Shown here one piece after another: positions 1 to 64,000 of a stretch of 64,000 nt of DNA (position 1 is the first letter of the stretch; the number at the start of each line of letters is the position of its first letter). The DNA comes from an uncultured Thermodesulfobacterium sp. (GTDB lineage Bacteria > Desulfobacterota > Thermodesulfobacteria > Thermodesulfobacteriales > Thermodesulfobacteriaceae). The DNA is taken from contig CALLJG010000011.1 of NCBI GenBank assembly GCA_938091335.1, positions 1,245 through 65,244 on the forward strand, read 5' to 3'. The notes below the pieces were generated by a model. It was not told the origin of the DNA and made no database searches. It saw only the letters and a list, made by a program, of their open reading frames with translations. Made by a program: the position numbers and the translations under genes.

Positions 1-1797
1 ACAGCAGAGCCTATTTTTGCAAAAATTTCATCTCCTTATTTTCATTCTTCAGCTATGGATGGTTATGCAGTAAGATCAAGAGATACTTTTAATGCTACAG
101 AAAGAGATCCAGTAAGGTTAAAAGTAGGTGAATCAGCGATTTGGATTGAGACAGGTGATCCGCTTCCAGAAAATTTTGATGCAGTTATTCCTGTAGAGGA
201 AGTAAATGTTAAAGATGAATATATTGAAGTTTATAAAGCTTATCCACCTTATCATGATGTTAGACCAGTTGGAGAAGATATTGTAGCTACAGAACTAATA
301 CTTCCTGAAAATCATTTTATACGAGCAGAAGAAATAGGTGCTATTTTAGCTAGTGGTATTTTAGAAATTAAAGTAAGGAAAAAGCCTATAATAGGGATAA
401 TCCCTATTGGTTCTGAATTAATAGAACCTGAAAAGATAAATGATAATATTTTAAAGCCTCCTTATCTTATTGAATATAATTCTACGGTTTTAAGTAATCT
501 TATAAGGGAAGATGGGGGAGAACCTAAGGTATATCCAATTGTTAAAGACGAAGAAAAAGATATAGAAAATGCTATTTTAAAAGCTTATGAAGAGTGTGAT
601 CTTATACTTCTTAATGCAGGTTCAGGATATGGAAAGGAGGATTTTACTTATAAAGTACTTAACAATTTAGGAAAGGTTATTATAAATGGAGTATCCATAA
701 GGCCTGGCAAGCCTTTTATAGCAAGTTTTATAAAAGATAAACCCGTTTTGGGCATCCCAGGTTATCCTGTTTCAGCATATTTTTGTTATCTTTTTTTTGT
801 TAGACCATTATTGGAGCTTTATTTAGGGGTAAAATTAATCAAAGAAGAAAAGATTAAAGCTATTCTTTCTAGACAAATTTCTTCTCCTATGGGATTAGAT
901 GAGTTTGTAAGAGTAAAAGTAGGAAAGGTAGGAGAAAAATATATTGTATCTCCTTTGGGAAGGGGTGCAGGACTTTTTATGTCAGTAGTGAGAGCAGATG
1001 GATATATTAAAATTCCAATTGGTTCAGAAGGTTATTCCCAAGGACAAATAGTTGAAGTATTTTTATGGAAAAAGAAAGAAGAAATTGATAATACTATCGT
1101 TTGTATAGGTAGTCATGATAATACTCTGGATGTTTTATATAACTATTTGAGAAAAAAATATCCTCATATTAATTTATCTTCTGCACATGTAGGTTCTATG
1201 GGTGGTCTTATAGCTATTAAAAAAGGAGAGGCTCATATAGGAGGAACCCATCTTTTAGATATGGAAACTGGAGAATATAATGTTCCTTTTATAAAAAGGC
1301 TTTTGCCTGAAAAAAAAGTAATATTAATAAATTTAGTCTACAGAATCCAGGGTTTAATGGTAAAAAAGGGAAATCCTAAAAATATCAAAGGATTTGAAGA
1401 CCTTATAAGAGAAGATGTGATTTTTATAAATAGACAAGCTGGCTCAGGAACAAGATTACTCCTTGAGAAAAATTTAAAAGAATTGAGAATAAATTCTTCT
1501 GAGATAAAAGGATATGAAAATGAAGAGTATACACATATGGGAATTGCTCAAGCAGTAGCAAGTGGGAGAGCTGATGTAGGACTGGGTATTTTGGCTGCAG
1601 CTAAAGCACTTAATCTTGATTTTATTCCTGTAACTGAAGAAAGATATGATATTCTTATAGCTAAAGAATTTATAGATTTAGAAATGATTCAAGCTCTTTT
1701 AGATATTATAAAAAATGATGAAGAATTTAAAAAAGCTGTTTTAGATTTAGGAGGATACGAAATAAGAGATATGGGAAAAGTAATTTATGAGAATTAA
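1..1797 (+). CDS. moeA: Molybdopterin molybdenumtransferase MoeA fused to a C-terminal periplasmic-binding-protein-like domain; 5' end cut by the window edge
   Basis: The frame is open from nt 1 (TAEPIFAKISSPYFHSSAMDGYAV). SAMDGYAV is the conserved MoeA N-terminal signature. A MoCF-type domain follows (IIPIGSEL...LLNAGSGYGKEDF), then about 230 aa resembling a type-2 PBP fold (GSHDNTLD...NRQAGSGTR). Confidence 0.85.
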   Translation, partial: TAEPIFAKISSPYFHSSAMDGYAVRSRDTFNATERDPVRLKVGESAIWIETGDPLPENFDAVIPVEEVNVKDEYIEVYKAYPPYHDVRPVGEDIVATELILPENHFIRAEEIGAILASGILEIKVRKKPIIGIIPIGSELIEPEKINDNILKPPYLIEYNSTVLSNLIREDGGEPKVYPIVKDEEKDIENAILKAYEECDLILLNAGSGYGKEDFTYKVLNNLGKVIINGVSIRPGKPFIASFIKDKPVLGIPGYPVSAYFCYLFFVRPLLELYLGVKLIKEEKIKAILSRQISSPMGLDEFVRVKVGKVGEKYIVSPLGRGAGLFMSVVRADGYIKIPIGSEGYSQGQIVEVFLWKKKEEIDNTIVCIGSHDNTLDVLYNYLRKKYPHINLSSAHVGSMGGLIAIKKGEAHIGGTHLLDMETGEYNVPFIKRLLPEKKVILINLVYRIQGLMVKKGNPKNIKGFEDLIREDVIFINRQAGSGTRLLLEKNLKELRINSSEIKGYENEEYTHMGIAQAVASGRADVGLGILAAAKALNLDFIPVTEERYDILIAKEFIDLEMIQALLDIIKNDEEFKKAVLDLGGYEIRDMGKVIYEN

Positions 1798-1839
1798 ACT
1801 TATTATATAAAAAAAACCTTTTAAAAGAGGTGAATTTAG

Positions 1840-2289
1840 GTGAGTAATAATATTGAGGAATTATTTTTAGAGGCGGCAAGGGTTTTTACTTTAAAACAAT
1901 TTGATTTAGCTTTAGAGCTTTTTAATAAAATATTAGAAATAGAACCAACTCATATTAAGTCTTTAGAAGCAAGAGCAGTTTTATATATACAAAAAGGAGA
2001 AATAGAGGCTGCTAAAATGGATTTAGAAAAAGCTATAAGTTTAGAGCCAGAAAATCCAAGGCTTTATTATCGTTTGGGACAAGTTTATTATCGTGAAAAA
2101 AATCTTGACAAGGCTTTAGAATTATTTACCAAAGCTATTGATCTTGATCCTACTTATCCAGCAGCTTATATGGCAAGAAGTCAGGTTTTAAGAGACAAAG
2201 GAATGGAAGAGGCAGCAGATTTAGAACTTGATAAAGCAGTAGCAGTTCAAAGAGAAATTGCTAAAGCAAGAAGAATAGTGGATTTTTAA
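1840..2289 (+). CDS. TPR-repeat protein (GTG start)
   Basis: Several 34-aa TPR-like repeats (ALELFNKILEIEP, AKMDLEKAISLEPENP, ALELFTKAIDLDPTYP). An AGAGGTG Shine-Dalgarno-like sequence lies upstream. Confidence 0.75.
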   Translation: MSNNIEELFLEAARVFTLKQFDLALELFNKILEIEPTHIKSLEARAVLYIQKGEIEAAKMDLEKAISLEPENPRLYYRLGQVYYREKNLDKALELFTKAIDLDPTYPAAYMARSQVLRDKGMEEAADLELDKAVAVQREIAKARRIVDF

Positions 2290-2293
2290 ATGG

Positions 2294-3370
2294 TTAAAGA
2301 GTGATAGTCCAGTTAAAGGTGTCCTCTTTTTCTCCATATTGAATGCTTGTAATATATTCAAAAAGTAATTTAGTTATTTTTCCTATTTTCCCGTGGTTAA
2401 TTAAGTAAGACCTATTTTTATAATAGATTTCTCCTACAGGAGAGATAACAGCTGCTGTTCCTGTTCCAAAACATTCTTTTAAAATATTTTTCTTTATAGC
2501 ATCAATTACTTCATCTATAGAAATTTTTCTTTCTTTCACGGTAATACCTAAGGTAGGAGCTAATTTTAGAACTGAATTTCTGGTAATACCAGGTAAAATT
2601 GAACCAGTAAGTTCAGGGGTTAAGAGTTCATTATCAAAATAGAAAAAAATGTTCATACTTCCTACTTCTTCTACATATTTTTTTTCTTTCGCATCAAGCC
2701 AAAGAACTTGAGTATATCCTTTTTTTTGGGCAATTTCTTGAGCTTTAAGACTTGCTGCATAATTTCCTCCTGTTTTTATATTTCCAGTTCCTCCTGGGCA
2801 AGCTCTTATATATTCATCTGTGACATAAATTTTAACTGGATTAAAACCTTCTTTATAATAGGCACCAACTGGAGAAAGTATTATAATAAATAAATATTCA
2901 TCACTTACTTTAAGTCCTAAATTTGGTTGAGTAGCAAAGATTACAGGTCTTATATAAAGAGCTGCTCCTTTTTTCTTAGGTATCCAATCTTTATCTATTG
3001 AAATAAGTATTTTAATAGCATTGAAAACAAGTTCAGGATCTACTTTAGGAATACATACTCTTTCCGCAGAATGATTTAATCTAGCAATGTGGTCCCATGG
3101 TCTAAAAAGTCTTATTTTCCCATCAACTCCATAATAGGCTTTCATTCCTTCAAAAACAGTTTGGGCATAATGTAAAACAATAGCTGCTGGATGAAGTTCA
3201 ATATTTGAAAAAGGTTTAATTTGAGGTGAATGCCACCCCCTTTTTATATCATATTTCATCATAAACATATGAGGGGTAAAAATTTTCCCAAAAGGAAGAT
3301 CTTCAAGATCAAAAGTTTTTCTTTTTTCTGGTTCAGCTAAATTGATCTCTATTTCCATAAGCTCCTCCAT
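2294..3370 (-). CDS. ilvE: Branched-chain amino acid aminotransferase (class IV PLP enzyme)
   Basis: 358 aa with full-length similarity to long-form BCATs (FEGMKAY, IRPVIFAT, NIKTGGNYAASL, GTGTAAVISPV). Confidence 0.9.
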   Translation of the reverse strand: MEELMEIEINLAEPEKRKTFDLEDLPFGKIFTPHMFMMKYDIKRGWHSPQIKPFSNIELHPAAIVLHYAQTVFEGMKAYYGVDGKIRLFRPWDHIARLNHSAERVCIPKVDPELVFNAIKILISIDKDWIPKKKGAALYIRPVIFATQPNLGLKVSDEYLFIIILSPVGAYYKEGFNPVKIYVTDEYIRACPGGTGNIKTGGNYAASLKAQEIAQKKGYTQVLWLDAKEKKYVEEVGSMNIFFYFDNELLTPELTGSILPGITRNSVLKLAPTLGITVKERKISIDEVIDAIKKNILKECFGTGTAAVISPVGEIYYKNRSYLINHGKIGKITKLLFEYITSIQYGEKEDTFNWTITL

Positions 3371-3423
3371 ATAAAAATTATTCTTAAAATTCTAAAAATG
3401 AAAAAATATCCTTTATAAAATTT

Positions 3424-4059
3424 TTGACAAGAGTAAAATGTATTTTTAAATTAAAATTTATGCCACTAAAATTTAATCAGAGTAAAGTTTCTTTGAGACT
3501 TTTAAAAGAAAAAACCACTTCTATAATATTAGGAGAAATATTGCATTATCTTTTTGAAATTTTGTTAACTTACGAAAAGCATATTTTTTTTCTTTCTCCA
3601 GATTCAAAGGAATTTAAAGAAAAAATAGTCTCTTACATTAATAAAGCTCTTGCTTTTTATCCAGAACCACTTCCTGAAAGGAAAATGCTATTTGAAAAAG
3701 CCTTTGAAATAATAGAGAAAATATTTAAAAGTAAAGAATTTGAAGAATTTAAAAAGTTAATAGATAAAGAAAAAATAGAGATTTATAGAGAACCTGAAGT
3801 ATTTTTAGAAGAAGAAAAGAATTTTCAGGTTTTGAGACCTGACATAATTATAAAAGCTTCTAAAGAATGGATAATTCTGGAATTTAAGCTTCATACTCCT
3901 GTTGAGGAGCAAATAGAAAAGTATATAGATTTTTTGAAGAAAATAACTTTTGGTGATAAAATAAAGATATATTTAATTTTTTTTGAGCCTTTTAAAATGG
4001 AGTTAAAATTTGATTCTTCTCATCCCGCCCAGCTCAATCTTTTTAAAAACCTTAGCTAA
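3424..4059 (+). CDS. Stand-alone RecB/AddA-type PD-(D/E)XK nuclease domain protein; start uncertain (TTG 3424 or ATG 3460)
   Basis: Motifs in the expected order for the RecB nuclease fold: LGEILHYLFE (GxxxH..E), YREPEVF, LRPDIIIK (catalytic D) and IILEFKLH (ExK). No helicase domain is present. Confidence 0.5.
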   Translation: MTRVKCIFKLKFMPLKFNQSKVSLRLLKEKTTSIILGEILHYLFEILLTYEKHIFFLSPDSKEFKEKIVSYINKALAFYPEPLPERKMLFEKAFEIIEKIFKSKEFEEFKKLIDKEKIEIYREPEVFLEEEKNFQVLRPDIIIKASKEWIILEFKLHTPVEEQIEKYIDFLKKITFGDKIKIYLIFFEPFKMELKFDSSHPAQLNLFKNLS

Positions 4060-6937
4060 TTATTTTTTAAGTATTTATTCTCTAAATAATGAAAATATTT
4101 TAAAGGTTTGGTGTATTTTTCCTACCAAAAGAGCAGGTCTTTATTTTAAATATTATCTTAAAAAGAAAGCAAGCTCTAAAAAATTTAATTTTGGTTTTTT
4201 ACCAAAAATCCTTTCTTTTGAAGAATTTGTAGATTATCTTTATTTACTTTTAACAGAGAATCCTTTTTCTCAAGTTTCTGAAGTTCTAAGAGTTTTTATT
4301 TTTTTAGAGATTTTAGAAAAGGTTTTGGAAGAAAAAGAAGATCTTGAAAGACACTTTCATTGGGGATTAAAGTTTTTGGAGGTATTTGAGGAATTTGAAA
4401 AAGAAGGAAAAATTCCAGAAAATCTTTTATATCCCCCAGAAGGTTTACCTGAAATAGCCCAAAAATTTTTTGAAACACTAAAAACCACTTATCTTAATTT
4501 TTCCTCATTAATTGAAAAGAAAAATTTTTCCTATTATACCTTAAGACTTAAAAAAATAGCAGAAATTTTAAAAGAAAAAGTTCCAATAAACACTCTTTCT
4601 CAAGAAATAAAAGAAATATGGTTTATAGGATTTGCAGGATTGAGAAAAACAGAAACAGAAATTTTTAAATTTTTTAAAAAATATTTTACTTCCTATTTTA
4701 TTTTTGAAGCTGACCTTGATATACCCTCAGTTATTAAAGAAACCTTAAAAAGCCTTAATTTAGAATATAGATGGATAGAAGAAAAATATTATGAAAAGAG
4801 ACATTTTAAAGAACCAGAAATTTATTTTTATGAAACTTCAGACCCACACTTACAGGTAAAGTCTGCTGTTGAACTTCTTGAGAAAAAAATTGAAAATCCT
4901 GATGAAATAGTTATAGTAGTTCCTAATTCATTAAATCTTTTGCCTTTACTCTATGCTTTGGAAGACAAAGAAAATTCTTTTGAGATAAATATTACTCTTC
5001 AATATCCTATTAACAAAATTCCTTTAAATCAGCTTTTAAGAAATGTTATAAGAGCTCAAAAAGAAAGAGAAGGAGAATACTATCCTATACAGAGTTATCT
5101 TAAAATTTTGAAACATCCCTATCTATCTAATATTAAATTAGATGAGTGGGTCTCCTTTTCAAAAACAATAACGGAAATAGAAAAAGAATTGAGAAAAAAA
5201 GGATATGTAAAAATTTTGCTTTCAGAAGTAGAAGAGCTCTTTCCAGATAAAAAAGAATTTTTATCAAAGGTTCATCATGTATTTTTTAAAAATTGGGAAA
5301 ATATAAATAATTCTTATAAAATGTGTTTAAATCTTAAAAAGATTTTGGAATTTTTTGAGCCATTTTTTGAAAAATCTAAAGATGAAGATTCTTGGCATTC
5401 TATTCTTTTAAGAAATTATCTTCATATTCTTGAAAAAAAAGTTTTTCCAGTATTAGAAGATGATTTTTTAAAAGATAAGAAGTTTTCACAAACCTTTTTA
5501 TTGGAACTTCTTGAACAAATTTTAAGGGAAGAAAATATTCATTTTATAGGAGATCCCTTGAAAGGACTTCAAATTATGGGATTTTTAGAAACAAGGCTTT
5601 TGTCTTTTAAAAAAGTAATTATTTTAGATGTAAATGAAGGTTATTTACCAGCATCTCCATCTTTTAATCCGCTTCTTACAGAGGAAATAAAAAATTATTT
5701 AGGTATTCCTATATTTAAAAATGAACTTTGGTTTTATTATTTTGATAGGCTCATTAAAAGTGCTGAGGAAGTGCATCTTTTCTATCTTTTTGTTGAGAAA
5801 GGTAAAACTCAAGAATTTAGAGAACCTTCAAGATTTATTCAGAAGCTAAAATGGGATATAGAAAAAAAAGATCAAAAACCAAAAGAAAAATTACTACATT
5901 TAAAACTTGAAATTTTTTCAGAAAAAGAAGGCATACCAAAAAGTGAAAAAGATAGAGAAAGAATTTTAAATCTTATAAAGACTTCAGAAATAAGTAGATA
6001 CTTTTTAGAAACTTATCTTAGATGTGGAGTTCAATTTTATTTTAAATATCTTTTAAAACTTAAAGAAGTTGATAAATTTGGATTAAAACCTGTAGAAGTA
6101 GGAAATTTTATTCATGAATTTTTTGAAAGAATTTTTAAAGAATTTGAAGGAAAGGAAATACTTATTAATGAAATTTATGATGAAAAAAGGATACTTAAAA
6201 GGCTTGATCTTTTATGGGAAAGTTATCAATTTGAAAGAAAAATGGATGCTCTTTCTCATTTTCTCTCCAAAAAGCTTGCAATAGAAAGTATAAGGAGATA
6301 TTTTAACTATTTAATAGAAAAGGAAAAAAGGGGAGAAATTAAATCAAATAAAATTTTAGGAGTTGAAAGAGAACTGATTTATTTTACCAATTGGAATGGT
6401 TTAAAAATTTTATTAAAAGGAAGAGCTGACTTTTTAATAAAAAGAGTGGGTAATTTTACTCAATATTTTATTCTTGACTATAAAAGCAATCCTGATTCCT
6501 CTCCCCATCCTAATAAGGCAAAAGCATTATTAAACCTTAATTTGCCAAAAAGTTATGACCAAAACTCCATTTATGAAGTTACTAAAATGTTGGGAAACGA
6601 TCTTTACAGCTTTCAACCACTTTTTTATTATTATCTTTTCTATCAACAAAAAGAAAAGTTTATAACTGAACAAAATGGAGAATTTTTTATTATAAATGCA
6701 GGCTTTATAACTCCTTCAGATTTTAAAAAACCTGAAAAATTTCTTTTTAATGTATCTAAGATAGGAGAATGGAATTTAATTTATAAATTTTTTAAAACCG
6801 ATTTTTTTAAGTTAATTGAATGGATTTTAAATCACATTATAATAAGTGATAAGTTTTACTTTTCTTCTAATGATGAAGTTTGTAAATATTGTGTATATAA
6901 GGATCTTTGTAAAAATTATAAATATCTAATAGATTAG
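4010..6937 (+). CDS. AddB-like PD-(D/E)XK nuclease family protein with a Cas4/AddB-type Fe-S cluster nuclease domain (TTG start)
   Basis: 975 aa. The C-terminal domain has LRCGVQFYF (first Cys), GNFIHEFFE, GRADFLIK, ILDYKSN (D-x-K) and a terminal CKYCVYKDLC (CxxCx5C). The N-terminal region is helicase-like, but I found no canonical Walker A (it reads FPTKRAGLYF). Confidence 0.7.
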   Translation: MILLIPPSSIFLKTLANYFLSIYSLNNENILKVWCIFPTKRAGLYFKYYLKKKASSKKFNFGFLPKILSFEEFVDYLYLLLTENPFSQVSEVLRVFIFLEILEKVLEEKEDLERHFHWGLKFLEVFEEFEKEGKIPENLLYPPEGLPEIAQKFFETLKTTYLNFSSLIEKKNFSYYTLRLKKIAEILKEKVPINTLSQEIKEIWFIGFAGLRKTETEIFKFFKKYFTSYFIFEADLDIPSVIKETLKSLNLEYRWIEEKYYEKRHFKEPEIYFYETSDPHLQVKSAVELLEKKIENPDEIVIVVPNSLNLLPLLYALEDKENSFEINITLQYPINKIPLNQLLRNVIRAQKEREGEYYPIQSYLKILKHPYLSNIKLDEWVSFSKTITEIEKELRKKGYVKILLSEVEELFPDKKEFLSKVHHVFFKNWENINNSYKMCLNLKKILEFFEPFFEKSKDEDSWHSILLRNYLHILEKKVFPVLEDDFLKDKKFSQTFLLELLEQILREENIHFIGDPLKGLQIMGFLETRLLSFKKVIILDVNEGYLPASPSFNPLLTEEIKNYLGIPIFKNELWFYYFDRLIKSAEEVHLFYLFVEKGKTQEFREPSRFIQKLKWDIEKKDQKPKEKLLHLKLEIFSEKEGIPKSEKDRERILNLIKTSEISRYFLETYLRCGVQFYFKYLLKLKEVDKFGLKPVEVGNFIHEFFERIFKEFEGKEILINEIYDEKRILKRLDLLWESYQFERKMDALSHFLSKKLAIESIRRYFNYLIEKEKRGEIKSNKILGVERELIYFTNWNGLKILLKGRADFLIKRVGNFTQYFILDYKSNPDSSPHPNKAKALLNLNLPKSYDQNSIYEVTKMLGNDLYSFQPLFYYYLFYQQKEKFITEQNGEFFIINAGFITPSDFKKPEKFLFNVSKIGEWNLIYKFFKTDFFKLIEWILNHIIISDKFYFSSNDEVCKYCVYKDLCKNYKYLID

Positions 6938-6938
6938 T

Positions 6939-8015
6939 ATGCAAAACTTAATTTTAGGTGAATTTTTAAATAAAAACAGTTTTTACCAAAAGATCACCGA
7001 AAAAGTTTTTAACTCTATACCTCTTAATTTTGAAGAGGCTTTAAGACTTTATAAAGAAGGAGATTTGTTTTTTCTTGGAGAACTTGCAAGAACTTTAAAA
7101 GAAAAAATACATGGGAAAAAGTATTATTATACTATTAACAGGCACATCAATTATACTAATGTTTGTATTATAAATTGTAAGTTTTGTGGCTATCATAAAA
7201 GACCTCAGGAAGAAGGTGGTTACACTCTGCAAATAGAAGAAATTTTGGAAAAGTTAAAAGCTACTCCAGAATTAAAAGAAGTTCATATTGTAGGTGGTAT
7301 AAATCCTGCTCTTTCTTATGAGTATTATATCGAATTAATTAAAACAATAAGAGGTCTTTTCCCCAATATTCATATAAGAGCTTATACTTGTGTGGAAATA
7401 GATTGGATAAGCAAGATTTCTAGAAAATCAGTGGAAGAGGTGTTAACCGAATTAAAATCAGCAGGACTTAATAGTCTTCCTGGTGGAGGAGCAGAAGTTT
7501 TTTCAGAAAGAGTAAGAAATGAACTTTATCCAGCAAAAATTTCTTCAGAAAGATGGATTGAAATAGCAAAAACTGCCCATAAACTTGGTATTTTTACTAA
7601 TGCTACCTTACTTTTTGGGCATATAGAGAAAGATGAAGAAATAATAGAGCATTTGTTTAAATTAAGGGAAATTCAAGAAAAAACAAAAGGTTTTTACTGT
7701 TTTATTCCTCTTCCTTTTATTCCTAAAAATAATCAACTTTCTTATCTTGGGCCCCCAGCTTCTCATAAAATTTTAAAAATTTTTGCTATTTCTCGCATTA
7801 TTTTAAATAATTTTTTTCATATAAAAGCTTATTGGGTATTTTTAGGTAAAGGGCTTGCACAATTAGCTCTTCTTTTTGGAGCAGATCATTTTCATGGAAC
7901 AGTAATTGAAGAAAAAATCAGTGAAGCTATGAAAGGAAAACCAATAACTAAACTTCCACCTCAAGAAATAGAAAAATTAATCCATGAAATAGGTGGAGAA
8001 CCCGTTTTACTATGA
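6939..8015 (+). CDS. Radical SAM enzyme of the MqnC/MqnE (futalosine-pathway menaquinone, CofH-like) family
   Basis: NYTNVCIINCKFCGYH contains a CxxxCxxC cluster. Also GGINP, LPGGGAEVF and the length of 358 aa fit. I cannot separate MqnC from MqnE by eye. Confidence 0.75.
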   Translation: MQNLILGEFLNKNSFYQKITEKVFNSIPLNFEEALRLYKEGDLFFLGELARTLKEKIHGKKYYYTINRHINYTNVCIINCKFCGYHKRPQEEGGYTLQIEEILEKLKATPELKEVHIVGGINPALSYEYYIELIKTIRGLFPNIHIRAYTCVEIDWISKISRKSVEEVLTELKSAGLNSLPGGGAEVFSERVRNELYPAKISSERWIEIAKTAHKLGIFTNATLLFGHIEKDEEIIEHLFKLREIQEKTKGFYCFIPLPFIPKNNQLSYLGPPASHKILKIFAISRIILNNFFHIKAYWVFLGKGLAQLALLFGADHFHGTVIEEKISEAMKGKPITKLPPQEIEKLIHEIGGEPVLL

Positions 8016-8016
8016 T

Positions 8017-8910
8017 ATGAAAAACCATCCCTTATCTATCTTAATTCCTACCTATAATAGAAGATCTTTGTTAGAAGAAAACCTAAATTCTATTTTTGAA
8101 CAAAAGCTCTCTAAGGAGGTGGAAATTGTAGTAATAGATGATGGCTCTGAAGATAACACTTGGGAGTATTTATGTTCTTTAAGAGAAAAACATTCAAATC
8201 TAAAAATATATAGACATAATGAAAATTTAGGGGTAAGTGCAGCAAGAAATTCTGCTCTATCTTTTGCTACCAGTCCCTATATAATGTTTCTGGATTCAGA
8301 TGATTATTTAACTGACAAGGCATTAGAAAAAATTTTTAATAAAATAGAGGAAAAAAGAGAAGTTTATATAATTACCCCTTTTGTAGAAAAAAAAGGAAGG
8401 ATAAAGAAGAAAAAATTTCCAGATCCTCCTCCTGACCCATTTCTTAGGTTAAAGTATTATATTGATGGAATTTATGCGGATGGAGTTTATGTTTGTCAAA
8501 GAAAAATTTTTGATAATTTCAAATTTAATATAAGGCTTAGAGTAAGAGAAGATTGGGTATTTAATGGTAAGATATTTTCTCTCTTTAGGCCGGAGCTTAT
8601 AAAAGATCCTTTAGTAGTTAAACGGGATCATCCACAAAGGTTAAGATATCTTCCACACTTTTATGAAGAGTGTGCGCTTCTCTCTGTAGAGGAACTTTTT
8701 CAAAGTTTACCTAATTTTTTTCAGATGCTTTACCCTTATGCAAAAGCTAAAGCTTATCTTGAGCTTGCAACTAAATATATAAAAATCAAAAATTATAAAA
8801 AGGCTTATCTAAATTTACAAAAAGCAAAGGAGATCTATCCTCCAATTAGAAAAGATTATAAATTTTTCAAGAAATGGCTTAAAAGTTTTATTTTTTCAAA
8901 GTTTTCTTAA
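8017..8910 (+). CDS. Family 2 glycosyltransferase
   Basis: LSILIPTYNR, VIDDGSEDNT and FLDSDD (DxD) motifs. I prefer ATG 8017 to 7993 because the first 8 codons of the tracked ORF overlap the upstream gene. Confidence 0.8.
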   Translation: MKNHPLSILIPTYNRRSLLEENLNSIFEQKLSKEVEIVVIDDGSEDNTWEYLCSLREKHSNLKIYRHNENLGVSAARNSALSFATSPYIMFLDSDDYLTDKALEKIFNKIEEKREVYIITPFVEKKGRIKKKKFPDPPPDPFLRLKYYIDGIYADGVYVCQRKIFDNFKFNIRLRVREDWVFNGKIFSLFRPELIKDPLVVKRDHPQRLRYLPHFYEECALLSVEELFQSLPNFFQMLYPYAKAKAYLELATKYIKIKNYKKAYLNLQKAKEIYPPIRKDYKFFKKWLKSFIFSKFS

Positions 8911-8923
8911 ATTTTTTTAAATT

Positions 8924-9679
8924 ATGAAAGTATTTAACTTTATAGAGATTGAGCCTAAATTATATGTGGAAAAGAGATACTTAAAACTTTTTAAAGAGAG
9001 TAGCTTTCTTTCTAAAATTTCTTCCTGGGATAATTTGGGAAATTTTTATGAAGTAACCTTTTCTCATAAAAAGGCTTATAGAGAAATAAAGGCACTTAGG
9101 ATAGCAGATTTGGAGATTTATTTAAAAAAATACTCAAAAAATCTTTCAGAGGCACGAAAGGAGTGGGAAAATATAAATTTACTCTGGGATAAGGGCTTTC
9201 CTACTTCCTTACCAATTTTATTTTATCAAACTCACTCCTTTGCTATCATAGGGACGGCAAAACTCCGAGGAAGATCCTTTGTTGATTTACTACCTAAAGA
9301 GAATCTTATTGTTTATAATCTCATAAAAAAAATAGCTAAATTCTTAGCTGATTTTCATAAAGAAAATTTAATTCACCAAGATTGTTACTTAAATCACTTC
9401 TATTTTGGGGAAGAACTTGATCAACTTTATATTATAGATGTCTCAAGAGTGAAATATAAACCTTTTCTTTTTTGTTATTATCAAATAAAGGATTTAAGCC
9501 AACTTAGATTTTCTTTTTATAAATATTTAGGAAAGGATTGGCTCAATTTGTGGGAACTTTTTTTAAAAACTTATGAAAAGGAGTTAGGAAAATCTTTAAA
9601 TTTTTTTAAGAAAAATTTACTTTTAATTAAGTTTAAAAGAATAGAGAAACATACAAAGAAATTAGAAAAAATTAGTTAG
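8924..9679 (+). CDS. Lipopolysaccharide kinase (Kdo/WaaP) family protein
   Basis: Kinase-like catalytic loop IHQDCYLNHF and a DVS (DFG-like) motif. The length and LPS-cluster context also fit. Confidence 0.65.
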   Translation: MKVFNFIEIEPKLYVEKRYLKLFKESSFLSKISSWDNLGNFYEVTFSHKKAYREIKALRIADLEIYLKKYSKNLSEARKEWENINLLWDKGFPTSLPILFYQTHSFAIIGTAKLRGRSFVDLLPKENLIVYNLIKKIAKFLADFHKENLIHQDCYLNHFYFGEELDQLYIIDVSRVKYKPFLFCYYQIKDLSQLRFSFYKYLGKDWLNLWELFLKTYEKELGKSLNFFKKNLLLIKFKRIEKHTKKLEKIS

Positions 9680-10805
9680 TCAAATTAGAAAGCTCTTTAA
9701 AAAGTTTAATAGTTTCTCTTTTAAGAATTTCTGAGGAGAAGGCTTCTTTTATTCTTTCCTTGGCATTTTGTCCCATTATAATTCTTTCTTCTTCCGGTAA
9801 ATTTAGGATTTTTTCCATGGCTTCTGCCAATTTTTTTGTATCTCCTTTAGGGACTAAGAATCCAAAGCTTTTTTTAGTCTCAAAGAGATCTGGAAGTCCT
9901 TCTGCATCAGTTGCTATAATTGGAAGACCTGAAGCCATAGCCTCAAGCACAGCCATAGGCATCCCTTCTCTAAAAGTAGAATATACAAATACATCAAAAG
10001 CTTTTAAAAGTAAAGGGACTTCTAAAGGATCAACTTTACCTGTAAAAATCACTTTATTTTCTAAGTTTAAATCTTTTACCAATTTTTTACATTCTCCAAA
10101 AGTAGGCCCATCTCCTACTAAAATTAAAAGTACCCTATTTTCTTTTTTTTTGAGTTCATTAAAGGCTTTTATAAGCCCTTTTTGATTTTTATCTTTTCTA
10201 AATTGGGCTATCATTCCAAAAACAAAATTTTCCTTCTCTATTCCAATCCTCTCCTTTGCCCTTTCTTTAGCAAGATCTATACCAAATTCCGTTATGTCAA
10301 CTCCTGAATAAAAAATTTCAATTTCGTTTTCCAAAGCCAAGTTTTTCCTTATCAATTCCTCTTTTAGAGCAATACTATTTACTAAAATTTTATCTATATA
10401 TTTTTTAAACCTTCTAAACCAAAATCTTTGATGCCATTTTTTAATAGCTTCAGCTGCTACTACATGAAAAATTATTTTTAACTTAGGATAAAAAAATTTA
10501 CAAAACCAAAGATAACGAAGTAATTTATAGCGATGAGTCAGAACTATTTGAATATTTTTTTCTTTTAACAATCTTAACAAAGATAAAGCACACTTTAGAG
10601 AAAACCTTTTCATTATCTTTGGTCTAAGGAAGGGCAAAACTAAAGTATTTTCTTTTTCTACTCCCTTAGATAAAAAATAGCCTTTTTTAGCTTTTTCAAA
10701 AGTTATAATTTTAGGTTCAAAACCTGCCTCTTTGAGAGCTGAAAACTGAATATAATGTCTTCTATTTCCATAACCATCTAAGAAGAAAGCTACTTTTATC
10801 TTCAT
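9672..10805 (-). CDS. GT-B glycosyltransferase (family 4)
   Basis: Signature EGMPMAVLEAMASGLPIIATD. I prefer the start at ATG 10805 (MKIKVAFF), which forms an ATGA overlap with the stop of the upstream ligase-like gene. Confidence 0.8.
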   Translation of the reverse strand: MKIKVAFFLDGYGNRRHYIQFSALKEAGFEPKIITFEKAKKGYFLSKGVEKENTLVLPFLRPKIMKRFSLKCALSLLRLLKEKNIQIVLTHRYKLLRYLWFCKFFYPKLKIIFHVVAAEAIKKWHQRFWFRRFKKYIDKILVNSIALKEELIRKNLALENEIEIFYSGVDITEFGIDLAKERAKERIGIEKENFVFGMIAQFRKDKNQKGLIKAFNELKKKENRVLLILVGDGPTFGECKKLVKDLNLENKVIFTGKVDPLEVPLLLKAFDVFVYSTFREGMPMAVLEAMASGLPIIATDAEGLPDLFETKKSFGFLVPKGDTKKLAEAMEKILNLPEEERIIMGQNAKERIKEAFSSEILKRETIKLFKELSNLTN

Positions 10806-12091
10806 TTTTCCTTGTTTTCTTCGTATATTTTTGCAAAGCCCCAGATCATACCAGAGGCTATCCAAAAAGGAGTAAAACGTAACCCTTCTTCCATTCCCTC
10901 AAAAAGTGAAAGAACAAAAAAAGCTATTAAAAACAACATTAAGGAGGTAAAAAAGGGATTTTCTTTAGATATTTTCCAGAGTTCATAAGTTTTTTTAAAG
11001 CTCCAGAGATAGAAAAAAAGAAAAAGTAGGGCTGTATGCCAGCCTGCTTGAAGGGCAAGATTTAAAAATAACATATGGGCATGTTCAAGATAGAGAGCTT
11101 TTTTATTTGTCTCAGACAAGACCCTCTTTTGAACCCTTCTCCCAAGTCCTGTTCCAGAAAAAGGCTCCTCAAGTGATTTTTTAAAATAAATAGGCCAAAT
11201 ATAAAGCCTCATCCCCATAGAACCAGCTTGAGACCATTTTTCATAATCCAATGTTAAGAGCAAAGAAATATTATCTCGAGATTTAATTATGACTTCTTTT
11301 CCTTCAGGAGTACTTAAAAATATTCCAATAGCTAAAAAAATCGTCCAAATTGAAAAAAAAGCTAATTTTTTAATAATTTTATTTTGAGAAAAGAAAAGGA
11401 GAAATAAAAAAGATAAAAAAATTCCTAAAAGAGCTGCTCTTCTACCTAAATAAATTAAAAATGTAAAAATTAAAAGAGCTATCAAAAAATATAAATAACG
11501 CTTTTTGTTTTTAATATTTAAAGAAAGACCTAAAAAGATTAAAAAACCAAATACAAATGAAGGAACAGGTACTACACCCCCTTTTAATAGAGATTGGTTA
11601 ATATAAATTAAAGAAGAATTTAGCATACAAGATAATAAATAATTACATTTTTTAAACACATAAAAGTAATGATAAAAGATGCACGAAAGAATTATTGAGC
11701 CAAAGATATACCAAAAAAGAGAATTTAAAAAATAGATACCTTTTTGGTTATAGGCAAGAAGTAAAAAAAGAATAAAAAGAGATATATGAAAAAAATAATT
11801 TAAAAGAAAGGCTTCAAAAGATGCCATTTTATAAGGACTAATCAATACAAACCAAAAAAGAAAAATCAAAAAAATTAATAACACTATAGTAGGATAACGA
11901 AAATTATTAAATAGTATTTTCCAATTTTTTCTAACACAATAAAGAGATGCTAAAAAAAGAAAATAAAATCCGGACCATTGTAAGGTTTTAGTATGCTTAA
12001 AAAAGAAGGAGATGGATAAAAAGAACCATCCTAAATAAAAAAGAAGTATAAAAATTTTGTAAGAATTAATTCTAGCCCTTTTAATCCACAT
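10802..12091 (-). CDS. O-antigen ligase / O-antigen polymerase (Wzy_C) family membrane protein
   Basis: About 10-12 predicted TM helices, with a large loop carrying LEHAHMLFLNLALQAGW (the H-N/M-x-L...G motif of the Wzy_C domain). Confidence 0.7.
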   Translation of the reverse strand: MWIKRARINSYKIFILLFYLGWFFLSISFFFKHTKTLQWSGFYFLFLASLYCVRKNWKILFNNFRYPTIVLLIFLIFLFWFVLISPYKMASFEAFLLNYFFHISLFILFLLLAYNQKGIYFLNSLFWYIFGSIILSCIFYHYFYVFKKCNYLLSCMLNSSLIYINQSLLKGGVVPVPSFVFGFLIFLGLSLNIKNKKRYLYFLIALLIFTFLIYLGRRAALLGIFLSFLFLLFFSQNKIIKKLAFFSIWTIFLAIGIFLSTPEGKEVIIKSRDNISLLLTLDYEKWSQAGSMGMRLYIWPIYFKKSLEEPFSGTGLGRRVQKRVLSETNKKALYLEHAHMLFLNLALQAGWHTALLFLFFYLWSFKKTYELWKISKENPFFTSLMLFLIAFFVLSLFEGMEEGLRFTPFWIASGMIWGFAKIYEENKEK

Positions 12092-12140
12092 TCCAGATTT
12101 CTATAAACTCATACCATTTTAAATATTTTAGAAGTAATTT

Positions 12141-13631
12141 TTAGTTTCTGTTATTATACCATACTGAGATTAAAAAAAGCCTTAGAATCAAATTTTTAGC
12201 TAATTTACTAATAGACTGATTTTTTGATAGAGCTTTTTTACTTAGTCTTTGGAAAATTCTTATTAAATCCTTTTTTTCCCAGAGATTACATGAAAATATT
12301 TCTTCTTTAACAAAAGATTCCATTTTCATCAATAACGAAAAAGCATCAAAGGGATAAGAAAATTTACGAGGCTTGTCTACTTCATAATTTAGTTTTTCTT
12401 TTAAAATTTTTCTAAAAAGAAGTTTATTTTTAAAATATTTTCTATCAAAAAGTTCTTTTTCAGGAAGGGTTGCTAAGTATCAAGCAATTTTTTTATCAGT
12501 AAAAGGAAAAATAAGATTTGCATCGCAAAATTCAGCAAAAATTCTTACCTTTCTCATTACATTTCCGTATTCTACATGAGTAGCCCAGAGATCACCTTTT
12601 AAATCAAAATAATCCCAATTTTTTCTCTTTTCATCTTCCTTTTTCCAAAAAGGAAATACAGGGTTAGCTTGTGAAAAGAGTTTTTTGGCATCTGAATAGG
12701 TAAATCCGTTTAATCCAATCCATTCAGACCTGGTTAAAGCAATTTTTTGGAAAAAATTTCCAGTAGGCAGGTTATCTGCTAAAGACCTTAAAAATAAAAA
12801 TTTAGTATAAATTTTTTGTCTTTGATATTCAATTTTTCTTGGAATATGGCCTGTAAAGACATCAACCCCACTACCATCAATAATATTAACACCTTTAAAA
12901 TCAAACTCCATAGCATAAAAAGGGATATACTAAAGAAACACCATCTGTACAAGGAAGAAGCATATTTTTAAAATAGTTTCTCAAAAATTCTATATGAGTG
13001 TTTGTGATTTTTTCAGGAATATTAAATATGATATGTTTTAATCCCATCTTTTTAGCAAGTTCCTTAGCTATATAACTCTCATCTTTATTAGGAGGACTTT
13101 TAAAGTGAAACAAATAACTTTATCTCTAAGATCAGATTCTGCTAAAGCTAAGGCAATAACATTTGCTATCTTTTCCAGCACTATGAAAAAAGAAGATTTT
13201 TTTCTAATTGAATCCTTTTTAAAATAGCCTTTTTAAAAGATTTAAAAAGTAGGAAATATTAACATTTTTTTCCTGTTCTCGATAGGTGTGAAAATATAAA
13301 TATTTATGTTTAAAAAAAGCTCTATTTTATTGTTAATGTTTTGCACTTCTACTTCATCTCCTAAGCTTAAAACAAAAAGATTTTTAAATATAGTAAAAGG
13401 AGTAGGTATAATACCACTTTGGAGAAGAAAGGAAATACCATCTTCCCAAATCTCTAAAGGTTTAATAACTTTTAAAGAATTTAAGAGTGTTTTAAGATTT
13501 TCGGAATACAATAAATAATCTTTATTTGGAGAAAGGTAGATATAAAGTGGTTTTTCTCCAGTTATAGGACCTTTAAGGATATAAGGACAATTTTCTGGAA
13601 AGATTTTTTTAATTTCTGAATTTAAATACAT
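12141..13631 (-). pseudogene. Asparagine synthase (AsnB/PP-loop amidotransferase)-like gene disrupted by several frameshifts and stops
   Basis: Four collinear minus-strand ORF fragments. My hand translation of 13114-13241 gives a degenerate PP-loop FFHSAGKDS (compare LSGGLDS). A frame change gives ANVIALALAESDLRDKVICFTLK, and another gives SPPNKDESYIAKELAKKMGLKH. C-terminal fragments (FPFTDKK, KPRKFSYPFDAF) continue in the AsnB order. Confidence 0.55.
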
Positions 13632-13705
13632 TTTTCATTAATATTTTTAATTTAGCAGCTTAAAATTTTATTGTAAAGCAGGGTATTGAGAATTAAAATA
13701 ATATT

Positions 13706-14761
13706 GTGAAAAAGATCTTGCTTCTTAGACCTAAAATTGGTTTTGGGCTGGGAGGGGCAGAAAGTCATGCAGCTGAAGTTGCGGTTAAACTTTTAGAAAA
13801 AGATTTTAAAGTAGGAATAATTGCTAATAAAATTTCTTTTTCTAGTGAAATTCAGAGATCTTTAGAATTTTATCCTGTTAAGATTAAGGGTTTTGGATCT
13901 GTGGTAAAACAAATTCTCTTTATTATTCAAGCAAATCAAATTCTTTCAAAAATTAAATATGATTATATTATAAGTTTTTTTCGATTTCCAGGAGCAGATC
14001 TTTTTATTCTTTGTGATCCTTTATTTGCTTTTTTAGTGAAACAAAAAAAACCTCTTTTATGGAATTTGCGACCTCGCTACAAGATACTTTTAAATTTAGA
14101 AAAAAAGGCTTTATTTTCAGCAAAAAAGATTATATCTTTGTTTAATTTGGGAAAAGAACTTATCTCTCAGTTTTATCCTCAAGTTTTTCAAAAAGTTTTT
14201 GTATGTTATAGGGGTATAGATTTTAAAAGATTCAATCCTCAACTTAAGGAAAAAAAGAAAATTTTTAAAAAAAATTTTGGTTTTAAAGAAGAAGATTATC
14301 TTTTACTTTTTGTAGGATTTGATATAAAAAGAAAAGGGCTTAATCTTTTACTTGAAATCATGCCTAATCTTCCAAAAAATGTTAAGCTTCTTATTGTGGG
14401 AAAACATGGGATTTCTAATGAAAGGATTTTTTATTTAGGAAAAGTTAAAGAAGTTGAAAAATTTTATGCTATGGCAGATCTTTTTGTTTTACCTACTTTT
14501 TATGATCCAGGTGCTATGTCTACTTTAGAAGCTTTAGCATCAGGTACCCCTGTCATTACCTCTATTTATGATGGAACAAGTGAATTTATTAAGGAAGGAA
14601 TAAATGGGTATGTTACTAACCTTAAAAAAGAAGATTTAAAAGATAAAATTTTAAAAGCAATGAAAAAAGATTTTGATCCACAGATTTGTTATAATTCTAT
14701 AAAACATTTAACTTGGGATAATTATGTGGAATGTCTTATCCACCATATTTCAAGAATATAA
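13706..14761 (+). CDS. GT-B glycosyltransferase (family 4, RfaG-like; GTG start)
   Basis: LEALASGTPVITS and the E-x7-E region are present. 351 aa. Confidence 0.8.
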   Translation: MKKILLLRPKIGFGLGGAESHAAEVAVKLLEKDFKVGIIANKISFSSEIQRSLEFYPVKIKGFGSVVKQILFIIQANQILSKIKYDYIISFFRFPGADLFILCDPLFAFLVKQKKPLLWNLRPRYKILLNLEKKALFSAKKIISLFNLGKELISQFYPQVFQKVFVCYRGIDFKRFNPQLKEKKKIFKKNFGFKEEDYLLLFVGFDIKRKGLNLLLEIMPNLPKNVKLLIVGKHGISNERIFYLGKVKEVEKFYAMADLFVLPTFYDPGAMSTLEALASGTPVITSIYDGTSEFIKEGINGYVTNLKKEDLKDKILKAMKKDFDPQICYNSIKHLTWDNYVECLIHHISRI

Positions 14762-15485
14762 AATAAAAGTTTTAGAAACTTCTTGTGATTTAGAGAATAT
14801 TTTATTCCCTCAAATTATAAAAAAAGGAAAAACCAATTCTAATATTCTTTTAATAGATTGCTTTAAAAAAGAACCCCTCTTTTTTACTAAAATTTATCTT
14901 ACTAAAATCTTTACTAAAAATAGAATAAAAAAAATTTGGAAAATTATTAATAAATTGGAAGATTTAAAAATTCCAATTATTAAACCAGTTGCTATTTTTT
15001 ATCTTTTACCTCAAAAAGCTTATTTTTTAAAAAAGAAATTTTATGGAGGATTAATTTATCCTTTCATAAAAAATGGATTTATTGATGAAAAGAAGATTTT
15101 TGAATTTAAGCAGAAAAATATATATGAAAAATTTTTAAAGGATATAATTCAATTTTTGTTTTTTCTTCATGAAAAGGGAATTCTTCTTAGAGATACTAAA
15201 TATAACAATTTTTGGTATGAAGAACAAACAGGTTCAGTTAAAATATTTGATCTGGATGGAATTAAAATATTTAAAGAGTCTCTTTTTAAAAAACTAAGAC
15301 TTAAAGATCTTTCTACTTTTGCCATGTCTTTGGAATGGATTTTAAACCAAAAACAAGAAAGAAAAAACATATTTCTCCTTTATTCAAACCTTTATCCTTA
15401 TTTTAATACAAAAGATTTAAAATTATTTGAAAAATATGTAGAAAATAAACATTTTAAAAGAAAAATAGGTAGATCAAATAAATAG
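14724..15485 (+). CDS. Second lipopolysaccharide kinase (Kdo/WaaP)-like protein; start uncertain
   Basis: LHEKGILLRDTKYNNFWY (catalytic-loop-like) followed by KIFDLDG (DxD/DFG-like). It lies in an LPS-cluster context. Confidence 0.55.
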   Translation: MWNVLSTIFQEYKIKVLETSCDLENILFPQIIKKGKTNSNILLIDCFKKEPLFFTKIYLTKIFTKNRIKKIWKIINKLEDLKIPIIKPVAIFYLLPQKAYFLKKKFYGGLIYPFIKNGFIDEKKIFEFKQKNIYEKFLKDIIQFLFFLHEKGILLRDTKYNNFWYEEQTGSVKIFDLDGIKIFKESLFKKLRLKDLSTFAMSLEWILNQKQERKNIFLLYSNLYPYFNTKDLKLFEKYVENKHFKRKIGRSNK

Positions 15486-15498
15486 AATTTTCAGAATC

Positions 15499-17124
15499 TT
15501 AAAATTTACCAGTATAAATAAGGTAATAGGGTTTTCCTCTAATATCCAAGGAAATAACTTTTAAGTTTTTATTTTTTATTCCCCCATAATCTTTTACATA
15601 ATCTTTTACATGAAAAAGAATAAAACTGTTTTCTGGAAGATTATCACAGTCATTTAGATAACTTATTTTATCTATTAATTTAAAGCGATATCTAAGATAA
15701 TAAATAACATGATGTGGCATAGTTTTGCAAAGATAAAGCTCCTTTTTATTTTTTGTTATTTCCGCAATTTTGAAAGCTGCTTTGCGAAAATGATTCATTT
15801 CTATTTGGTGAAAAGAATAGTAAAAAGTAACATAAAGTTGTTTTATTAAAAAAACATAAATAATAAGATACCAAAAAAAGGAATAAGAAGAAAAACTCTT
15901 TCTTAAAATAATGAAAACATTTAATATTATAAAAAGCAAACAAAATAGATAGAAATAGGAAGAGATTTGTGAATAGTTTTTGAAAGAATAAAAAAAGAAA
16001 CCTGTTCCTATAACAAGGCTAAGAAAAGGTAAGACTTTTGCAAGAAAAAAGTTTAATTTTTTAGAGAAATGGGCTGATTTAAGAAGAAAATAGATACTTA
16101 AACTTGAAAGAAAAACAAAGCCACCTACAGAAGGAAGGATATATCTAAATCTTGCACCAAAAAAGAAAAAGTGAAAGATATATGAAAGACCAAAACATAG
16201 ACCTGAATAAACCCAAAGCTTGTTTAAGGTAGGTTGCATCTTTAGAAAGTGGCGAAAATCTGATTTTCTATACAAAAGGAGAAAATAAATCCAAGGGGAA
16301 AAGCCAAGTAGTGCAAAAAGAGTAAAACTTTTTAAATGTTGAAGAGGGGTCATTTCTTTAGCTAAAGCAACTGATTTATATTCTTCTAACCAAGCCTTTA
16401 TAAAAGGCTCTATTCCAACTTTAGTGGAAACAGGAATAGTCCAGGCTAAAAAAATAATTATAATAGTAAATATCCCGATGAGGTGAGAAAAAGTAAAAAT
16501 TTCTTTCCATCTTTTTTGGATTAAAAGATAGGCTAAATAAGGTAAATAAAAAAAAATCAAAGCTTGAAAAGTTTTTGTTAAAATACCTAATCCAAGGAAT
16601 ATACCACAAAAAAGAAAGGCTATATTTTTTTTGAGCTTTATTTCATAAAAATAAAACCATCCAAAAAGTGCAAAAGTTATAAGCATAGTATAAAAAGCAT
16701 CGATTTCTGCTCTAAGAGCTTTGTCTATAACTTCAGGAGTTGTTAGAAAAATAAGCCCAGGGATCATATAAATAGTAAGAGAAGGAGGTTTTTTTCTTTC
16801 TAAGGATCTTATTATTTCTCCCCATAACAAAGTTAAAAAGATGCAAGCTATTAGAATAGAAAGAGAAGATAATGCTCTTGCTGAGAATTCAGAGTAATCA
16901 TTTATAAGTTTAAAGAAAAAAGCTAAAACCCAATTAAAAAGAGGTGGTTTGTTAAAATAAGGTTCTTCAAATAGCTGAGGGTAAAGATATTCATTTTTTT
17001 CAAGCATTTCAAGAGCTATTAAAACTCTTCTGCCTTCTTCACCTTGGAATTCCTTCTTTCCTAAAAAAGGAAGATAAAGGGCAAGTCCAAATAAAATGAG
17101 AAATATTAAAATATTTTTTTTCAT
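15499..17124 (-). CDS. ArnT/PMT-family (GT-C, GT39/GT83-like) membrane glycosyltransferase
   Basis: N-terminal EGRRVLIALEMLEKNEYLYPQLFEEPYFNKPPLFNW is the typical first-loop signature. There are more than 10 TM helices across 541 aa. Confidence 0.8.
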   Translation of the reverse strand: MKKNILIFLILFGLALYLPFLGKKEFQGEEGRRVLIALEMLEKNEYLYPQLFEEPYFNKPPLFNWVLAFFFKLINDYSEFSARALSSLSILIACIFLTLLWGEIIRSLERKKPPSLTIYMIPGLIFLTTPEVIDKALRAEIDAFYTMLITFALFGWFYFYEIKLKKNIAFLFCGIFLGLGILTKTFQALIFFYLPYLAYLLIQKRWKEIFTFSHLIGIFTIIIIFLAWTIPVSTKVGIEPFIKAWLEEYKSVALAKEMTPLQHLKSFTLFALLGFSPWIYFLLLYRKSDFRHFLKMQPTLNKLWVYSGLCFGLSYIFHFFFFGARFRYILPSVGGFVFLSSLSIYFLLKSAHFSKKLNFFLAKVLPFLSLVIGTGFFFYSFKNYSQISSYFYLFCLLFIILNVFIILRKSFSSYSFFWYLIIYVFLIKQLYVTFYYSFHQIEMNHFRKAAFKIAEITKNKKELYLCKTMPHHVIYYLRYRFKLIDKISYLNDCDNLPENSFILFHVKDYVKDYGGIKNKNLKVISLDIRGKPYYLIYTGKF

Positions 17125-17138
17125 TTACATAAATTAAC

Positions 17139-17363
17139 CTATTTTCTAAATAGAAGATTTAAAAGAAGAGTTAAAATAAGACTCAAAAGGATAGAAGTTC
17201 CTAAAGGAAAATAAAAAGTGAAATTCCCTTTTTTTATATAAATATCTCCAGGGAGTTTTCCTAAATAAGGAAATTTTGGAATAAAGGTAAATAGTAACCC
17301 TAAAATAATTATCAAACATCCTAAAATTATTAAAAACTTTCCTAATTCAGAGAATTCCCCCAT
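17139..17363 (-). CDS. Small membrane protein, DUF2905 family
   Basis: 74 aa with two TM segments and the characteristic LPGDIYIKKGNFTFYFPLGTSILLS core. Confidence 0.6.
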   Translation of the reverse strand: MGEFSELGKFLIILGCLIIILGLLFTFIPKFPYLGKLPGDIYIKKGNFTFYFPLGTSILLSLILTLLLNLLFRK

Positions 17364-17401
17364 ACTTTTAAAATTTAAAAACCTTTTTTAAAATTACAAG
17401 T

Positions 17402-18196
17402 ATGATTATATCCTTTTTGCCAACCTTTAAGGGAGATATTAATTTTTTTCAATTTGAGCCTTTAGATGAAAAATTTTTAAATGCGCTTAATAAAGCAAAG
17501 GCAGTAATTTTTCCTCCCACTATATCTTCTGATATTTATTTTTTGGTTAAAAACTTGGGAATTTCAGTTTTTCCAGAATACACCTTTAGATTTTTATTTC
17601 CTGGTAAAATAGGACAAATTATGCTCTTAAAACTTTTAAATTTGCCTCATCCTGAAACTATAGTTATTCCAAGACTTTGTGGCATAGAGGAAAATCCTTA
17701 CCAAAGAAATTTTAAGATAAAATTGCCTTGTGTAATAAAAGGAAATTATGGAGATGAGGGAAGAGAAGTATTTTTGGTAAATAATGAAGAGGAATTTAAA
17801 AAAGTTTTAGAGATTATAAAAGCTTGGGAAAGAAATGGTAAATTTGGTTTTCTTATTCAAGAATATATTCCTTCAGAATTTGACGCAAGAAGCTTTGTTA
17901 TTGGAGAAAGAATTTTAATATGTTTTAGAAAAGGAGGATTCAAAAAAAATCTTGCTCAAGAAGGAAAAATTATTTCTTGCCCTAAAAGATCCTTGAAAGA
18001 TAAAGTTTTAGATCTTACTAATACCATAATAAAGAATACTCATTTTAATTTGGTAGCTATAGATTTTTTATTTAAAGATGAAACTCCACTTATTAGTGAA
18101 TTTAATTTTGTATTTGGGAGAAGGGCTTTAGGTGAAAAAAGATATGAAATTTATCTCAAAAAAGCTATTAAAGATTTTTTAGAAAAAATAGTATGA
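17402..18196 (+). CDS. ATP-grasp (RimK-like) family protein
   Basis: ATP-grasp core elements: LPCVIKGNYGDEGREVFLV, FLIQEYI, ARSFVIG, and AIDFLF...ISEFN. Confidence 0.65.
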   Translation: MIISFLPTFKGDINFFQFEPLDEKFLNALNKAKAVIFPPTISSDIYFLVKNLGISVFPEYTFRFLFPGKIGQIMLLKLLNLPHPETIVIPRLCGIEENPYQRNFKIKLPCVIKGNYGDEGREVFLVNNEEEFKKVLEIIKAWERNGKFGFLIQEYIPSEFDARSFVIGERILICFRKGGFKKNLAQEGKIISCPKRSLKDKVLDLTNTIIKNTHFNLVAIDFLFKDETPLISEFNFVFGRRALGEKRYEIYLKKAIKDFLEKIV

Positions 18197-19563
18197 GAAA
18201 AAAGTCTTTTTTTGTAAAAACTCTTGGGTGTAAGGTAAATCAAGTAGAAAGTGCCTATATCTTAGAAAAATTAAATCAAGAAGGTTTTTTTTTAGAAAAT
18301 GAAGACAAAGCTGATATTTTGATTTTAAATAGTTGTGCTGTTACAGAGAAAGCAGATAAAGAGGTTTATAAAATTTTAAAAAAATGGTTAAGGTTTAATC
18401 CTCAATTAATTGTATTAGCAGGATGTTATTCTCAAAAATTTTCTCATACTGCATATCTTTTTGCGAAAAAATTCAACATGAATAATTTTCTTATACTTGG
18501 GCATAGAGAAAAATTTAGAATTTCAGAAATATTAAAAGAGGTTTTAGAAAAAGAAAAACTTAAACTTCCTCTTGTTTTAGTAGGAGATGTTTTTCAGGAC
18601 AAAATTTGTGAGCCCTTATTTATTCATAAATTTTTTGGTCATTCAAGAGCTTTTGTAAAAGTACAAGACGGGTGCGATAATTTTTGTAGTTATTGTATTG
18701 TTCCCAATGTAAGAGGAAAACCAAGAAGTGTAAGTTTAGAAAATGTTTTAAAACAGATTGAAATTTTTATAAATGAAGGATATGAAGAGATAGTATTAAC
18801 AGGGATCCATCTTGGTAAATGGGGAGTTGACCTAAATCCTCCCAAAAAATTAACTGATCTATTAATAGAAATAGAAAGGTTTTTAAAATCTTTTAATAAA
18901 AATTTTCACTTAAGGCTTTCTTCTATAGAAGTTAAAGAAATAGACAAAGACTTTCTAGAATTTCTTAAAAATAGCAATTTCATTGTTCCTCATTTTCATA
19001 TTCCTTTACAAAGCGGTTCTAACAAAATTTTAAAACTTATGAATAGAGACTATACAAAAGAAGAATATTTAGAAGTTCTTAACAAGCTTTATGAAATTTT
19101 TCCTCATGCTACTTTTGGTGCAGATGTGATTGTAGGTTTTCCTGGTGAAGAAGAAAGAGATTTTAATGAAACCTATAAAGTGATAAAAGAATCTCCTTTA
19201 AATTGGCTTCATATATTTCCTTTTTCTTCAAGACCAGGGACTTTTGCTGAAAGCCTTAATCCTAAAGTTTCTCCTGGAGAAATAGAAAAAAGAAAAAAAA
19301 TTTTAAAAGAATTGATTAAAGAAAAAAGACAAAAATTTTTAGAAAAAGAAATAGGAAAAGTAAGAAGGATTCTTCTTGAATATTTTGATAAAAACACAAA
19401 TATGTGGAAGGCACTATCAGAAAATTATATTTCTAATTTTGTGAAAATAGGAAAAGAATTCTATTTTTTTCCAGGGAAAATTGTTAAAGTAAAATTTAAA
19501 GAATTAAAGGGAGACTATTTGATCGGAGAACCCCTTAAAAATTTCCAAAACAAAAATATATAA
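18193..19563 (+). CDS. mtaB: MiaB-family radical-SAM methylthiotransferase, MtaB-like
   Basis: UPF0004 N-domain TLGCKVNQVES, the radical SAM motif CDNFCSYCIVP, and a C-terminal TRAM-like region. Confidence 0.8.
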   Translation: MRKKSFFVKTLGCKVNQVESAYILEKLNQEGFFLENEDKADILILNSCAVTEKADKEVYKILKKWLRFNPQLIVLAGCYSQKFSHTAYLFAKKFNMNNFLILGHREKFRISEILKEVLEKEKLKLPLVLVGDVFQDKICEPLFIHKFFGHSRAFVKVQDGCDNFCSYCIVPNVRGKPRSVSLENVLKQIEIFINEGYEEIVLTGIHLGKWGVDLNPPKKLTDLLIEIERFLKSFNKNFHLRLSSIEVKEIDKDFLEFLKNSNFIVPHFHIPLQSGSNKILKLMNRDYTKEEYLEVLNKLYEIFPHATFGADVIVGFPGEEERDFNETYKVIKESPLNWLHIFPFSSRPGTFAESLNPKVSPGEIEKRKKILKELIKEKRQKFLEKEIGKVRRILLEYFDKNTNMWKALSENYISNFVKIGKEFYFFPGKIVKVKFKELKGDYLIGEPLKNFQNKNI

Positions 19564-20087
19564 TGTATACCTGATAGCAAGGTTAAGAAGATAATTATTT
19601 GTATCATAGTAAAAATCAGAATTCTATTTAAAGGTTTTATAAAAAGATTTATAAATTGAAAAAATAAAAACAAAAGCTGAAAAACAGTAGATGCCTTTCC
19701 TAAAAAGGTAGGATTAAAATAAAGAAAAGTTTTATATTTTAAAAATAAAATAATTCCTCCTAAAAGAATGGCTATATCTCTAATTATTATCAAAAAAATT
19801 AATTCTAAAGGTATTTTTTTATCTAAATAAAGTAAAATGAATAACATATTTATAAAAACCTTATCTGCAATAGGATCAAGAATTTTACCTAATTCAGTTT
19901 TTTGTTTAAATAATCTTGCTGTGTTGCCATCTAAGGTATCGCTTAAAACAGCAGTTCCTATTAAAAATAAAAATATATGAGATGGTACTTTTTTCATCCA
20001 AAGAAAAGGAAAAAATAAACCTAATATTAGTCTATATAAGCTCAAAAGATTAGGAATATTTAAAAAGTCCTTTTTATTTATTTGCAT
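19515..20087 (-). CDS. pgsA: CDP-alcohol phosphatidyltransferase (PgsA-like)
   Basis: DTLDGNTARLFKQKTELGKILDPIADK matches D-x2-DG-x2-AR...G-x3-D-x3-D. 190 aa with multiple TM helices. Confidence 0.8.
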   Translation of the reverse strand: MQINKKDFLNIPNLLSLYRLILGLFFPFLWMKKVPSHIFLFLIGTAVLSDTLDGNTARLFKQKTELGKILDPIADKVFINMLFILLYLDKKIPLELIFLIIIRDIAILLGGIILFLKYKTFLYFNPTFLGKASTVFQLLFLFFQFINLFIKPLNRILIFTMIQIIIFLTLLSGIHYIFLFWKFLRGSPIK

Positions 20088-20117
20088 AAAATTTTATTAT
20101 AGCTTAAAATTAATTTA

Positions 20118-20708
20118 ATGGTACTTTTACACATTTGTTGCGGGCCTTGTAGTATATATCCTGTCAAATATTTTAAAGAAAAAGGAATTTCTTTTAAAGG
20201 ATATTTTTATAATCCCAATATTCATCCCTATAGAGAGTTTAGACAGAGAATAAAAGCTTTAGAAGAAGTTCAAAAAATTCTAGGATTCGATATTATATGG
20301 CACAAAGAATATGGATTAAGAAATTTCATAAAAGAAACCTTTATGTTATGGGATAATCCTGGTAAAAGATGTGAAAGATGTTATTTTATGAGACTTAAAG
20401 CTACAGTTAAAAAAGCTTTAGAAATACAAGCAGAAGCTTTTACTTCCACTCTTCTTTTAAGTATTCATCAAAATCATCAAGTTGTAAAAGAAATAGCAGA
20501 GGAATTAAGTTCTAAATATAAAGTCCCCTTTTTTTATGAAGATTTCAGAAAAGGATATAAAAACTCTCATGAAGAAGCCAAAAATTTAAGTATTTATACA
20601 CAAGGTTATTGTGGATGTATTTTCAGTGAGGAAGAAAGATATTATAAAAAAAGAAAAAAAGAATTGATTAAGGAATATAATTTTTTAAAAGTTAGTGATA
20701 TTTTTTAA
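20118..20708 (+). CDS. queH: Epoxyqueuosine reductase QueH (DUF208)
   Basis: LLHICCGPCS at the N-terminus, CERCY, and a CGC motif near the C-terminus. Confidence 0.85.
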   Translation: MVLLHICCGPCSIYPVKYFKEKGISFKGYFYNPNIHPYREFRQRIKALEEVQKILGFDIIWHKEYGLRNFIKETFMLWDNPGKRCERCYFMRLKATVKKALEIQAEAFTSTLLLSIHQNHQVVKEIAEELSSKYKVPFFYEDFRKGYKNSHEEAKNLSIYTQGYCGCIFSEEERYYKKRKKELIKEYNFLKVSDIF

Positions 20709-21051
20709 TTTCATCAATAATAGAAGCTAAAGCTAAAAAAGCTTCTTTTCTATGCTTGGCAAAAATAGCTATCGAGAGAACTCTTTCTCCTATTTTTAAA
20801 AAACCTGTTGCATGATAAATAATTACTTCAATAAGATCATATATTTTTATTGTTTCTTTTCTTATTTCATCTAATTTTTCTATAACCATTTCCTTTATAT
20901 CAAGTCCTTTAGCAGGAAATTTTTCTTCTCCTTTTAAATCATATTCTCTTACAAATCCATTAAATTCTAAAATACATCCATATTTTCCTTTAAGATTCTC
21001 AATTAAATCTTCTTTTTTATCTAAATAAGATTTATAATCCTGAAAAATCAT
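20692..21051 (-). CDS. MoaE-like (molybdopterin synthase large subunit fold) protein, short form
   Basis: GCILEFNGFVRE, IIYHATGFLKIGE and AIFAKHRKEAF align with the MoaE core, but the C-terminal PxWK segment is missing. I prefer the start at ATG 21051 (ATGA overlap with the upstream stop) over 21126. Confidence 0.55.
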   Translation of the reverse strand: MIFQDYKSYLDKKEDLIENLKGKYGCILEFNGFVREYDLKGEEKFPAKGLDIKEMVIEKLDEIRKETIKIYDLIEVIIYHATGFLKIGERVLSIAIFAKHRKEAFLALASIIDEIKKYH

Positions 21052-22121
21052 TTTCTGCCAAATTTTTTCACATTTAAAATTTTCCAATAAAAATAAGTAT
21101 AAAATATGCAGAAAAAAATACAACATAAAATAAGAATTTTAGTATTATTCCAAAAAAGAAGTGCAGGAATAATTGCTAAAGCATTTATTACCCACAAAAA
21201 AACAGAAGTAAGAGGGTTTCTAATTTCTGGATTGTAAAGAGCTAAAAATTTTTTAATAAAGATTTGATAAATCAACGTATGAAAATGAAGACCATCGGGA
21301 CTCATAGCAGGTCTTTTTCTTATGATACGTCTTCTATAAATAGAAAATAAGGTTTCATAAACTGGGTAGATATTTATGGTTAAAGCAAACCAAGGTGAAA
21401 CTTCATGATGTTTTAGGACAAGAAGAATAACAGCTATTCCGATAATAAAGCCAGTAAAATAAGCTCCTCCATCACCTAAAAAAATAAGTCCAAATGGATA
21501 ATTCAGAAGAAAAAAACCAAGTAAAGCAAAACTTGTAACTACACATAGATTGGTTATTTCATAATCTCCTAATTTATATGCTACATAAGCTATTCCCATG
21601 AGAATCATCATAGAAACCATGCTTGCAAGTCCATTGAATCCATCAATTATATTAATAGCATTGGAAATTCCGACAAGAGAAAACACAGTAAATAAAAGAG
21701 AAACAAAGCCTATTTTGAGAAAACTATCAACTAAAGGTAAATCTACTCTAATAATTTTAGCATTTAAGAAAAAATAAGCTAAAATAGCAGAAATACTTAG
21801 AAATACCATTCTTATTTTGGGATGAAATCTGCCTGTAAGGTCCTCTATAATTCCGGCTAAAAAAACCGGAAAGGAACAAAGAATTAACATAGGATAATTT
21901 GAAGCAAAAGATTCTTTTATTAAAAAGGCTAAACCCAGTCCCATACATATTCCTAAGAAAATAGAGATTCCTCCAATTCTTACAGTAGGTTTAGTATGGA
22001 AGGTTTGTGGACCTTTATGTAAATAATCTGTAATAAAAACCTTTATTTTTTTACTACTTGTAATAAAAATTAAACAGAGAAAAAAAGAAAGAAAAAATGC
22101 TAAACTTGCATATTTTAACAT
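21048..22121 (-). CDS. Polyprenyl-phosphate sugar-1-phosphate transferase (MraY/WecA family, GT4 of Pfam)
   Basis: IIEDLTG, NAINIIDGFNGLA, and FLGDGGAY motifs. About 10 TM helices. Confidence 0.85.
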   Translation of the reverse strand: MLKYASLAFFLSFFLCLIFITSSKKIKVFITDYLHKGPQTFHTKPTVRIGGISIFLGICMGLGLAFLIKESFASNYPMLILCSFPVFLAGIIEDLTGRFHPKIRMVFLSISAILAYFFLNAKIIRVDLPLVDSFLKIGFVSLLFTVFSLVGISNAINIIDGFNGLASMVSMMILMGIAYVAYKLGDYEITNLCVVTSFALLGFFLLNYPFGLIFLGDGGAYFTGFIIGIAVILLVLKHHEVSPWFALTINIYPVYETLFSIYRRRIIRKRPAMSPDGLHFHTLIYQIFIKKFLALYNPEIRNPLTSVFLWVINALAIIPALLFWNNTKILILCCIFFCIFYTYFYWKILNVKKFGRK

Positions 22122-22210
22122 TTTAAAATCAGTATGTTTACATTATTTATATAATTTAATAAAAATTTCAGATTCATATTTTTGATCCATTCTATAAGGC
22201 ATCAGAAAGA

Positions 22211-22870
22211 CTATTTTTTCTTTCCTATAGCAATAATATAAAGAGGGTCTTCTTTTATATTTAGAGACTTTTTTAATGCCTTATCATAAAAAGCTCCTAC
22301 TGGAACACCAACAAGATTTAAAGCAGTTGCTTGAAGTAAAATATTTTGAGCAACATGCCCTACTTCAATGTGAACATATCTTATACCCCTTTCTCCATAT
22401 TTTTGTGTAGTTCTTTCATAAACTGCTGTAATAATAAATAAGATTGAGGCATTTTTGATCCAAGGTTGTCTCCAAGCTGAACTCCATATATCTATTCTTT
22501 TGTCTTCTTGCAATTTTTTAACAAGGGAATGGGTTTTAGGTTCATATTTATAAACTCCGCAAGAGAGGTTTTTAACATTTCCAGCTACTAAGTATATTTC
22601 TAAAGGGTAAAGAGCTCCTGCTGATGGAGCAGTTCTTCCTCCCCAAGAAGTAGTTATTCCTTGAGCAGCCCAAAGAAGTTGGGAAACTTCTTCAAGTGTT
22701 AAAGGTTGTTGAGAAAATTCTCTTATAGATCTTCTTTTTGATAGAGTTTCTTCTAAAGAAATATTACTTTTAAATCTTGGTTCAGGAAGCTTTATAAGTT
22801 CTTCTGAAATTAGAGATTTAGTAAGAAAGAAAAGAAAAAATCCTTGAATAAATAATAAAAATTTTCTCAT
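22211..22870 (-). CDS. SagB-type dehydrogenase / nitroreductase-family protein with an N-terminal signal or anchor
   Basis: RRSIREF, APSAGALYPLEIY and IRYVHIEVGH motifs. I moved the start to ATG 22870 because the tracked N-terminus (to 22927) runs into tRNA-Thr. Confidence 0.7.
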   Translation of the reverse strand: MRKFLLFIQGFFLFFLTKSLISEELIKLPEPRFKSNISLEETLSKRRSIREFSQQPLTLEEVSQLLWAAQGITTSWGGRTAPSAGALYPLEIYLVAGNVKNLSCGVYKYEPKTHSLVKKLQEDKRIDIWSSAWRQPWIKNASILFIITAVYERTTQKYGERGIRYVHIEVGHVAQNILLQATALNLVGVPVGAFYDKALKKSLNIKEDPLYIIAIGKKK

Positions 22871-22879
22871 ATACATACA

Positions 22880-22952
22880 AGCCGGCGGAGGGAGTTGAAC
22901 CCTCAACCTTGGGATTACAAATCCCACGCTCTGCCCATTGAGCTACGCCGGC
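22880..22952 (-). tRNA. tRNA-Thr (anticodon UGU)
   Basis: The reverse complement GCCGGCGTAGCTCAATGGGCAGAGCGTGGGATTTGTAATCCCAAGGTTGAGGGTTCAACTCCCTCCGCCGGCT folds as a cloverleaf. The anticodon loop is TTTGTAA. Confidence 0.9.
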
Positions 22953-22971
22953 AAGGATTTTATTGAGGCTT

Positions 22972-23063
22972 CGGAGGAGGCGGGATTCGAACCCGCGGCA
23001 CGAGCTTATCACCCGTGCACTCGCTTAGCAGGCGAGCGCCTTCGACCTCTCGGCCACTCCTCC
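22972..23063 (-). tRNA. tRNA-Ser (anticodon GCU), long variable arm
   Basis: The reverse complement is GGAGGAGTGGCCGAGAGGTCGAAGGCGCTCGCCTGCTAAGCGAG...GGTTCGAATCCCGCCTCCTCCG. The anticodon loop is CTGCTAA and the variable arm is about 20 nt. Confidence 0.9.
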
Positions 23064-23074
23064 AATTTTTAAAA

Positions 23075-23146
23075 TTCCGGGGCGTGGATTCGAACCACGA
23101 TTCTGGGAGCCAAAGTCCCATGTCCTGCCAGTTAGACGACCCCGGA
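23075..23146 (-). tRNA. tRNA-Gln (anticodon UUG)
   Basis: The reverse complement is TCCGGGGTCGTCTAACTGGCAGGACATGGGACTTTGGCTCCCAGAATCGTGGTTCGAATCCACGCCCCGGAA. The anticodon loop is CTTTGGC, and the U1-A72 pair is typical of bacterial tRNA-Gln. Confidence 0.9.
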
Positions 23147-23215
23147 ATTTTAATTTAATATAACATTTCTTTATTTTTTGTAAAGTCATTTATTTTATCA
23201 AAAATTTAATAAACA

Positions 23216-23243
23216 TTGACAAATTAAATTTTAATTTTAATAT
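23216..23243 (+). promoter_or_regulatory. Putative sigma-70 promoter of the fur operon (TTGACA-N16-TAATAT)
   Basis: A perfect -35 hexamer at 23216-23221 and a TAATAT -10 at 23238-23243, about 35 nt upstream of the fur ATG. The AT-rich background raises the chance of a false positive. Confidence 0.4.
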
Positions 23244-23259
23244 TGAAAATAAATTTCAA
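23243..23259. promoter_or_regulatory. Fur-box-like imperfect palindrome overlapping the -10 element
   Basis: TTGAAAATAAATTTCAA has 7 of 8 arm positions complementary around a central A. It is an AT-rich inverted repeat sitting immediately at the promoter of a Fur-family gene. Confidence 0.35.
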
Positions 23260-23276
23260 TTTGAAAAAGAAAGATT

Positions 23277-23741
23277 ATGAGATCATCTTTAAAAACTAAG
23301 GAAAATATAGAACTTGTTAAGGAATTTAAAGAATTTATTAAAAAAAAAGGACTAAAATATACTTCAGAAAGAGAAGAAATTTTAAAAGAGATTTTAAAAG
23401 TTAAAGACCATTTTGATGTGGAGGAACTTTATATGAAATTGAGAGGAAAGGGAAGCAAAATTTCTAAAGCCTCAGTGTATAGAACAATTTCTCTCCTTAT
23501 TGAAGCAGGTTATATACAAGAAGTTTATAGACAAAATGCAAGATCTTACTATGAAGTAACATTGGATAAAATTCCTCATCTTCATTTTATTTGCATAAAA
23601 TGCAAAAAAGTAGAAGAAATAATAGAAAATGAATTGATAAAATTAATTCAAAAACATTCCAAACAAAAAAATTATGCCCCTTTAACATATCATTTAGAAA
23701 TTTTTGGTATATGTTCAGATTGTATAAAAAGTATCAGTTAA
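23277..23741 (+). CDS. fur: Fur-family metalloregulator
   Basis: Winged-helix region SKASVYRTISLL, an HLHFICIKCKKVEEI metal site and a C-terminal CSDC pair. 154 aa. Confidence 0.85.
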   Translation: MRSSLKTKENIELVKEFKEFIKKKGLKYTSEREEILKEILKVKDHFDVEELYMKLRGKGSKISKASVYRTISLLIEAGYIQEVYRQNARSYYEVTLDKIPHLHFICIKCKKVEEIIENELIKLIQKHSKQKNYAPLTYHLEIFGICSDCIKSIS

Positions 23742-23757
23742 AGGAGGGAAAGGTTAT

Positions 23758-24036
23758 ATGTTACTTATTAATGCTAAATGTGGAGATAAAATAGAAATAA
23801 AAGAATTTTTAGGTAAAGATGCTATATTAAAGAAAATAGAAGCTATGGGATTAAGGAAAGGTGATATTTTTGAGATAGTTAAAAAATGGGGAAGAAATTT
23901 TTTGTTAAAAAGTGGTAATAATAGAATTGTACTTAGTGCTGAAATTGCAAAAAATATAAAAATAGAATTAATAGAAAGAGATTTTAGTGATTGTGAGGAA
24001 AGATCTTGTTGGAAAAGATGGAGATGGTTTAAATGA
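23758..24036 (+). CDS. feoA: FeoA-domain protein with a Cys/Trp/Arg-rich tail
   Basis: SH3-like FeoA pattern (GDKIEIKEF...ILKKIEAMGLRKGDIFEIVKK...NRIVLSAEIAKNIKI). A strong GGAGGG RBS lies upstream. The tail reads CEERSCWKRWRWFK. Confidence 0.7.
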   Translation: MLLINAKCGDKIEIKEFLGKDAILKKIEAMGLRKGDIFEIVKKWGRNFLLKSGNNRIVLSAEIAKNIKIELIERDFSDCEERSCWKRWRWFK

Positions 24037-25010
24037 AAAAAAGAAAATTTATAAGGCTACCTTTTTCTACTCAAGTAGAATTTTTTTGGAAAAATTCAAG
24101 TTATAAAGCTAATTTAAAAAATTTAAGTTATGGAGGAGCTTTTATTGAGAGTGAAATTATACCACCTAAAGACGAAGAAATATCTCTCATACTTTTTGTA
24201 AAAGAAAATATTCCTTCTATAAAAATCTTTTTAAAAGGAAAAGTTGTAAGAAATGAGCCAGAAAAAGGTTTTGCTATCAAATATACATATATTTCTTCAG
24301 AAAGTTTTAATCACTTTAAAAATCTTATTTATTATAATTGCCCATCCCCAGAAATTGCAGAAAAAGAATTATATAGATTTCTTGATGAAGCACATCCTTT
24401 GATTAAAAGTTTGAAAACCCTTATTATAATTGGATTAAAAGAAGAACTTATGAAGTATATTTTAGAAAGAGCCTTTTTATATAATCCTAATAATCCCTTT
24501 ATTTTATCAAGTGGAAAAAAAAGTCCTTATTATCTAGATTGTAGAAAAATTACTTTATATTCTCCAAGCTTTAATCTTATTGGGAATTTATTTTGGCAAG
24601 AGATTAAATATTTAGGAGTAGATGGAATAGCAGGAATGAGTATAGGAGCAGATCCAATTGTATGTGCCATTTTATCCAAAGCTTATGAAGAGAATATTTC
24701 CTTGGAAGGTTTACTCATAAGAAAAGAACCTAAAAAATATGGTACCCAAAAACAAATAGAAGGAAATTTAGTAGAGAATATGGAAATAGTATTAGTTGAA
24801 GATGTAGTAACTACCGGCTCTTCTGTTATTAAAGCTTTATCAGTTTTAGAAAAAAATAAAGTAGAAGTTATAAAAGTAATTGCCTTAATTGATAGAGAAG
24901 AAGGAGGAAAAGAAAATATTGAAAATTATGGATATAATTTTTATGCTTTTTTTACTTTAAATGAGATTATTGAAAATTATCAAAAAACTTATAAAGGAGG
25001 TAGGTTATGA
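24033..25010 (+). CDS. pyrE: PilZ domain fused to orotate phosphoribosyltransferase
   Basis: aa 4-8 RKFIR (RxxxR) and aa 30-35 NLSYGG ((D/N)xSxxG) are the two PilZ c-di-GMP motifs. From about aa 135 there is a complete short-type OPRTase (LSSGKKSPYYLDCR, IRKEPKKYG, VLVEDVVTTGSS, IDREEGG). Confidence 0.85.
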   Translation: MKKRKFIRLPFSTQVEFFWKNSSYKANLKNLSYGGAFIESEIIPPKDEEISLILFVKENIPSIKIFLKGKVVRNEPEKGFAIKYTYISSESFNHFKNLIYYNCPSPEIAEKELYRFLDEAHPLIKSLKTLIIIGLKEELMKYILERAFLYNPNNPFILSSGKKSPYYLDCRKITLYSPSFNLIGNLFWQEIKYLGVDGIAGMSIGADPIVCAILSKAYEENISLEGLLIRKEPKKYGTQKQIEGNLVENMEIVLVEDVVTTGSSVIKALSVLEKNKVEVIKVIALIDREEGGKENIENYGYNFYAFFTLNEIIENYQKTYKGGRL

Positions 25011-26032
25011 AAAGGATGTTATGTTTTTTATTATTAATTTTTTTATTTATTTTTGGATGTAAACCATCTTCTGAACCTTCTAAAATTAAAAGGATTATTA
25101 ATGGAGCAGGAGCCACTTTCCCTTATATTCTTTATGCCAATTGGACTAATGAGTATTATAAACTTACCGGAGTTAAGATTAATTACCAATCTATTGGTTC
25201 GGGAGGGGGTATTAGACAAATTATAGAAAGGACTATTGATTTTGGAGCAAGTGATTTACCACTTTCTCCAGATGAAGTAGAGAAAAAAGGCTTATTACAA
25301 TTTCCTACAGTTATAGGAGCTGTAGTACCAGTAGTAAATGTTCCGGAAATTAAAAATGAGAAATTAATTCTTGATGGAGAAAGTTTATGCAAAATCTATC
25401 TTGGTAAAATTAAAAAATGGAATGATCCTCAAATTAAAGCTTTAAATCCAAATCTTTTTCTTCCAGATAAATTTATTACTCCTATATATAGATCTGATGC
25501 CTCTGGAACAACAGCCATTTTTACTCATTATTTAAATGGGAGCTGTAAAGAATGGAAAGTTCAAATAGGTTTTGGAACAGCTGTTAATTGGAGGGTAGGA
25601 ATAGGAGCCAAAGGAAATGAGGGAATAGCAAATTATGTTAAAAAAACTCCTTATACTATTGGGTATGTGGAACTTGCCTATGCCATTCAAAATCGACTTT
25701 CTTATACTAAACTTAAGAATATGTCAGGAAATATAGTAGAGCCAGATGAGGAAGCTATAAAAGCAGCTCTTTCAAAAGCTGACTTTAATCCTTTAAAGCA
25801 TTTTTATGTATGGCTTACTAATGTTCCAGAAGATAAAGCCTGGCCTATTGTAGGTGCGACTTATATTCTTCTTGCAAGGGATAAAAAAGAGATTAATAAA
25901 GAAGTAGTTAAATTTTTTGATTGGGCTTTTAAAAACGGAGACGATTCAGCTAAAAAATTAACTTATATTCCTTTATCTGAACAAATAAAGGAAAAAATTA
26001 GAAATTATTGGAAAAATTTTGGTATTTTTTAA
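25007..26032 (+). CDS. pstS: Phosphate ABC transporter substrate-binding protein
   Basis: Lipoprotein-type signal (LFIFGC), with GAGATFP, YQSIGSGGG and RSDASGTT motifs. Confidence 0.9.
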   Translation: MKRMLCFLLLIFLFIFGCKPSSEPSKIKRIINGAGATFPYILYANWTNEYYKLTGVKINYQSIGSGGGIRQIIERTIDFGASDLPLSPDEVEKKGLLQFPTVIGAVVPVVNVPEIKNEKLILDGESLCKIYLGKIKKWNDPQIKALNPNLFLPDKFITPIYRSDASGTTAIFTHYLNGSCKEWKVQIGFGTAVNWRVGIGAKGNEGIANYVKKTPYTIGYVELAYAIQNRLSYTKLKNMSGNIVEPDEEAIKAALSKADFNPLKHFYVWLTNVPEDKAWPIVGATYILLARDKKEINKEVVKFFDWAFKNGDDSAKKLTYIPLSEQIKEKIRNYWKNFGIF

Positions 26033-26098
26033 GTTGAAAAAAATCTAATAGCTCATTAGAATAAAGATAAATTTTTTATAACTTCTTAAAGTTAATAA

Positions 26099-27034
26099 GT
26101 GAGAAAATTAAGTCATTATTTAGAAATACTTATTAAGTATTTTTTATGTTTTTGGGCTATTTTTTCTGGGCTTATTTTTCCTTTTATAGTTTTTTTTCTT
26201 CTTTTTTATGAGTCTCGTTTAGCTATTAAGCATTTTGGAATTATTAAATTTATAACTTCTCAAACCTGGGATCCTGTAACTGAAAAATTTGGTGGTCTTG
26301 CAATGATAACTGGAACTATAATAAGTACTTTTATTGCTATTCTTATTGCAGCTCCAGTTTCTATTGGAATAGCTATTTTTATTACCGAACTTGCTCCATC
26401 ATGGTTAAAAAATGTGATTTCAAGTGCCATAGAACTTTTAGCTGCTATTCCTAGTATAATTTATGGAATGTGGGGTTTTTTTGTTCTTACCAATTTTATG
26501 AGAAATTATATAGAACCTGCTTTACAATTTTTTTTTGTTCCCCTTCCTTTTATAGGTAAATTTTTTTCTGGGGTTCCTACTGGAATTGATGTTCTTACGA
26601 CATCTTTGGTTTTATCTATTATGATTATTCCTTTTATGAGTTCAATTGTAAAGGATTCTTTTAATCTTGTGCCTTTAGTAATGAAAGAATCAGCCTATAG
26701 CTTAGGAGCTACTAAGTGGGAAGTTATAAAAGATATTGTTATTCCTTATACTGTATCTGGAATTACTGGAGGACTTGTTCTTTCAACAGGAAGAGCTTTA
26801 GGAGAAACCATGGCAGTTACTTTTTTGGCAGGAAATGTCACACAAGTTCCTACCTCTCTTTTTTCTCCTTTTACTACTATAACTGTGGCTTTAGCTAATC
26901 AGTTTACAGAAGCTGATACCCCTCTTTATCTTTCTTCCCTTTTTTATCTTTCTCTCATTCTTTTTGTTCTTTCTTTTATCCTTCTCACTTTTGCTAAACT
27001 ATTGATTTTGAGGTTACAAAAGAAATGGAAATAA
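26099..27034 (+). CDS. pstC: Phosphate ABC transporter permease PstC (GTG start)
   Basis: Multi-TM permease with an EAA-like loop (ESAYSLGATKWEVIKDIVIPY) in pst operon context. Confidence 0.9.
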   Translation: MRKLSHYLEILIKYFLCFWAIFSGLIFPFIVFFLLFYESRLAIKHFGIIKFITSQTWDPVTEKFGGLAMITGTIISTFIAILIAAPVSIGIAIFITELAPSWLKNVISSAIELLAAIPSIIYGMWGFFVLTNFMRNYIEPALQFFFVPLPFIGKFFSGVPTGIDVLTTSLVLSIMIIPFMSSIVKDSFNLVPLVMKESAYSLGATKWEVIKDIVIPYTVSGITGGLVLSTGRALGETMAVTFLAGNVTQVPTSLFSPFTTITVALANQFTEADTPLYLSSLFYLSLILFVLSFILLTFAKLLILRLQKKWK

Positions 27035-27864
27035 CAGTTTTAAAGAGAAAATTAATAAGCCATTTAATGTTAGTTATTTCTTTTTTTACTGCTATGTATG
27101 GACTTTTTTGGTTATTTTGGATTTTAGGAACTCTTTTTATTAATGGATTTAGATATTTATCATTAGATCTTTTTTTACAAGATCCAACTCCTCCAGGTAT
27201 TGAAGGAGGAGGTTTAAGACATGCCTTTATAGGACATTTCTTTATCACTTTTTTGGCTACTTTAATAGGGGTTCCTATTGGTATATGTGCAGGGATTTAT
27301 TATGCAGAATATGGTAAAAATTTGAAAATTTTTATGGTGTTTAAAAATATTACGGATATAATGGTAAGCACACCCTCTATTATTATGGGTGCTGTATTTT
27401 ATGCTTTAATAGTAGTTCCTTTTAAACAATTTAATGCTTTTTCTGGAATTTTATCATTAGCTTTGCTTATGGTTCCTGTAATAAGTATAACCACTTATGA
27501 GATGTTAAGTTTAGTTCCAGATACCTTAAGAGAAGCAGCTTATGCACTTGGAGCTTATAAATGGCAAATTATAAAGGATGTTACTTTAAAATCTGCCAAA
27601 TTTGGGATTTTAACCGGTGTTCTTCTTGGAGTAGCAAGAATAACAGGTGAAACAGCTCCCCTTCTTTTTACTGCCTTTAATAATTCTTATTTATCTTTTG
27701 ATCTTTTTAAACCAATGGCATCTTTAACAGTTACTATTTTCAATTATGTAATGGGACCTTATGATTATTGGCACAAGCAGGCTTGGGCAGCTTCTTTATT
27801 TTTAACTCTTTTGGTTTTAATTTTGTCTCTATTTGCTAAAATGATATTTCATAAAAAGGGTTAA
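27025..27864 (+). CDS. pstA: Phosphate ABC transporter permease PstA
   Basis: The [17 protein letters not shown] loop and [14 protein letters not shown] motif, following pstC in the operon. Confidence 0.9.
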
Positions 27865-27866
27865 AA

Positions 27867-28625
27867 ATGGAGAGAAAGATAGAAATAGAAGTAAGGGGTC
27901 TCAATTTTTATTATGGAGAAAAACATGTACTTAAAAATATAAATTTATCTATTTTTAAAAATAAAGTTACTGCGCTTATAGGACCGTCTGGATGTGGGAA
28001 AACTACCTTTTTAAGATGCATTAACAGAATGCATGATCTTTATTTAGGTAATAGGTATGAAGGGGAAATAATCTTTGAAAATCAAAATATTCTTGATAAA
28101 AATACAGATCTAATTACTTTGAGAGCTAAGATAGGAATGGTTTTTCAAAAGCCAACTCCTTTTCCTATGAGTGTATTTGATAATGTAGCTTACGGACTTA
28201 AACTTAAAGGAATAAAGGGAGAAGAATTAAAAGCAAGAGTTGAAAAAGCTCTTATTGATGCTGCTTTATGGGATGAGGTAAAAGATAAATTAAAAGAAAA
28301 TGCCTTTTCACTTTCTGGAGGACAACAACAAAGACTTTGTATTGCTAGAGCTATTGCAGTAGAGCCTAAAGTACTTTTATTTGATGAACCAACTTCTGCT
28401 CTCGATCCTATTTCTTCTTCTAAAATTGAAGAATTAATCATAAAATTAAAATCTAAAATCACTATTATAATTGTAACTCATAATATGCAGCAAGCAGCAA
28501 GAATATCTGATTATACAGCTTTTATGTATTTAGGGGAATTGATAGAGACGGGACCTACCGAAAAAATTTTTACTACTCCTGAAAAAAAGCTTACAGAAGA
28601 ATATATTACAGGAAGATTTGGATAA
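27867..28625 (+). CDS. pstB: Phosphate ABC transporter ATP-binding protein
   Basis: Walker [10 protein letters not shown], signature LSGGQQQR and Walker [12 protein letters not shown]. Confidence 0.95.
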
Positions 28626-28627
28626 AA

Positions 28628-29776
28628 ATGCTTATTCCTGAAGGATTTCTTTTTTCAGCAGTTTGTTGCAGAATTAAAAAAGAAAATGAACCAGATTTAG
28701 GTTTAATTTTTTCTCCTCAAAAGCTTAGTGCATGGGGTGTATTTACAACTAATATGGTTAAGGCAGTTCCTGTACTTATAAGTAAAACCCATCTTAAAGA
28801 AAAAGAAATTTATGGACTTGTTGCTAATAGTGGAGTAGCTAATGCTTGTACTGGTGAAGAAGGATTTAAAAGGGCTCAGATTATTCTTAAAGAAATTGCA
28901 AAAAGATTAAATATTCCTTATAAGAGTTTATTAGCTGCTTCAACAGGAATAATAGGAAAACAACTGCCTATTGAAAAAATTTTACCACTAATAGACACTT
29001 TAATTGGTACTCTTTCTCCTCATAATTATTTTCAATTTGCTAAAGCAATAATGACTACTGATACCTTCCCAAAGATAACTTTTAGAAAAACAGAAGAAGG
29101 TATTGTAATTTTAGGTATAGCAAAAGGTGCGGGAATGATTGCTCCTAATATGGCTACTATGCTTGCTTTTATATTAACTGATGCAAGAGTGACTAAGGAG
29201 TACCTAAAGAGATTCCTTCCTAAAATAGTAGAAGAAACTTTTAATTGTATTTCAATAGATGGAGATACTAGTACTAATGATAGTGTATATATTCTTTCTA
29301 CTAATCTTAAAGAAGTAAAAGATTGGAAAGGTTTTGAAAAAAAATGTTTAGAAGTGGCTAAAGAACTAGCTTATCTTATTGTGAAAGATGGAGAAGGTTC
29401 AAGTAAGGTGATAAAAATTAGAGTAAGAGGTGTAAGAACTAAAAAGACAGCTAAAATTCTTGCAAATTCAGTAGCTAATTCTCTATTAGTTAAAACAGCT
29501 TTTTATGGAGAAGATCCCAATTGGGGAAGAATTTTTTCTGCATTAGGTAAAAGCGGAGTAAAATTTGATCCAGAAAAAATAGAGATTTACTTAAATGGTA
29601 TACCTTGGATTATTAATTTGAAAGTTGTTAAAAATGAAAATAAAATTAAAGAGGAAATGAAAAAATATGAGATAGAGTTATTAATTAAACTAAAAGAAGG
29701 AAAATTTGGTTGTGAAGTTTTAACTACTGACCTAACAGAAGAATATATAAGAATAAATGCACATTACAGAACATGA
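28628..29776 (+). CDS. argJ: Bifunctional ornithine acetyltransferase / N-acetylglutamate synthase
   Basis: Autoprocessing site PNMATMLAFILTDA, with TTDT and DGDTSTND motifs. Confidence 0.9.
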   Translation: MLIPEGFLFSAVCCRIKKENEPDLGLIFSPQKLSAWGVFTTNMVKAVPVLISKTHLKEKEIYGLVANSGVANACTGEEGFKRAQIILKEIAKRLNIPYKSLLAASTGIIGKQLPIEKILPLIDTLIGTLSPHNYFQFAKAIMTTDTFPKITFRKTEEGIVILGIAKGAGMIAPNMATMLAFILTDARVTKEYLKRFLPKIVEETFNCISIDGDTSTNDSVYILSTNLKEVKDWKGFEKKCLEVAKELAYLIVKDGEGSSKVIKIRVRGVRTKKTAKILANSVANSLLVKTAFYGEDPNWGRIFSALGKSGVKFDPEKIEIYLNGIPWIINLKVVKNENKIKEEMKKYEIELLIKLKEGKFGCEVLTTDLTEEYIRINAHYRT

Positions 29777-30534
29777 AAATTTTACTTACCAATGACGACG
29801 GAATTTATTCTGAAGGGCTTTGCGCTTTATATGAATCTCTTAAGCCAGATCATCAGATTCATATTGTGGCTCCAGATGCTGAAAGAAGTGCTGTAGGTCA
29901 AGCTATTACTATAGATCAACCCTTAAGAGTAATGAAAGTAAAAAGAGGGAGATATTTTTGGGGATACGCAGTAAGTGGGACCCCTGCTGATTGTGTTAAA
30001 CTTGCAATATATGAACTTGTAGGTCCTGTAGATCTTGTTATTTCCGGAATAAATAAAGGAGCAAATGTAGGAATAAATCTTTTATATTCTGGAACAGTAT
30101 CTGCTGCTACAGAAGCTAGGATATTGGGATATTCCTCACTTGCAGTTTCTATAGATGCTTATGAAAATATAGATTATTGTTTTGCAGCTAATTTTATTCG
30201 TACTTTTATAGATTATCTTTCTAAATTATCATTACAAACTCCTTTTTGTTTAAATATAAATATACCCCACATTAATCCTTACCAAATTAAAGGAATTAAA
30301 TTTGTTAGACAATCTATAGCAAAGCTTAAAGAATTTTTAGATAAAAGACTTGACTTACATGGTAAAATATATTACTGGCAAGGAGCTGAAGAACATACAG
30401 AAGAGAATCCAGAAACTGATGTAATTTCTCTCAAAAATGGATATATTACTATTACACCTATACATTTTGACTTAACTGATTACTTTACTTTAGAAAAATT
30501 AAAAAAAATAGAGATAAAACTTGATATTTATTAA
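29773..30534 (+). CDS. surE: 5'/3'-nucleotidase SurE
   Basis: ILLTNDDGI, SGINKGAN and YSGTVSAA motifs. Confidence 0.9.
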   Translation: MKILLTNDDGIYSEGLCALYESLKPDHQIHIVAPDAERSAVGQAITIDQPLRVMKVKRGRYFWGYAVSGTPADCVKLAIYELVGPVDLVISGINKGANVGINLLYSGTVSAATEARILGYSSLAVSIDAYENIDYCFAANFIRTFIDYLSKLSLQTPFCLNINIPHINPYQIKGIKFVRQSIAKLKEFLDKRLDLHGKIYYWQGAEEHTEENPETDVISLKNGYITITPIHFDLTDYFTLEKLKKIEIKLDIY

Positions 30535-30587
30535 CTTTGATTTAAAATTTAATATAAAAAGATATTTTCAAATTAGGAGGAGCATAA

Positions 30588-30821
30588 ATGAAAAAAAGAG
30601 GAAGAATAATCACTATAGAAGATGTTAGATTTGTATATGAAAATTATGTTAATATGAGTGCAACAGAAATTGCAGATAAATTAGGTATAAGTAAATTTCA
30701 AGTTAATAAAATTGTTAATGAACTAAGAAAAAGAGGAATTAATGTTCCAAGAAAAATAGGGAAAAAAATTAATGTATATGATAAATTTGTAGATGAGTTA
30801 AGAAAAGAAGGTAAGCTTTAA
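30588..30821 (+). CDS. Small basic helix-turn-helix protein, function unknown
   Basis: 77 aa with a strong AGGAGG RBS 7 nt upstream. An HTH-like segment reads MSATEIADKLGISKFQVNKIVNELRKRG. Confidence 0.5.
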   Translation: MKKRGRIITIEDVRFVYENYVNMSATEIADKLGISKFQVNKIVNELRKRGINVPRKIGKKINVYDKFVDELRKEGKL

Positions 30822-31801
30822 GATAAAATATTGTTTATTAATTCACAATCTTTTTTTATTTGCATTTTAAGTTCTTGGGTAGAAGAAAATTTTAATTCAT
30901 TTCTTATATATTTAATAATTTCAATTTTTATAGTTTTTTCATAGATATCTTTATTAAAATTAAAAATATGTACTTCTACTGAAAGTTCTTTTTCGTTAAA
31001 GGTTGGTCTTGTTCCTATATTTAGAGCACCTTTAAATTTTTTATCTTCATAGCTAACCCAAACTGCGTATACTCCTGCTGGAGGAAGTAATTTTAAGGGT
31101 GATATTTCAAGGTTAGCTGTAGGGAATCCTATTAATTTTCCTCTTTTTTTCCCCTTAATTACTTTACCTAAAATAAAATAAGGTCTTCCAAGAAGTTTAT
31201 TAGCTTCTTCAAATTGTTTATTTTCTATAAATTTTCTTATAAGGGAACTTGAAATTACAATTCCATCAAATACAATTGGGTTAATGATTTCTAATACAAA
31301 TTGATATTTTTGTGAAAGTTTTTTTAGAAATTCTGCATTTCCTTTTCTTTCTTTACCAAATCTGAAATTAAATCCTATTACAAGTCCTTTAGCTTTAAAT
31401 TTATTTATTATATATTCTTTAACAAATGATTCTGGAGAGAGCTTAGCCAAAAAATGTGTAAAGGGAATTAATGCTAAATTTTTAATTCCTATTTGAGAAA
31501 GGATATAAAGTTTTTCTTCGAGGGTGGTAAGAAGTTTAAAATTAGAATCAGAGGAAAGCACAATTCTTGGATGAGGCTCAAAGGATACTATAAGAGGTTC
31601 TACTTTTAATTTATGAGCTAATTTTTGTGTTTTTTCAAAAAGTGCCATATGACCTAAATGGATTCCATCAAAACTACCTATAGTAATTGCAGTATCAAAA
31701 TTTGGGGGTAAATCTTTATGAGAATAGACCTTCAATTTTTCCCTCCAATAGATTGAGAAAGCTATTAAATAAATAAATTGAATCATGAGGTCCTGGAGCA
31801 T
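30818..31801 (-). CDS. ribF: Bifunctional riboflavin kinase / FAD synthetase; start uncertain (in-frame TTG at 31735 is likely)
   Basis: ITIGSFDGIHLGH and the C-terminal riboflavin kinase motifs GFPTANL and IGTRPTF. The first 22 tracked codons overlap the carA 3' end. Confidence 0.85.
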   Translation of the reverse strand: MLQDLMIQFIYLIAFSIYWREKLKVYSHKDLPPNFDTAITIGSFDGIHLGHMALFEKTQKLAHKLKVEPLIVSFEPHPRIVLSSDSNFKLLTTLEEKLYILSQIGIKNLALIPFTHFLAKLSPESFVKEYIINKFKAKGLVIGFNFRFGKERKGNAEFLKKLSQKYQFVLEIINPIVFDGIVISSSLIRKFIENKQFEEANKLLGRPYFILGKVIKGKKRGKLIGFPTANLEISPLKLLPPAGVYAVWVSYEDKKFKGALNIGTRPTFNEKELSVEVHIFNFNKDIYEKTIKIEIIKYIRNELKFSSTQELKMQIKKDCELINNILS

Positions 31802-32849
31802 TTTCTGGATGGTATTGTACAGACATAACTTTTAATTCAGGTATAAACATTCCTTCCAAGGTATTGTCATTTAAATTAATATGAGTAATTATAACAGATT
31901 TTGGTAATTCTTCTTTTTTTACACAAAAACCATGATTTTGTGAAGTGATTTCCACTTTTTTATTAATAAGATTAAGAACAGGGTGATTGATTCCTCTATG
32001 ACCAAATTTTAACTTATAAGTAGTTGCTCCTAAAGCTCTTCCTAAAATCTGATGTCCTAAACATATTCCAAAAATTGGCTTTTTCCCAAGAAAGACTTTA
32101 ACATTCTCAACTAATTTATTTAATGGTGCAGGATCTCCTGGACCATTGGAAATAAATATTCCGTCTGGATTATGGGAAAGAATTTCAAAAGGATCTGTAT
32201 AGGCTGGAAAAACCAAACATTCGCAATTTCTTTCTGTAAAAAGTCTGAGCTGATTGTATTTTAACCCACAATCAATCACAGCGATTTTATATTTAGCTTC
32301 GTTTTTAAAATTTTTGTAATTTTCTTTACCATTTTTACCAAAATAATAAGGTTCTCTACAAGTTACATATTGAACAAGGTCTCTTCCAACATAATCTGGA
32401 CTATCTTTAATCTTTTTTAAAAATTTTTTAGGATCTAAAGTTTCAGTAGTTATTCCTCCTTTCATAGTTCCATATCTTCTTAAATATATAGTAAGGGCTC
32501 TTGTATCTATACTTTCTATCCCTAAAACTTTGTTCTCTGAAAGCCATTCTCCTAAAGATTTTTTAGCTCTCCAATTACTATAAAAAGGCTGATATTCTCT
32601 TATAATAAAACCAGCTACCTGAATTTTATCGCTTTCTATATCCTCATAATTTATTCCGTAATTTCCTATAAGTGGATAAGTCATAGTTACAATTTGATTA
32701 TAATAGGAGGGATCTGTTAAAATTTCTTGATAACCTGTCATCCCAGTATTAAAAACTATTTCCCCAAAAGTTTCCCCTTTCCCTGTAAAGGAGTATCCCC
32801 AAAAATAAGTTCCATCCTCTAACATCACAAGAGCTTTATATTTTTTCAT
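31716..32849 (-). CDS. carA: Carbamoyl-phosphate synthase small (glutaminase) subunit
   Basis: GICLGHQ catalytic Cys, QNHGF and the VQYHPE triad region. 377 aa. Confidence 0.9.
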   Translation of the reverse strand: MKKYKALVMLEDGTYFWGYSFTGKGETFGEIVFNTGMTGYQEILTDPSYYNQIVTMTYPLIGNYGINYEDIESDKIQVAGFIIREYQPFYSNWRAKKSLGEWLSENKVLGIESIDTRALTIYLRRYGTMKGGITTETLDPKKFLKKIKDSPDYVGRDLVQYVTCREPYYFGKNGKENYKNFKNEAKYKIAVIDCGLKYNQLRLFTERNCECLVFPAYTDPFEILSHNPDGIFISNGPGDPAPLNKLVENVKVFLGKKPIFGICLGHQILGRALGATTYKLKFGHRGINHPVLNLINKKVEITSQNHGFCVKKEELPKSVIITHINLNDNTLEGMFIPELKVMSVQYHPENAPGPHDSIYLFNSFLNLLEGKIEGLFS

Positions 32850-33992
32850 TATTTTTCCTTTTTTAATATAGTTTGTTTAGCTTTCCATAACAGATATTCT
32901 CTTATAAAGTCATCTAGATCTCCATTGAGCACTTCTTCTACTTTATATGATTCAAATTGAGTTCGATGGTCTTTGATTATTTTGTAAGGATGCAATGTAT
33001 AAGTTCTTATTTGATTACCCCAGCTTATTTCTTTTTTTTCTCCTATTAAGTTTTCCTTTTTTTGTTCAATTTTTTGTTTTTCCAATTGATAAAGTTTTGA
33101 TTTTAAAATTTTTAAAGCAGTCATCTTATTAAGATATTGACTTCTTTCATTTTGACAGGTTACTATTATTCCAGTAGGAATATGAGTAATTCTTACTGCA
33201 GTTTCTGTTTTATTAACATGTTGCCCTCCATGCCCACTTGCTCTCATAGTTTCTATTTTTAAATCATCTGGTTTTATTTCTACTTCTATTTCTTCTTCTA
33301 TTTCTGGAATTACGGTAATTGAAACGAAGGAGGTATGTCTTTTGGAATTGGCATTAAAAGGAGATATTCTTATAAGCCTATGTATACCTTTTTCCCCTTT
33401 TAAATATCCGTAAACTCCTTTTCCTTCAATAAGTAAAACAGCATTTTTAATTCCAGCTTCCTCTCCTAGAAGGGTATCTACAATCTTTACTTTATATCCC
33501 TTTTTTTCAGCCCATTTTACATACATTCTAAGAAGCATATATGCAAAGTCTTGAGCATCAGTTCCTCCTGTTCCTGCATGAATAGTTAATATAGCTGAAA
33601 ATTGATCATATTCTTCAGATAAAAAAAGTTTAGTTTCTTCAGTTTTAAAAAGTTTTTCAAAAGAAGAAAGTTCTTCTAAAAAGGCTTGAAAAGCTTCTAA
33701 ATTTTTTTCTTCCTTGTAAAGTGTATACCAATCTAAAAGTTCATAAAATTTTTTATTTAAATTTTCAAAAATATTAATTTTGTCTTGAATTTGAGCTTTT
33801 TCCTTAAGAAGATTTTTTATTTTTTGTGATTCCCAATTTTGACAATTTTTAAGTTTTTCTTCAATTTTTGATAGCTGATTTTGCAGATTTTCAAGGTCAA
33901 AGACACCCCCTTAAATCTTGAAGTTTTTCTTCATAATTTTTAATAATTTTTTCAAAATCTATATTTTTATATTCTAATATAAGTCCTTGCAT
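32849..33992 (-). CDS. prfB: Peptide chain release factor 2, requiring a programmed +1 frameshift at 33897-33902
   Basis: Frame 0 runs from ATG 33992: MQGLILEYKNIDFEKIIKNYEEKLQDLRGCL then TGA. After a +1 shift it continues DLENLQNQLSKIEEKL... into the tracked ORF, which carries SPF and GGQHVNKTETAVR (GGQ). Confidence 0.9.
33896..33911 (-). other. RF2 recoding site: AGGGGG-TGT-CTT-TGA-C
   Basis: The minus strand reads TTAAGGGGGTGTCTTTGACC. An internal Shine-Dalgarno-like AGGGGG sits 3 nt before the slippery CUU UGA C, as at the classical prfB site. Confidence 0.85.
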
Positions 33993-34218
33993 AGCAGATA
34001 AAATATAATCCAATTTTAAATAAAGGAAAGTATGTTTAAAAAAATTAATTCTCTTTTTAAAGCTCTTGATATCTTATTCAAAGTCTTTTTTTTAAACTCC
34101 TACACCTATACTTCCTTTTAAAAAATTTCTAATTTATTATAGTTTTCTAACAGACTCCTTCCAATGAATACAAAAGTCTATGAAAACTCACTACTTTAAT
34201 GGAAAAATTTTGAAAATT

Positions 34219-34380
34219 TTACATTTTAGGTTCAAACTCATTTTTTGAAGCACCACATATGGGACAAGTCCAATCATCTGGTAGCATTTCAAAAGGAGTT
34301 CCAGGAGAAATATTGTTTTCTGGATCACCAATATCTGGATCATAAATATATCCACATACTGTACACTGGTATTTAATCAT
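34219..34380 (-). CDS. Rubredoxin (53 aa; below the size cut-off of the ORF track)
   Basis: Hand translation: [53 protein letters not shown]. It has two CxxCG knuckles and a GGAGG RBS. Confidence 0.85.
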
Positions 34381-34393
34381 GACCAATCCTCCA

Positions 34394-34558
34394 TTATTCT
34401 TCTATTGGATAATATACATTTTTAGGATTGCCACATCTTGGACATCTCCAACTATCTGGTAATTTTTCAAAAGGTGTTCCAGGAGGAACATTCCCTTTAG
34501 CATCTCCTACCTTTGGATCATATACATTACCACAAACACTACATTTGTATTTTTTCAT
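34394..34558 (-). CDS. Rubredoxin (54 aa; below the size cut-off of the ORF track)
   Basis: Hand translation: [54 protein letters not shown]. It has two CxxCG knuckles and an AGGAGGGAAG RBS. Confidence 0.85.
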
Positions 34559-34687
34559 AACTTCCCTCCTTTGTTTTGATTATTCTATAAAATATTTTTA
34601 TTTAATTTTTATATAAAATTATTTTCATAGTTAAAACTATTTTTAATTTTAAAATAATACAAATTGATTTTTTGTCAATTTTAAAAT

Positions 34688-35032
34688 TTATAATTTTTCG
34701 TAAATTTTTTTTAGATCTTTTAAAACTTCTTTTAAAATCTTTTTTAGATCTTTTTTTTGAAAAAGAGAAAGTTGAGAAGTTTTGATTTTTTCTTTTTCGA
34801 ACAATTTTTTAATGCCTTCTAAGGTATAGCCTTGGTTAAGTAAGGATTTTGTTTTAAAAAGCATATTTAATTGTTCTTTTTTAAAAAATTTTCTATTAGC
34901 AATGCGATAAGGTTTTAATTGAGGTATTTTCTTTTCCCAATAAATAAGAATATGGGGTTTAATTTTTAAAAGTTTTGCAGCTTGTGAGAAACTCACATAA
35001 AATCTTGATTTAGAATTCTTATCAAGTTTCAT
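34688..35032 (-). CDS. MerR-family helix-turn-helix protein
   Basis: The N-terminal segment YVSFSQAAKLLKIKPHILIYWEKK...FFKKEQL has the MerR HTH pattern. 114 aa. Confidence 0.7.
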   Translation of the reverse strand: MKLDKNSKSRFYVSFSQAAKLLKIKPHILIYWEKKIPQLKPYRIANRKFFKKEQLNMLFKTKSLLNQGYTLEGIKKLFEKEKIKTSQLSLFQKKDLKKILKEVLKDLKKIYEKL

Positions 35033-35312
35033 TACGGAGTTTAGCCTTAAATTGTGGTGAAAGGTAAAATGCCACCTTTTTAAAAGGTAATATTTCTAAT
35101 TCTTTTTGGTTCCTTAAATTTCTAGCTTTTTTCTTTTTAGTTTTATAGGGAACAAAGATTCCAAATTTTGTAATTTTTACTTTATTTCCTAATTCTAAAT
35201 CTTTTTTGATTTCTTCTAATAATTGATCTACCAATCTTTGTAAGGTCCTTTTTGAAAGACCTACTTTTTTAGAAAGGGCTTCTATAATAAATTTTTTATT
35301 AATAGTTTTCAT
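35022..35312 (-). CDS. HU/IHF-family DNA-binding protein (IHF-like, downstream of pheT)
   Basis: LSKKVGLSKRTLQRLVDQLLEEIKKDLELGNKVKITKFGIF...RNLRNQ follows the HU/IHF fold pattern. Its position after pheST resembles E. coli pheST-ihfA. Confidence 0.8.
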   Translation of the reverse strand: MKTINKKFIIEALSKKVGLSKRTLQRLVDQLLEEIKKDLELGNKVKITKFGIFVPYKTKKKKARNLRNQKELEILPFKKVAFYLSPQFKAKLRNET

Positions 35313-35315
35313 TTT

Positions 35316-37718
35316 TTATCTAGGTTTAGCTAAAAATCTTTTGAAAATTTTTTCTGCTACTTCCTTTTGTATTTTATTTACATCTTCATCTTTTAAAGTT
35401 TTATCTTGAGCTCTAAACCAGAATCTTATAGTGATACTTTTTTCATCTTCCGGAATAGGAGGTCCTTCATAAATTTTGATGCAACTTACTTTCTCCAAGT
35501 AAGGAATAGATAAAATTTTAATAAAGTCTAAAATTTCTCCAATTTTTATTTCTTTTTTTAGAATACAGGTAACATCTCTAAAAGTAGAGGGATATTTTGG
35601 TGGTTTTCTTACTTCATAAGCTTTTTTTATTTCTTTTTGTTTTTCCAAAAGAGGTTCTAAATTTATTTCAGCTATTAAAACATTAGTTTTTAAATCAAAC
35701 TCTTTTAATATTAAATTTTTAATTTCTCCTGCAAATCCAATTTTTCTATCTTCTAAATATAGATCAAAAGAAATTCCTCTTTTGAGAAAGGGTTCAGAAG
35801 AATAAGGAACAAAGTCTATATCTATTTTGAGATTTTCAAAAATTGAAGTAAGATAGCCTTTTAAATCATATAAATCAAATTTTCTTAAATCCTCATACCA
35901 AACTTCCTTATTAGCATATCCCATAATTAAGATTCCTAAATGAATTAATTCTTTAGCCAAAATATTTTGAGTAGGAAAAAAGACTTTTCCTATTTCAAAT
36001 ATTTTTAAAGAATTAACTTCTCTAAAAAAATTAAAGCGAGCAGTTTCAATTAGTCCAGGAACTAAGGTTGTTCTCATTATAGATTGTGTTATAGATAAGG
36101 GGTTAGCTATTTCTAAAAAATTTAATCTTAGATCATCCTCTGCTAAATTAAGTTTTTCTAAGGATGCTAGATCTATGAAACTATAAGTAATAACTTCAAA
36201 GAAACCTAAAGATTTTAAAAGGTTTTTTACCTTTTTTTCAAATTTTAGTTGCGCCGAAATCTCAGGGGAATAAAGGCTACTTTTAGGAAAAGTAATAGGA
36301 ATTTTTTCATACCCATAAATTCTAGCAATCTCTTCTATAACATCCTCTGGGATCTTTATATCTTGTCTATAAGAAAAAGGAACAACTTGAAAGCCATATC
36401 CAGTTTTTTTTACCCAACCAATTTTATTCAAAATTTCTTCTACTTCTTCTGAAGGAATAGAGAATCCTAAAAACTTAGTTAATTTCTGTTTAGATAAAGA
36501 AATTTGAGGAGGAAAAAAAGTTTTGGGATATATATCAATAATTTCTGAATAACCTTCTGGTTCAGCAATTTTCAAAATTAATTCAGTAGCCCTTAATAAT
36601 CCATAGATAACACCTTCTGGATCTATATTTCTTTCAAATCTATAACTACTTTCAGTAACAATTTTGTGTCTTTGACTACTTTTTCTTATTCTTTTAGGAT
36701 TAAACCAAGCCGATTCTAAAAATATATTTTCTGTTTTTTCAGATACTCCAGAGATTTCTCCTCCCATAATTCCTGCTAAAACCATAGCTTTTTTAGCATC
36801 TGCTATTACTAAGTCATTTTCTTCCAATTCTCTCTCAATCCCATCAAGCATAAGAAGTCGTTCTTTTGGATAGGCTTTTCTTACTTTAATTATTTTTTCC
36901 TCAATTTTTTCCCAATCAAAAGCATGTAAAGGTTGACCAAATTCTAAAAGGACATAATTAGTAATATCTACAATATTATTAATTGATTTTAAACCACAAA
37001 GCCAAAGTTTTTTTTGAACAAAAAAAGGGCTTTCTTTTATTTTAACTTTTCTAAAAAATCTTCCTGCATATCTAAAACAACCTTCCTTATCTAAAATTTC
37101 TATTTTTCCTGGAAACTTTTCTCCTTCTTTCAAAAAATCTTCAAAATAAGGAGCTTTAAATTTCCAAGAGGTTAAAGTATTAAGTTCTCTAGCTACCCCT
37201 AAAATAGAAAGAAGATCCCCTCTATTAGGAGTTATACTTAAATCCAACACCTTTTCAGATATACCAAGGATTTTGTAGATAGACTCTCCTACAGGAGAAT
37301 CCTGAGGAAGAATAAGAAGTTTATCCTTTTCCTCTCCAAGGCCTGCTTCATAAGGAGATAAAAACATTCCGTAGGATTTATAATCTTTAATGTTTTTTAT
37401 TTCTACTTTTTCAAAAGTAAAAGTCATACTTCCTGGTTTTGCAAGTCCTATTATTAAATCAAGTTTTACTTGTTCTTTAGCAGTGGTAAGCACAGTAAAA
37501 GTTTCTTTTCCATCGGTAACTTTACATAAAACTAAATCCTTAAGTTCCTGGGGTTCTAAAATCTCTAAAATTTTTACTGATATTAATTCCCCTAAACTTT
37601 GATAGGGATCTTCTATGGCTTCAACCTCTACTCCTCCCATAGTGAGAATTTCTGCAATTTCTTCAGGACCTATTTCTAATTCAATAAATTCTGAAAGCCA
37701 ACTTAAAGGGACCTTCAT
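35316..37718 (-). CDS. pheT: Phenylalanine--tRNA ligase beta subunit
   Basis: 800 aa with an N-terminal tRNA-binding domain, B3/4 and B5 domains and a C-terminal FDX-ACB domain. It is adjacent to pheS. Confidence 0.95.
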   Translation of the reverse strand: MKVPLSWLSEFIELEIGPEEIAEILTMGGVEVEAIEDPYQSLGELISVKILEILEPQELKDLVLCKVTDGKETFTVLTTAKEQVKLDLIIGLAKPGSMTFTFEKVEIKNIKDYKSYGMFLSPYEAGLGEEKDKLLILPQDSPVGESIYKILGISEKVLDLSITPNRGDLLSILGVARELNTLTSWKFKAPYFEDFLKEGEKFPGKIEILDKEGCFRYAGRFFRKVKIKESPFFVQKKLWLCGLKSINNIVDITNYVLLEFGQPLHAFDWEKIEEKIIKVRKAYPKERLLMLDGIERELEENDLVIADAKKAMVLAGIMGGEISGVSEKTENIFLESAWFNPKRIRKSSQRHKIVTESSYRFERNIDPEGVIYGLLRATELILKIAEPEGYSEIIDIYPKTFFPPQISLSKQKLTKFLGFSIPSEEVEEILNKIGWVKKTGYGFQVVPFSYRQDIKIPEDVIEEIARIYGYEKIPITFPKSSLYSPEISAQLKFEKKVKNLLKSLGFFEVITYSFIDLASLEKLNLAEDDLRLNFLEIANPLSITQSIMRTTLVPGLIETARFNFFREVNSLKIFEIGKVFFPTQNILAKELIHLGILIMGYANKEVWYEDLRKFDLYDLKGYLTSIFENLKIDIDFVPYSSEPFLKRGISFDLYLEDRKIGFAGEIKNLILKEFDLKTNVLIAEINLEPLLEKQKEIKKAYEVRKPPKYPSTFRDVTCILKKEIKIGEILDFIKILSIPYLEKVSCIKIYEGPPIPEDEKSITIRFWFRAQDKTLKDEDVNKIQKEVAEKIFKRFLAKPR

Positions 37719-37726
37719 TAGGTTTC

Positions 37727-38737
37727 CTATTTAAAACTTTCTAAAAAGATCAAATGATTTTCAAAAAAAATTCTTATATCATCTATCCCATATTTAATCA
37801 TAGCTATCCTTTCGATGCCTAAACCAAAAGCAAATCCTTGCCACATATTGATATCATAATTTACAGATTTGAAAACCTCAGGATGAACCATTCCCGCACC
37901 AAGGATTTCAAGCCAACCTGCATTACCACACACTTTACACCCTCGGCCTTTACACATTACACATTCTATATCCATTTCTAAGCTTGGTTCAGTAAAGGGA
38001 AAATAACTTGGCCTAAATCTTACTTTAATTTCTCCAAAGGTTTCTTTTGCAAAATAAATAAGAATTCCTTTCAAATCAGAAAAATTTACATCCTTATCTA
38101 CCATAAGTCCCTCTAATTGATGAAACATAGGAGAATGTCTTATATCTGCATCACAACGATAAACTTTACCAGGAGCAATTATTCTTAAAGGTGGAGTTCT
38201 TTCAAGCATAGCCCTTATTTGCATAGGTGAAGTGTGTGTTCTTAACAAAGCTCCATTTTTTAAATAAAAAGTAGCTTGCATATCTCTAGCAGGATGCCAA
38301 TCTGGAATATTTAAAGCTGTAAAATTATAATATTCTGTTTCTATTTCAGGACCAGTTATTATTTCAAAGCCGAGTTTTAAGAAAATTTCACAAAGTTCTT
38401 CTATAATTTTAGTAATAGGATGTAAAGTTCCTAAAGGAAAGATTCTTCCTGGAAGAGTAAGATCTAAACCAATGTCTTTATCTTCTTCTTTTAAAAGGAT
38501 TTCTCTTTCTTTTAATTTTAACTTTGTTTCTAATTCTTCCTTAATTTGATTAAGTATACTTCCTAATTTTTTCTTTTCTTCTAAAGAAAAATCCTTTAAC
38601 TGTTTTAAATACCAATTAATTTTACCTTTTTTTCCTAAATATTTAATTCTGAAATCTTCTAAATGATAGAGATTTTCTATTTTTTGGAAATCTTTCCAGA
38701 CTTCCTTTTCAAGTTTTTCTATTTCTTCAGATATCAT
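37727..38737 (-). CDS. pheS: Phenylalanine--tRNA ligase alpha subunit
   Basis: Class II motifs: HPARDMQATFY, FRPSYFPFTEPS and GFAFGLGIERIAM. Confidence 0.95.
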   Translation of the reverse strand: MISEEIEKLEKEVWKDFQKIENLYHLEDFRIKYLGKKGKINWYLKQLKDFSLEEKKKLGSILNQIKEELETKLKLKEREILLKEEDKDIGLDLTLPGRIFPLGTLHPITKIIEELCEIFLKLGFEIITGPEIETEYYNFTALNIPDWHPARDMQATFYLKNGALLRTHTSPMQIRAMLERTPPLRIIAPGKVYRCDADIRHSPMFHQLEGLMVDKDVNFSDLKGILIYFAKETFGEIKVRFRPSYFPFTEPSLEMDIECVMCKGRGCKVCGNAGWLEILGAGMVHPEVFKSVNYDINMWQGFAFGLGIERIAMIKYGIDDIRIFFENHLIFLESFK

Positions 38738-38754
38738 TGAGTAACTTTAAAATT

Positions 38755-39105
38755 TTAATGAGCTTTAGCAATTTCTACTAATTTGGTAAATATTTCAGGT
38801 TCATTGATTGCTAAATTGGCAAGTATTTTTCTATCAAGTTCAATCCTTGCTTTCTTAAGTTTTCCCATAAATTTACTGTAATTTAATCCGTTTAGTCTTG
38901 CAGCAGCATTTATTCTGATTTGCCAAAGTTTTCTAAAATCTCTTTTTTTATGCTTTCTATCTCTATAGGCATATACTAATGCTCTTTCTAAAGTTTCTTT
39001 AGCTCTTCTATATATATTTTTTCTTTGACCCCAATAACCTTTGGTTAATTTTAGTAATTTTTTATGCCTTCTTCTTGTCTTAACTCCACCTTTTGTTCTT
39101 GGCAT
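38755..39105 (-). CDS. rplT: 50S ribosomal protein L20
   Basis: [16 protein letters not shown]...[18 protein letters not shown]-type sequence. 116 aa. Confidence 0.95.
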
Positions 39106-39144
39106 AAGCTCCTTTCCTCCTTTAGAAAATAAACTGAAAAATTT

Positions 39145-39351
39145 CTAAAATTTATAAGGAAGACATCTTTTTATATGAGAACGGTATCCAGAAAAAAGTT
39201 CCTTCTCTTGATTAAGGTGTCTTTTTCTTTTTTTTGTCTTTTTTCTAAGTAAATGACTTTTTCCTGATTTTTTATGCATGATTTTTCCTGTTGCTGTAAT
39301 TTTAAATCTTTTAGCTGCTGAACGATTAGTTTTCATTTTTTGTTTAGCCAC
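39145..39351 (-). CDS. rpmI: 50S ribosomal protein L35 (GTG 39351 or internal ATG start)
   Basis: The KMKTNRSAAKRFKITATGKI signature, immediately upstream of rplT. Confidence 0.9.
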   Translation of the reverse strand: MAKQKMKTNRSAAKRFKITATGKIMHKKSGKSHLLRKKTKKRKRHLNQEKELFSGYRSHIKRCLPYKF

Positions 39352-39428
39352 CCTTTTACCCCATTAAAATTTTTATAGTTTCATCACTTTACACTATTTT
39401 TGAAGAAAAACAAGAGCTTAATTAAATA

Positions 39429-40271
39429 CTAACTATACTTTAAAAGTTGAGTTAAAATTTCTTTAGAAATTTTAAAACTTTCTTTTTCAGTAGGAAACTT
39501 CTTATTTTTACATTCATAAACATAATTTTTTAAAGCATTTTTAAAAATTTCAAATCCATTAACATAGGTTTTAACAAATTTAGGTCTCATTTCTAAATAT
39601 AATCCTACTACATCATGAAAAACAAGAATTTGCCCATCTGTATAAGAACCAGCTCCTATTCCTATTGTAGGGATCTTTATTTTTTCAGTGACGATTTTAG
39701 CAAGTTCAGCAGGAACACATTCAATAACGATTCCAAAAACACCAAGGGACTCTAAAATTTGAGCATCTTTTAAAAGTTTTTGAGCACTCTCTATAGTTTT
39801 ACCTCGAACTTTAAGTCCTCCTAATTCCAAACTTCTTTGAGGAGTAAGACCGATATGCCCAAGTACAGGTATTCCAGCTTTTATTATAGCTAAAATTATT
39901 TCAGCAACTTCTTCTCCTCCTTCTATCTTAACTCCGTGACATCTTCCTTCCTTTATAAATCTGCCTGCATTATATATAGCTTGTTCTTTAGAAACTTGAT
40001 AAGATAAAAAAGGCATATCTCCTATTCTCAAAGTATTTGGAGCGCCTTTACTTACAGCTTTACAAAAAATAAGCATTTCCTCCATTCCAATAGAATAAGT
40101 ATCTTCTTCTCCCAAAACCACCATAGCTGATGAATCTCCAATTAAAATAAAGTCTATACCTGCTTCCTCTGCAAGTTTTGCTGTAATATAATCATAAGAA
40201 GTAATAGCAACTATAGGTTCTTTACCCTTTTTATCTATTAAGCTATATGGACTTAATTTGAAAAGAGACAT
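39429..40271 (-). CDS. panB: 3-methyl-2-oxobutanoate hydroxymethyltransferase
   Basis: ITSYDY, LIGDSSAMV, VKIEGG and IGIGAG motifs. Confidence 0.9.
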   Translation of the reverse strand: MSLFKLSPYSLIDKKGKEPIVAITSYDYITAKLAEEAGIDFILIGDSSAMVVLGEEDTYSIGMEEMLIFCKAVSKGAPNTLRIGDMPFLSYQVSKEQAIYNAGRFIKEGRCHGVKIEGGEEVAEIILAIIKAGIPVLGHIGLTPQRSLELGGLKVRGKTIESAQKLLKDAQILESLGVFGIVIECVPAELAKIVTEKIKIPTIGIGAGSYTDGQILVFHDVVGLYLEMRPKFVKTYVNGFEIFKNALKNYVYECKNKKFPTEKESFKISKEILTQLLKYS

Positions 40272-41254
40272 AAAGCTTTATTTGAAGAAAAAAGTTTATA
40301 TTTTTTTTGAAGATATAAATATCCTTTTTGAGTAAGTATCCTTCCTCTTCTTGTCCTAGCTATCAACCCCAATCTAATAAGAGCTGGTTCATAAATAGTT
40401 TCAAGCTCTTCTGTTGAAATGTTAGTGGATAAAGCAAGAGATGAAATTCCTACAGGTCCTCCATTAAATTCTTTGTATAAAGTTAAAAGGCATTTTCTAT
40501 CTTCTGAAGTTAATCCCCATTCATCAATATCAAGAAGCTTTAAGAATCTATCAAATTCTTCAGAAGAAATTTTCCCATACCCTTTAGATGAACAAGGAGA
40601 ATTTAATAAAATAAATTCTCTCAGTTTTCTTATTAAATTTATAGCTTGTCTTGGTATTCCTTTACCTGCTCTTGCAAGTTTTAAAGCATTATTTTTGTCT
40701 ATTTCAAATCCCCAGGTTTTTCCTACTTTTATAATAATGTCTCTTAATTCTTCATCTGTATAATAGTCAAGTTTAAAAATTAGTTGAAATCTGTCTCTAA
40801 GTGGAGCTGAACAGAGGTTAGGTTTATTAGTAGCTCCTATTAATGTAAATTTAGGTAAATTAAGTCTTATAGTTTTTCCTGTGTTTCCCTTTCCAATTAC
40901 AATATCAAGGGCAAAATCTTCCATAGCGGTGTAAAGAATTTCTTGACAAGGCTTAGGTATCCGGTGAATTTCATCAATAAAAAGAATATCTCCTTCTTTA
41001 AGATTAGTAAGAACTGCAGCTAAGGTACCTGTTTTGTCAAGAATAGGTCCTGAAGTTATTTTTAAATTCCTGTTTAATTCATAAGCTATTATTTTGGCTA
41101 AGGTAGTTTTTCCTAATCCAGGAGCACCAATAAAAAAAGTATGAGGGAATATATCATTTCTTTTTTTAACCGAAGAAATATAAATAAAAAGTTCTTCTTT
41201 TATTCTTTTCTGACCAATAAATTCAGAAAGACTACCAGGTCTATAATATACCAT
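40253..41254 (-). CDS. ruvB: Holliday junction branch migration helicase RuvB
   Basis: RP.SL.EFIGQ, Walker A GAPGLGKTTLA, Walker B FIDEIHR, and a C-terminal winged helix. Confidence 0.95.
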   Translation of the reverse strand: MVYYRPGSLSEFIGQKRIKEELFIYISSVKKRNDIFPHTFFIGAPGLGKTTLAKIIAYELNRNLKITSGPILDKTGTLAAVLTNLKEGDILFIDEIHRIPKPCQEILYTAMEDFALDIVIGKGNTGKTIRLNLPKFTLIGATNKPNLCSAPLRDRFQLIFKLDYYTDEELRDIIIKVGKTWGFEIDKNNALKLARAGKGIPRQAINLIRKLREFILLNSPCSSKGYGKISSEEFDRFLKLLDIDEWGLTSEDRKCLLTLYKEFNGGPVGISSLALSTNISTEELETIYEPALIRLGLIARTRRGRILTQKGYLYLQKKYKLFSSNKALCLFSN

Positions 41255-41388
41255 TTTTTAAGTTATTTCTTTTTCCCTTTATTGTAATAAATTAACTGGT
41301 TTTTTCTAATTCTTCAAGTATTTATAATTTGGTTTCTTCAATAAGTTATCTGCTAAATTTCCCCAAAAAGTATATTAAACATATTTTT

Positions 41389-43350
41389 TTATGTTAATTC
41401 TTTTTTTAACTCTGCTAAATAAACATCTTTCATTTTTTCAAGTTGCTGTATCAATTTTTGGGAGATCTTTTTTCTTTCTTCTAGTAATAATCTTACTTTT
41501 TCTTTATCTCCTATATTATGAGCAAGTATAAGTTCTTTAGAAATAGTATGAATTTTTTTATGAATTTCTTCAAATTCAGCAAAAATAGAAATTTTTCTAA
41601 ACTTCTCTCCTTCGGCACTATAATACCATTTACCAATACCACAGGTTTTATAATCTCCAAGAAGTTCTGGATCAAGAACCTCAAGTCCCATCAAATGTGC
41701 ATTTACTCTTAAATTCATTCTTTCATGATCAGACTTAAAAAGATCAAAAAGTAATTCTCTTAATTTTTCAGTTTTTACTGAAGTTGCAGTATATCTTAGG
41801 TCTGAAGATATGGCAACCAAATTATATATGTTTTTAGCCAAATTTTCAATTAAATTAGTAACTTCTGCAGTTAACCTAGCATTTTCTTCAACATTTTTAC
41901 TTATTTCTTCACTTGCTATAGATTGTTCTTCAGTTGCGGCGGCAATTTGAGATATGGCATCTTTTACCTTTTGAGAAGAATCAACAATATTTTCAAGAGA
42001 AATTTTTACTTTATTTAAAGCATTTACAGCTCTTTCTACCTCTTGAGCTGTAATTTCCATATTTTGAAAAGCTTTATTTGATTCTAATTGAATAGTTGTT
42101 ATCTTTTCTGCTATTTCCTCAGTAGCTTTAAGAGTTCTATCAGCAAGTTTTCTTATTTCTTCAGCTACTACTGCAAATCCTCTTCCGTGTTCCCCTGCAC
42201 GAGCTGCTTCAATAGTAGCATTTAAAGCTAAAAGATTTGTTTGATCAGCAATATCTTTAATGAGTTGGACAATATAGACTATTTCATTAGTTCTTTTGTT
42301 TAATTCTTCTATAACGCTTTTTAAGGTTAGAGTATCTTCATTAGCTTTTATTATAGTATTTGTTGCTTCATCAGAAACAATTTTTCCTTCCATTGCTATG
42401 TTTATATTTTGAACTGCAAGTTCAGACACACTATTTGCATTTTTAGCAATATCCGCAATGGTAGTAGTCATTTCTTCAACTGCACTTGCAACCTGAGATG
42501 CCTGAGTAGATTGTAATTTAGAATCTTCAAGTGCTTTGTTAATGATTTTAAAGCTTTCATCCACTGAATCAGCAAGACTTTGAGAATAAATTAAAGACTT
42601 TTCATTAAGAGAAAGAAAAGCATCTAAAAGTCTTTGTATATTTCGTGAAAGTCTCCCTGCTATATCTACCCTATCCTGGAAACCCACCTTAATTGTAAGA
42701 TCGCCTTCTGCCATTTTTTCAAGAATTTGTCCTAACTTTTCAATAGGTCTATGTGTAATTGTATAAGTAATATAAAGAATTATAGGTGTTACTAGTATTC
42801 CTAAAAAGCCAAGTATTGCAAATATTAATTGTAATTTTTTTACTTTGGAAAAAATCTCTTTAAAAGGATTTTCTATCACTATAGCTCCAAGAATTTCTCC
42901 TTGCCTAACTTTATGACAACTAAGACAAACTGGTTCAGCCTTTAAAGGATATATACCTTTTAAAGATGTATCAGTCTGATAAATCATTTCTTCACCTTTA
43001 ACTAAGATTTTTTTTTCTTCAGAAGTAGGATAAAAGGTAGGTAGTTCATTTCCAAATTGAGAATCCACCTTTTCAGTTCTTAATATCTTAATATTTTTTA
43101 AAGATCTAAGATAATAGTTTCTAAATTCCTTATAATTAGAGTGAGCCATGTCTTTTATCAAATTTGTTTTTATAGCATGGTAGTAAAGAGGGAAAGTTTC
43201 TGTTTTTGCTTGATATAAAGTTATCCACTTAAGAGCAAAGCCTGAAATTAAAACAGTGATTAAAACACCTATTACAGTAATAAAAGTTAAAGGAATAATA
43301 AGTTTCCACCGAATTTTCAATTTTTTATCAAGGGAAGAAAAAAGCCCCAT
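41389..43350 (-). CDS. Methyl-accepting chemotaxis protein with a periplasmic CxxCH sensor domain, HAMP and a C-terminal CZB zinc-binding domain
   Basis: Two TM helices flank about 140 aa containing CLSCH (aa 142-146, nt 42913-42927). HAMP ([18 protein letters not shown]) follows. The MA signalling hairpin is [37 protein letters not shown]. The C-terminus reads H-x..-CGIGKW-x..-HKKIH (CZB pattern). Confidence 0.85.
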
Positions 43351-43431
43351 TTTTGACCTCCTTAGATTTATTTTAAATAGAAATTATGAAAAAAATTGAT
43401 ATAAAGTCAAGTAAAAATTAATTTTAAAGAT

Positions 43432-43504
43432 TGGGCCGCGGAGGACTCGAACCTCCAACCTATGGATTAAGAGTCCATTGCTCTACCACTTGAGCTAGCG
43501 GCCC
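43432..43504 (-). tRNA. tRNA-Lys (anticodon CUU)
   Basis: The reverse complement is GGGCCGCTAGCTCAAGTGGTAGAGCAATGGACTCTTAATCCATAGGTTGGAGGTTCGAGTCCTCCGCGGCCCA. The anticodon loop is CTCTTAA. Confidence 0.9.
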
Positions 43505-43601
43505 TTTAATATTTTAGACAATAATATTTTTTATAATTTTGTCAAGAATTTTGTTAAAATATTAAGTTGAAAGAAGAAGAAAGGTGATTAAATTTTAAAA
43601 A

Positions 43602-44004
43602 GGGGGTAGAGTTTAAGAGGTAGTTGCTCTGGTAGATCTTTGAAAAGGTCTACTGGGGAGGAAAGTCCGGGCTCCACAGGGGAGGACGCCGGGTAATACC
43701 CGGAGGGAGTAATCCCTGGACAGGGCCACAGAAAACAGACTACCAGCGGCCAAGAAGTTCTAAAACTTCTTGGTGCGGGTAAAGGTGAAAAGGTGAGGTA
43801 AGAGCTCACCGCACAGGGTGGTAACACCCTGTGGCATGGTAACCCCCGTCCGGAGCAAGGCCAAACAGAGCCAAAGGGTGCCCCGCCCAAAAAGGCTCAG
43901 GTAGGCCGCTTGAGAAGAGGAGTAATCCTCTTCCTAGAAAAATAACTACCACCTGGACAGAATTCTCCAGGTAACAGAACCCGGCTTACTTAAACTCTAC
44001 CCCC
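43602..44004 (+). ncRNA. rnpB: RNase P RNA, bacterial type A
   Basis: The universal P4 strands GGAGGAAAGTCCGGGCTCCA and ACAGAACCCGGCTTA are present. P1 pairs GGGGGTAGAGTTTAAG with CTTAAACTCTACCCCC. The region is GC-rich in an AT-rich genome. Confidence 0.9.
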
Positions 44005-44014
44005 TCACATTTTT

Positions 44015-44599
44015 ATGTTCAAGTATATAGAATTTGTTAAAAGTGTTTATAATTTAAAAGATCTTCCTCCACCAGAATTACCTGAAATCGCTTTTCTTGG
44101 TAGATCAAATGTAGGAAAATCCTCTCTTATAAATGCTTTTCTGGAAAGAAAAAATATAGCTCGTATATCCTCTACCCCTGGATTTACTAAGGCTATCAAT
44201 TTTTTTAGAATAGATTTTAGATTTTGTTTAGTAGATTTACCCGGATATGGCTTTGCTAAAGTTCCTTTAGATTTACAAAAAAAATGGAAATTTTTAATTG
44301 AGGGATATTTAAGAGCTGTAAGAGATCTTCGATCACTTGTTTTGATTTTTGATATAAAAAGAACACCTGATCAATTAGACATTAATCTCTTAGAATTTGT
44401 AAAAGCTATTAAAAAATCTTTTTGTATAGTATTAAATAAAATAGACACCCTTTCAAAATCAGAAATAAAAAGACATAAAGAAATGTATTACAAAACTCTT
44501 AATTTAACTGATAAAGTTTCTTTATTTCAAGTATCTTGTAAAGAAAAAATAGGAATAGATGAATTTAGAAGATTTATTATTTCTCAAATAAAAAGTTAG
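44015..44599 (+). CDS. engB: Ribosome-biogenesis GTPase EngB/YsxC/YihA
   Basis: G1 GRSNVGKSSLIN, G3 DLPGYG and G4 NKID motifs. 194 aa. Confidence 0.85.
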   Translation: MFKYIEFVKSVYNLKDLPPPELPEIAFLGRSNVGKSSLINAFLERKNIARISSTPGFTKAINFFRIDFRFCLVDLPGYGFAKVPLDLQKKWKFLIEGYLRAVRDLRSLVLIFDIKRTPDQLDINLLEFVKAIKKSFCIVLNKIDTLSKSEIKRHKEMYYKTLNLTDKVSLFQVSCKEKIGIDEFRRFIISQIKS

Positions 44600-44727
44600 T
44601 CTCTTATGAATTTTTTTCTTGGCTTCATATGTTATTAAAAAGCAAATCTAATTATTAGAAAAAACACAATTTCAGCAGCTTTTAATTTTCACCTAAACTA
44701 GCATAGATAAGCATTTGCTTATTTGAT

Positions 44728-45483
44728 TTATTTAATCTCTAATTTCATTCCATCATAACAAGCTTTTATATTAAGATTTAATTCTTCGCTCAATTTCTGA
44801 GCGATTTTAAAGGGATTAGCTTTTAACATAGTCATTCCAAAATGTGTAAGAATTATTTCTTCTGGTTTAATTTTGGTTAAAAGGTTTTTAATATCAGGTA
44901 TACTTAAATGTAAAACCCCATTTTTAGGAGTAATTCTTACTACATAGATAATAAGGATATCAACATTTTTAAATTCTTCGGCTAAATTCTCAAAATAAGC
45001 TGTATCTGTAAGAAAGCCAACTATTTTTCCTTCTGGGAAGAAAAATAGAAAACCATAATTTTCTACGGTGTGACAAAGTTGAGAAGTTGTCTTAAATTTA
45101 AAAGGAGGTTCTTCATAAAAAGTAAGAGGTTTAAGGAATTTTATTTTTTTTAAATATGTTCTTAGATAAGGAAGTAAAATAGGTTCATTTATGGCACTTT
45201 CTGTTATGTATAAATTTCCCTTTTTCTTGAATCCTCCTTCAGTTATTGCATCTACTATTATATTTAGGTCTGCTGAATGATCCAAATGATGATGGGAAAT
45301 TACTATAGTTTCTATTTTTTCTATGGGTATCTTTTTTTTTGCAAGATACACTAAGGTTCCTGGTCCTGGATCTAAAAGCAAATAGGAATTTTCTATTTTT
45401 ATAATTGTTCCAGCAGAAGCTCTTAATTGTTTAGCTACTACATATCGAGCACCTGCTGTTCCAAGAAAAATAATTTCGCTCAT
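44728..45483 (-). CDS. MBL-fold metallo-hydrolase
   Basis: The ISHHHLDH (HxHxDH) motif with downstream His/Asp ligands. 251 aa. Confidence 0.75.
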   Translation of the reverse strand: MSEIIFLGTAGARYVVAKQLRASAGTIIKIENSYLLLDPGPGTLVYLAKKKIPIEKIETIVISHHHLDHSADLNIIVDAITEGGFKKKGNLYITESAINEPILLPYLRTYLKKIKFLKPLTFYEEPPFKFKTTSQLCHTVENYGFLFFFPEGKIVGFLTDTAYFENLAEEFKNVDILIIYVVRITPKNGVLHLSIPDIKNLLTKIKPEEIILTHFGMTMLKANPFKIAQKLSEELNLNIKACYDGMKLEIK

Positions 45484-45531
45484 TATAAAGGGATATTTTA
45501 ATTATAAATTATAAAAGGTAAAATATAAAAG

Positions 45532-46509
45532 ATGAATAAAGTTAATTTTGACTTTATAGGATGTGGGGCATTAAACTGGGATATATTTTTTGATACAGAA
45601 GATCTTATTAAAATTAAGTTTGAATCTTTTTCTTTTTATCCCGGTAGAGAGATAATAATAGAAAGAAAAAAGTTTTTTAAATTATTAAATCTTTTGGAAA
45701 AAAAAGGGAACTTTCTTTTTGAATGTGGAGGTGGTTCTTCAGCTAATACCATTTATGCTTTATCTTGTTGGGGGTTTAAAAATGCTTTTGTTGGGGCAGT
45801 TGGAAAAGATAATTATGGAGAAAAAATTCTTTATGAGTTGGAAAAAATAGGGGTAGAGACAAATTTTATTGTAAAAGAAGGAGAAACAAGCTTAGCACTT
45901 ATTATTCTTGATAGAAAAAAAGATAGATTTATAGCGGTAAGTCCAGGGAATAGTGAAATTTTTATTAAAAAAATAAAAATTGATAAATTATCTTTAAATG
46001 GATTTTTCCATTTTTCTTCCTTTGCATCTCAAGCTGGTCAAAACTTTCAAAGAAGACTTCTAAAAGATATTTCCTTTAAAATTTCCTTTGATCCAGGAGA
46101 AATTTATGCAGCTTTAGGTAAAGATTTTCTTCTTCCTTGGTTTAAAAAAACTCAGATTTTATTTCTTTCAGAATATGAATTTAAAAAAATAGGGCTTTCT
46201 TTTAATGAATTGTTTGATTTAGGGATTGAAAAAATATTTTTAAAAAGGGGGAAAGAAGGTGCTATATTTATTTCTAAGGAAGAAAAGATAGAAGCTCCAG
46301 TATATCCTTCTCAAAAAATAGTAGATAATACAGGAGCTGGAGATTATTTTAATGCAGGAGTTTTAGCAGCACTTAAACTGGGATTAAAAAATGAAAAAGC
46401 CTTAAAGCTGGGTATTTTTTCAGCAAGTATTAGTCTTAGAAATTATGGAAGAAAAGGATGTTTAACTAAAGAAGAGTTCCAAAATTCCATTAATTTGTTA
46501 TTATATTGA
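45532..46509 (+). CDS. PfkB-family carbohydrate/nucleoside kinase
   Basis: N-terminal GGGSSANT and the C-terminal DNTGAGDYF anion-hole motif. Confidence 0.75.
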   Translation: MNKVNFDFIGCGALNWDIFFDTEDLIKIKFESFSFYPGREIIIERKKFFKLLNLLEKKGNFLFECGGGSSANTIYALSCWGFKNAFVGAVGKDNYGEKILYELEKIGVETNFIVKEGETSLALIILDRKKDRFIAVSPGNSEIFIKKIKIDKLSLNGFFHFSSFASQAGQNFQRRLLKDISFKISFDPGEIYAALGKDFLLPWFKKTQILFLSEYEFKKIGLSFNELFDLGIEKIFLKRGKEGAIFISKEEKIEAPVYPSQKIVDNTGAGDYFNAGVLAALKLGLKNEKALKLGIFSASISLRNYGRKGCLTKEEFQNSINLLLY

Positions 46510-46529
46510 TTTGCTAAAGAGTATATAAA

Positions 46530-47909
46530 ATGTCAATTATAATTCCTAAAAATATAGATAGTCTTTTAAAGATTTTATCAAAAGATGATAGTTTATTTGG
46601 AGAGATTTATATTGAGAATGAAGAGGTTTTAAGAATTGTTGTTGAACCAGATAGGATTGATGAAATAGATTGGGGTAAAGAGCAAGGAATAGCTTTTAGA
46701 AAAATAAGTGAGAATTTTAAAAATTACTTTGGTTATTCTTCTCAATTTGATGAAGAGGTTTTAGAGAATTTAGTAAAGGGACTTATAAAGGAAGAAAGTT
46801 TTAATTCCTCAGAAAGAACAGGATTTAAAACTGGTGAAAAATTAGAAGAAGAAAAAACTTATAAAAAATTTTTAGAAGAAAGATTTTATTTTTTAGAAAA
46901 TATAAAGAAAAAAATTAAGAAAACTAAAGAAATAAAACATTATAAAGTATTAATGAATGAAAGTAAAAAGGAAGTTTTGATTTTAAATTCAGAAGGATCT
47001 TTTATTGAACAAGTTCGTTATTATTTTCGGTTAGGTATTTTAGTAGTAGTTGAAAAAGATGGAAAATTAGAAAGAGGATATGATGTATTAGGAAAGACAT
47101 TACCTTTTGATAAAATAGTAGAAGTACCTGAATTTTTAGAACTACCTGAAAAAGTAAGTAATCTTGCTTTAATAATGCTTTCCGCTAAAAAAGTACCTGC
47201 AGGAGTTATGCCAGTAGTGCTTTCAAGTGAAGCTGGTGGTACAATGATTCATGAAGCAGTAGGTCATGGTTTAGAAGCTGATCATGCAGAAGAAGGATTT
47301 TCTGTATATTCTGGAAAAATAGGAGAAAAAGTAGCAAGTGAACTTATTACAGTAGTAGATGATGCTACTTTAGAAAATTTATATGGGTCCTATAAAATTG
47401 ATGATGAAGGAATTCCTTCTCAAAAAGTAATATTAATAGAAAAGGGGATTTTAAAAAATTTTCTTTATGATAGATATTTTGCTTTAAAATATGGTAAGAT
47501 TTCCAATGGACATGGTAGAAGAGAAAACTTTAGGCATATTCCTTTACCAAGAATGGCTAATACTTATATAGAAAAAGGAGCTCATAATCCAGAAGATATT
47601 ATTAAAAGTATAGATAAAGGCTTATTAATAAAAAAAATGGGTGGAGGAGAAGTGAATCCTTTAACAGGAGATTTTGTGTTTGAAGTAAGAGAAGGATATT
47701 TTATAGATAAAGGAGAAATAGTTTATCCTGTAAAAGGGGTTACTTTAGTAGGAAATGGACCGCAAGTACTTAAAATGATTGATATGGTAGGTAATGATCT
47801 TGAATTTAGTTGTGGTATGTGTGGTAAGGATGATCAAATAGTTCCTGTTGCTGATGGTCAGCCTACTCTAAGAATTCCAGAAATTACAGTAGGAGGATTA
47901 GTTGAGTAA
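46530..47909 (+). CDS. tldD: TldD/PmbA-family metalloprotease (TldD-like)
   Basis: The HEAVGHGLEAD (HExxxH) motif and the Gly-rich C-terminal domain GGGEVNPLTGDF. Confidence 0.8.
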   Translation: MSIIIPKNIDSLLKILSKDDSLFGEIYIENEEVLRIVVEPDRIDEIDWGKEQGIAFRKISENFKNYFGYSSQFDEEVLENLVKGLIKEESFNSSERTGFKTGEKLEEEKTYKKFLEERFYFLENIKKKIKKTKEIKHYKVLMNESKKEVLILNSEGSFIEQVRYYFRLGILVVVEKDGKLERGYDVLGKTLPFDKIVEVPEFLELPEKVSNLALIMLSAKKVPAGVMPVVLSSEAGGTMIHEAVGHGLEADHAEEGFSVYSGKIGEKVASELITVVDDATLENLYGSYKIDDEGIPSQKVILIEKGILKNFLYDRYFALKYGKISNGHGRRENFRHIPLPRMANTYIEKGAHNPEDIIKSIDKGLLIKKMGGGEVNPLTGDFVFEVREGYFIDKGEIVYPVKGVTLVGNGPQVLKMIDMVGNDLEFSCGMCGKDDQIVPVADGQPTLRIPEITVGGLVE

Positions 47910-47923
47910 GGGGGGATTTAAAT

Positions 47924-49300
47924 ATGTGTGGAATTTTTGGTGTTTTTGGAGTAAAAAATGCTGCTAATTATATTTATTTTGGATTGTATGCCTTACAACA
48001 TAGAGGACAAGAAAGTGTAGGAATTGCAGTATTTGATGGGAAAAAAATAAGAGAATGGAAAAATTTAGGTTTAGTTAGTGAAGTTTTTAATGAAGAGATA
48101 TTAAAAAATCTTCCTGGTTCTATTGGAATAGGACATGTGAGGTATTCTACCACAGGGTTAACCATTCTTCAAAATGTTCAACCCTTTTGTGTTAATTTTG
48201 CCAAAAAAACAATTGCTATTGCTCACAATGGGAATCTTGTCAATGCATATCAAATAAGGTGTAAGCTTGAAGAAGAAGGACATATTTTTCAGACTACTAT
48301 GGATAGTGAAGTAATAGTACATTTAATAGCCAAGAATCATAAAAAGGGTATTATTTCTGCTATTTGTGAAACTATGAAAAAAATTAGAGGAGCCTATTCA
48401 GTTCTTCTTCTTTATGAAAATTCTTTAATAGCCTTTAGAGATCCATGGGGATTCAGACCTTTATCTTTGGGAATATTAGATGGAGGATATATAATTTCTT
48501 CTGAAACTTGTGCTTTTGATTTAATAGGAGTTCAATATTTGAGAGATATAGAACCTGGAGAAGTTTTAGTGATAGACAAAGAAGGTCCTCAATCTTTTAA
48601 AGTTTTTGAAAAGGATGAGATTAAGCTTAGTCATTGCATTTTTGAATTTATTTATTTTTCAAGACCAGATAGCTATATTTTTGGTAAAAATGTGTATATA
48701 GTAAGAAAAAACCTTGGAAGGAATCTTTATAAAGAATGTCCACTTTCTGCAGATTTTGTTATGCCTTTTCCTGATTCTGGTAATTATGCTGCTATTGGAT
48801 ATGCCCAAGCAAGTGGGCTTCCTTTAGAATTTGGTATGATCAGGAATCATTATATAGGAAGAACTTTTATTCAACCTTCTGAAAAAATAAGAGATATTTC
48901 GGTAAAGATAAAGTTAAATCCTGTAAAAGATATTTTAAAGAATAAAGAAATTATTATTATTGATGACTCATTAGTAAGAGGAACAACTAGTAGAGATAGA
49001 CTTAAAAGTATAAAAGAGGCAGGTGCAAAAAACATTCATTTTCTGCTTTCTTGTCCTCCAATCAGATTTCCTTGCTTTTTTGGTATTGATTTTCCTACTG
49101 CTTCAGAATTAATTGCTGCTAAACACAATGTAGAAGAGATTAGAAGGTTTTTAGATATAAAAACCTTATATTATTTAAGTATCGAAGGGCTTCTTTCAGC
49201 TGTAGAAGAGTTAAAAGACAGGGTTTGTTTGGCTTGTTTTACCGGAGAATATCCATTAGAAGTAGATTTTACTTTTAGAAAAGATATTGCAGAAATTTAA
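47924..49300 (+). CDS. purF: Amidophosphoribosyltransferase
   Basis: N-terminal nucleophile MCGIFG, the PRTase motif IIIDDSLVRGTTS, and C-terminal Cys residues. Confidence 0.95.
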   Translation: MCGIFGVFGVKNAANYIYFGLYALQHRGQESVGIAVFDGKKIREWKNLGLVSEVFNEEILKNLPGSIGIGHVRYSTTGLTILQNVQPFCVNFAKKTIAIAHNGNLVNAYQIRCKLEEEGHIFQTTMDSEVIVHLIAKNHKKGIISAICETMKKIRGAYSVLLLYENSLIAFRDPWGFRPLSLGILDGGYIISSETCAFDLIGVQYLRDIEPGEVLVIDKEGPQSFKVFEKDEIKLSHCIFEFIYFSRPDSYIFGKNVYIVRKNLGRNLYKECPLSADFVMPFPDSGNYAAIGYAQASGLPLEFGMIRNHYIGRTFIQPSEKIRDISVKIKLNPVKDILKNKEIIIIDDSLVRGTTSRDRLKSIKEAGAKNIHFLLSCPPIRFPCFFGIDFPTASELIAAKHNVEEIRRFLDIKTLYYLSIEGLLSAVEELKDRVCLACFTGEYPLEVDFTFRKDIAEI

Positions 49301-49301
49301 A

Positions 49302-50777
49302 ATGAGAGCCTATAAAAATTTGGAAGAATTTATAGAAGTTTTAGAAAAAGAAAATGAACTTTTACGGATCAAAGAAGAGATTTCTCCTGAATTGGAAATT
49401 ACAGAAATAACTGATAGAGTTTGTAAACTTGGAGGACCTTGTCTTTTTTTTGAAAAAGTAAAAGGCCATAAAATACCAGTAGTAACCAATTTATTTGGTA
49501 GTTTTAAAAGAATTTCTCTTGCTTTTGGAGTAAAGGATGTTAATGAATTAGCTAAAAATTTTGAGGAATTCCTAGAAATTAAGCAAGTAGAAAGTTTTTT
49601 AGATAAGTTAAAGTTAATACCTAAAATCTGGCAAGTAAAAGATATTTTTCCTAAATTGGTGGATAAAGCACCTTGTCAAGAAGTAATAATAGAAGAAAAA
49701 GAAGTAGATTTATTTAAATTACCTATTTTGAAATGCTGGCCAAAGGATGGAGGTTATTATATAACGCTTCCTTGTGTAATTACTAAGGATCCAGAAACTG
49801 GGATTCGGAATTTGGGAATGTATAGGATGCAAGTTTATACTAAAAATGAAACTGGTCTACACTGGCAAATTCATAAAGGAGCAGCTTTACATTATTTGAA
49901 AGCTGAAAAATTAGGAGAAAAATTACCTGTAGCAGTATCAATAGGACCTGATCCTGCAGTAATTTATTCTGCTACAGCTCCTTTGCCAGAGGATATAGAT
50001 GAATTTTTATTTGCAGGTTTTTTAAGAGGAAGGCCTGTTGAACTTGTGAAATGTTTAACTATCCCTTTAGAGGTCCCTGCAGAATCTCAAATTGTTCTTG
50101 AAGGATATGTTGAGCCTTTTGAAAGGAGATTAGAAGGTCCATTTGGAGATCATACTGGATATTATACACCTCCTGATTATTATCCTGTGTTTAAAGTAAC
50201 TTGTATAACCATGAAAAAAAATCCTATATATCCTGCAACAGTTGTGGGTAAGCCTCCTCAGGAAGACTGCTATTTAGGTAAATTGACAGAAAGATTGTTT
50301 TTACCTTTAATAAAAAAATTTTTACCTGAAATTGTAGATATAAATCTTCCATGGGAAGGAGTTTTTCATAATTTAGCTTTTGTTTCTATAGATAAGCGAT
50401 ACCCTGGACATGCTTTTAAAGTAGCTTCTGCTCTTTGGGGACTTGGACAAATGATATTTACTAAAATCATAATAGTTTTTGATAAAGAAGTAGATGTTCA
50501 AAATCTAAAAGAAGTCTTGTTTTATATGAGTAGTAATGTAGATCCAGAAAGAGATATTTTGATAGTTAAGGGACCTATTGATGTTTTAGATCATGCTTCT
50601 TCATATCTTGCATTTGGATCCAAAATATGTATTGATGCAACTCGTAAATGGAAACAAGAGGGATATCTTAGAGAATGGCCAGAAGAAATTAAAATGAGTA
50701 AAGAGATAAAAGAAAAAATAGATAAAATTTGGTCTAAACTTGGAATAGAAGAATACTTAAAAAAGGGTAGTTTATGA
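49302..50777 (+). CDS. UbiD-family (prenyl-FMN-dependent) decarboxylase, probably menaquinone-related
   Basis: NLGMYRMQ, HWQIHKG and GPFGDHTGYY motifs. I prefer ATG 49302 because it avoids overlap with purF. Confidence 0.85.
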   Translation: MRAYKNLEEFIEVLEKENELLRIKEEISPELEITEITDRVCKLGGPCLFFEKVKGHKIPVVTNLFGSFKRISLAFGVKDVNELAKNFEEFLEIKQVESFLDKLKLIPKIWQVKDIFPKLVDKAPCQEVIIEEKEVDLFKLPILKCWPKDGGYYITLPCVITKDPETGIRNLGMYRMQVYTKNETGLHWQIHKGAALHYLKAEKLGEKLPVAVSIGPDPAVIYSATAPLPEDIDEFLFAGFLRGRPVELVKCLTIPLEVPAESQIVLEGYVEPFERRLEGPFGDHTGYYTPPDYYPVFKVTCITMKKNPIYPATVVGKPPQEDCYLGKLTERLFLPLIKKFLPEIVDINLPWEGVFHNLAFVSIDKRYPGHAFKVASALWGLGQMIFTKIIIVFDKEVDVQNLKEVLFYMSSNVDPERDILIVKGPIDVLDHASSYLAFGSKICIDATRKWKQEGYLREWPEEIKMSKEIKEKIDKIWSKLGIEEYLKKGSL

Positions 50778-51274
50778 AGATAGGTATTATGAGTGATAGT
50801 CATGATTCTATTCCCAATCTAAAGAAAGCTATTGATTTATGTTTAAAACAAGAGGTGGAAGTAATTTTTCATTGTGGGGACCTAATTTCACCTTTTATGA
50901 TTCCAATTCTTGGAGAATTTAAAGGGGAAATTCACTTAATTTTGGGTAATAATCCAGGAGATATCTTTTTATTAATGCAAAAACTTTCTGAATATCCAAA
51001 CATTAAATTTTATGGAGAAAATGCCTTTTTGGAATTAATAGGTTATAAGATCGGTATGGTTCATTATCCAAAAATAGCTTATCTTCTTGCAAAAAGTGGA
51101 GAATATAATTTTATTTTTTGTGGACATACTCATAGATATGAAGTAAAAAAAATAAATAATACTTTGGTGATAAACCCTGGAGAAATTTTAGGAAAAGAAG
51201 GATTGCCAAGTTTTGTAATTTTAGATTTACAAACAAAGGAATACCAAAAAATTACTATAAAAGGAGAAATATAA
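50774..51274 (+). CDS. YfcE/MJ0936-family metallophosphoesterase
   Basis: SDSHD, CGDL, GNN, and GHTH motifs in order. 166 aa. Confidence 0.75.
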   Translation: MKIGIMSDSHDSIPNLKKAIDLCLKQEVEVIFHCGDLISPFMIPILGEFKGEIHLILGNNPGDIFLLMQKLSEYPNIKFYGENAFLELIGYKIGMVHYPKIAYLLAKSGEYNFIFCGHTHRYEVKKINNTLVINPGEILGKEGLPSFVILDLQTKEYQKITIKGEI

Positions 51275-52968
51275 TGCGTTGGAGTAAATATTTTATTCCT
51301 ACTCTTAGAGAAGATCCTTCAGAGGCTGAAATAATAAGTCATAAATTTTTATTAAGGGCTGGAATGATAAGAAAGGTTTCTTCAGGTATTTATAATTTTT
51401 TACCTCTTGGATTTAAGGCATTAAAGAAGATTGAAAATGTGGTTAGAAATGAAATGAATAAAGCTGGGGCATTAGAAATTCTTATGCCTCTTGTTCAACC
51501 TGCTGAACTTTGGAAAGAAACAGAAAGATGGGATATTTATGGGAAGGAGCTATTAAGATTTAAAGATAGAAAAGAACATGAGTTTTGTTTAGGTCCAACC
51601 CATGAAGAGGTAGTTACTGATATAGTAAGAAGGGATATAAAATCTTATAAAGAGCTTCCTCTAATTCTTTATCAAATAGCTGTAAAATTTAGAGACGAGA
51701 TAAGACCTCGGTTTGGCTTGATGAGAGCAAGAGAATTTATAATGAAAGATGCTTATTCTTTTGACGCTAATTGGGAAGGACTTGAGAAAAGCTATCAACT
51801 TATGTATGAAACTTATGAAAAAATTTTTAGGAATTGTGGATTAAGATTTAAGGCTGTAGAAGCTCATACTGGAGCCATTGGAGGAGATATTTCTCATGAA
51901 TTTATGGTAATTGCAGAAACAGGAGAAGATGTACTTGCCCTTTGCGAAAATTGTGATTATGCTTCAAATGTAGAATTAACCCCTGCCATTTCTGGAGAAA
52001 AATACCCTTTAGAGTCAGAAAAGCCATTAGAAAAAGTTTATACTCCAGGAGTTAAAACAGCTCAGGAAGTAGCAGAGTTTTTAGGATTACCTCTTTCTAA
52101 AATTACTAAAACTTTAATCTATATAATTGATGAAAAAGAGCCTATAGCAGTTTGTATAAGAGGAGATCATGAAGTTAATGAATTAAAATTGGAAAAACTT
52201 TTTAAAGGAAAATCTTTTAGGATGGCTACAGAAGAAGAAGTAGAAAGGATTGTAGGAGCTAAGCCTGGTTTTATTGGACCCAAAGAGTTAAAGATAAAAA
52301 TAATTGCAGATAAATCATTGGTAGGATATCCTAATTTTGTAATAGGAGCAAATGAAAATGAATATCATTATGTTAATGCCAATTTAGGTTTATCTTTTGA
52401 ACCTGATTTGATTGAGGATGTGAGAAAAGCTTGTAAAGGGGACTTATGTCCAAAATGTGGAAATTTTCTTACTTTCATTCGAGGGATAGAAGTAGGACAT
52501 ATTTTTAAATTAGGGATTAAATACAGTGAACCTATGAAAGCCTTATTTTTAGATAAAGATGGACAAATGAAACCTTTTATAATGGGTTGCTATGGAATAG
52601 GAGTAAGTAGAGTGCTGGCTGCTACTATTGAACAAAATTATGATGAAAATGGTATTATTTTCCCATGGCAGATAGCGCCTTTTCAGGTTTCAATAGTTTA
52701 TCTAAAAGAAAATTTTAAAGAAATAGCAGAAAACCTTTATCAGAATCTTTTAAAAAATTGGGATGTAATTTTAGATGATAGACCTGAAAGGCCAGGGGTA
52801 AAATTTAAAGATATAGATTTGATAGGAGTTCCCTTGCAGATTATTATTGGAAAAACTTATGAAGAAAAAAAACAAATAGAAATTAAAATAAGAAAAACAC
52901 AGGAGAGAAAATGTTTAGCTTTGGAAAAAATTGAAGATTTTATAAAGGAATTTTCTAATGAGATATAA
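51274..52968 (+). CDS. proS: Proline--tRNA ligase (bacterial type with an INS editing domain)
   Basis: Class II motifs FRDEIRPRFGLMRAREF and GCYGIGVSR, plus an inserted editing domain. 564 aa. Confidence 0.95.
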   Translation: MRWSKYFIPTLREDPSEAEIISHKFLLRAGMIRKVSSGIYNFLPLGFKALKKIENVVRNEMNKAGALEILMPLVQPAELWKETERWDIYGKELLRFKDRKEHEFCLGPTHEEVVTDIVRRDIKSYKELPLILYQIAVKFRDEIRPRFGLMRAREFIMKDAYSFDANWEGLEKSYQLMYETYEKIFRNCGLRFKAVEAHTGAIGGDISHEFMVIAETGEDVLALCENCDYASNVELTPAISGEKYPLESEKPLEKVYTPGVKTAQEVAEFLGLPLSKITKTLIYIIDEKEPIAVCIRGDHEVNELKLEKLFKGKSFRMATEEEVERIVGAKPGFIGPKELKIKIIADKSLVGYPNFVIGANENEYHYVNANLGLSFEPDLIEDVRKACKGDLCPKCGNFLTFIRGIEVGHIFKLGIKYSEPMKALFLDKDGQMKPFIMGCYGIGVSRVLAATIEQNYDENGIIFPWQIAPFQVSIVYLKENFKEIAENLYQNLLKNWDVILDDRPERPGVKFKDIDLIGVPLQIIIGKTYEEKKQIEIKIRKTQERKCLALEKIEDFIKEFSNEI

Positions 52969-53971
52969 ATTATCCTATATAGCAAAAATTTTAAATGGAG
53001 TACTTATAGGGGAAGACTTTGAAATAGAAGGAATAAATGCTATTTCTTTTTCTTCAGAAAAAGATCTTATTTTTGTAGATTCTCTTAAAAGGATTGAAGC
53101 TGCTCAAAAGGCTAAAGCCAAAGCTGTTCTTTCTCCTCAAAATTTTAGTAAATATTTTTATAATAAATCAATAATAGAAGTAAAAGATGTAAGGGTAGCT
53201 TTTGCTAAACTTACTAATATTTTTAAAAAAGAAATAGAACCTTGTTGGGGAATAAGTGCTTATTCAATAATAGAAGAAGGGGTTAAAATTGAGGAACCTT
53301 GTGCTATATATCCCTGGGTTTATATTCAAAAAGGAGTAATTATTAAAAAGGGAGTAGTAATTTATCCAGGAGTTTTTTTAGGAGCTTATTCAGAAATAGG
53401 TGAAAATACTATTATTTATCCTAATGTAGTAATTTATCCTTATACTAAAATTGGTAAAAATTGTATAATCCATGCAGGAGTGGTGCTAGGAGCTGATGGT
53501 TTTGGATTTGCTCAAGAAGAATTAGAAGAAGGATATAAAAATATCAAAATTTACCATTTTGGAGGAGTAGAAATTGGAGATGAAGTGGAGATAGGAGCAA
53601 ATACAACAATAGATAAGGCTGTTTTTGGTAAAACTGTAATAGAAGAAGGAACTAAAATTGATAATTTAGTTCAGATTGGGCATAATGTGAGAATAGGAAA
53701 ACACAATATTCTTGTTGCTCAAGTGGGAATTGGAGGAAGTGCAGTATTAGAAGATTATGTAATGGTTGGGGGACAAACAGGGATAGCCTCTTATTCTAAA
53801 ATTGGTAAAGGTGCAAAAATTGCAGCAAAGTCTGGAGTAGTAGGAGAAGTTTTATCTGGGGAGGAAGTAGCAGGAATTCCAGCTATAAAAGCAAGTATTT
53901 GGAGAAAGGCAGTAGTTATTTTTTCTAAGCTACCAGAAATTTATAAAGAAATAAAAAAGTCCTTAAAATGA
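52958..53971 (+). CDS. lpxD: UDP-3-O-acylglucosamine N-acyltransferase
   Basis: N-terminal LpxD domain, extended left-handed beta-helix hexapeptide repeats, and a GADGFGF motif. Confidence 0.9.
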   Translation: MRYKLSYIAKILNGVLIGEDFEIEGINAISFSSEKDLIFVDSLKRIEAAQKAKAKAVLSPQNFSKYFYNKSIIEVKDVRVAFAKLTNIFKKEIEPCWGISAYSIIEEGVKIEEPCAIYPWVYIQKGVIIKKGVVIYPGVFLGAYSEIGENTIIYPNVVIYPYTKIGKNCIIHAGVVLGADGFGFAQEELEEGYKNIKIYHFGGVEIGDEVEIGANTTIDKAVFGKTVIEEGTKIDNLVQIGHNVRIGKHNILVAQVGIGGSAVLEDYVMVGGQTGIASYSKIGKGAKIAAKSGVVGEVLSGEEVAGIPAIKASIWRKAVVIFSKLPEIYKEIKKSLK

Positions 53972-54044
53972 ATTTAATTCCTTAAATTAAGGATTGAAAA
54001 ATAGCTTTAAATATGGTTTATTTTTAAGAGAAATATTTTTTAAA

Positions 54045-54117
54045 GCCCCCATCGTCTAGTGGACTAGGATACTGGCCTCTCACGCCAGAGACACGGGTTC
54101 GAATCCCGTTGGGGGCG
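54045..54117 (+). tRNA. tRNA-Glu (anticodon CUC)
   Basis: GCCCCCATCGTCTAGTGGACTAGGATACTGGCCTCTCACGCCAGAGACACGGGTTCGAATCCCGTTGGGGGCG. The anticodon loop is CTCTCAC. Confidence 0.9.
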
Positions 54118-54175
54118 GGTTTTATGAAAAGTTTGAAAAATAAAGATATTTTAAAATAAAAATTAGGAGGTAAAA

Positions 54176-54676
54176 ATGATGAAAAAATTATTTATAATCA
54201 TGTTAATTAATTTAGGATTAATTTTTTTAGTTAGGGCAGAACAATTAAGTTTTCCTAAAAATAAAAATTTGGTTTTAATAAATGAAAATAAGCAGGGAGA
54301 AAAACTTTTTTATATTCAGGATTCCTTTAAAAAAATTTCTGATTCAAAAATAGAAGTAGAACTTTTATATTTTCCCAGAGAAAATATAGCTAAAAGGTGT
54401 GAAGATTATTGGATATATTGGTTAACAAGTGGAGAATATAGAGAATATTTATGGATTCCTTTAGAAAAAGAGGAATTGGAAAGATGTAGAAGTATAAAAT
54501 ACGGAATTTATAAATGGCAAATTGATTGTAAGAAAAAAATTTATAAAGAAAAAGATTGGGGTTGGTATAATGAAGAAGGAAATCTAATTTATACTAAAAA
54601 ATCTGTAGGTATTTCATTTTTACTTATTCCTAAAGATTTAATAAATGATGAGTTTTTCAATAAAATTTGTAAATAA
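54176..54676 (+). CDS. Secreted hypothetical protein, Trp/Tyr-rich with four Cys
   Basis: AGGAGG RBS, signal peptide MMKKLFIIMLINLGLIFLVRA, and four Cys (RCEDY, RCRS, DCKK, ICK). I recognise no family. Confidence 0.5.
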   Translation: MMKKLFIIMLINLGLIFLVRAEQLSFPKNKNLVLINENKQGEKLFYIQDSFKKISDSKIEVELLYFPRENIAKRCEDYWIYWLTSGEYREYLWIPLEKEELERCRSIKYGIYKWQIDCKKKIYKEKDWGWYNEEGNLIYTKKSVGISFLLIPKDLINDEFFNKICK

Positions 54677-54681
54677 ATTAA

Positions 54682-56013
54682 ATGGTTTATGATTTTCTTT
54701 TGATTAATCCATGGATTTATGATTTTGCAGCTTATGATTTTTGGTTAAGACCTTATGGTTTACTTCTTTTAGGGGGTAAATTAAGAAAACTTGGATATTC
54801 TATTTATTATTTGGATCTTCTAGATCCTTTTCATCCAGAACTTTTAAAAAAGCCAAAAAGAAAGGATTTTGGTATAGGCCATTTTTATAAAGAGGTAATT
54901 CCCAAACCTATTTTTTTTAAAGATATTCCAAGAAGATTTTATAGATATGGACTTCCTTTAGATATTTTTAAAAGAATTTTAAATTCGCTTAGATTTAAAG
55001 CTATTTTTTTAACTTGTACTATGACTTATTGGTATCCTGGAGTTTTTGCCTTATTAGAGTATTTAACCTCTAATTATCCTGAAATTCCTATTTATATAGG
55101 AGGAATTTATGTAAAGCTTTGTTATGAGCATATTAAAAATCATCTTTCCCTTTATTATAAAAATTATCCTATTTACATTGTAAATGAGGATATAGAAAAA
55201 TTTCTTGAAAAAATTAGGAAAAAATATGAACCTTCTCAGCAGCCTTATATTAATGATTATCCTATTTTTGATATGCAATCTCATTGTCCTTATGTAATAG
55301 TTATGACAAGTTATGGATGTCCTTTCAATTGTCCTTATTGTGGTTCTAAACTTCTTTTCTCATATTTTAAAAAAAGAGATCCAGAAGAAGTGTTTGAAGA
55401 AATAAGGTTTTGGTATGAGAATCATAAAATTATAGATTTTGCTTTTTATGATGATGCCTTACTTTTTGATTTTGAAAATCATCTTGGTATTATACTAGAA
55501 AAAATAATTTCTAAAAATCTTAAAGTAAGGTTTCATACTCCTAATGCTATTCATGCAAGATTTATAACTCGAGAAGTTGCAAAATTGTTAAAAAAAGCAG
55601 AATTTAAAACTATAAGAATTGGTCTTGAAAGAGTTGAAGAAAGATTGGATAATAAGTTAAGCTTAGAAGAATTTTTACAAGCTGTAAATTATCTTAAAGA
55701 AGTAGGATTTAAAGAAAAAGAAATAGGAGCTTATCTTTTATATGGAATACCAGGAGAAAATTTTGATGCCTTTAAAAAAAGTTTATTATTTTTAAAAGAA
55801 CATAGGATACCTCCCTATTTAGCTGAATTTTCTCCTGTTCCGAAAACACTTTTTTTTGAAATTGCAAAAAACGAATCTCGTTATCCTCTTGAGGAAGACC
55901 CCATTTTTCATAATAATACTATTTTTCCAGCTTTAAAAAATCCAGATTGGGAAAAAATAAAAGAGGTTAAAGATTTAGCTAGAAAAATTCGGTACCAAAT
56001 TTTTCAGTCTTGA
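54682..56013 (+). CDS. B12-binding-domain radical SAM protein
   Basis: N-terminal Rossmann-like cobalamin-domain pattern (LLINPW...GLLLLGGKLRKLGYSIYYLDL), then SYGCPFNCPYCGS (CxxxCxxC). Confidence 0.8.
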   Translation: MVYDFLLINPWIYDFAAYDFWLRPYGLLLLGGKLRKLGYSIYYLDLLDPFHPELLKKPKRKDFGIGHFYKEVIPKPIFFKDIPRRFYRYGLPLDIFKRILNSLRFKAIFLTCTMTYWYPGVFALLEYLTSNYPEIPIYIGGIYVKLCYEHIKNHLSLYYKNYPIYIVNEDIEKFLEKIRKKYEPSQQPYINDYPIFDMQSHCPYVIVMTSYGCPFNCPYCGSKLLFSYFKKRDPEEVFEEIRFWYENHKIIDFAFYDDALLFDFENHLGIILEKIISKNLKVRFHTPNAIHARFITREVAKLLKKAEFKTIRIGLERVEERLDNKLSLEEFLQAVNYLKEVGFKEKEIGAYLLYGIPGENFDAFKKSLLFLKEHRIPPYLAEFSPVPKTLFFEIAKNESRYPLEEDPIFHNNTIFPALKNPDWEKIKEVKDLARKIRYQIFQS

Positions 56014-56199
56014 AGAACCATCCATATAATCCTTAGTCTTTATTTTTTCCTTACCTATTATTTTCTTTATTTTGTTTAAAGCTTTATTTTTCAAGCTTAT
56101 ATAGGTAAAACTTCTATAATTTTTCGTTAAGTATTAATAAATAAGTTTGCCAAAATATAATTTATTTTTAAAATTTTTGAAAATCAAAATTTTTTAAAG

Positions 56200-57369
56200 A
56201 TGTTTAAAAAGTTTTTTTACATAAGTTTTATTTATTTTTTTTCTGGTCTTCCTTTTGGTTTTTTTTATAATTTTATTCCTGTATTTTTTAGAAGCAAAGG
56301 AATTGATCTTGAAACCATCGGACTTTTTTCCATAGTAGGACTTCCTTGGAGTTTAAGACTCTTTTTTGCCCCTTTTATAGATAGATATTTTTATAAAAGC
56401 TTTTGGATGGGTCTATCCCTTATAAACATAGGAATAGTTTTTTTTATTTTATCTAATTTATTTCCAGCTACTTTACTTTTTTTGATTTTTGTCTTTTTTC
56501 TTACTTTTTTTTCAGCAATTTTTGATACTTCTGCTGATGGATTTGTTGTTGAATGGATACCTTCAGAAATATTAGGTAAAGTTAATGGATTTAGAATCTC
56601 AGCTTATAGAATATCTCTTATTGTTTTTGGTGGAGGGGTAGTTGCTCTAAGTCATTATTTAGAATTTGAATTAATCTTTTATATTTTAGGAACTATAAGT
56701 TTTTTAAGTGGTATTTTTTTATTTTTAAATAATTTTTTAAAAGTTAGATATAAAGATAATTTTATTTCTTTTAGATTTCAATTTATAGGAGCTTTAAAAG
56801 ATATATTTAAAAGAGAAAAAGTGTTTTTTATTCTTATGTTAGTTTTAACTTATAAGCTCGGAGATGCTTTACTTGGCGCTATGGTATATCCTTTCTGGAT
56901 AGATAGAGGGTTTAATAGGCTTGAGATAGGTCTTATTTCTGGAACTTTAGGAAGTATTTTTACTATAATTGGTTCTATTTTAGGAGGCTTTTTAACTAAT
57001 ATCTGGTCTATTAAAAAGTCTTTGCTAATTCTTGGTTTTTTTCAATCTATCTCTAATCTTGGGTATACTATTGCTTCTTTAGAAAGATTTCCTAAAGAAA
57101 CAGTTTATTTTGCTTCTTTATTTGAGAGTTTTAGTGGGGGACTTGGAACAGCAGCGTTTGTTACTTTTCTTACTAAACTTTGTAAAAGGGAATTTTCTTC
57201 TACTCAATATGCTGTATTTTCAACTATTTTTAGCCTTTCTTTAACCTTTTCAAGAAGTTTATCAGGTTATGGAGCAAGTTTTTTAGGATATACCTATTTT
57301 TTTCTTTTTACTTTTTTTATCTCCCTTTTACCTTTTTTATTAATTCCCTTTCTTTCTCAAAAATCGTAA
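56200..57369 (+). CDS. MFS transporter, AmpG/LplT-like
   Basis: About 12 TM helices, with LPWSLRLFFAPFIDRY resembling the AmpG-family loop 2-3 motif. Confidence 0.7.
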   Translation: MFKKFFYISFIYFFSGLPFGFFYNFIPVFFRSKGIDLETIGLFSIVGLPWSLRLFFAPFIDRYFYKSFWMGLSLINIGIVFFILSNLFPATLLFLIFVFFLTFFSAIFDTSADGFVVEWIPSEILGKVNGFRISAYRISLIVFGGGVVALSHYLEFELIFYILGTISFLSGIFLFLNNFLKVRYKDNFISFRFQFIGALKDIFKREKVFFILMLVLTYKLGDALLGAMVYPFWIDRGFNRLEIGLISGTLGSIFTIIGSILGGFLTNIWSIKKSLLILGFFQSISNLGYTIASLERFPKETVYFASLFESFSGGLGTAAFVTFLTKLCKREFSSTQYAVFSTIFSLSLTFSRSLSGYGASFLGYTYFFLFTFFISLLPFLLIPFLSQKS

Positions 57370-57451
57370 TTCTTTCCAACTTTAACAAGTTTTTCTTGAA
57401 CATCAATTATTACAAGAAGAATATTTTGTGGTGTAACAAAATACTTTTCCA

Positions 57452-58087
57452 TCAAGGGTTTTCTCCTATATAGATTTCTTCTTTTAATTTAGGTGAAAAT
57501 TCCCTAAGAGCTTTTTTAATAAGTGTATCTAATGTATCTGTTTCTTCAAAAATTTTATATAAAATTTTTTCTACCTCTTTACCTTGAAATCCTAAACTCA
57601 TAAGACAGCTCTTAGCTTCTTCAAGAAGTATCTCTTTTTCAGGAGGAAGAAAGATCCCTTTCTGAAAGGGTTTCAAAAAGAGAGATTTTAACTCAAGATA
57701 AAGTTTTTCAGCTCTTTTTGGACCTATTCCAGGCACTTTTGAAAGTTCATGAACTTTTTTATTAATAATTACCTCTCTTAAAGTTTCAGGAGAAAATACA
57801 GAAAGCAAATTCAAAGCCAATTTTGGTCCTATTTTTGAAAGATTGTTTAATTTAATAAAAAGCTCTCTTTCATCTTTATTTAAAAATCCATATATTTCTA
57901 TATATTCATTTTTTCTTAATATAGGTACCACATAAAAAGTGATCTCCTTTTCTAAAAAATTTTTTCTTAAAAGATCAACCAAATTTAAAGGAATTAATAG
58001 TTCCAATAAAATAAAATTATTTGTTTGTAAGATGAGTTTATTTGGAGGATTTATCTCTTTTAGTTTTCCTTTAATCTGATATAGCAT
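57452..58087 (-). CDS. ruvA: Holliday junction DNA helicase subunit RuvA
   Basis: OB-fold N-terminus (MLYQIKGKL), two HhH motifs (LSKIGPKLALNLL and VPGIGPKRAEKL), and a C-terminal domain III. Confidence 0.9.
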   Translation of the reverse strand: MLYQIKGKLKEINPPNKLILQTNNFILLELLIPLNLVDLLRKNFLEKEITFYVVPILRKNEYIEIYGFLNKDERELFIKLNNLSKIGPKLALNLLSVFSPETLREVIINKKVHELSKVPGIGPKRAEKLYLELKSLFLKPFQKGIFLPPEKEILLEEAKSCLMSLGFQGKEVEKILYKIFEETDTLDTLIKKALREFSPKLKEEIYIGENP

Positions 58088-58088
58088 T

Positions 58089-58580
58089 TTATTGATTTAA
58101 TTCCCAAGCTATTATTAGGGCAATAGCAAGAGCATCCATTTTATGAGGATCTGGTTTAAGGTCTTTTTTTACTTTGATAATTTTTTCTTTTATAAGTAAA
58201 TTTAAGAGATGAGAAAGTTCTTCTTTTTTAGATTTTCCATATTGAGTAAAAAATTTTTTTATTTCTAAAGGATGATAAACTTTTATAGGAATTTGGTAAA
58301 GACCAGCTATAATCAATGCAATAGCTTGAGCTTGAGCAAGTTTGGTCCCTGCTTTTGAATAAGGTTTAACAAAAATATCTTCTACTCCTATTATATCTGG
58401 TTTTAATTTTTTAATTGTATCTTTTAAGGAATTAAAAAGATAAGTAAGTTTTTCTACATCTGTTTTTAATTTATCAGTAGTAAAAGTGTCCCATATTTTT
58501 AATTCTGGAATTCCATTTTTAACTTTTAAAAAAGCAAAAGCCAAGTTATGAAGTCCTGGATCAATTCCTAAAATTTTCAT
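58089..58580 (-). CDS. ruvC: Crossover junction endodeoxyribonuclease RuvC
   Basis: MKILGIDPGL (catalytic Asp), VEDIF, and a C-terminal HKMDALAIAL. Confidence 0.9.
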   Translation of the reverse strand: MKILGIDPGLHNLAFAFLKVKNGIPELKIWDTFTTDKLKTDVEKLTYLFNSLKDTIKKLKPDIIGVEDIFVKPYSKAGTKLAQAQAIALIIAGLYQIPIKVYHPLEIKKFFTQYGKSKKEELSHLLNLLIKEKIIKVKKDLKPDPHKMDALAIALIIAWELNQ

Positions 58581-59326
58581 CTGCTTAAATTTTCCATAAT
58601 GGTTTCTGGAATATCAAAGTTAGCATATATTTGTTGAACATCTTCTAAATCATCCAGAGCTTCCATAAGTTTTAAAAGATTAGAAGCTATTGATTCATCT
58701 TTAACTGGGACAATAGATTTTGGAACCATGGTAATTTTAGCAGAGATTATTTCAATATCCGCTGATTCAAGAGCATTTTTTACTTTTTCAAATTGAGCAG
58801 GATCAGTAATAACTTCTATCTCACTTTCATATTCCTTAGTGTCTTCTGCTCCTTCTTCTATAGCTATTTCCAAAACTTTATCTTCATCTTTCTTAGAGAC
58901 TACTATAAGACCTTTTTGTTCAAATATCCAAGATACAGCTCCTGGTTCTGCGAGACTTCCTCCAAATTTACTAAAAATATGTCTCAATTCAGAAACAGTT
59001 CTTCTTCTATTATCAGTAATAGCATTAATTAAAATAGCAACCCCACCAGGGCCATAACCTTCAAAAATAACTTCTTCATATTGAATCCCCTCTTCTAAAC
59101 CGAGAGCTTTTTTAATAGCTCTTTCTATATTTTCTTTTGGCATATGAGCTGCTTTTGCTACTTGAATAGCATTTCTTAATCGAGGATTTATCTCAGGATC
59201 CCCACTTCCTCCAGTTTTTACTGCTACCATAATTTCTCTAATAAGTTTTGTAAAAAGTTGTCCTCTTTTTGCATCTTGAACTGCTTTTTTTCTTTTTATT
59301 TGAGCCCAATGAGAATGTCCAGCCAT
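58577..59326 (-). CDS. yebC: YebC/PmpR-family transcriptional regulator
   Basis: MAGHSHWAQIKRKKA at the N-terminus. It occupies the classic position upstream of ruvC. Confidence 0.9.
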   Translation of the reverse strand: MAGHSHWAQIKRKKAVQDAKRGQLFTKLIREIMVAVKTGGSGDPEINPRLRNAIQVAKAAHMPKENIERAIKKALGLEEGIQYEEVIFEGYGPGGVAILINAITDNRRRTVSELRHIFSKFGGSLAEPGAVSWIFEQKGLIVVSKKDEDKVLEIAIEEGAEDTKEYESEIEVITDPAQFEKVKNALESADIEIISAKITMVPKSIVPVKDESIASNLLKLMEALDDLEDVQQIYANFDIPETIMENLSR

Positions 59327-59376
59327 AGACTTTACTCCTCTTTTAGGCTGATTTTTTACTTAAAGTATACTTAGTC

Positions 59377-59404
59377 TTGTAAAAATTTCAAATTTTATTA
59401 GAAT
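59377..59404 (+). promoter_or_regulatory. Possible sigma-70 promoter for tRNA-Leu (TTGTAA-N16-TAGAAT)
   Basis: The hexamers are at 59377-59382 and 59399-59404, about 20 nt upstream of the mature tRNA 5' end. The AT-rich context makes this tentative. Confidence 0.3.
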
Positions 59405-59423
59405 ATATTTCAGTTTTGAAATA

Positions 59424-59508
59424 GCCGAGGTGGCGGAATTGGAAGACGCGGTGGACTCAAAATCCACTGGGGTTTAGCCCCGTGCGGGTTCGAGTCCCGC
59501 CCTCGGCA
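59424..59508 (+). tRNA. tRNA-Leu (anticodon CAA), long variable arm
   Basis: GCCGAGGTGGCGGAATTGGAAGACGCGGTGGACTCAAAATCCACTGGGGTTTAGCCCCGTGCGGGTTCGAGTCCCGCCCTCGGCA. The anticodon loop is CTCAAAA. Confidence 0.9.
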
Positions 59509-59562
59509 TTGGAATTTATAGAGTATAGGTTTTTCTCTACTAAAAAATTATGAAAAAAATTA

Positions 59563-60393
59563 TTACTTCTTTTTAACAACTAAAACAGGACAAGTTGCTG
59601 TACCAATAACTCTTTCAGTAACACTACCTATAAAGAATTTTTCAATACCTGTCTTACCGTATACACCCATTACTATAAGACCCACATTATTTTTATTTGC
59701 TATGTTAACAATCTGTTCAAAAGGCTCTCCCTTTTCAACAACTATTTGAATTTTCACACCTTCACGCTCTGCAGCCTCTTTAACTGTTTTTACTGACTCT
59801 TCTGCATAAAGAATATTTTCATCCTTTTTTGCAACTGAAACAGCAATAAGCTCGCTGTTAAATCTTTTTGCCATGCCTATTGCTTCAGAGGCGGCTATGT
59901 TACTATATACTGAGCCATCAGTTGCAATAAGTATCTTGTCAAATTTAAGAGTTGTTCCAATAGGAATTACTAAAATTTTGCAAGGAGCATTTCTAATTAC
60001 TTTTTTGCCAACGGCACCAAGCATTAAACCTTTTCTACCAAGAACTATAATATCAACACTGTTTTTTATTGCTTCATCAATTATGTATTTATAAGGTTCT
60101 GATCCTATATAACTTATAGTTTCACATTTTACCCCAGCCTTATCTGCAATTTCTTTTACCTTCTCAAGAACTTGTTTTGCTCTTTTTTCCATTATCTCAA
60201 TTACCTGTGGAAGGGTTTCAATAAACTCTGCTGCAAAAGTTGGTACTTCTGCAACACATATACCATAAACTGTACTTCCACAAGTTTTTGCAAGCTCAAT
60301 AGCTGCCTGTGCTGCAGATTTTGCTGCCTCAGAGCCATCTGTGGCTACAAGTATTTTATCTACCTTTATTAAAGGACAAGGTCCAATTGACAT
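59563..60393 (-). CDS. Tandem universal stress protein (two UspA domains)
   Basis: Two repeats, each starting ILVATDGS / ILIATDGS and ending in a G-x2-G-x9-GSV-type ATP-binding motif (GVYGKTGIEKFFIGSVTERV). 276 aa. Confidence 0.85.
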   Translation of the reverse strand: MSIGPCPLIKVDKILVATDGSEAAKSAAQAAIELAKTCGSTVYGICVAEVPTFAAEFIETLPQVIEIMEKRAKQVLEKVKEIADKAGVKCETISYIGSEPYKYIIDEAIKNSVDIIVLGRKGLMLGAVGKKVIRNAPCKILVIPIGTTLKFDKILIATDGSVYSNIAASEAIGMAKRFNSELIAVSVAKKDENILYAEESVKTVKEAAEREGVKIQIVVEKGEPFEQIVNIANKNNVGLIVMGVYGKTGIEKFFIGSVTERVIGTATCPVLVVKKK

Positions 60394-60394
60394 C

Positions 60395-61141
60395 TTATAC
60401 CTCCTTTTTTACTTTTGCTTTTTTTGTAGAAAGACCTAAACCTTCAAATAAATACAAAACCCCAAAACCATACCAAATTGTATAAAGAACATAAAAAATA
60501 AGAAGACCTGCAGCAAGCCCTACCTTTTCAGAAATTTTTATAGCTTGTATTCCATAAAAATTATATGCAGGTTCAATAGCTTTTATCATAACATTTTTTA
60601 CCACAGTAGCCTCTTGTACCTTTTTCTCAAGTATAAATTTTTTATGTATTTCACTAAATGCATTATGCCACTGCCTAAACATTTGTTTCATTTTTTCATC
60701 ATCTGTAACTCCATATTTTTTCTTTATATAATCTCCGTTGTTATGGTACATTTGATCTGAATCTTCAAGAGCAGCAGCCATAATAGCTCCCAAATCAGCT
60801 ATTATATGAACTTTTGAACCTTCTACTTCTGCTTTAGCTCCATTTGTCATAAAGACCTTAGCAATTCTTTCTGCTCTTTTTTCTGCATCACCAGGCGTAT
60901 CTGTAGGTTTCTTTACATCAATCACTATATCAAGTACTTTACCTTTAAAATTTTCAACATCTTTCTTTAACTTTGGAATATGATAACAAGAACCTTTAGC
61001 TAATTTGTTAAATAACTCATCAGCATATTCCAATCCATTTAAACCACCAGGAAATAAGGGTGAAAATATTAATATAAGTACACCAATAAAGCTTATCAGT
61101 AAAATTAATCCCCATGTGAAATGTTTTTTCTCAGTAACCAT
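60395..61141 (-). CDS. Hypothetical bitopic membrane protein (N- and C-terminal TM helices, soluble core of about 170 aa)
   Basis: TM1 is WGLILLISFIGVLILIFSPLF. TM2 (or TM2 plus TM3) is VGLAAGLLIFYVLYTIWYGFGVLYLF. I recognise no family. Gaps to both neighbours are 1-2 nt. Confidence 0.5.
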   Translation of the reverse strand: MVTEKKHFTWGLILLISFIGVLILIFSPLFPGGLNGLEYADELFNKLAKGSCYHIPKLKKDVENFKGKVLDIVIDVKKPTDTPGDAEKRAERIAKVFMTNGAKAEVEGSKVHIIADLGAIMAAALEDSDQMYHNNGDYIKKKYGVTDDEKMKQMFRQWHNAFSEIHKKFILEKKVQEATVVKNVMIKAIEPAYNFYGIQAIKISEKVGLAAGLLIFYVLYTIWYGFGVLYLFEGLGLSTKKAKVKKEV

Positions 61142-61143
61142 AG

Positions 61144-62400
61144 CTATACCTCCTCTCTTAGAGTTTTTAAGTTTTTAAAGAAACTACTTAAAACCCAAAG
61201 TGCAAACGCTGCAATTGCAGCCCAGAAAATGATATTTCCAATAAGTATTATAGTGTCACATATTGATTTAGAAATTGTCCACAATTCAAGACTTCTTAAT
61301 TTATCAGGAACAACACTTGCTCTATTTGCAAAACCTGCTAAAATTGTAAGTACCCAAAAACCTCTAATAACCATTCCAGGAACAACCTTTGTTGTAAGAG
61401 CACCAATCTGAATTCCAATAAGTGAACCTAAAAGAAGACCCATTGCAAGTGTATAGAAAACATATCCATAAATTGCATATTGAGTTATTGATGAATAACC
61501 TGCAGTAAATATTATTTGTAATAAATCCGTTCCAACTGTAGTAGGTGTGGATACCCCTAGTACATACACAAAAAGTGGAAAGGTTATAAAACCACCACCA
61601 ACTCCCATAACTGCTGCAAGAAGACCAACTAAGAACCCACACATACTAACAAATAACCAAGATATTCTTCTTCCTCCAAAATCTTCATCAAAATAAATCA
61701 TAGGAGGAATTTTAATTTTCTGGATATTAAGTGCAAGTTGTGTTGTTGTCAAAGGCGCACCATGTACATCTGCACTCACTGTTATACCTTTTTTACGAGC
61801 TATACTAAGTTTTATATAGTCTCTTAAACCATAAATTCCTAGAAACCCAAGTATGGAAGCATATATAACACTTATGAATGCCTCACTTAAAACAGGATTT
61901 ATGTTATAAATACTTCTTTGTATGTAACCTCCAGTTGTTGCACCTAAAACAGAACCAAGAACAAAGGCAATTGCTAATCCAACACATACATTACCAAGCT
62001 TTTTATGAACAATAGTTCCCATAATAGCTTTTGCAAAGATATGAAACTGATCAGTTCCAACTGCTAAAATTCCTTTAACACCTGCTGCCATAAGAGCCGG
62101 TGTAATAATAAAGCCTCCACCAGCTCCTATACACCCTGTAATTAAGCCTGCTGCAAAACCTACTGTTATCGAGGCTATAAATATTGTTGTAGTGTAATGA
62201 GCTGGTGCATAAGCTGCTTTACCACCAAGAATATCTGCTGCACAAAGAAGAGATACTATAAGAATTGGAGAAAGAAGAGCAATTAAAATTAATAATCTCT
62301 TTTTGTTTTTTAAAATATTATCTGCCATCTGTTTTTCCCATCGGGCCTGATATATTGCCCCAGCCATCATAAATTCATAAACTTTTCTTAACTTACTCAT
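61144..62400 (-). CDS. TSUP (TauE/SafE) family anion permease, long form (418 aa)
   Basis: Two internal repeats each carry the TSUP glycine motif (GCIGAGGGFIITP and AVMGVGGGFITFP). They are separated by a hydrophilic loop of about 60 aa. A GAGGGGGG RBS lies upstream. Confidence 0.8.
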   Translation of the reverse strand: MSKLRKVYEFMMAGAIYQARWEKQMADNILKNKKRLLILIALLSPILIVSLLCAADILGGKAAYAPAHYTTTIFIASITVGFAAGLITGCIGAGGGFIITPALMAAGVKGILAVGTDQFHIFAKAIMGTIVHKKLGNVCVGLAIAFVLGSVLGATTGGYIQRSIYNINPVLSEAFISVIYASILGFLGIYGLRDYIKLSIARKKGITVSADVHGAPLTTTQLALNIQKIKIPPMIYFDEDFGGRRISWLFVSMCGFLVGLLAAVMGVGGGFITFPLFVYVLGVSTPTTVGTDLLQIIFTAGYSSITQYAIYGYVFYTLAMGLLLGSLIGIQIGALTTKVVPGMVIRGFWVLTILAGFANRASVVPDKLRSLELWTISKSICDTIILIGNIIFWAAIAAFALWVLSSFFKNLKTLREEV

Positions 62401-62570
62401 TTCACACCCCCCTCTTTTTAGTTCTTTTATTTTCCTTTTTTCTTGCTTTTTTCAGCTTTTTTCTAAGTCTGTTAAACTCTTTTGATTTAGAAAATTATAT
62501 TAATACAACCATATCTTTTATCTTCTTCAAACTTTTTTCGTTTACTTATTTTCGTTACTTATTTTTAAGT

Positions 62571-62587
62571 ATGCAACAAATATGCCA
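62571..62587 (-). promoter_or_regulatory. Sigma-54 (-24/-12) promoter: TGGCATATTTGTTGCAT
   Basis: The minus strand reads TGGCAT-N5-TTGCAT with exact GG-N10-GC spacing. It lies about 170 nt upstream of the TSUP gene ATG and directly downstream of a sigma-54 activator gene. Confidence 0.6.
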
Positions 62588-62638
62588 TATTAGAAATTTA
62601 GTAAAAATAAAGGTTCATTGATAAAAGTAAATATTTAT

Positions 62639-62655
62639 TGCAACATATAGTTGCA
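62639..62655. promoter_or_regulatory. Perfect palindrome TGCAAC-ATATA-GTTGCA, candidate enhancer (UAS) for the adjacent sigma-54 activator
   Basis: A 6+5+6 perfect inverted repeat centred about 70 bp upstream of the -24 element. A degenerate copy (AGCAAC-ATTTT-GTTTCA) sits at 62702-62718, about 63 bp further upstream. Confidence 0.4.
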
Positions 62656-62725
62656 TATTTAATCTTTAAAGAGATAAATTGTATAAAAAACGTTATAAAA
62701 AAGCAACATTTTGTTTCATTTAAAT

Positions 62726-64000
62726 TTATGTAGCAATTTTAAATTGTTTTAGTTTGCGTTGGAGTTGTTGGCGATGTATTCCAAGAATTTTTGCTGCTTT
62801 AGAGATATTACCTCTACTTTTTTGCAATGCTGACCAAATTAGTTCTTTTTCAAAATTATTAATTGCTTCTTTTAGTGTTCCCTGAAGAGGTTTTTTAGAG
62901 ATTGAATTTTTTTGTAAATAAGCTGGAAGATCCTTAACAGTTATCTCTGCAGAGTTTGTAAATGCAATTGCTCTTTCTATAATGTTTTCAAGTTCTCTTA
63001 TATTTCCTGGAAAAGAGTAATTCATTAAAACATCAAGAGCTTCATCTGTAATTCCTCTAACTTGAAGATCTTTTCTTTTCGAGGAATGTTTTTTTATAAA
63101 ATGTTCAACTAAAGCAGGAATATCTTCTTTTCTGCTTCTTAAAGGAGGGATTTCTATATGAATGACATTCAATCTATAAAAAAGATCTTCTCTAAAGGTG
63201 CCTTCTTTACATGCCTTAAGAAGATCTTTATTTGTAGCTGCGATGAATCTAACATCTACTTTTATATATGATGTTCCTCCTATTCTTATAAATTCACCTT
63301 CTTGAATCACTCTGAGGATTTTTGTTTGAAAAAGTGGTGACACATCTCCTATTTCATCAAAAAATAAGGTTCCTTCATTAGCCCATTCAATTAATCCTTT
63401 TTTTGTATAGTTTGCCCCTGTAAAAGCCCCTTTTTCAAAACCAAAAAGTTCTGATTCCAGTAAAGTATCTGGAATGGCTGTACAGTTTATAACAACAAAG
63501 GGCTTTTCTTTTCTTTCGCTTAATTTGTGAATTGCTCTTGCAACAAGCTCTTTACCTGTGCCTGACTCACCAGTAATAAGAACATTACTATCTGTAAGAG
63601 CTGCCTTTCTTATACCACAATAAACATTATCCATTATCTTGCTTGTACCTATTATTCCCTCTATTTCTATTTGTGGTTTATCTTTAAAATTTTCAAAAAT
63701 CTCTTTAAGCTCTTCACTTTTTAAGGGTTTTTGTAAAAAGTCTGTTGCGCCTAATTTCATTGATTTTATTGCCTTTTTAAGGTCAGAGTTGCCAAAAGTA
63801 ATTACTGGTATATATTGTTTTAGTTTCATTAGTCTGTTTTCCCATCCTTCTGTGTCTATATCAAGAAATGCTATATCATAAAAAGATAAATTTGAGAGGG
63901 TTTGTTTTTTTTGTTGAAAAGATTTTCTTAAAGTAATACCAATTGACTCAAAAATATCATAAAGCTTTTCTACTTCATCAGATATTACAAGAACATTAAA
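62726..64000 (-). CDS. Sigma-54-dependent response regulator (NtrC family: REC + AAA+ + Fis-type HTH); N-terminus runs off the window
   Basis: The frame stays open upstream of the tracked Met to nt 64000 (NVLVISDEVEKLYDIFE...YDIAFLDIDT is a receiver domain). Walker A is GESGTGKE, the GAFTGA loop is EKGAFTGA, and the C-terminal HTH is NISKAAKILGIHRQQLQRKLK. Confidence 0.9.
   Translation of the reverse strand, partial: FNVLVISDEVEKLYDIFESIGITLRKSFQQKKQTLSNLSFYDIAFLDIDTEGWENRLMKLKQYIPVITFGNSDLKKAIKSMKLGATDFLQKPLKSEELKEIFENFKDKPQIEIEGIIGTSKIMDNVYCGIRKAALTDSNVLITGESGTGKELVARAIHKLSERKEKPFVVINCTAIPDTLLESELFGFEKGAFTGANYTKKGLIEWANEGTLFFDEIGDVSPLFQTKILRVIQEGEFIRIGGTSYIKVDVRFIAATNKDLLKACKEGTFREDLFYRLNVIHIEIPPLRSRKEDIPALVEHFIKKHSSKRKDLQVRGITDEALDVLMNYSFPGNIRELENIIERAIAFTNSAEITVKDLPAYLQKNSISKKPLQGTLKEAINNFEKELIWSALQKSRGNISKAAKILGIHRQQLQRKLKQFKIAT

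Follow-up and report, generated by a model that had tools for sequence, protein, structure and literature searches.

Known outputs of c-di-GMP signalling lie mainly in motility, secretion, exopolysaccharide synthesis, transcription and proteolysis (reviews and surveys, including 10.1101/814665 and PMC12564702), and the reviews and surveys that we searched make no mention of a pyrimidine-biosynthesis enzyme as a c-di-GMP receptor. Several PilZ proteins act on enzymes. In Pseudomonas aeruginosa, c-di-GMP-loaded MapZ inhibits the methyltransferase CheR1 (PMC6370697), while in Xanthomonas citri the single-domain PilZ protein N5MapZ (XAC3402) binds the methyltransferase HemK in an interaction that c-di-GMP weakens (PMC11250160). 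In cellulose synthesis, c-di-GMP relieves the auto-inhibition of the BcsA synthase (PMC12564702).

Here, we analyse a PilZ domain fused to an orotate phosphoribosyltransferase (OPRTase, PyrE) that is encoded within a 64-kb stretch of DNA (the whole stretch analysed, hereafter the window), and find the fusion to be a real, conserved and undescribed variant of a known receptor type. With a probability of about 0.5, we read it as the lineage's housekeeping OPRTase, N-terminally fused to a PilZ receptor of the MapZ/PA4608 type and regulated in cis by c-di-GMP.

The fusion gene is a single uninterrupted 325-aa open reading frame with an ATG start, exactly as an earlier note on this DNA had claimed, and its parts are arranged as follows.

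24033..25010, plus strand: entire PilZ-PyrE fusion gene, 325 aa and stop codon, with two domains above curated cut-offs
24039..24332, plus strand: PilZ beta-barrel domain, aa 3-100 (PF07238, AF2 strands, Foldseek, dN/dS)
24042..24056, plus strand: RxxxR c-di-GMP "switch" motif, R4-K-F-I-R8 (conservation; aligned to PA4608/MapZ)
24120..24137, plus strand: (D/N)xSxxG motif, N30-L-S-Y-G-G35 (conservation; aligned to PA4608/MapZ)
24297..24437, plus strand: helical tail of the PilZ module and connector, with helices aa 89-102, 106-120 and the start of 122-147 (AF2)
24438..24992, plus strand: short-type PyrE (orotate phosphoribosyltransferase) domain, aa 136-320 (TIGR00336, PDB sequence matches, Foldseek)
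24507..24545, plus strand: hood motif SSGKKSPYYLDCR, aa 159-171, the orotate/PPi-binding region (conserved residues)
24720..24764, plus strand: flexible catalytic loop RKEPKKYGTQKQIEG, aa 230-244 (conserved residues; aligned to 2wns)
24789..24824, plus strand: PRPP-binding loop VLVEDVVTTGSS, aa 253-264 (core of the PF00156 match)
24888..24908, plus strand: IDREEGG motif of PyrE, aa 286-292 (conserved residues)

Both domain assignments made in the earlier note pass curated thresholds. The N-terminal part matches the Pfam PilZ profile PF07238 at aa 3-100 with 46.9 bits (E 3.8e-12; gathering cut-off 22.5 bits), covering profile positions 2-101 of 102, and its fold matches c-di-GMP-bound PilZ structures; the motifs RKFIR (aa 4-8) and NLSYGG (aa 30-35) lie precisely where the note had put them. 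The C-terminal part, predicted to be PF00156/PyrE, scores 39.3 bits against the Pfam Pribosyltran profile (PF00156, cut-off 26.3) and 133.5 bits at aa 154-311 against TIGR00336, an NCBIfam equivalog-domain model for pyrE (EC 2.4.2.10; curated cut-off 106.8 bits), over profile positions 12-172 of 173; solved OPRTases match it by fold. The proposed start of PyrE near aa 135 stands, as the module begins at about aa 132-136 with its own N-terminal helix, with the correction that the roughly 30 residues preceding it form no neutral linker and are two helices of the PilZ module.

When related genomes were surveyed, as the earlier note had suggested, the same two-domain architecture appeared in 63 protein clusters at 51-100% identity, a recurrence that, judged from this homologue search, is far beyond chance. 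A precomputed PF07238 match is present in all 63 homologues. The clusters derive from NCBI, JGI, ENA and Logan and include isolate genomes; wherever an organism is named, it is a Thermodesulfobacterium, a Caldimicrobium or an unclassified relative. Cultured carriers include T. commune, T. thermophilum, T. hveragerdense and T. hydrogeniphilum, and RefSeq entries exist for cultured Thermodesulfobacterium species, for instance WP_051754586.1 of T. commune. A separate scan of a genome collection returned seven loci, all of them fused. Four homologues look unfused; contigs of at most 2.4 kb carry three of them, and the N-terminus is shortened in two.

All fused homologues are annotated only as "orotate phosphoribosyltransferase", and we found no description of a PilZ-PyrE fusion in the literature searched. 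The earlier claim of novelty is borne out for that literature; RefSeq and Pfam-annotated databases nevertheless already contain the fusion, without comment, as a family-wide rather than a single-genome feature.

This recurrence also bears on whether adjacent small pilZ and pyrE genes were wrongly merged by an assembly or gene-calling error, which we regard as hardly credible, having found nothing in its favour. The reading frame is uninterrupted in the window and in the 63 clusters, isolate genomes included, and the junction is a single predicted helix with no stop or frameshift. We therefore rejected the artefact, and the refuting outcome named in the earlier note, two separate ORFs, does not occur, because the 63 clusters keep one.

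In the PyrE half, the motif residues of OPRTases are retained. At 23 hood, catalytic-loop and PRPP-loop positions, all 63 fused proteins are identical and match unfused PyrEs. Invariant in 63/63 are S160, G161, S164, Y167, D169 and R171 in the hood, R230, K231, E232, K234, G237, E243 and G244 in the catalytic loop, V255, E256, D257, V258, T260, T261 and G262 in the PRPP loop, and D287, R288 and G292 of IDREEGG. Sequence searches of the PDB matched the domain to 2wns, 2p1z and 5hkf, and Foldseek matched it to 2wns (E 6e-17) and 5hki with target TM-scores of 0.86-0.89; the catalytic loop RKEPKKYGTQKQIEG aligns with RKETKDYGTKRLVEG of human OPRT (2wns). The PyrE half is thus most likely a housekeeping OPRTase, predicted to convert orotate and PRPP to OMP and PPi.

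The genomic setting of the fusion is as follows.

23277-23741, plus strand: fur, upstream and co-directional (Pfam FUR, 94.3 bits)
23758-24036, plus strand: feoA-like gene, upstream and co-directional (Pfam FeoA, 44 bits)
25007-26032, plus strand: pstS, PstS-type binding protein (Pfam, 121.7 bits), first gene of the downstream array 25007..30534
26099-27034, plus strand: pstC (Pfam), downstream array
27025-27864, plus strand: pstA (Pfam), downstream array
27867-28625, plus strand: pstB (Pfam), downstream array
28628-29776, plus strand: argJ (Pfam), downstream array
29773-30534, plus strand: surE (Pfam), downstream array
30818-33538 and beyond, minus strand: ribF-carA-prfB, after surE

An argJ-surE / ribF-carA-prfB backbone flanks the fused pyrE in the window and in the related loci L003 and L004, and flanks an unfused pyrE in L005; because this backbone is common to fused and unfused pyrE, the site is the ancestral pyrE locus. 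In a tree, the fused PyrE domains group together in one clade, and its sister group consists of unfused PyrEs, among them that of Thermodesulfatator atlanticus. The fusion had a single origin, at the pyrE locus itself, in the ancestor that the whole Thermodesulfobacterium/Caldimicrobium clade shares.

The immediate neighbours are less stable. The ATGA overlaps reported in the earlier note are present on both sides, the feoA stop overlapping the fusion start at 24033-24036 and the fusion stop overlapping the pstS start at 25007-25010, and translational coupling to feoA and pstS is suggested only by these 4-nt overlaps. The one Thermodesulfobacterium-type locus examined (L001) keeps feoA and pstS and has the same fur-feoA order upstream, but neither feoA nor pstS adjoins the fusion in the Caldimicrobium-type loci L003, L004 and L014, so a functional tie to the fusion is improbable, and we rejected such a link as a general feature. 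The best promoter-like site, TTGACA-16-TAATAT at 23216-23243, lies upstream of fur. Our promoter and terminator scan of this 28.5% GC DNA gave 41 hits against 39.1 in shuffled controls, no excess, and provides no evidence for or against an internal promoter.

Phosphoribosyltransferase folds have been recruited for regulation elsewhere, as in PyrR. That precedent favours an alternative that extends one in the earlier note, namely that the PRTase half is a nucleotide-binding or effector fold of the PyrR or ComFC kind, with a separate canonical pyrE elsewhere in the genome making OMP. We consider this very unlikely because the substrate-binding, loop and PRPP residues are conserved in 63/63 as in unfused PyrEs, the locus is the ancestral one, with a synteny common to unfused pyrE, and the clade is sister to the ordinary PyrE of Thermodesulfatator. 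The pyrE equivalog-domain cut-off is passed as well. Neither the 64-kb window nor about 230 kb of related loci yielded a second PyrE-like ORF, and the best 120 PyrE-like database matches, most of them nameless, include none named as an unfused Thermodesulfobacterium or Caldimicrobium protein.

Turning to the N-terminal half, the RxxxR motif is retained in every sequence with a complete N-terminus: R4 is arginine in 60/63 (the other three are gaps from truncated N-terminal gene calls) and R8 in 62/63 (one gap). In the window protein N30 lies 22 residues past R8, and the equivalent position is D in 40 and N in 23 of the 63 homologues. S32 is kept in 58/63, with G, A or C in the other five, and G35 in 56/63, with S in seven. 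The window protein and 51/63 homologues carry a fully canonical (D/N)xSxxG motif, and in some of the sub-clades to which the 12 deviating sequences belong, c-di-GMP binding may be weakened or lost.

The AF2 model of the PilZ module places strands at 11-19, 22-31, 35-39, 49-56, 63-75 and 79-87, followed by a helix at 89-102, with pLDDT of about 90; residues 1-10, the RxxxR region, have a pLDDT of about 56, as expected of an apo flexible loop. The helices spanning 89-120, with conserved S91, H94, N102 and E112, are common to PA4608 and to stand-alone PilZ proteins of 120-130 aa, and an exhaustive HMMER search identified the latter as the nearest relatives of the module, aligning with it end to end. 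This search superseded a word-index homologue search with the PilZ half alone, which had returned one fragment only.

Foldseek with the full-length model returned matches to the PyrE half only, and the PilZ module was therefore modelled separately. With the aa 1-135 model, 28 of the 29 best matches were chains of PilZ proteins, headed by PA4608/MapZ, Alg44, MotI, MrkH, PlzA and PA0012, c-di-GMP-bound structures among them. A phmmer search of PDB sequences with the PilZ half gave no significant match; a profile including the stand-alone relatives (A3) was required, and it matched 5xly_B, 5y4r_D, 1ywu and 2l74 over positions 2-117 (E 2.6e-12 to 4e-12). The PilZ half is a single-domain PilZ of the MapZ/PA4608 type and a putative c-di-GMP receptor.

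Whether this putative receptor signals is a separate matter. It could instead be a structural appendage, promoting oligomerisation, thermostability or solubility, or bind another ligand, leaving PyrE constitutive. In favour of this, some PilZ-family proteins have lost c-di-GMP binding (10.1101/814665), the second motif is non-canonical in 12/63, and sequence change has been faster in the PilZ half than in the PyrE half (mean pairwise identity 48% versus 68%). Moreover, one nested lineage, L005, has a plausible pyrE but no PilZ module; the module was lost there and is therefore dispensable for catalysis and, at least in that lineage, for viability.

The pattern of conservation weighs against a non-signalling PilZ domain, however, and we judge it improbable. 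Both RxxxR arginines are present in every complete N-terminus, D/N30 in 63/63 and the full second motif in 51/63, and retention of the motifs while barrel identities fall as low as about 26% is hard to explain without ligand-driven selection. With dN/dS of 0.10-0.22 for PilZ versus 0.07-0.17 for PyrE, the fusion, its PilZ half included, is kept under purifying selection. The same survey that recorded losses of binding also states that PilZ domains in fusion proteins retain binding as well as the binding motifs (10.1101/814665).

The supply of ligand can be argued both ways. A motif search of the 64-kb window found no GGDEF, EAL or HD-GYP gene, and phmmer, given a GGDEF-EAL query, found neither GGDEF nor EAL there, so that the window holds no detected diguanylate cyclase, a point for a non-signalling domain. 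Against it, the clade does encode GGDEF-EAL proteins in which RYGGDEF and RxxD are intact, and one such gene shares a 20.9-kb contig with a fused gene. The named GGDEF-EAL matches belong to Caldimicrobium and an unclassified Thermodesulfobacteria MAG; none is named as the genus Thermodesulfobacterium. Rfam searches at the gathering threshold detected no c-di-GMP riboswitch in the window or in five related loci.

Regulation in cis gains a possible route from the predicted structure. The full-length AF2 model (pLDDT 91, pTM 0.84) joins the modules through helix 122-147, which runs unbroken into the N-terminal helix of PyrE. In the mechanism that we propose, c-di-GMP made by the cell's GGDEF-domain enzymes would be gripped by the (D/N)xSxxG strand of the barrel on one side and by the N-terminal RxxxR loop, flexible until then, on the other, and this ordering would alter how the barrel and its helical tail pack against the enzyme. 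The first PyrE helix, continuous with helix 122-147, forms part of the N-terminal hood over the orotate/PRPP site; through that continuity, the change would be passed on to the hood, to the mobile catalytic loop or to the dimer that PyrE must form, and OPRTase activity would be altered. The fusion would be an in-cis counterpart of c-di-GMP-loaded MapZ inhibiting CheR1, and its net effect would be to make de novo UMP synthesis and PRPP consumption depend on the c-di-GMP level. We infer ligand binding, allosteric coupling and a physiological role for the fusion; sequence does not reveal whether c-di-GMP would inhibit or activate the enzyme. The specific proposal that a built-in PilZ domain of the MapZ type lets c-di-GMP gate, directly and allosterically, a committed step of de novo pyrimidine synthesis is tentative, at somewhat less than even odds.

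Alternatively, PilZ might bind c-di-GMP without regulating catalysis, acting as an adaptor whose c-di-GMP-dependent tethering takes PyrE to some partner or site, such as other pyrimidine enzymes, a polysaccharide-synthesis complex in need of UDP-sugars or a cell pole, or using PyrE as a scaffold from which to signal to a third protein. Single-domain PilZ proteins of the same type do serve as trans-acting adaptors (MapZ-CheR1, N5MapZ-HemK), the motifs are conserved, and the module, complete and autonomous, can be aligned over its full length with stand-alone PilZ proteins. On the other hand, the confident, compact two-domain model with its rigid continuous helix suggests intramolecular coupling and not an adaptor on a free tether, and no partner is conserved beside the gene, the neighbours of Thermodesulfobacterium-type and Caldimicrobium-type loci being different. 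An adaptor role of this kind seems unlikely to us.

The conserved, built-in PilZ domain on PyrE suggests that c-di-GMP may directly control nucleotide synthesis in a heat-loving, sulfate-reducing family. If PilZ regulates PyrE, c-di-GMP signalling extends into core nucleotide metabolism, and the fusion would be, within the literature searched, the first PilZ receptor wired to a nucleotide-biosynthesis enzyme. A whole bacterial family would then have a direct link from a purine-derived second messenger to UMP and PRPP flux, one that would either balance purine and pyrimidine pools or tune UDP-sugar supply and growth to the sessile state. Regulation in cis would also mean that receptor and target occur naturally on one polypeptide, in a fixed 1:1 stoichiometry, an arrangement well suited to revealing how a MapZ-type PilZ domain transmits ligand binding to an enzyme. 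The proteins are small, soluble and from cultured thermophiles, so binding, kinetics and crystallography should be straightforward, and L005 offers a natural PilZ-less variant as a ready comparison. Were the PilZ domain inert, there would still be a family-wide, conserved sensory domain on a housekeeping enzyme, hidden by the annotation "orotate phosphoribosyltransferase".

As a "Rosetta stone", the fusion would further imply that stand-alone PilZ proteins of the same subfamily may regulate metabolic enzymes in trans in other bacteria. We found no pyrE near the closest stand-alone PilZ proteins, P0121 and P0127 (loci L016-L019), and these neighbourhoods lend no support to a trans PilZ-PyrE pairing elsewhere. 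As a separate observation on these loci, the TauE gene near P0121 is not orthologous to the TauE gene adjoining pyrE.

Among described systems, the short-type OPRTases of M. tuberculosis (5hkf/5hki), C. diphtheriae (2p1z), human UMPS (2wns) and Thermodesulfatator atlanticus (WP_456371241.1) share with the fusion a common fold, the SSGxxSxYYxDxR hood, GADP, the RKExKxxG...EG loop, the VEDVxTTG PRPP loop and DRxxGG, and short-type OPRTases form the sister group of the fused PyrE in the tree; those compared, however, have no N-terminal sensory domain. In human UMPS the OPRT is fused to OMP decarboxylase, which is a catalytic rather than a regulatory fusion.

BcsA and Alg44 resemble the fusion in carrying a canonical PilZ domain in the same polypeptide as a catalytic module, or in complex with one, and their PilZ domains match ours by fold. 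Both, as glycosyltransferase systems for exopolysaccharides, are embedded in the membrane and carry PilZ at or near the C-terminus, whereas the fusion is a soluble enzyme of central metabolism, a type I phosphoribosyltransferase, with an N-terminal PilZ domain. N5MapZ is comparable by function: a single-domain PilZ controls an enzyme through direct contact, and the c-di-GMP effect can take either sign, although N5MapZ acts in trans and on another enzyme class.

The closest likeness is to MapZ (PA4608) itself, the top structural match of the PilZ module (5y4r, 1ywu). The profile match (E 2.6e-12) extends over about 115 residues and takes in RxxxR, DxSxxG and the C-terminal helices (DS..HL..L...N...E), the fusion's RxxxR aligning with RRRFHR and its (D/N)xSxxG with DVSLHG of PA4608/MapZ, and MapZ exerts c-di-GMP-dependent enzyme control through protein-protein contact. 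Identity to PA4608 in the structural alignment is low, at about 16%. With its 125 aa, MapZ is a free protein whose target, a chemotaxis methyltransferase, is reached in trans, whereas the module described here is covalently joined, through a continuous helix, to a nucleotide-biosynthesis enzyme; as part of an in-cis fusion with PyrE, it is homologous to the MapZ/PA4608-like adaptors yet represents a different architecture.

The fused gene is one uninterrupted reading frame of 325 codons, as the earlier note had claimed, in a window of 28.5% GC, and every peptide quoted there lies at its claimed position in the protein.

24033-25010, + strand: PilZ-PyrE fusion gene, ATG start, 325 codons, uninterrupted
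aa 4-8: RKFIR
aa 30-35: NLSYGG
aa 159-171: SSGKKSPYYLDCR
aa 230-237: RKEPKKYG
aa 253-264: VLVEDVVTTGSS
aa 286-292: IDREEGG

Both domain identities are confirmed by models scoring above their cut-offs: Pfam PilZ (PF07238) matches aa 3-100 at 46.9 bits (gathering score 22.5), Pfam Pribosyltran aa 229-295 at 39.3 bits (26.3), and the NCBIfam pyrE equivalog-domain model TIGR00336 aa 154-311 at 133.5 bits (106.8). An artefactual fusion is contradicted by its recurrence, since a homologue search covering 5.8 billion proteins recovered the same architecture in 63 clusters (identity 51-100%, coverage 94-100%), with precomputed PilZ domains in 63/63 and Pribosyltran as well in 61/63. The window protein shares 82% identity with its nearest relative and 73% with that of a Thermodesulfobacterium geofontis MAG. 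Other named sources are T. hydrogeniphilum, T. thermophilum, Thermodesulfobacterium sp. TA1, and Caldimicrobium and Thermodesulfobacteriaceae MAGs; further names from cluster look-ups are T. commune, T. hveragerdense and the RefSeq MULTISPECIES entry WP_051754586.1, a fused protein on a 1.76-Mb contig. Where a source names these proteins, the sole label is "orotate phosphoribosyltransferase". The fusion is no artefact and is not confined to the window's genome; the fused clade is narrow, and cultured strains encode fused proteins, making the fusion directly testable.

One alternative holds that the phosphoribosyltransferase fold is non-catalytic. Bearing on this, 23 aligned positions are invariant in all 63 fused proteins and the same in 19 unfused PyrEs:

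Hood: S160, G161, S164, Y167, D169, R171
Mobile loop: R230, K231, E232, K234, G237, E243, G244
PRPP loop: V255, E256, D257, V258, T260, T261, G262
DRxxGG: D287, R288, G292

The best sequence and fold matches of this half are solved OPRTases, namely the human UMPS OPRT domain (2wns) and the enzymes of M. tuberculosis (5hkf/5hki) and C. diphtheriae (2p1z). When the PyrE columns are analysed by neighbour joining, the fused proteins group as one clade, whose sister consists of ordinary 185-192-aa PyrEs, including that of Thermodesulfatator atlanticus. In the window, the fusion is followed by pstSCAB and argJ-surE, and farther on by ribF, carA and prfB, which run the other way. In Caldimicrobium-type loci tauE-argJ-surE come next after the fused gene, with ribF-carA-prfB farther on in one of them (L003), and at locus L005 an unfused pyrE stands in exactly this Caldimicrobium-type context. 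Because fused and unfused pyrE share this synteny, the fusion is placed at the ancestral locus, and the PyrE half is the lineage's own pyrE. No second PyrE-like ORF was found within the 64-kb window or any fetched locus, so that the fusion may be the sole pyrE.

The neighbourhood in the window comprises the following features:

22880-23147, - strand: tRNA-Thr/Ser/Gln cluster, directly 5' of the fur-feoA-pilZ-pyrE array and on the opposite strand to it
23758-24036, + strand: FeoA-domain ORF, 92 aa, with a Cys/Trp/Arg-rich tail (…DCEERSCWKRWRWFK)
28628-30534, + strand: argJ and the nucleotidase gene surE
31716-32849, - strand: carA (carbamoyl-phosphate synthase small subunit)
32849-33934, - strand: release-factor gene, PCRF and RF-1 domains (Pfam), prfB/RF2-type frameshift site
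~33910-33896, - strand: AGGGGG then CTT TGA C, its frameshift site
33934, - strand: release-factor ATG
43608-44002, + strand: RNase P RNA, bacterial class A, 295 bits

The genes fur, feoA, pilZ-pyrE, pstSCAB, argJ and surE lie close together as an array of a single orientation. The fusion's ATGA overlaps of 4 nt with the FeoA-like ORF upstream and the PstS ORF downstream are real as described in the earlier note, and translational coupling, which it stated outright, is what these overlaps suggest. From fur to surE there is a single plus-strand terminator-like site, within surE itself; the strongest promoter-like candidate is 5' of fur, and promoter-like matches are not enriched relative to shuffled sequence. 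The order Fur-FeoA-fusion-PstS is shared with a Thermodesulfobacterium sp. TA1-like locus (L001). It is absent from the Caldimicrobium-type loci examined, and we therefore treat the array as genome compaction rather than a functional module. The Fur-FeoA pair also precedes the fusion in L001; the window FeoA is an orphan, with no FeoB gene within ~10 kb on either side. The release-factor gene is split over two frames by a classic programmed +1 frameshift site, its downstream frame ending at the stop at 32849, so that the ORF list holds only a 229-aa piece. Carbamoyl-phosphate synthase catalyses the first step common to the pyrimidine and arginine pathways; carA, argJ and surE are all no more than 7 kb away from the fusion, an association kept in L003 and L005, while in L004, also Caldimicrobium-type, argJ and surE were seen and carA was not.

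Four proteins that look unfused (P0064-P0067), with 64-70% identity to the PyrE half, fall within the fused clade. Three, on contigs of at most 2.4 kb, may be truncated gene calls. The fourth, P0066, is genuinely unfused; on contigs of 19 kb and 14 kb its gene follows a GGDEF-EAL gene after 65 nt:

L005 3471-5936 (+) and L006 1-1785: GGDEF-EAL protein, 821 aa, directly 5' (65 nt) of the unfused pyrE
L005 5941-6000, + strand: upstream in-frame codons of the unfused pyrE, reading KLLFWEGRSLLEIVKLKEKL

The in-frame codons 5' of the annotated P0066 start (...SLLEIVKLKEKL-MPFILERAF) resemble the connector helix of fused neighbours, thereby indicating secondary loss of PilZ, of which they look like a relic; TTG at L005 5968 may be the true start. 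The pattern points to one origin with occasional loss, and PyrE can evidently exist without PilZ, which fits PilZ as a regulatory add-on.

Searched exhaustively with HMMER, a set of 1.84 billion representatives gave 281 matches to aa 1-135, the best outside the fused family being single-domain PilZ proteins of 120-130 aa aligned over aa 1 to ~118; one of them, P0121, shares 34% identity from end to end. A profile built from the fused N-termini and stand-alone relatives matched P. aeruginosa PA4608 (MapZ) over its full length (E 2.6e-12), aligning RRRFHR with RKFIR, DVSLHG with NLSYGG, and a conserved helical tail common to both; MotI, BcsA, Alg44 and PA0012 matched more weakly. The AF2 model of aa 1-135 (pLDDT 89) is a six-stranded barrel followed by helices, and 28 of its 29 best PDB matches are PilZ-protein chains, many with c-di-GMP bound. 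By these comparisons the N-terminal half is a complete MapZ/PA4608-type PilZ. The HMMER search with this half also returned P0228 (305 aa), in which a PilZ of this subtype (aa 7-103, Pfam) is joined to another enzyme, the chemotaxis phosphatase CheX (aa 188-264).

A further alternative is that this PilZ is inert or structural. Its motif residues are distributed as follows across the 63 fused proteins:

R4: R in 60, gap in 3 (truncated gene calls)
R8: R in 62, gap in 1
Position 30: D in 40, N in 23
S32: S in 58, other in 5
G34: G in 57, other in 6
G35: G in 56, S in 7

The second motif is fully canonical in 51/63 and deviates in 12/63, the latter all among P0015 and P0036-P0063. Serine replaces the last glycine of (D/N)xSxxG in P0015, P0036, P0037, P0041, P0045, P0052 and P0055 (for example DLSLGS, DFSIAS), and in these seven, which retain the domain, c-di-GMP binding may be changed or lost. 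Mean pairwise identity is 48% in the barrel against 68% in the enzyme, and dN/dS (Nei-Gojobori, restricted to comparisons with unsaturated dS) is 0.10-0.22 for PilZ against 0.07-0.17 for PyrE. Though more diverged than PyrE, the barrel is under clear purifying selection.

No GGDEF, EAL or HD-GYP gene and no c-di-GMP riboswitch was found within the window. Full-length orthologues of the L005 GGDEF-EAL protein (45-59% identity) occur in a Caldimicrobium MAG and an unclassified Thermodesulfobacteria MAG and keep RYGGDEF and the RxxD I-site; at the Caldimicrobium-type locus L014 one lies ~4.5 kb from a fused gene on the same contig. The clade does encode c-di-GMP machinery, and no diguanylate cyclase named to the genus Thermodesulfobacterium was among the GGDEF-EAL matches. 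In the L005 protein RYGGDEF and the I-site are intact, and a CxxCH (KCLQCH) between two hydrophobic N-terminal stretches suggests a possible haem-c sensor domain.

The full-length AF2 model (pLDDT 91, pTM 0.84) assigns helices 89-102 and 106-120 to the PilZ module, and the long helix 122-147 is continuous with the N-terminal helix of PyrE; unfused PyrEs start ~13 residues ahead of the ERAF/ERSF anchor. Residues 1-10, which bear RxxxR, have low confidence, fitting the "switch" loop of PilZ domains, which is flexible in the apo state. PilZ could act as an adaptor or tether without catalytic control of PyrE. The reading with most support is that of a housekeeping OPRTase carrying a c-di-GMP sensor that acts in cis, in line with the control of UMP synthesis that the earlier note had raised. 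RxxxR and (D/N)xSxxG would capture c-di-GMP, re-packing the barrel and helical tail on PyrE, and the rigid helix 122-147 would relay the change to the N-terminal hood, mobile loop or dimer, raising or lowering OPRTase activity.

The novelty claimed for the fusion holds in the literature searched, although the architecture sits in public databases without remark. No link of PilZ to OPRTase or PyrE was found there, and phosphoribosyl, orotate and PyrE go unmentioned in the main PilZ survey (10.1101/814665), a large-scale PilZ similarity-network study (10.1101/2020.02.11.943704) and c-di-GMP receptor reviews from 2023 and 2025. The fusion is real, conserved and undescribed in that literature, its function being a proposal, and it would give a well-known receptor domain a new output partner. 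Known PilZ systems offer precedents in either direction: MapZ loaded with c-di-GMP binds CheR1 and inhibits it (PMC6370697), c-di-GMP weakens the interaction of N5MapZ with HemK (PMC11250160), and c-di-GMP releases the auto-inhibition of BcsA (PMC12564702).

Follow-up and report, generated by a model that had tools for sequence, protein, structure and literature searches.

Four genes lie on the negative strand at the end of the window, by which we mean the whole 64,000-nucleotide stretch of DNA analysed: those of a sigma-54 enhancer-binding protein (the activator), a TSUP permease, a protein named here U248 and a universal stress protein (USP). The TSUP and U248 genes are separated by 2 nt and the U248 and USP genes by 1 nt, and Shine-Dalgarno sequences (GAGGAGG, AGGAGG) lie within the final codons of each preceding gene. 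All the elements listed in a preliminary description of this DNA (four negative-strand genes, a 325-bp spacer, a GAFTGA loop, a -24/-12 promoter and gaps of 1-2 nt) were present in the sequence. A tRNA gene convergent to the operon marks its 3' boundary; no convincing intrinsic terminator was found 3' of the USP gene.

Table 1 Features of the operon and of its surroundings, in positions of the window
Feature	Position	Strand	Remarks
tRNA-Leu(CAA) gene	59424..59508	(+)	ARAGORN; Rfam tRNA 59.2 bits
USP gene	59563..60393	(-)	276 aa; PF00582 matched twice
U248 gene	60395..61141	(-)	248 aa; very probably partner subunit of TSUP
TSUP gene	61144..62400	(-)	418 aa; PF01925 match
Intergenic region activator/TSUP	62401-62725		325 bp
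Decayed small leader ORF	62415..62541	(-)	inside the ~161-nt leader; read from alignment A2
Sigma-54 promoter	62572-62587	(-)	TGGCAT-ATTTG-TTGCA, TGGCATATTTGTTGCA; GG at -24, GC at -12
Putative enhancer site 2	62639..62655		perfect palindrome TGCAAC-N5-GTTGCA; ~60 bp upstream of the -24 element
Putative enhancer site 1	62702..62718	(-)	TGAAAC-AAAAT-GTTGCT; 2 mismatches to TGCAAC-N5-GTTGCA
Activator (EBP) gene	62726 to beyond 64000	(-)	Sigma54_activat, AAA_lid_14 and HTH_8 matches

Proteins of the operon

The permease matched the TSUP profile PF01925 (TC 2.A.102) over residues 78-356 with 122.8 bits (cut-off 32.6), and its two repeats, a 4+4 helix duplication, carried invariant AAGLITGCIGAGGGF and MGVGGGF motifs (alignment A4). 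The resulting 8-helix core is extended by one additional transmembrane helix at each end. These helices appear in an AF2 model of low confidence (pLDDT 63); a PDB sequence search with the TSUP gave no match. The protein had been described as unusually long, with a hydrophilic insert of about 60 aa between the repeats. An insert is indeed there, but it is a central loop of ~50 aa (residues ~194-244, with a conserved motif PPxIxFDxDFGGR), and ~77 N-terminal and 62 C-terminal residues also contribute to the extra length. The best 120 homologues listed were mostly 414-438 aa long and 63-88% identical, and two shorter ones are likely fragments.

U248 consists of an N-terminal transmembrane helix, a soluble alpha/beta domain of ~170 aa that is predicted to face outside, and a C-terminal transmembrane helix followed by an invariant tail, GLGLSxKKxKxKKE. 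The preliminary description could place it in no family, in agreement with our searches, where neither Pfam nor NCBIfam nor the PDB (searched with a U248 profile) gave a match. Its AF2 model (pLDDT 84), compared with the PDB by Foldseek, found nothing at E <= 0.001, with TM-scores of at most 0.22. Weak Foldseek matches to KH-like or DUF77-like proteins were not significant, so the JGI name 'YqgV/DUF77' borne by some members is unsupported. U248 belongs to a narrow family: 412 clusters in a set of 1.84 billion representatives.

In the USP, PF00582 matched two stretches (E 3.9e-51), which bears out its reading as a two-domain universal stress protein. Domain 2 (MGVYGKTGIEKFFIGSV) retains the motif G-x2-G-x9-G-(S/T) of ATP-binding, UspFG-type proteins, and domain 1 lacks it, with a deletion of 6-7 aa in the ATP loop that is common to the bacterial orthologues, the loop of the archaeal orthologue being intact (alignment A5). 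Orthologues follow U248 in Thermodesulfovibrio, in T. commune and in an archaeal metagenome-assembled genome (MAG), the archaeal one with 54% identity. A USP encoded within a transporter operon has a precedent in TeaD of Halomonas elongata, a protein of one USP domain encoded with the TRAP transporter TeaABC, whose substrate is ectoine and whose transport TeaD modulates via ATP binding. The position of the gene is the common feature; transporter family and substrate differ, and the window USP is a tandem protein with one degenerate ATP loop.

Promoter, activator and leader

The -24/-12 element before the TSUP gene has its GG and GC at exact spacing, is close to the sigma-54 consensus TGGCAC-N5-TTGCW, and was the sole match to TGGCAY-N5-TTGCW in the 64 kb, where 0.09 were expected by chance. 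Sigma-70-like matches in the region were at chance level (13 found, 13.5 expected). In the orthologous intergenic regions of seven relatives (alignment A2) the GG and GC elements are kept and the spacer is variable. Upstream of the promoter there are two putative enhancer sites. Site 2 was the only match in the window at one mismatch or fewer (0.03 expected by chance) and is kept in alignment A2 and in T. yellowstonii; site 1, immediately past the activator stop codon, falls in a conserved block of the same alignment and is a perfect palindrome in the relative L019. By simple pattern search no clear -24/-12 promoter was found before the TSUP gene in the Bacillota, Desulfobacterota, T. commune and D. 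intestinalis loci, so that sigma-54 control is seen only in the Thermodesulfovibrio-like group, plus D. vulgaris from the literature.

The activator ORF is truncated by the window end; its full length, 430 aa, was read from an identical contig (L001). It is an NtrC-class protein by its Sigma54_activat (233.8 bits), AAA_lid_14 and HTH_8 (54.9 bits) matches and its GAFTGA sequence; every NCBIfam equivalog match to a named regulator (NtrC, AtoC, ZraR, NifA and others) was far below cut-off. Of the REC-AAA+-HTH response regulator described earlier, the AAA+ domain with its GAFTGA loop and the Fis-type HTH stand, whereas the receiver is a degenerate, REC-like N-terminus that scored no more than 23.5 bits with Response_reg, below the Pfam cut-off of 30.2. 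Among seven orthologues (alignment A3), Asp48, Asp53 and Lys97 of this domain are invariant; the first acidic residue is replaced by Ser, the Thr position is absent and there are two deletions. The preliminary description had proposed a look beyond position 64000 for the partner sensor kinase; the sequence there held a heavy-metal P-type ATPase gene, upstream of the activator in the source organism, and no kinase. The T. yellowstonii locus has a PAS kinase gene 3' of USP, of which no homologue occurs anywhere in the window; 3' of the window USP no kinase gene was found, and the tRNA gene lies there instead. No rpoN gene was present among the 10 window ORFs scanned.

Transcription is predicted to start near 62561, which would give a 5' leader of ~161 nt. 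An Rfam scan of 59000-64000 (E up to 1) matched the tRNA alone, so the leader is without a known riboswitch. It contains the remnant of a small ORF, intact in relatives (43-61 aa, starting MKKVWKKMKDLLVSITFSKPKEFDRL) and decayed in the window, where ATG has become ACG, 1 nt is deleted and a TAA stands in frame. Across seven relatives, variable sites of this ORF are spread over the codon positions as 8/3/20 of 26. Its synonymous and non-synonymous differing codons number 142/65; the other frames give 26/188 and 14/197.

The three genes are co-transcribed in relatives. A hot-spring metatranscriptome contig of 3,619 nt, at a depth of 43, covers TSUP, U248 and USP; in the same data the depth is 3-5 over the activator gene and 0 over the greater part of the intergenic region. 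In two independent runs, contigs stop 17 nt 3' of the predicted +1, at L019:2695, where one continues into unrelated sequence that we take to be 23S-rRNA-like. These RNA data are assembled contigs of the relatives L009 and L019, which are strandless and may contain DNA; the window's own sequence was found, among sequencing runs, in marine DNA metagenomes only. With its conserved promoter and enhancer sites and with RNA contigs of relatives spanning the three genes, the earlier reading of an enhancer-dependent operon gains support.

Conservation and distribution of the TSUP-U248 pair

TSUP and U248 genes were adjacent in 22/22 related loci with sufficient flank, U248 always directly downstream, in Nitrospirota, Thermodesulfobacteriota, Bacillota, Desulfobacterota and one archaeal MAG. 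Judged from this gene order, U248 is an obligate partner of the window's TSUP clade. Moreover, three divergent natural fusion proteins (P0258, P0257 and P0237) join the two, with a linker of 10-20 aa that leads from the final TSUP helix to the opening helix of U248; the fusions make it very probable that TSUP and U248 are subunits of a single transporter. The synteny check proposed for the trio found it strongly conserved: complete with a tandem USP, it recurs in Thermodesulfobacterium commune and in the archaeal MAG.

To judge from the genomes compared, the pair occurs almost only in sulfate- or sulfur-respiring microbes. Among the matches listed, all named cultured genera with the pair are sulfate reducers or sulfur disproportionators; the carrier genera span five phylum-level lineages and hot, mesophilic and gut habitats. 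A point against is that some matches come from Actinomycetota and Dehalococcoidia MAGs. Caldimicrobium, presumably a genus of sulfur disproportionators, also carries the pair. In the archaeal MAG the trio and dsrMKJOP are ~3.7 kb apart, and the same stretch holds dsrC and a partial sulfite-reductase gene; of 29 loci this was the only one with dsr genes at <=10 kb from the pair. In Desulfosporosinus the pair is flanked by a DASS gene on one side and by a SulP-STAS gene on the other. Taxonomic distribution and these dsr, DASS and SulP neighbours thus back the suggested link with dissimilatory sulfur metabolism, and the near confinement of the pair to such respirers makes it a testable candidate for their sulfur-oxyanion transporter.

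Known systems and proposed function

Two relevant systems are already known, the TSUP clade B of sulfate reducers and the sigma-54 TSUP operon DVU2956-DVU2959. In D. vulgaris Hildenborough, gel shift showed binding of DVU2956 to an inverted repeat that precedes the sigma-54 operon DVU2957 (hypothetical), DVU2958 (TSUP) and DVU2959 (hypothetical membrane protein) (Kazakov et al. 2015, PMC4641369). The DVU2956 regulon (DVU2957-DVU2964/2967) and the window have in common the order sigma-54 promoter, small hypothetical ORF or gene, TSUP and hypothetical membrane protein, as well as an adjacent GAFTGA activator and an upstream inverted repeat, a likeness seen in gene order. They differ in that DVU2956, unlike the window activator, is without an N-terminal domain and divergently transcribed, in the site itself (GCGGCAA-N4-TTGCCGC versus TGCAAC-N5-GTTGCA), and in what comes next in the operon, which is a second activator, a kinase and receivers in D. 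vulgaris and USP in the window.

According to Marietou et al. 2018 (PMC5840216), clade B is highly conserved across sulfate-reducer phyla and could, in their proposal, serve as primary sulfate transporter, and 0/3 SulP permeases of D. vulgaris are essential. The window TSUP is likewise highly conserved across phyla, and we infer its membership of that clade indirectly, from this conservation and from the matching gene order in D. vulgaris. None of the best 120 matches listed came from the strains of DVU2958/2959, DVU0251/0250, Adeg_0175, Dret_2118 or DITHS69_1989/1990. The order DASS, two small genes, TSUP at the Desulfosporosinus loci L014 and L021 fits the numbering Desor_1742 (DASS) and Desor_1745 (TSUP) in that paper, which describes no 248-aa partner, USP or regulation. 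The Desulfovibrio 'nitrate cluster' DVU0251-DVU0245 / Dde_0597-0605, for which a leaky thiosulfate transporter was suggested (Korte et al. 2014, PMC4001038), comprises a TauE permease, a conserved hypothetical, a kinase, a receiver and a PPDK-like gene, and these parts are also grouped, around a true TSUP-U248 pair, at L017 and L020. Compared by annotation only, DVU0251 (320 aa) and DVU0250 (195 aa) stand against 418 and 248 aa in the window, which is without the PtxB-like, kinase and PPDK-like genes of that cluster; the locus tags Dde_0598-0604 gave no match in the literature.

The reading that best explains the whole, to which we give slightly more than an even chance, is a sigma-54 operon of a two-subunit TSUP transporter with a USP, likely for sulfur-oxyanion uptake. 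The adjacent activator would bind the two TGCAAC-N5-GTTGCA sites, ~60 and ~125 bp upstream of the -24/-12 promoter, and its ATP hydrolysis would open the sigma-54 RNA polymerase complex. A single transcript with the ~161-nt leader would carry TSUP, U248 and USP, with translational coupling. TSUP, as a 10-helix channel, and U248, anchored at both ends and with its soluble domain of unmatched fold probably facing outward, would form one membrane transporter, and the tandem USP may serve as its cytoplasmic nucleotide-binding regulator. Since the pair is confined to sulfur-oxyanion respirers and disproportionators, the likeliest substrate would be an inorganic sulfur oxyanion (sulfate, thiosulfate or sulfite), and the likeliest direction uptake for dissimilatory metabolism; both substrate and direction are guesses from context. 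A more specific version, tentative and in our opinion rather doubtful, is a dedicated sulfate/thiosulfate uptake system of TSUP and U248 with USP as regulatory third subunit, a new TSUP architecture that needs an anchored extracytoplasmic subunit. If true, the architecture would be new among secondary transporters and the fold of the extracytoplasmic subunit unlike any solved structure. The entry route of sulfate into sulfate-reducing cells has yet to be settled, and the candidate is now sharper: a conserved TSUP always with a specific partner, to which it is sometimes fused, and often with a tandem USP. This outcome provides a defined two- or three-protein unit for assay and a defined promoter and enhancer for tests of the putative inducing signal; if confirmed, it bears on sulfate-uptake models, sulfur-isotope fractionation and souring control.

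Alternatively, the operon and its complex might export sulfite, or the sulfate of disproportionation, from the cytoplasm, in line with the family name TauE/SafE, and be induced by the build-up of a toxic intermediate; we consider this unlikely. A stress protein in the operon suits detoxification, and the pair is carried by Caldimicrobium, named above as a disproportionator genus. Characterised TauE/SafE proteins are proposed exporters of sulfite or sulfoacetate (work cited in PMC5840216), and a Dissulfuribacter study proposes sulfite or sulfate export for its TauE pair (PMC13490349). However, two sulfate reducers without SulP, DASS and CysP have, in PMC5840216, only TSUP-family candidates as importers, and the DASS and SulP genes clustered with the pair in Desulfosporosinus belong to families known for anion uptake. 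Mutants of the Desulfovibrio nitrate cluster, which resembles the window in its organisation, moreover resist nitrate and show a mild defect on thiosulfate, which was read as the loss of an uptake route (PMC4001038).

It is more improbable still that TSUP-U248 is mainly a sensor or 'transceptor' which reports an external solute to signalling proteins and carries no bulk flux. Signalling genes do occur near the pair: a dCache histidine kinase and a receiver upstream, with a PPDK-like protein and a receiver downstream, at L017 and L020, and sigma-54 activators (L010-L012), a PAS kinase (L028, L009) or a REC-like gene (L026) elsewhere. Mutants in the TauE, response regulator and PPDK-like genes of the D. 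vulgaris nitrate cluster also have one phenotype (PMC4001038), but regulators that control a transporter gene would explain common phenotypes equally well. The pairs of D. intestinalis and Caldimicrobium have no signalling neighbour, and the extremely conserved TSUP core, with GxGGGF invariant in both repeats, is what one would expect of a working permease.

An equally improbable alternative, a solute unrelated to sulfur oxyanions (organic acid, sulfonate or metal complex) and a link to sulfate reducers that stems from a common habitat or from genes exchanged among thermophilic anaerobes, would agree with the largely unproven substrates of TSUP proteins (PMC5840216), with the 67% identity of archaeal and Nitrospirota TSUP, which implies lateral transfer, and with the P-type ATPase gene next to the activator; but that ATPase neighbours no other locus, the U248 family is as narrow as stated above, and the named cultured carriers among the matches listed are sulfur-oxyanion respirers from five phylum-level lineages and varied habitats.

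Gene organization and regulatory region of the operon

Reading of the ORFs bore out the four minus-strand genes of the preliminary description: a sigma-54 activator (an enhancer-binding protein with a REC-like N-terminus, an AAA+ domain carrying GAFTGA and a Fis-type HTH), a TauE/SafE permease (TSUP), a 248-aa protein (U248) for which Pfam gave no match, and a tandem universal stress protein (USP). The adjacent TSUP, U248 and USP genes are separated by 2 nt and 1 nt, and the last codons of TSUP (…GAGGAGGTA TAG) and of U248 (…AGGAGGTA TAA) also act as the Shine-Dalgarno sequence of the gene that follows. The operon and its regulatory reading are well supported. A terminator search after USP returned nothing convincing.

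Features of the operon and its surroundings (window coordinates)
Feature	Position	Strand	Details
Sigma-54 activator	62726 to past window end	-	Pfam: Sigma54_activat (233.8 bits), AAA_lid_14, HTH_8
Distal palindrome copy	62702-62718		Two mismatches in the window
Proximal enhancer palindrome TGCAAC-N5-GTTGCA	62639-62655		Perfect; unique in the window; 0.03 expected at <=1 mismatch
Sigma-54 promoter TGGCATATTTGTTGCA	62572-62587	-	Sole TGGCAY-N5-TTGCW match in the window; 0.09 expected by chance
Small-ORF copy	62415-62541	-	Pseudogene
TSUP	61144-62400	-	418 aa; Pfam TauE 122.8 bits, residues 78-356
U248	60395-61141	-	248 aa
USP	59563-60393	-	276 aa; two Pfam USP stretches, E 3.9e-51
tRNA-Leu(CAA)		convergent	55 nt downstream of USP
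Three closely packed ORFs beyond the tRNA	57452-59326	-	249, 163 and 211 aa; by eye yebC-, ruvC- and ruvA-like

The activator-TSUP intergenic region of the window was aligned with those of six Thermodesulfovibrio-type loci. Both palindrome copies and the GG and GC elements of the promoter were kept in this alignment, with a variable promoter spacer, and the same pattern was found in the intergenic region of T. yellowstonii. Matches resembling sigma-70 promoters in the region were at chance level (13 found vs 13.5 expected).

The predicted start site, near 62561, would give a leader of ~161 nt, in which Rfam found nothing. Seven relatives (L002, L003, L006, L008, L009, L019 and L028) have here a conserved, basic small ORF of 43-61 aa (MKKVWKKMKDLLVSITFSKPKEFDRL…) starting ~3 nt past the predicted sigma-54 start site; in T. 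yellowstonii it was called by the gene caller. Among these seven, the variable sites at the three codon positions were 8, 3 and 20 of 26, a strong third-position variation, and codon differences were 142 synonymous vs 65 non-synonymous, as against 26/188 and 14/197 in the other two frames. In the relatives the small ORF may be translated from an mRNA that has almost no leader. The window copy is a pseudogene, with ACG in place of ATG, one nucleotide deleted and a TAA in frame. Between the promoter and this remnant (~62541-62566, minus strand) the window has ~17 nt more than all relatives, which resemble a tandem duplication with imperfect copies (AAGTAACGAAAAT / AAGTAAACGAAAAA).

Within 54000-64000, the G+C content was 0.31-0.37 over the stretch of the operon and the yebC-like gene (58.5-62.4 kb) vs 0.23-0.29 in the genes just before (54-58.5 kb). 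Gene transfer could explain this contrast, and so could the base composition of conserved genes. The yebC-, ruvC- and ruvA-like ORFs appear unrelated to the operon.

Activator, candidate kinase and RNA evidence

The full activator has 430 aa, as read from the identical Logan contig L001. Its N-terminal ~110 aa can be aligned to receiver domains; they show two deletions, lack the conserved Thr and have Ser where the first acidic residue would be, and the Response_reg match (23.5 bits) falls below the Pfam cut-off of 30.2. Asp48 and Asp53 are invariant in the seven orthologues and Lys97 is also invariant; the activator may be phosphorylated. In NCBIfam it stayed under the cut-off of every named regulator.

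Past 64000, contig L001 carries no kinase; a heavy-metal P-type ATPase is found instead. A PAS histidine kinase lies right after USP in T. yellowstonii (L028:11766-13205), its orthologue in strain N1 (73% identity) is 2 kb downstream (L009:11802-13217), and in L006 it is reduced to a 39-aa remnant (L006:9691-9807). No homologue of this kinase was found anywhere in the 64-kb window. The PAS kinase is a candidate for the lost or relocated partner of the REC-like activator.

A search of sequencing runs found the window sequence itself in marine DNA metagenomes only; close relatives of the strain N1 locus were present in hot-spring and microbial-mat metatranscriptomes. In run X12 one contig of 3,619 nt, at depth 43, covers TSUP, U248 and USP; depth was 3-5 over the activator gene and 0 over most of the intergenic region. 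At the Thermodesulfovibrio locus L019, contigs of runs X13 and X6 both stop at 2695, which is 17 nt past the +1 that the -24/-12 elements predict. The X6 contig is fused at this end to an unrelated sequence that we take to be 23S-rRNA-like, which fits a true RNA end, where such joins are expected. These data, which are assembled contigs of related organisms and may contain DNA, agree with a common transcript started at the sigma-54 promoter.

The TSUP-U248 pair and its distribution

We found 809 U248 homologues at E <= 0.001, and a profile search among 1.84 billion representatives gave 412 clusters, nearly all of 230-255 aa. The named matches belong to Thermodesulfovibrio, Caldimicrobium, Thermodesulfobacterium, Ca. 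Sulfobium, Desulforudis, Desulfosporosinus, Desulforhopalus, Desulfovibrio and Desulfatiglandales, with others in a few Actinomycetota and Dehalococcoidia MAGs. Every locus with enough flank showed a full-length TSUP of ~420 aa directly upstream of U248. Judged by sequence, this TSUP clade is very uniform: its best 120 matches are mostly of 414-438 aa with 63-88% identity (two are shorter, likely fragments), and members in Firmicutes and deltaproteobacteria are 51-57% identical.

Three divergent proteins, P0258 (671 aa), P0257 and P0237, are natural TSUP-U248 fusions, with a linker of 10-20 aa between the last TSUP helix and the first U248 helix. Constant adjacency together with these fusions makes a physical TSUP-U248 complex very likely, and would place the C-terminus of TSUP on the same membrane side as the N-terminus of U248.

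In the AF2 model of U248 (pLDDT 84), an alpha/beta domain of ~170 aa is set between a transmembrane helix at the N-terminus and a long helix at the C-terminus; PDB comparisons by fold and by sequence gave nothing significant. Positive charges are present at both ends of the protein, an N-terminal KKH and an invariant KKxKxKKE tail, from which we infer that the soluble domain would face outward. Compared with the family core, TSUP is extended by a helix and an additional transmembrane helix at the N-terminal end and by another transmembrane helix at the C-terminal end; its central loop of ~50 aa contains the invariant motif PP..FD.DFGGR, and the AF2 model of TSUP had low confidence (pLDDT 63). 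In USP, domain 2 retains G-x2-G-x9-G-S. A loss of 6-7 aa in the ATP-binding loop of domain 1 (residues ~119-127) is shared by all bacterial orthologues, and the canonical motif is intact in the archaeal one.

Thermodesulfobacterium commune has the TSUP-U248-USP trio without the activator gene. An archaeal MAG (L029:1-13173) has the trio at 67% (TSUP), 46% (U248) and 54% (USP) identity to the window proteins, and the TSUP value suggests transfer between domains. There dsrMKJOP is ~3.7 kb from the trio, and the same stretch has dsrC and a partial sulfite-reductase gene; among the 29 loci, adjacency to dsr genes was seen in this MAG only. It also has an extra short USP by the trio and an HdrD-like gene between the trio and dsrMKJOP.

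In Desulfosporosinus a DASS symporter gene lies on one side of the pair and a SulP-STAS permease gene on the other. Three paralogous proteins of ~200-240 aa are encoded around the DASS and TSUP-U248 genes (L014:2471-3058, 5059-5772 and 8812-9465, with equivalents in L021); the two scanned had no Pfam match. Desulforhopalus and a related MAG present a dCache kinase and a receiver upstream of the pair, and a PPDK-like protein and a receiver downstream, and D. intestinalis has the pair without companions. The Desulforudis-type loci L010 and L012 contain the pair twice, in inverted orientation and with 1-2 kb between the copies, and the opposite strand encodes a sigma-54 activator a few kb away. 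In the Thermodesulfovibrio MAG contig L019:1-3095 the order is U248-USP-activator-TSUP on one strand, which suggests two tandem module copies or a repeat collapsed in assembly.

Relation to published systems

The system is of a kind already known but uncharacterised; this analysis adds the obligate partner subunit and the fusions, the trio with USP across two domains, an enhancer motif, the leader small ORF and the degenerate receiver of the activator. TSUP clade B is highly conserved and occurs in 25 of 44 sulfate-reducer genomes from six phyla (Marietou et al. 2018, PMC5840216). A sigma-54 promoter has been predicted upstream of DVU2957, where DVU2956 bound in gel shifts (Kazakov et al. 2015, PMC4641369); in the supplement of that paper DVU2957 has the annotation hypothetical, DVU2958 is called a TSUP transporter, and DVU2959 is entered as a hypothetical membrane protein. 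In gene order, DVU2957-DVU2959 match the small ORF, TSUP and U248 described here. Unlike the window activator, DVU2956 lacks the N-terminal domain, is divergently transcribed and has a different binding motif.

The preliminary description had proposed a possible unit for import or export of sulfur oxyanions. Sulfur-oxyanion transport is the best-supported function, as a reading of distribution and gene context. Mutants in a cluster that encodes TauE, a kinase, a receiver, a PPDK-like protein and a hypothetical protein were nitrate resistant, and the authors proposed a leaky thiosulfate transporter (Korte et al. 2014, PMC4001038). TauE and its partner rise together during thiosulfate disproportionation (PMC13490349); annotators have thus already noticed the co-occurrence.
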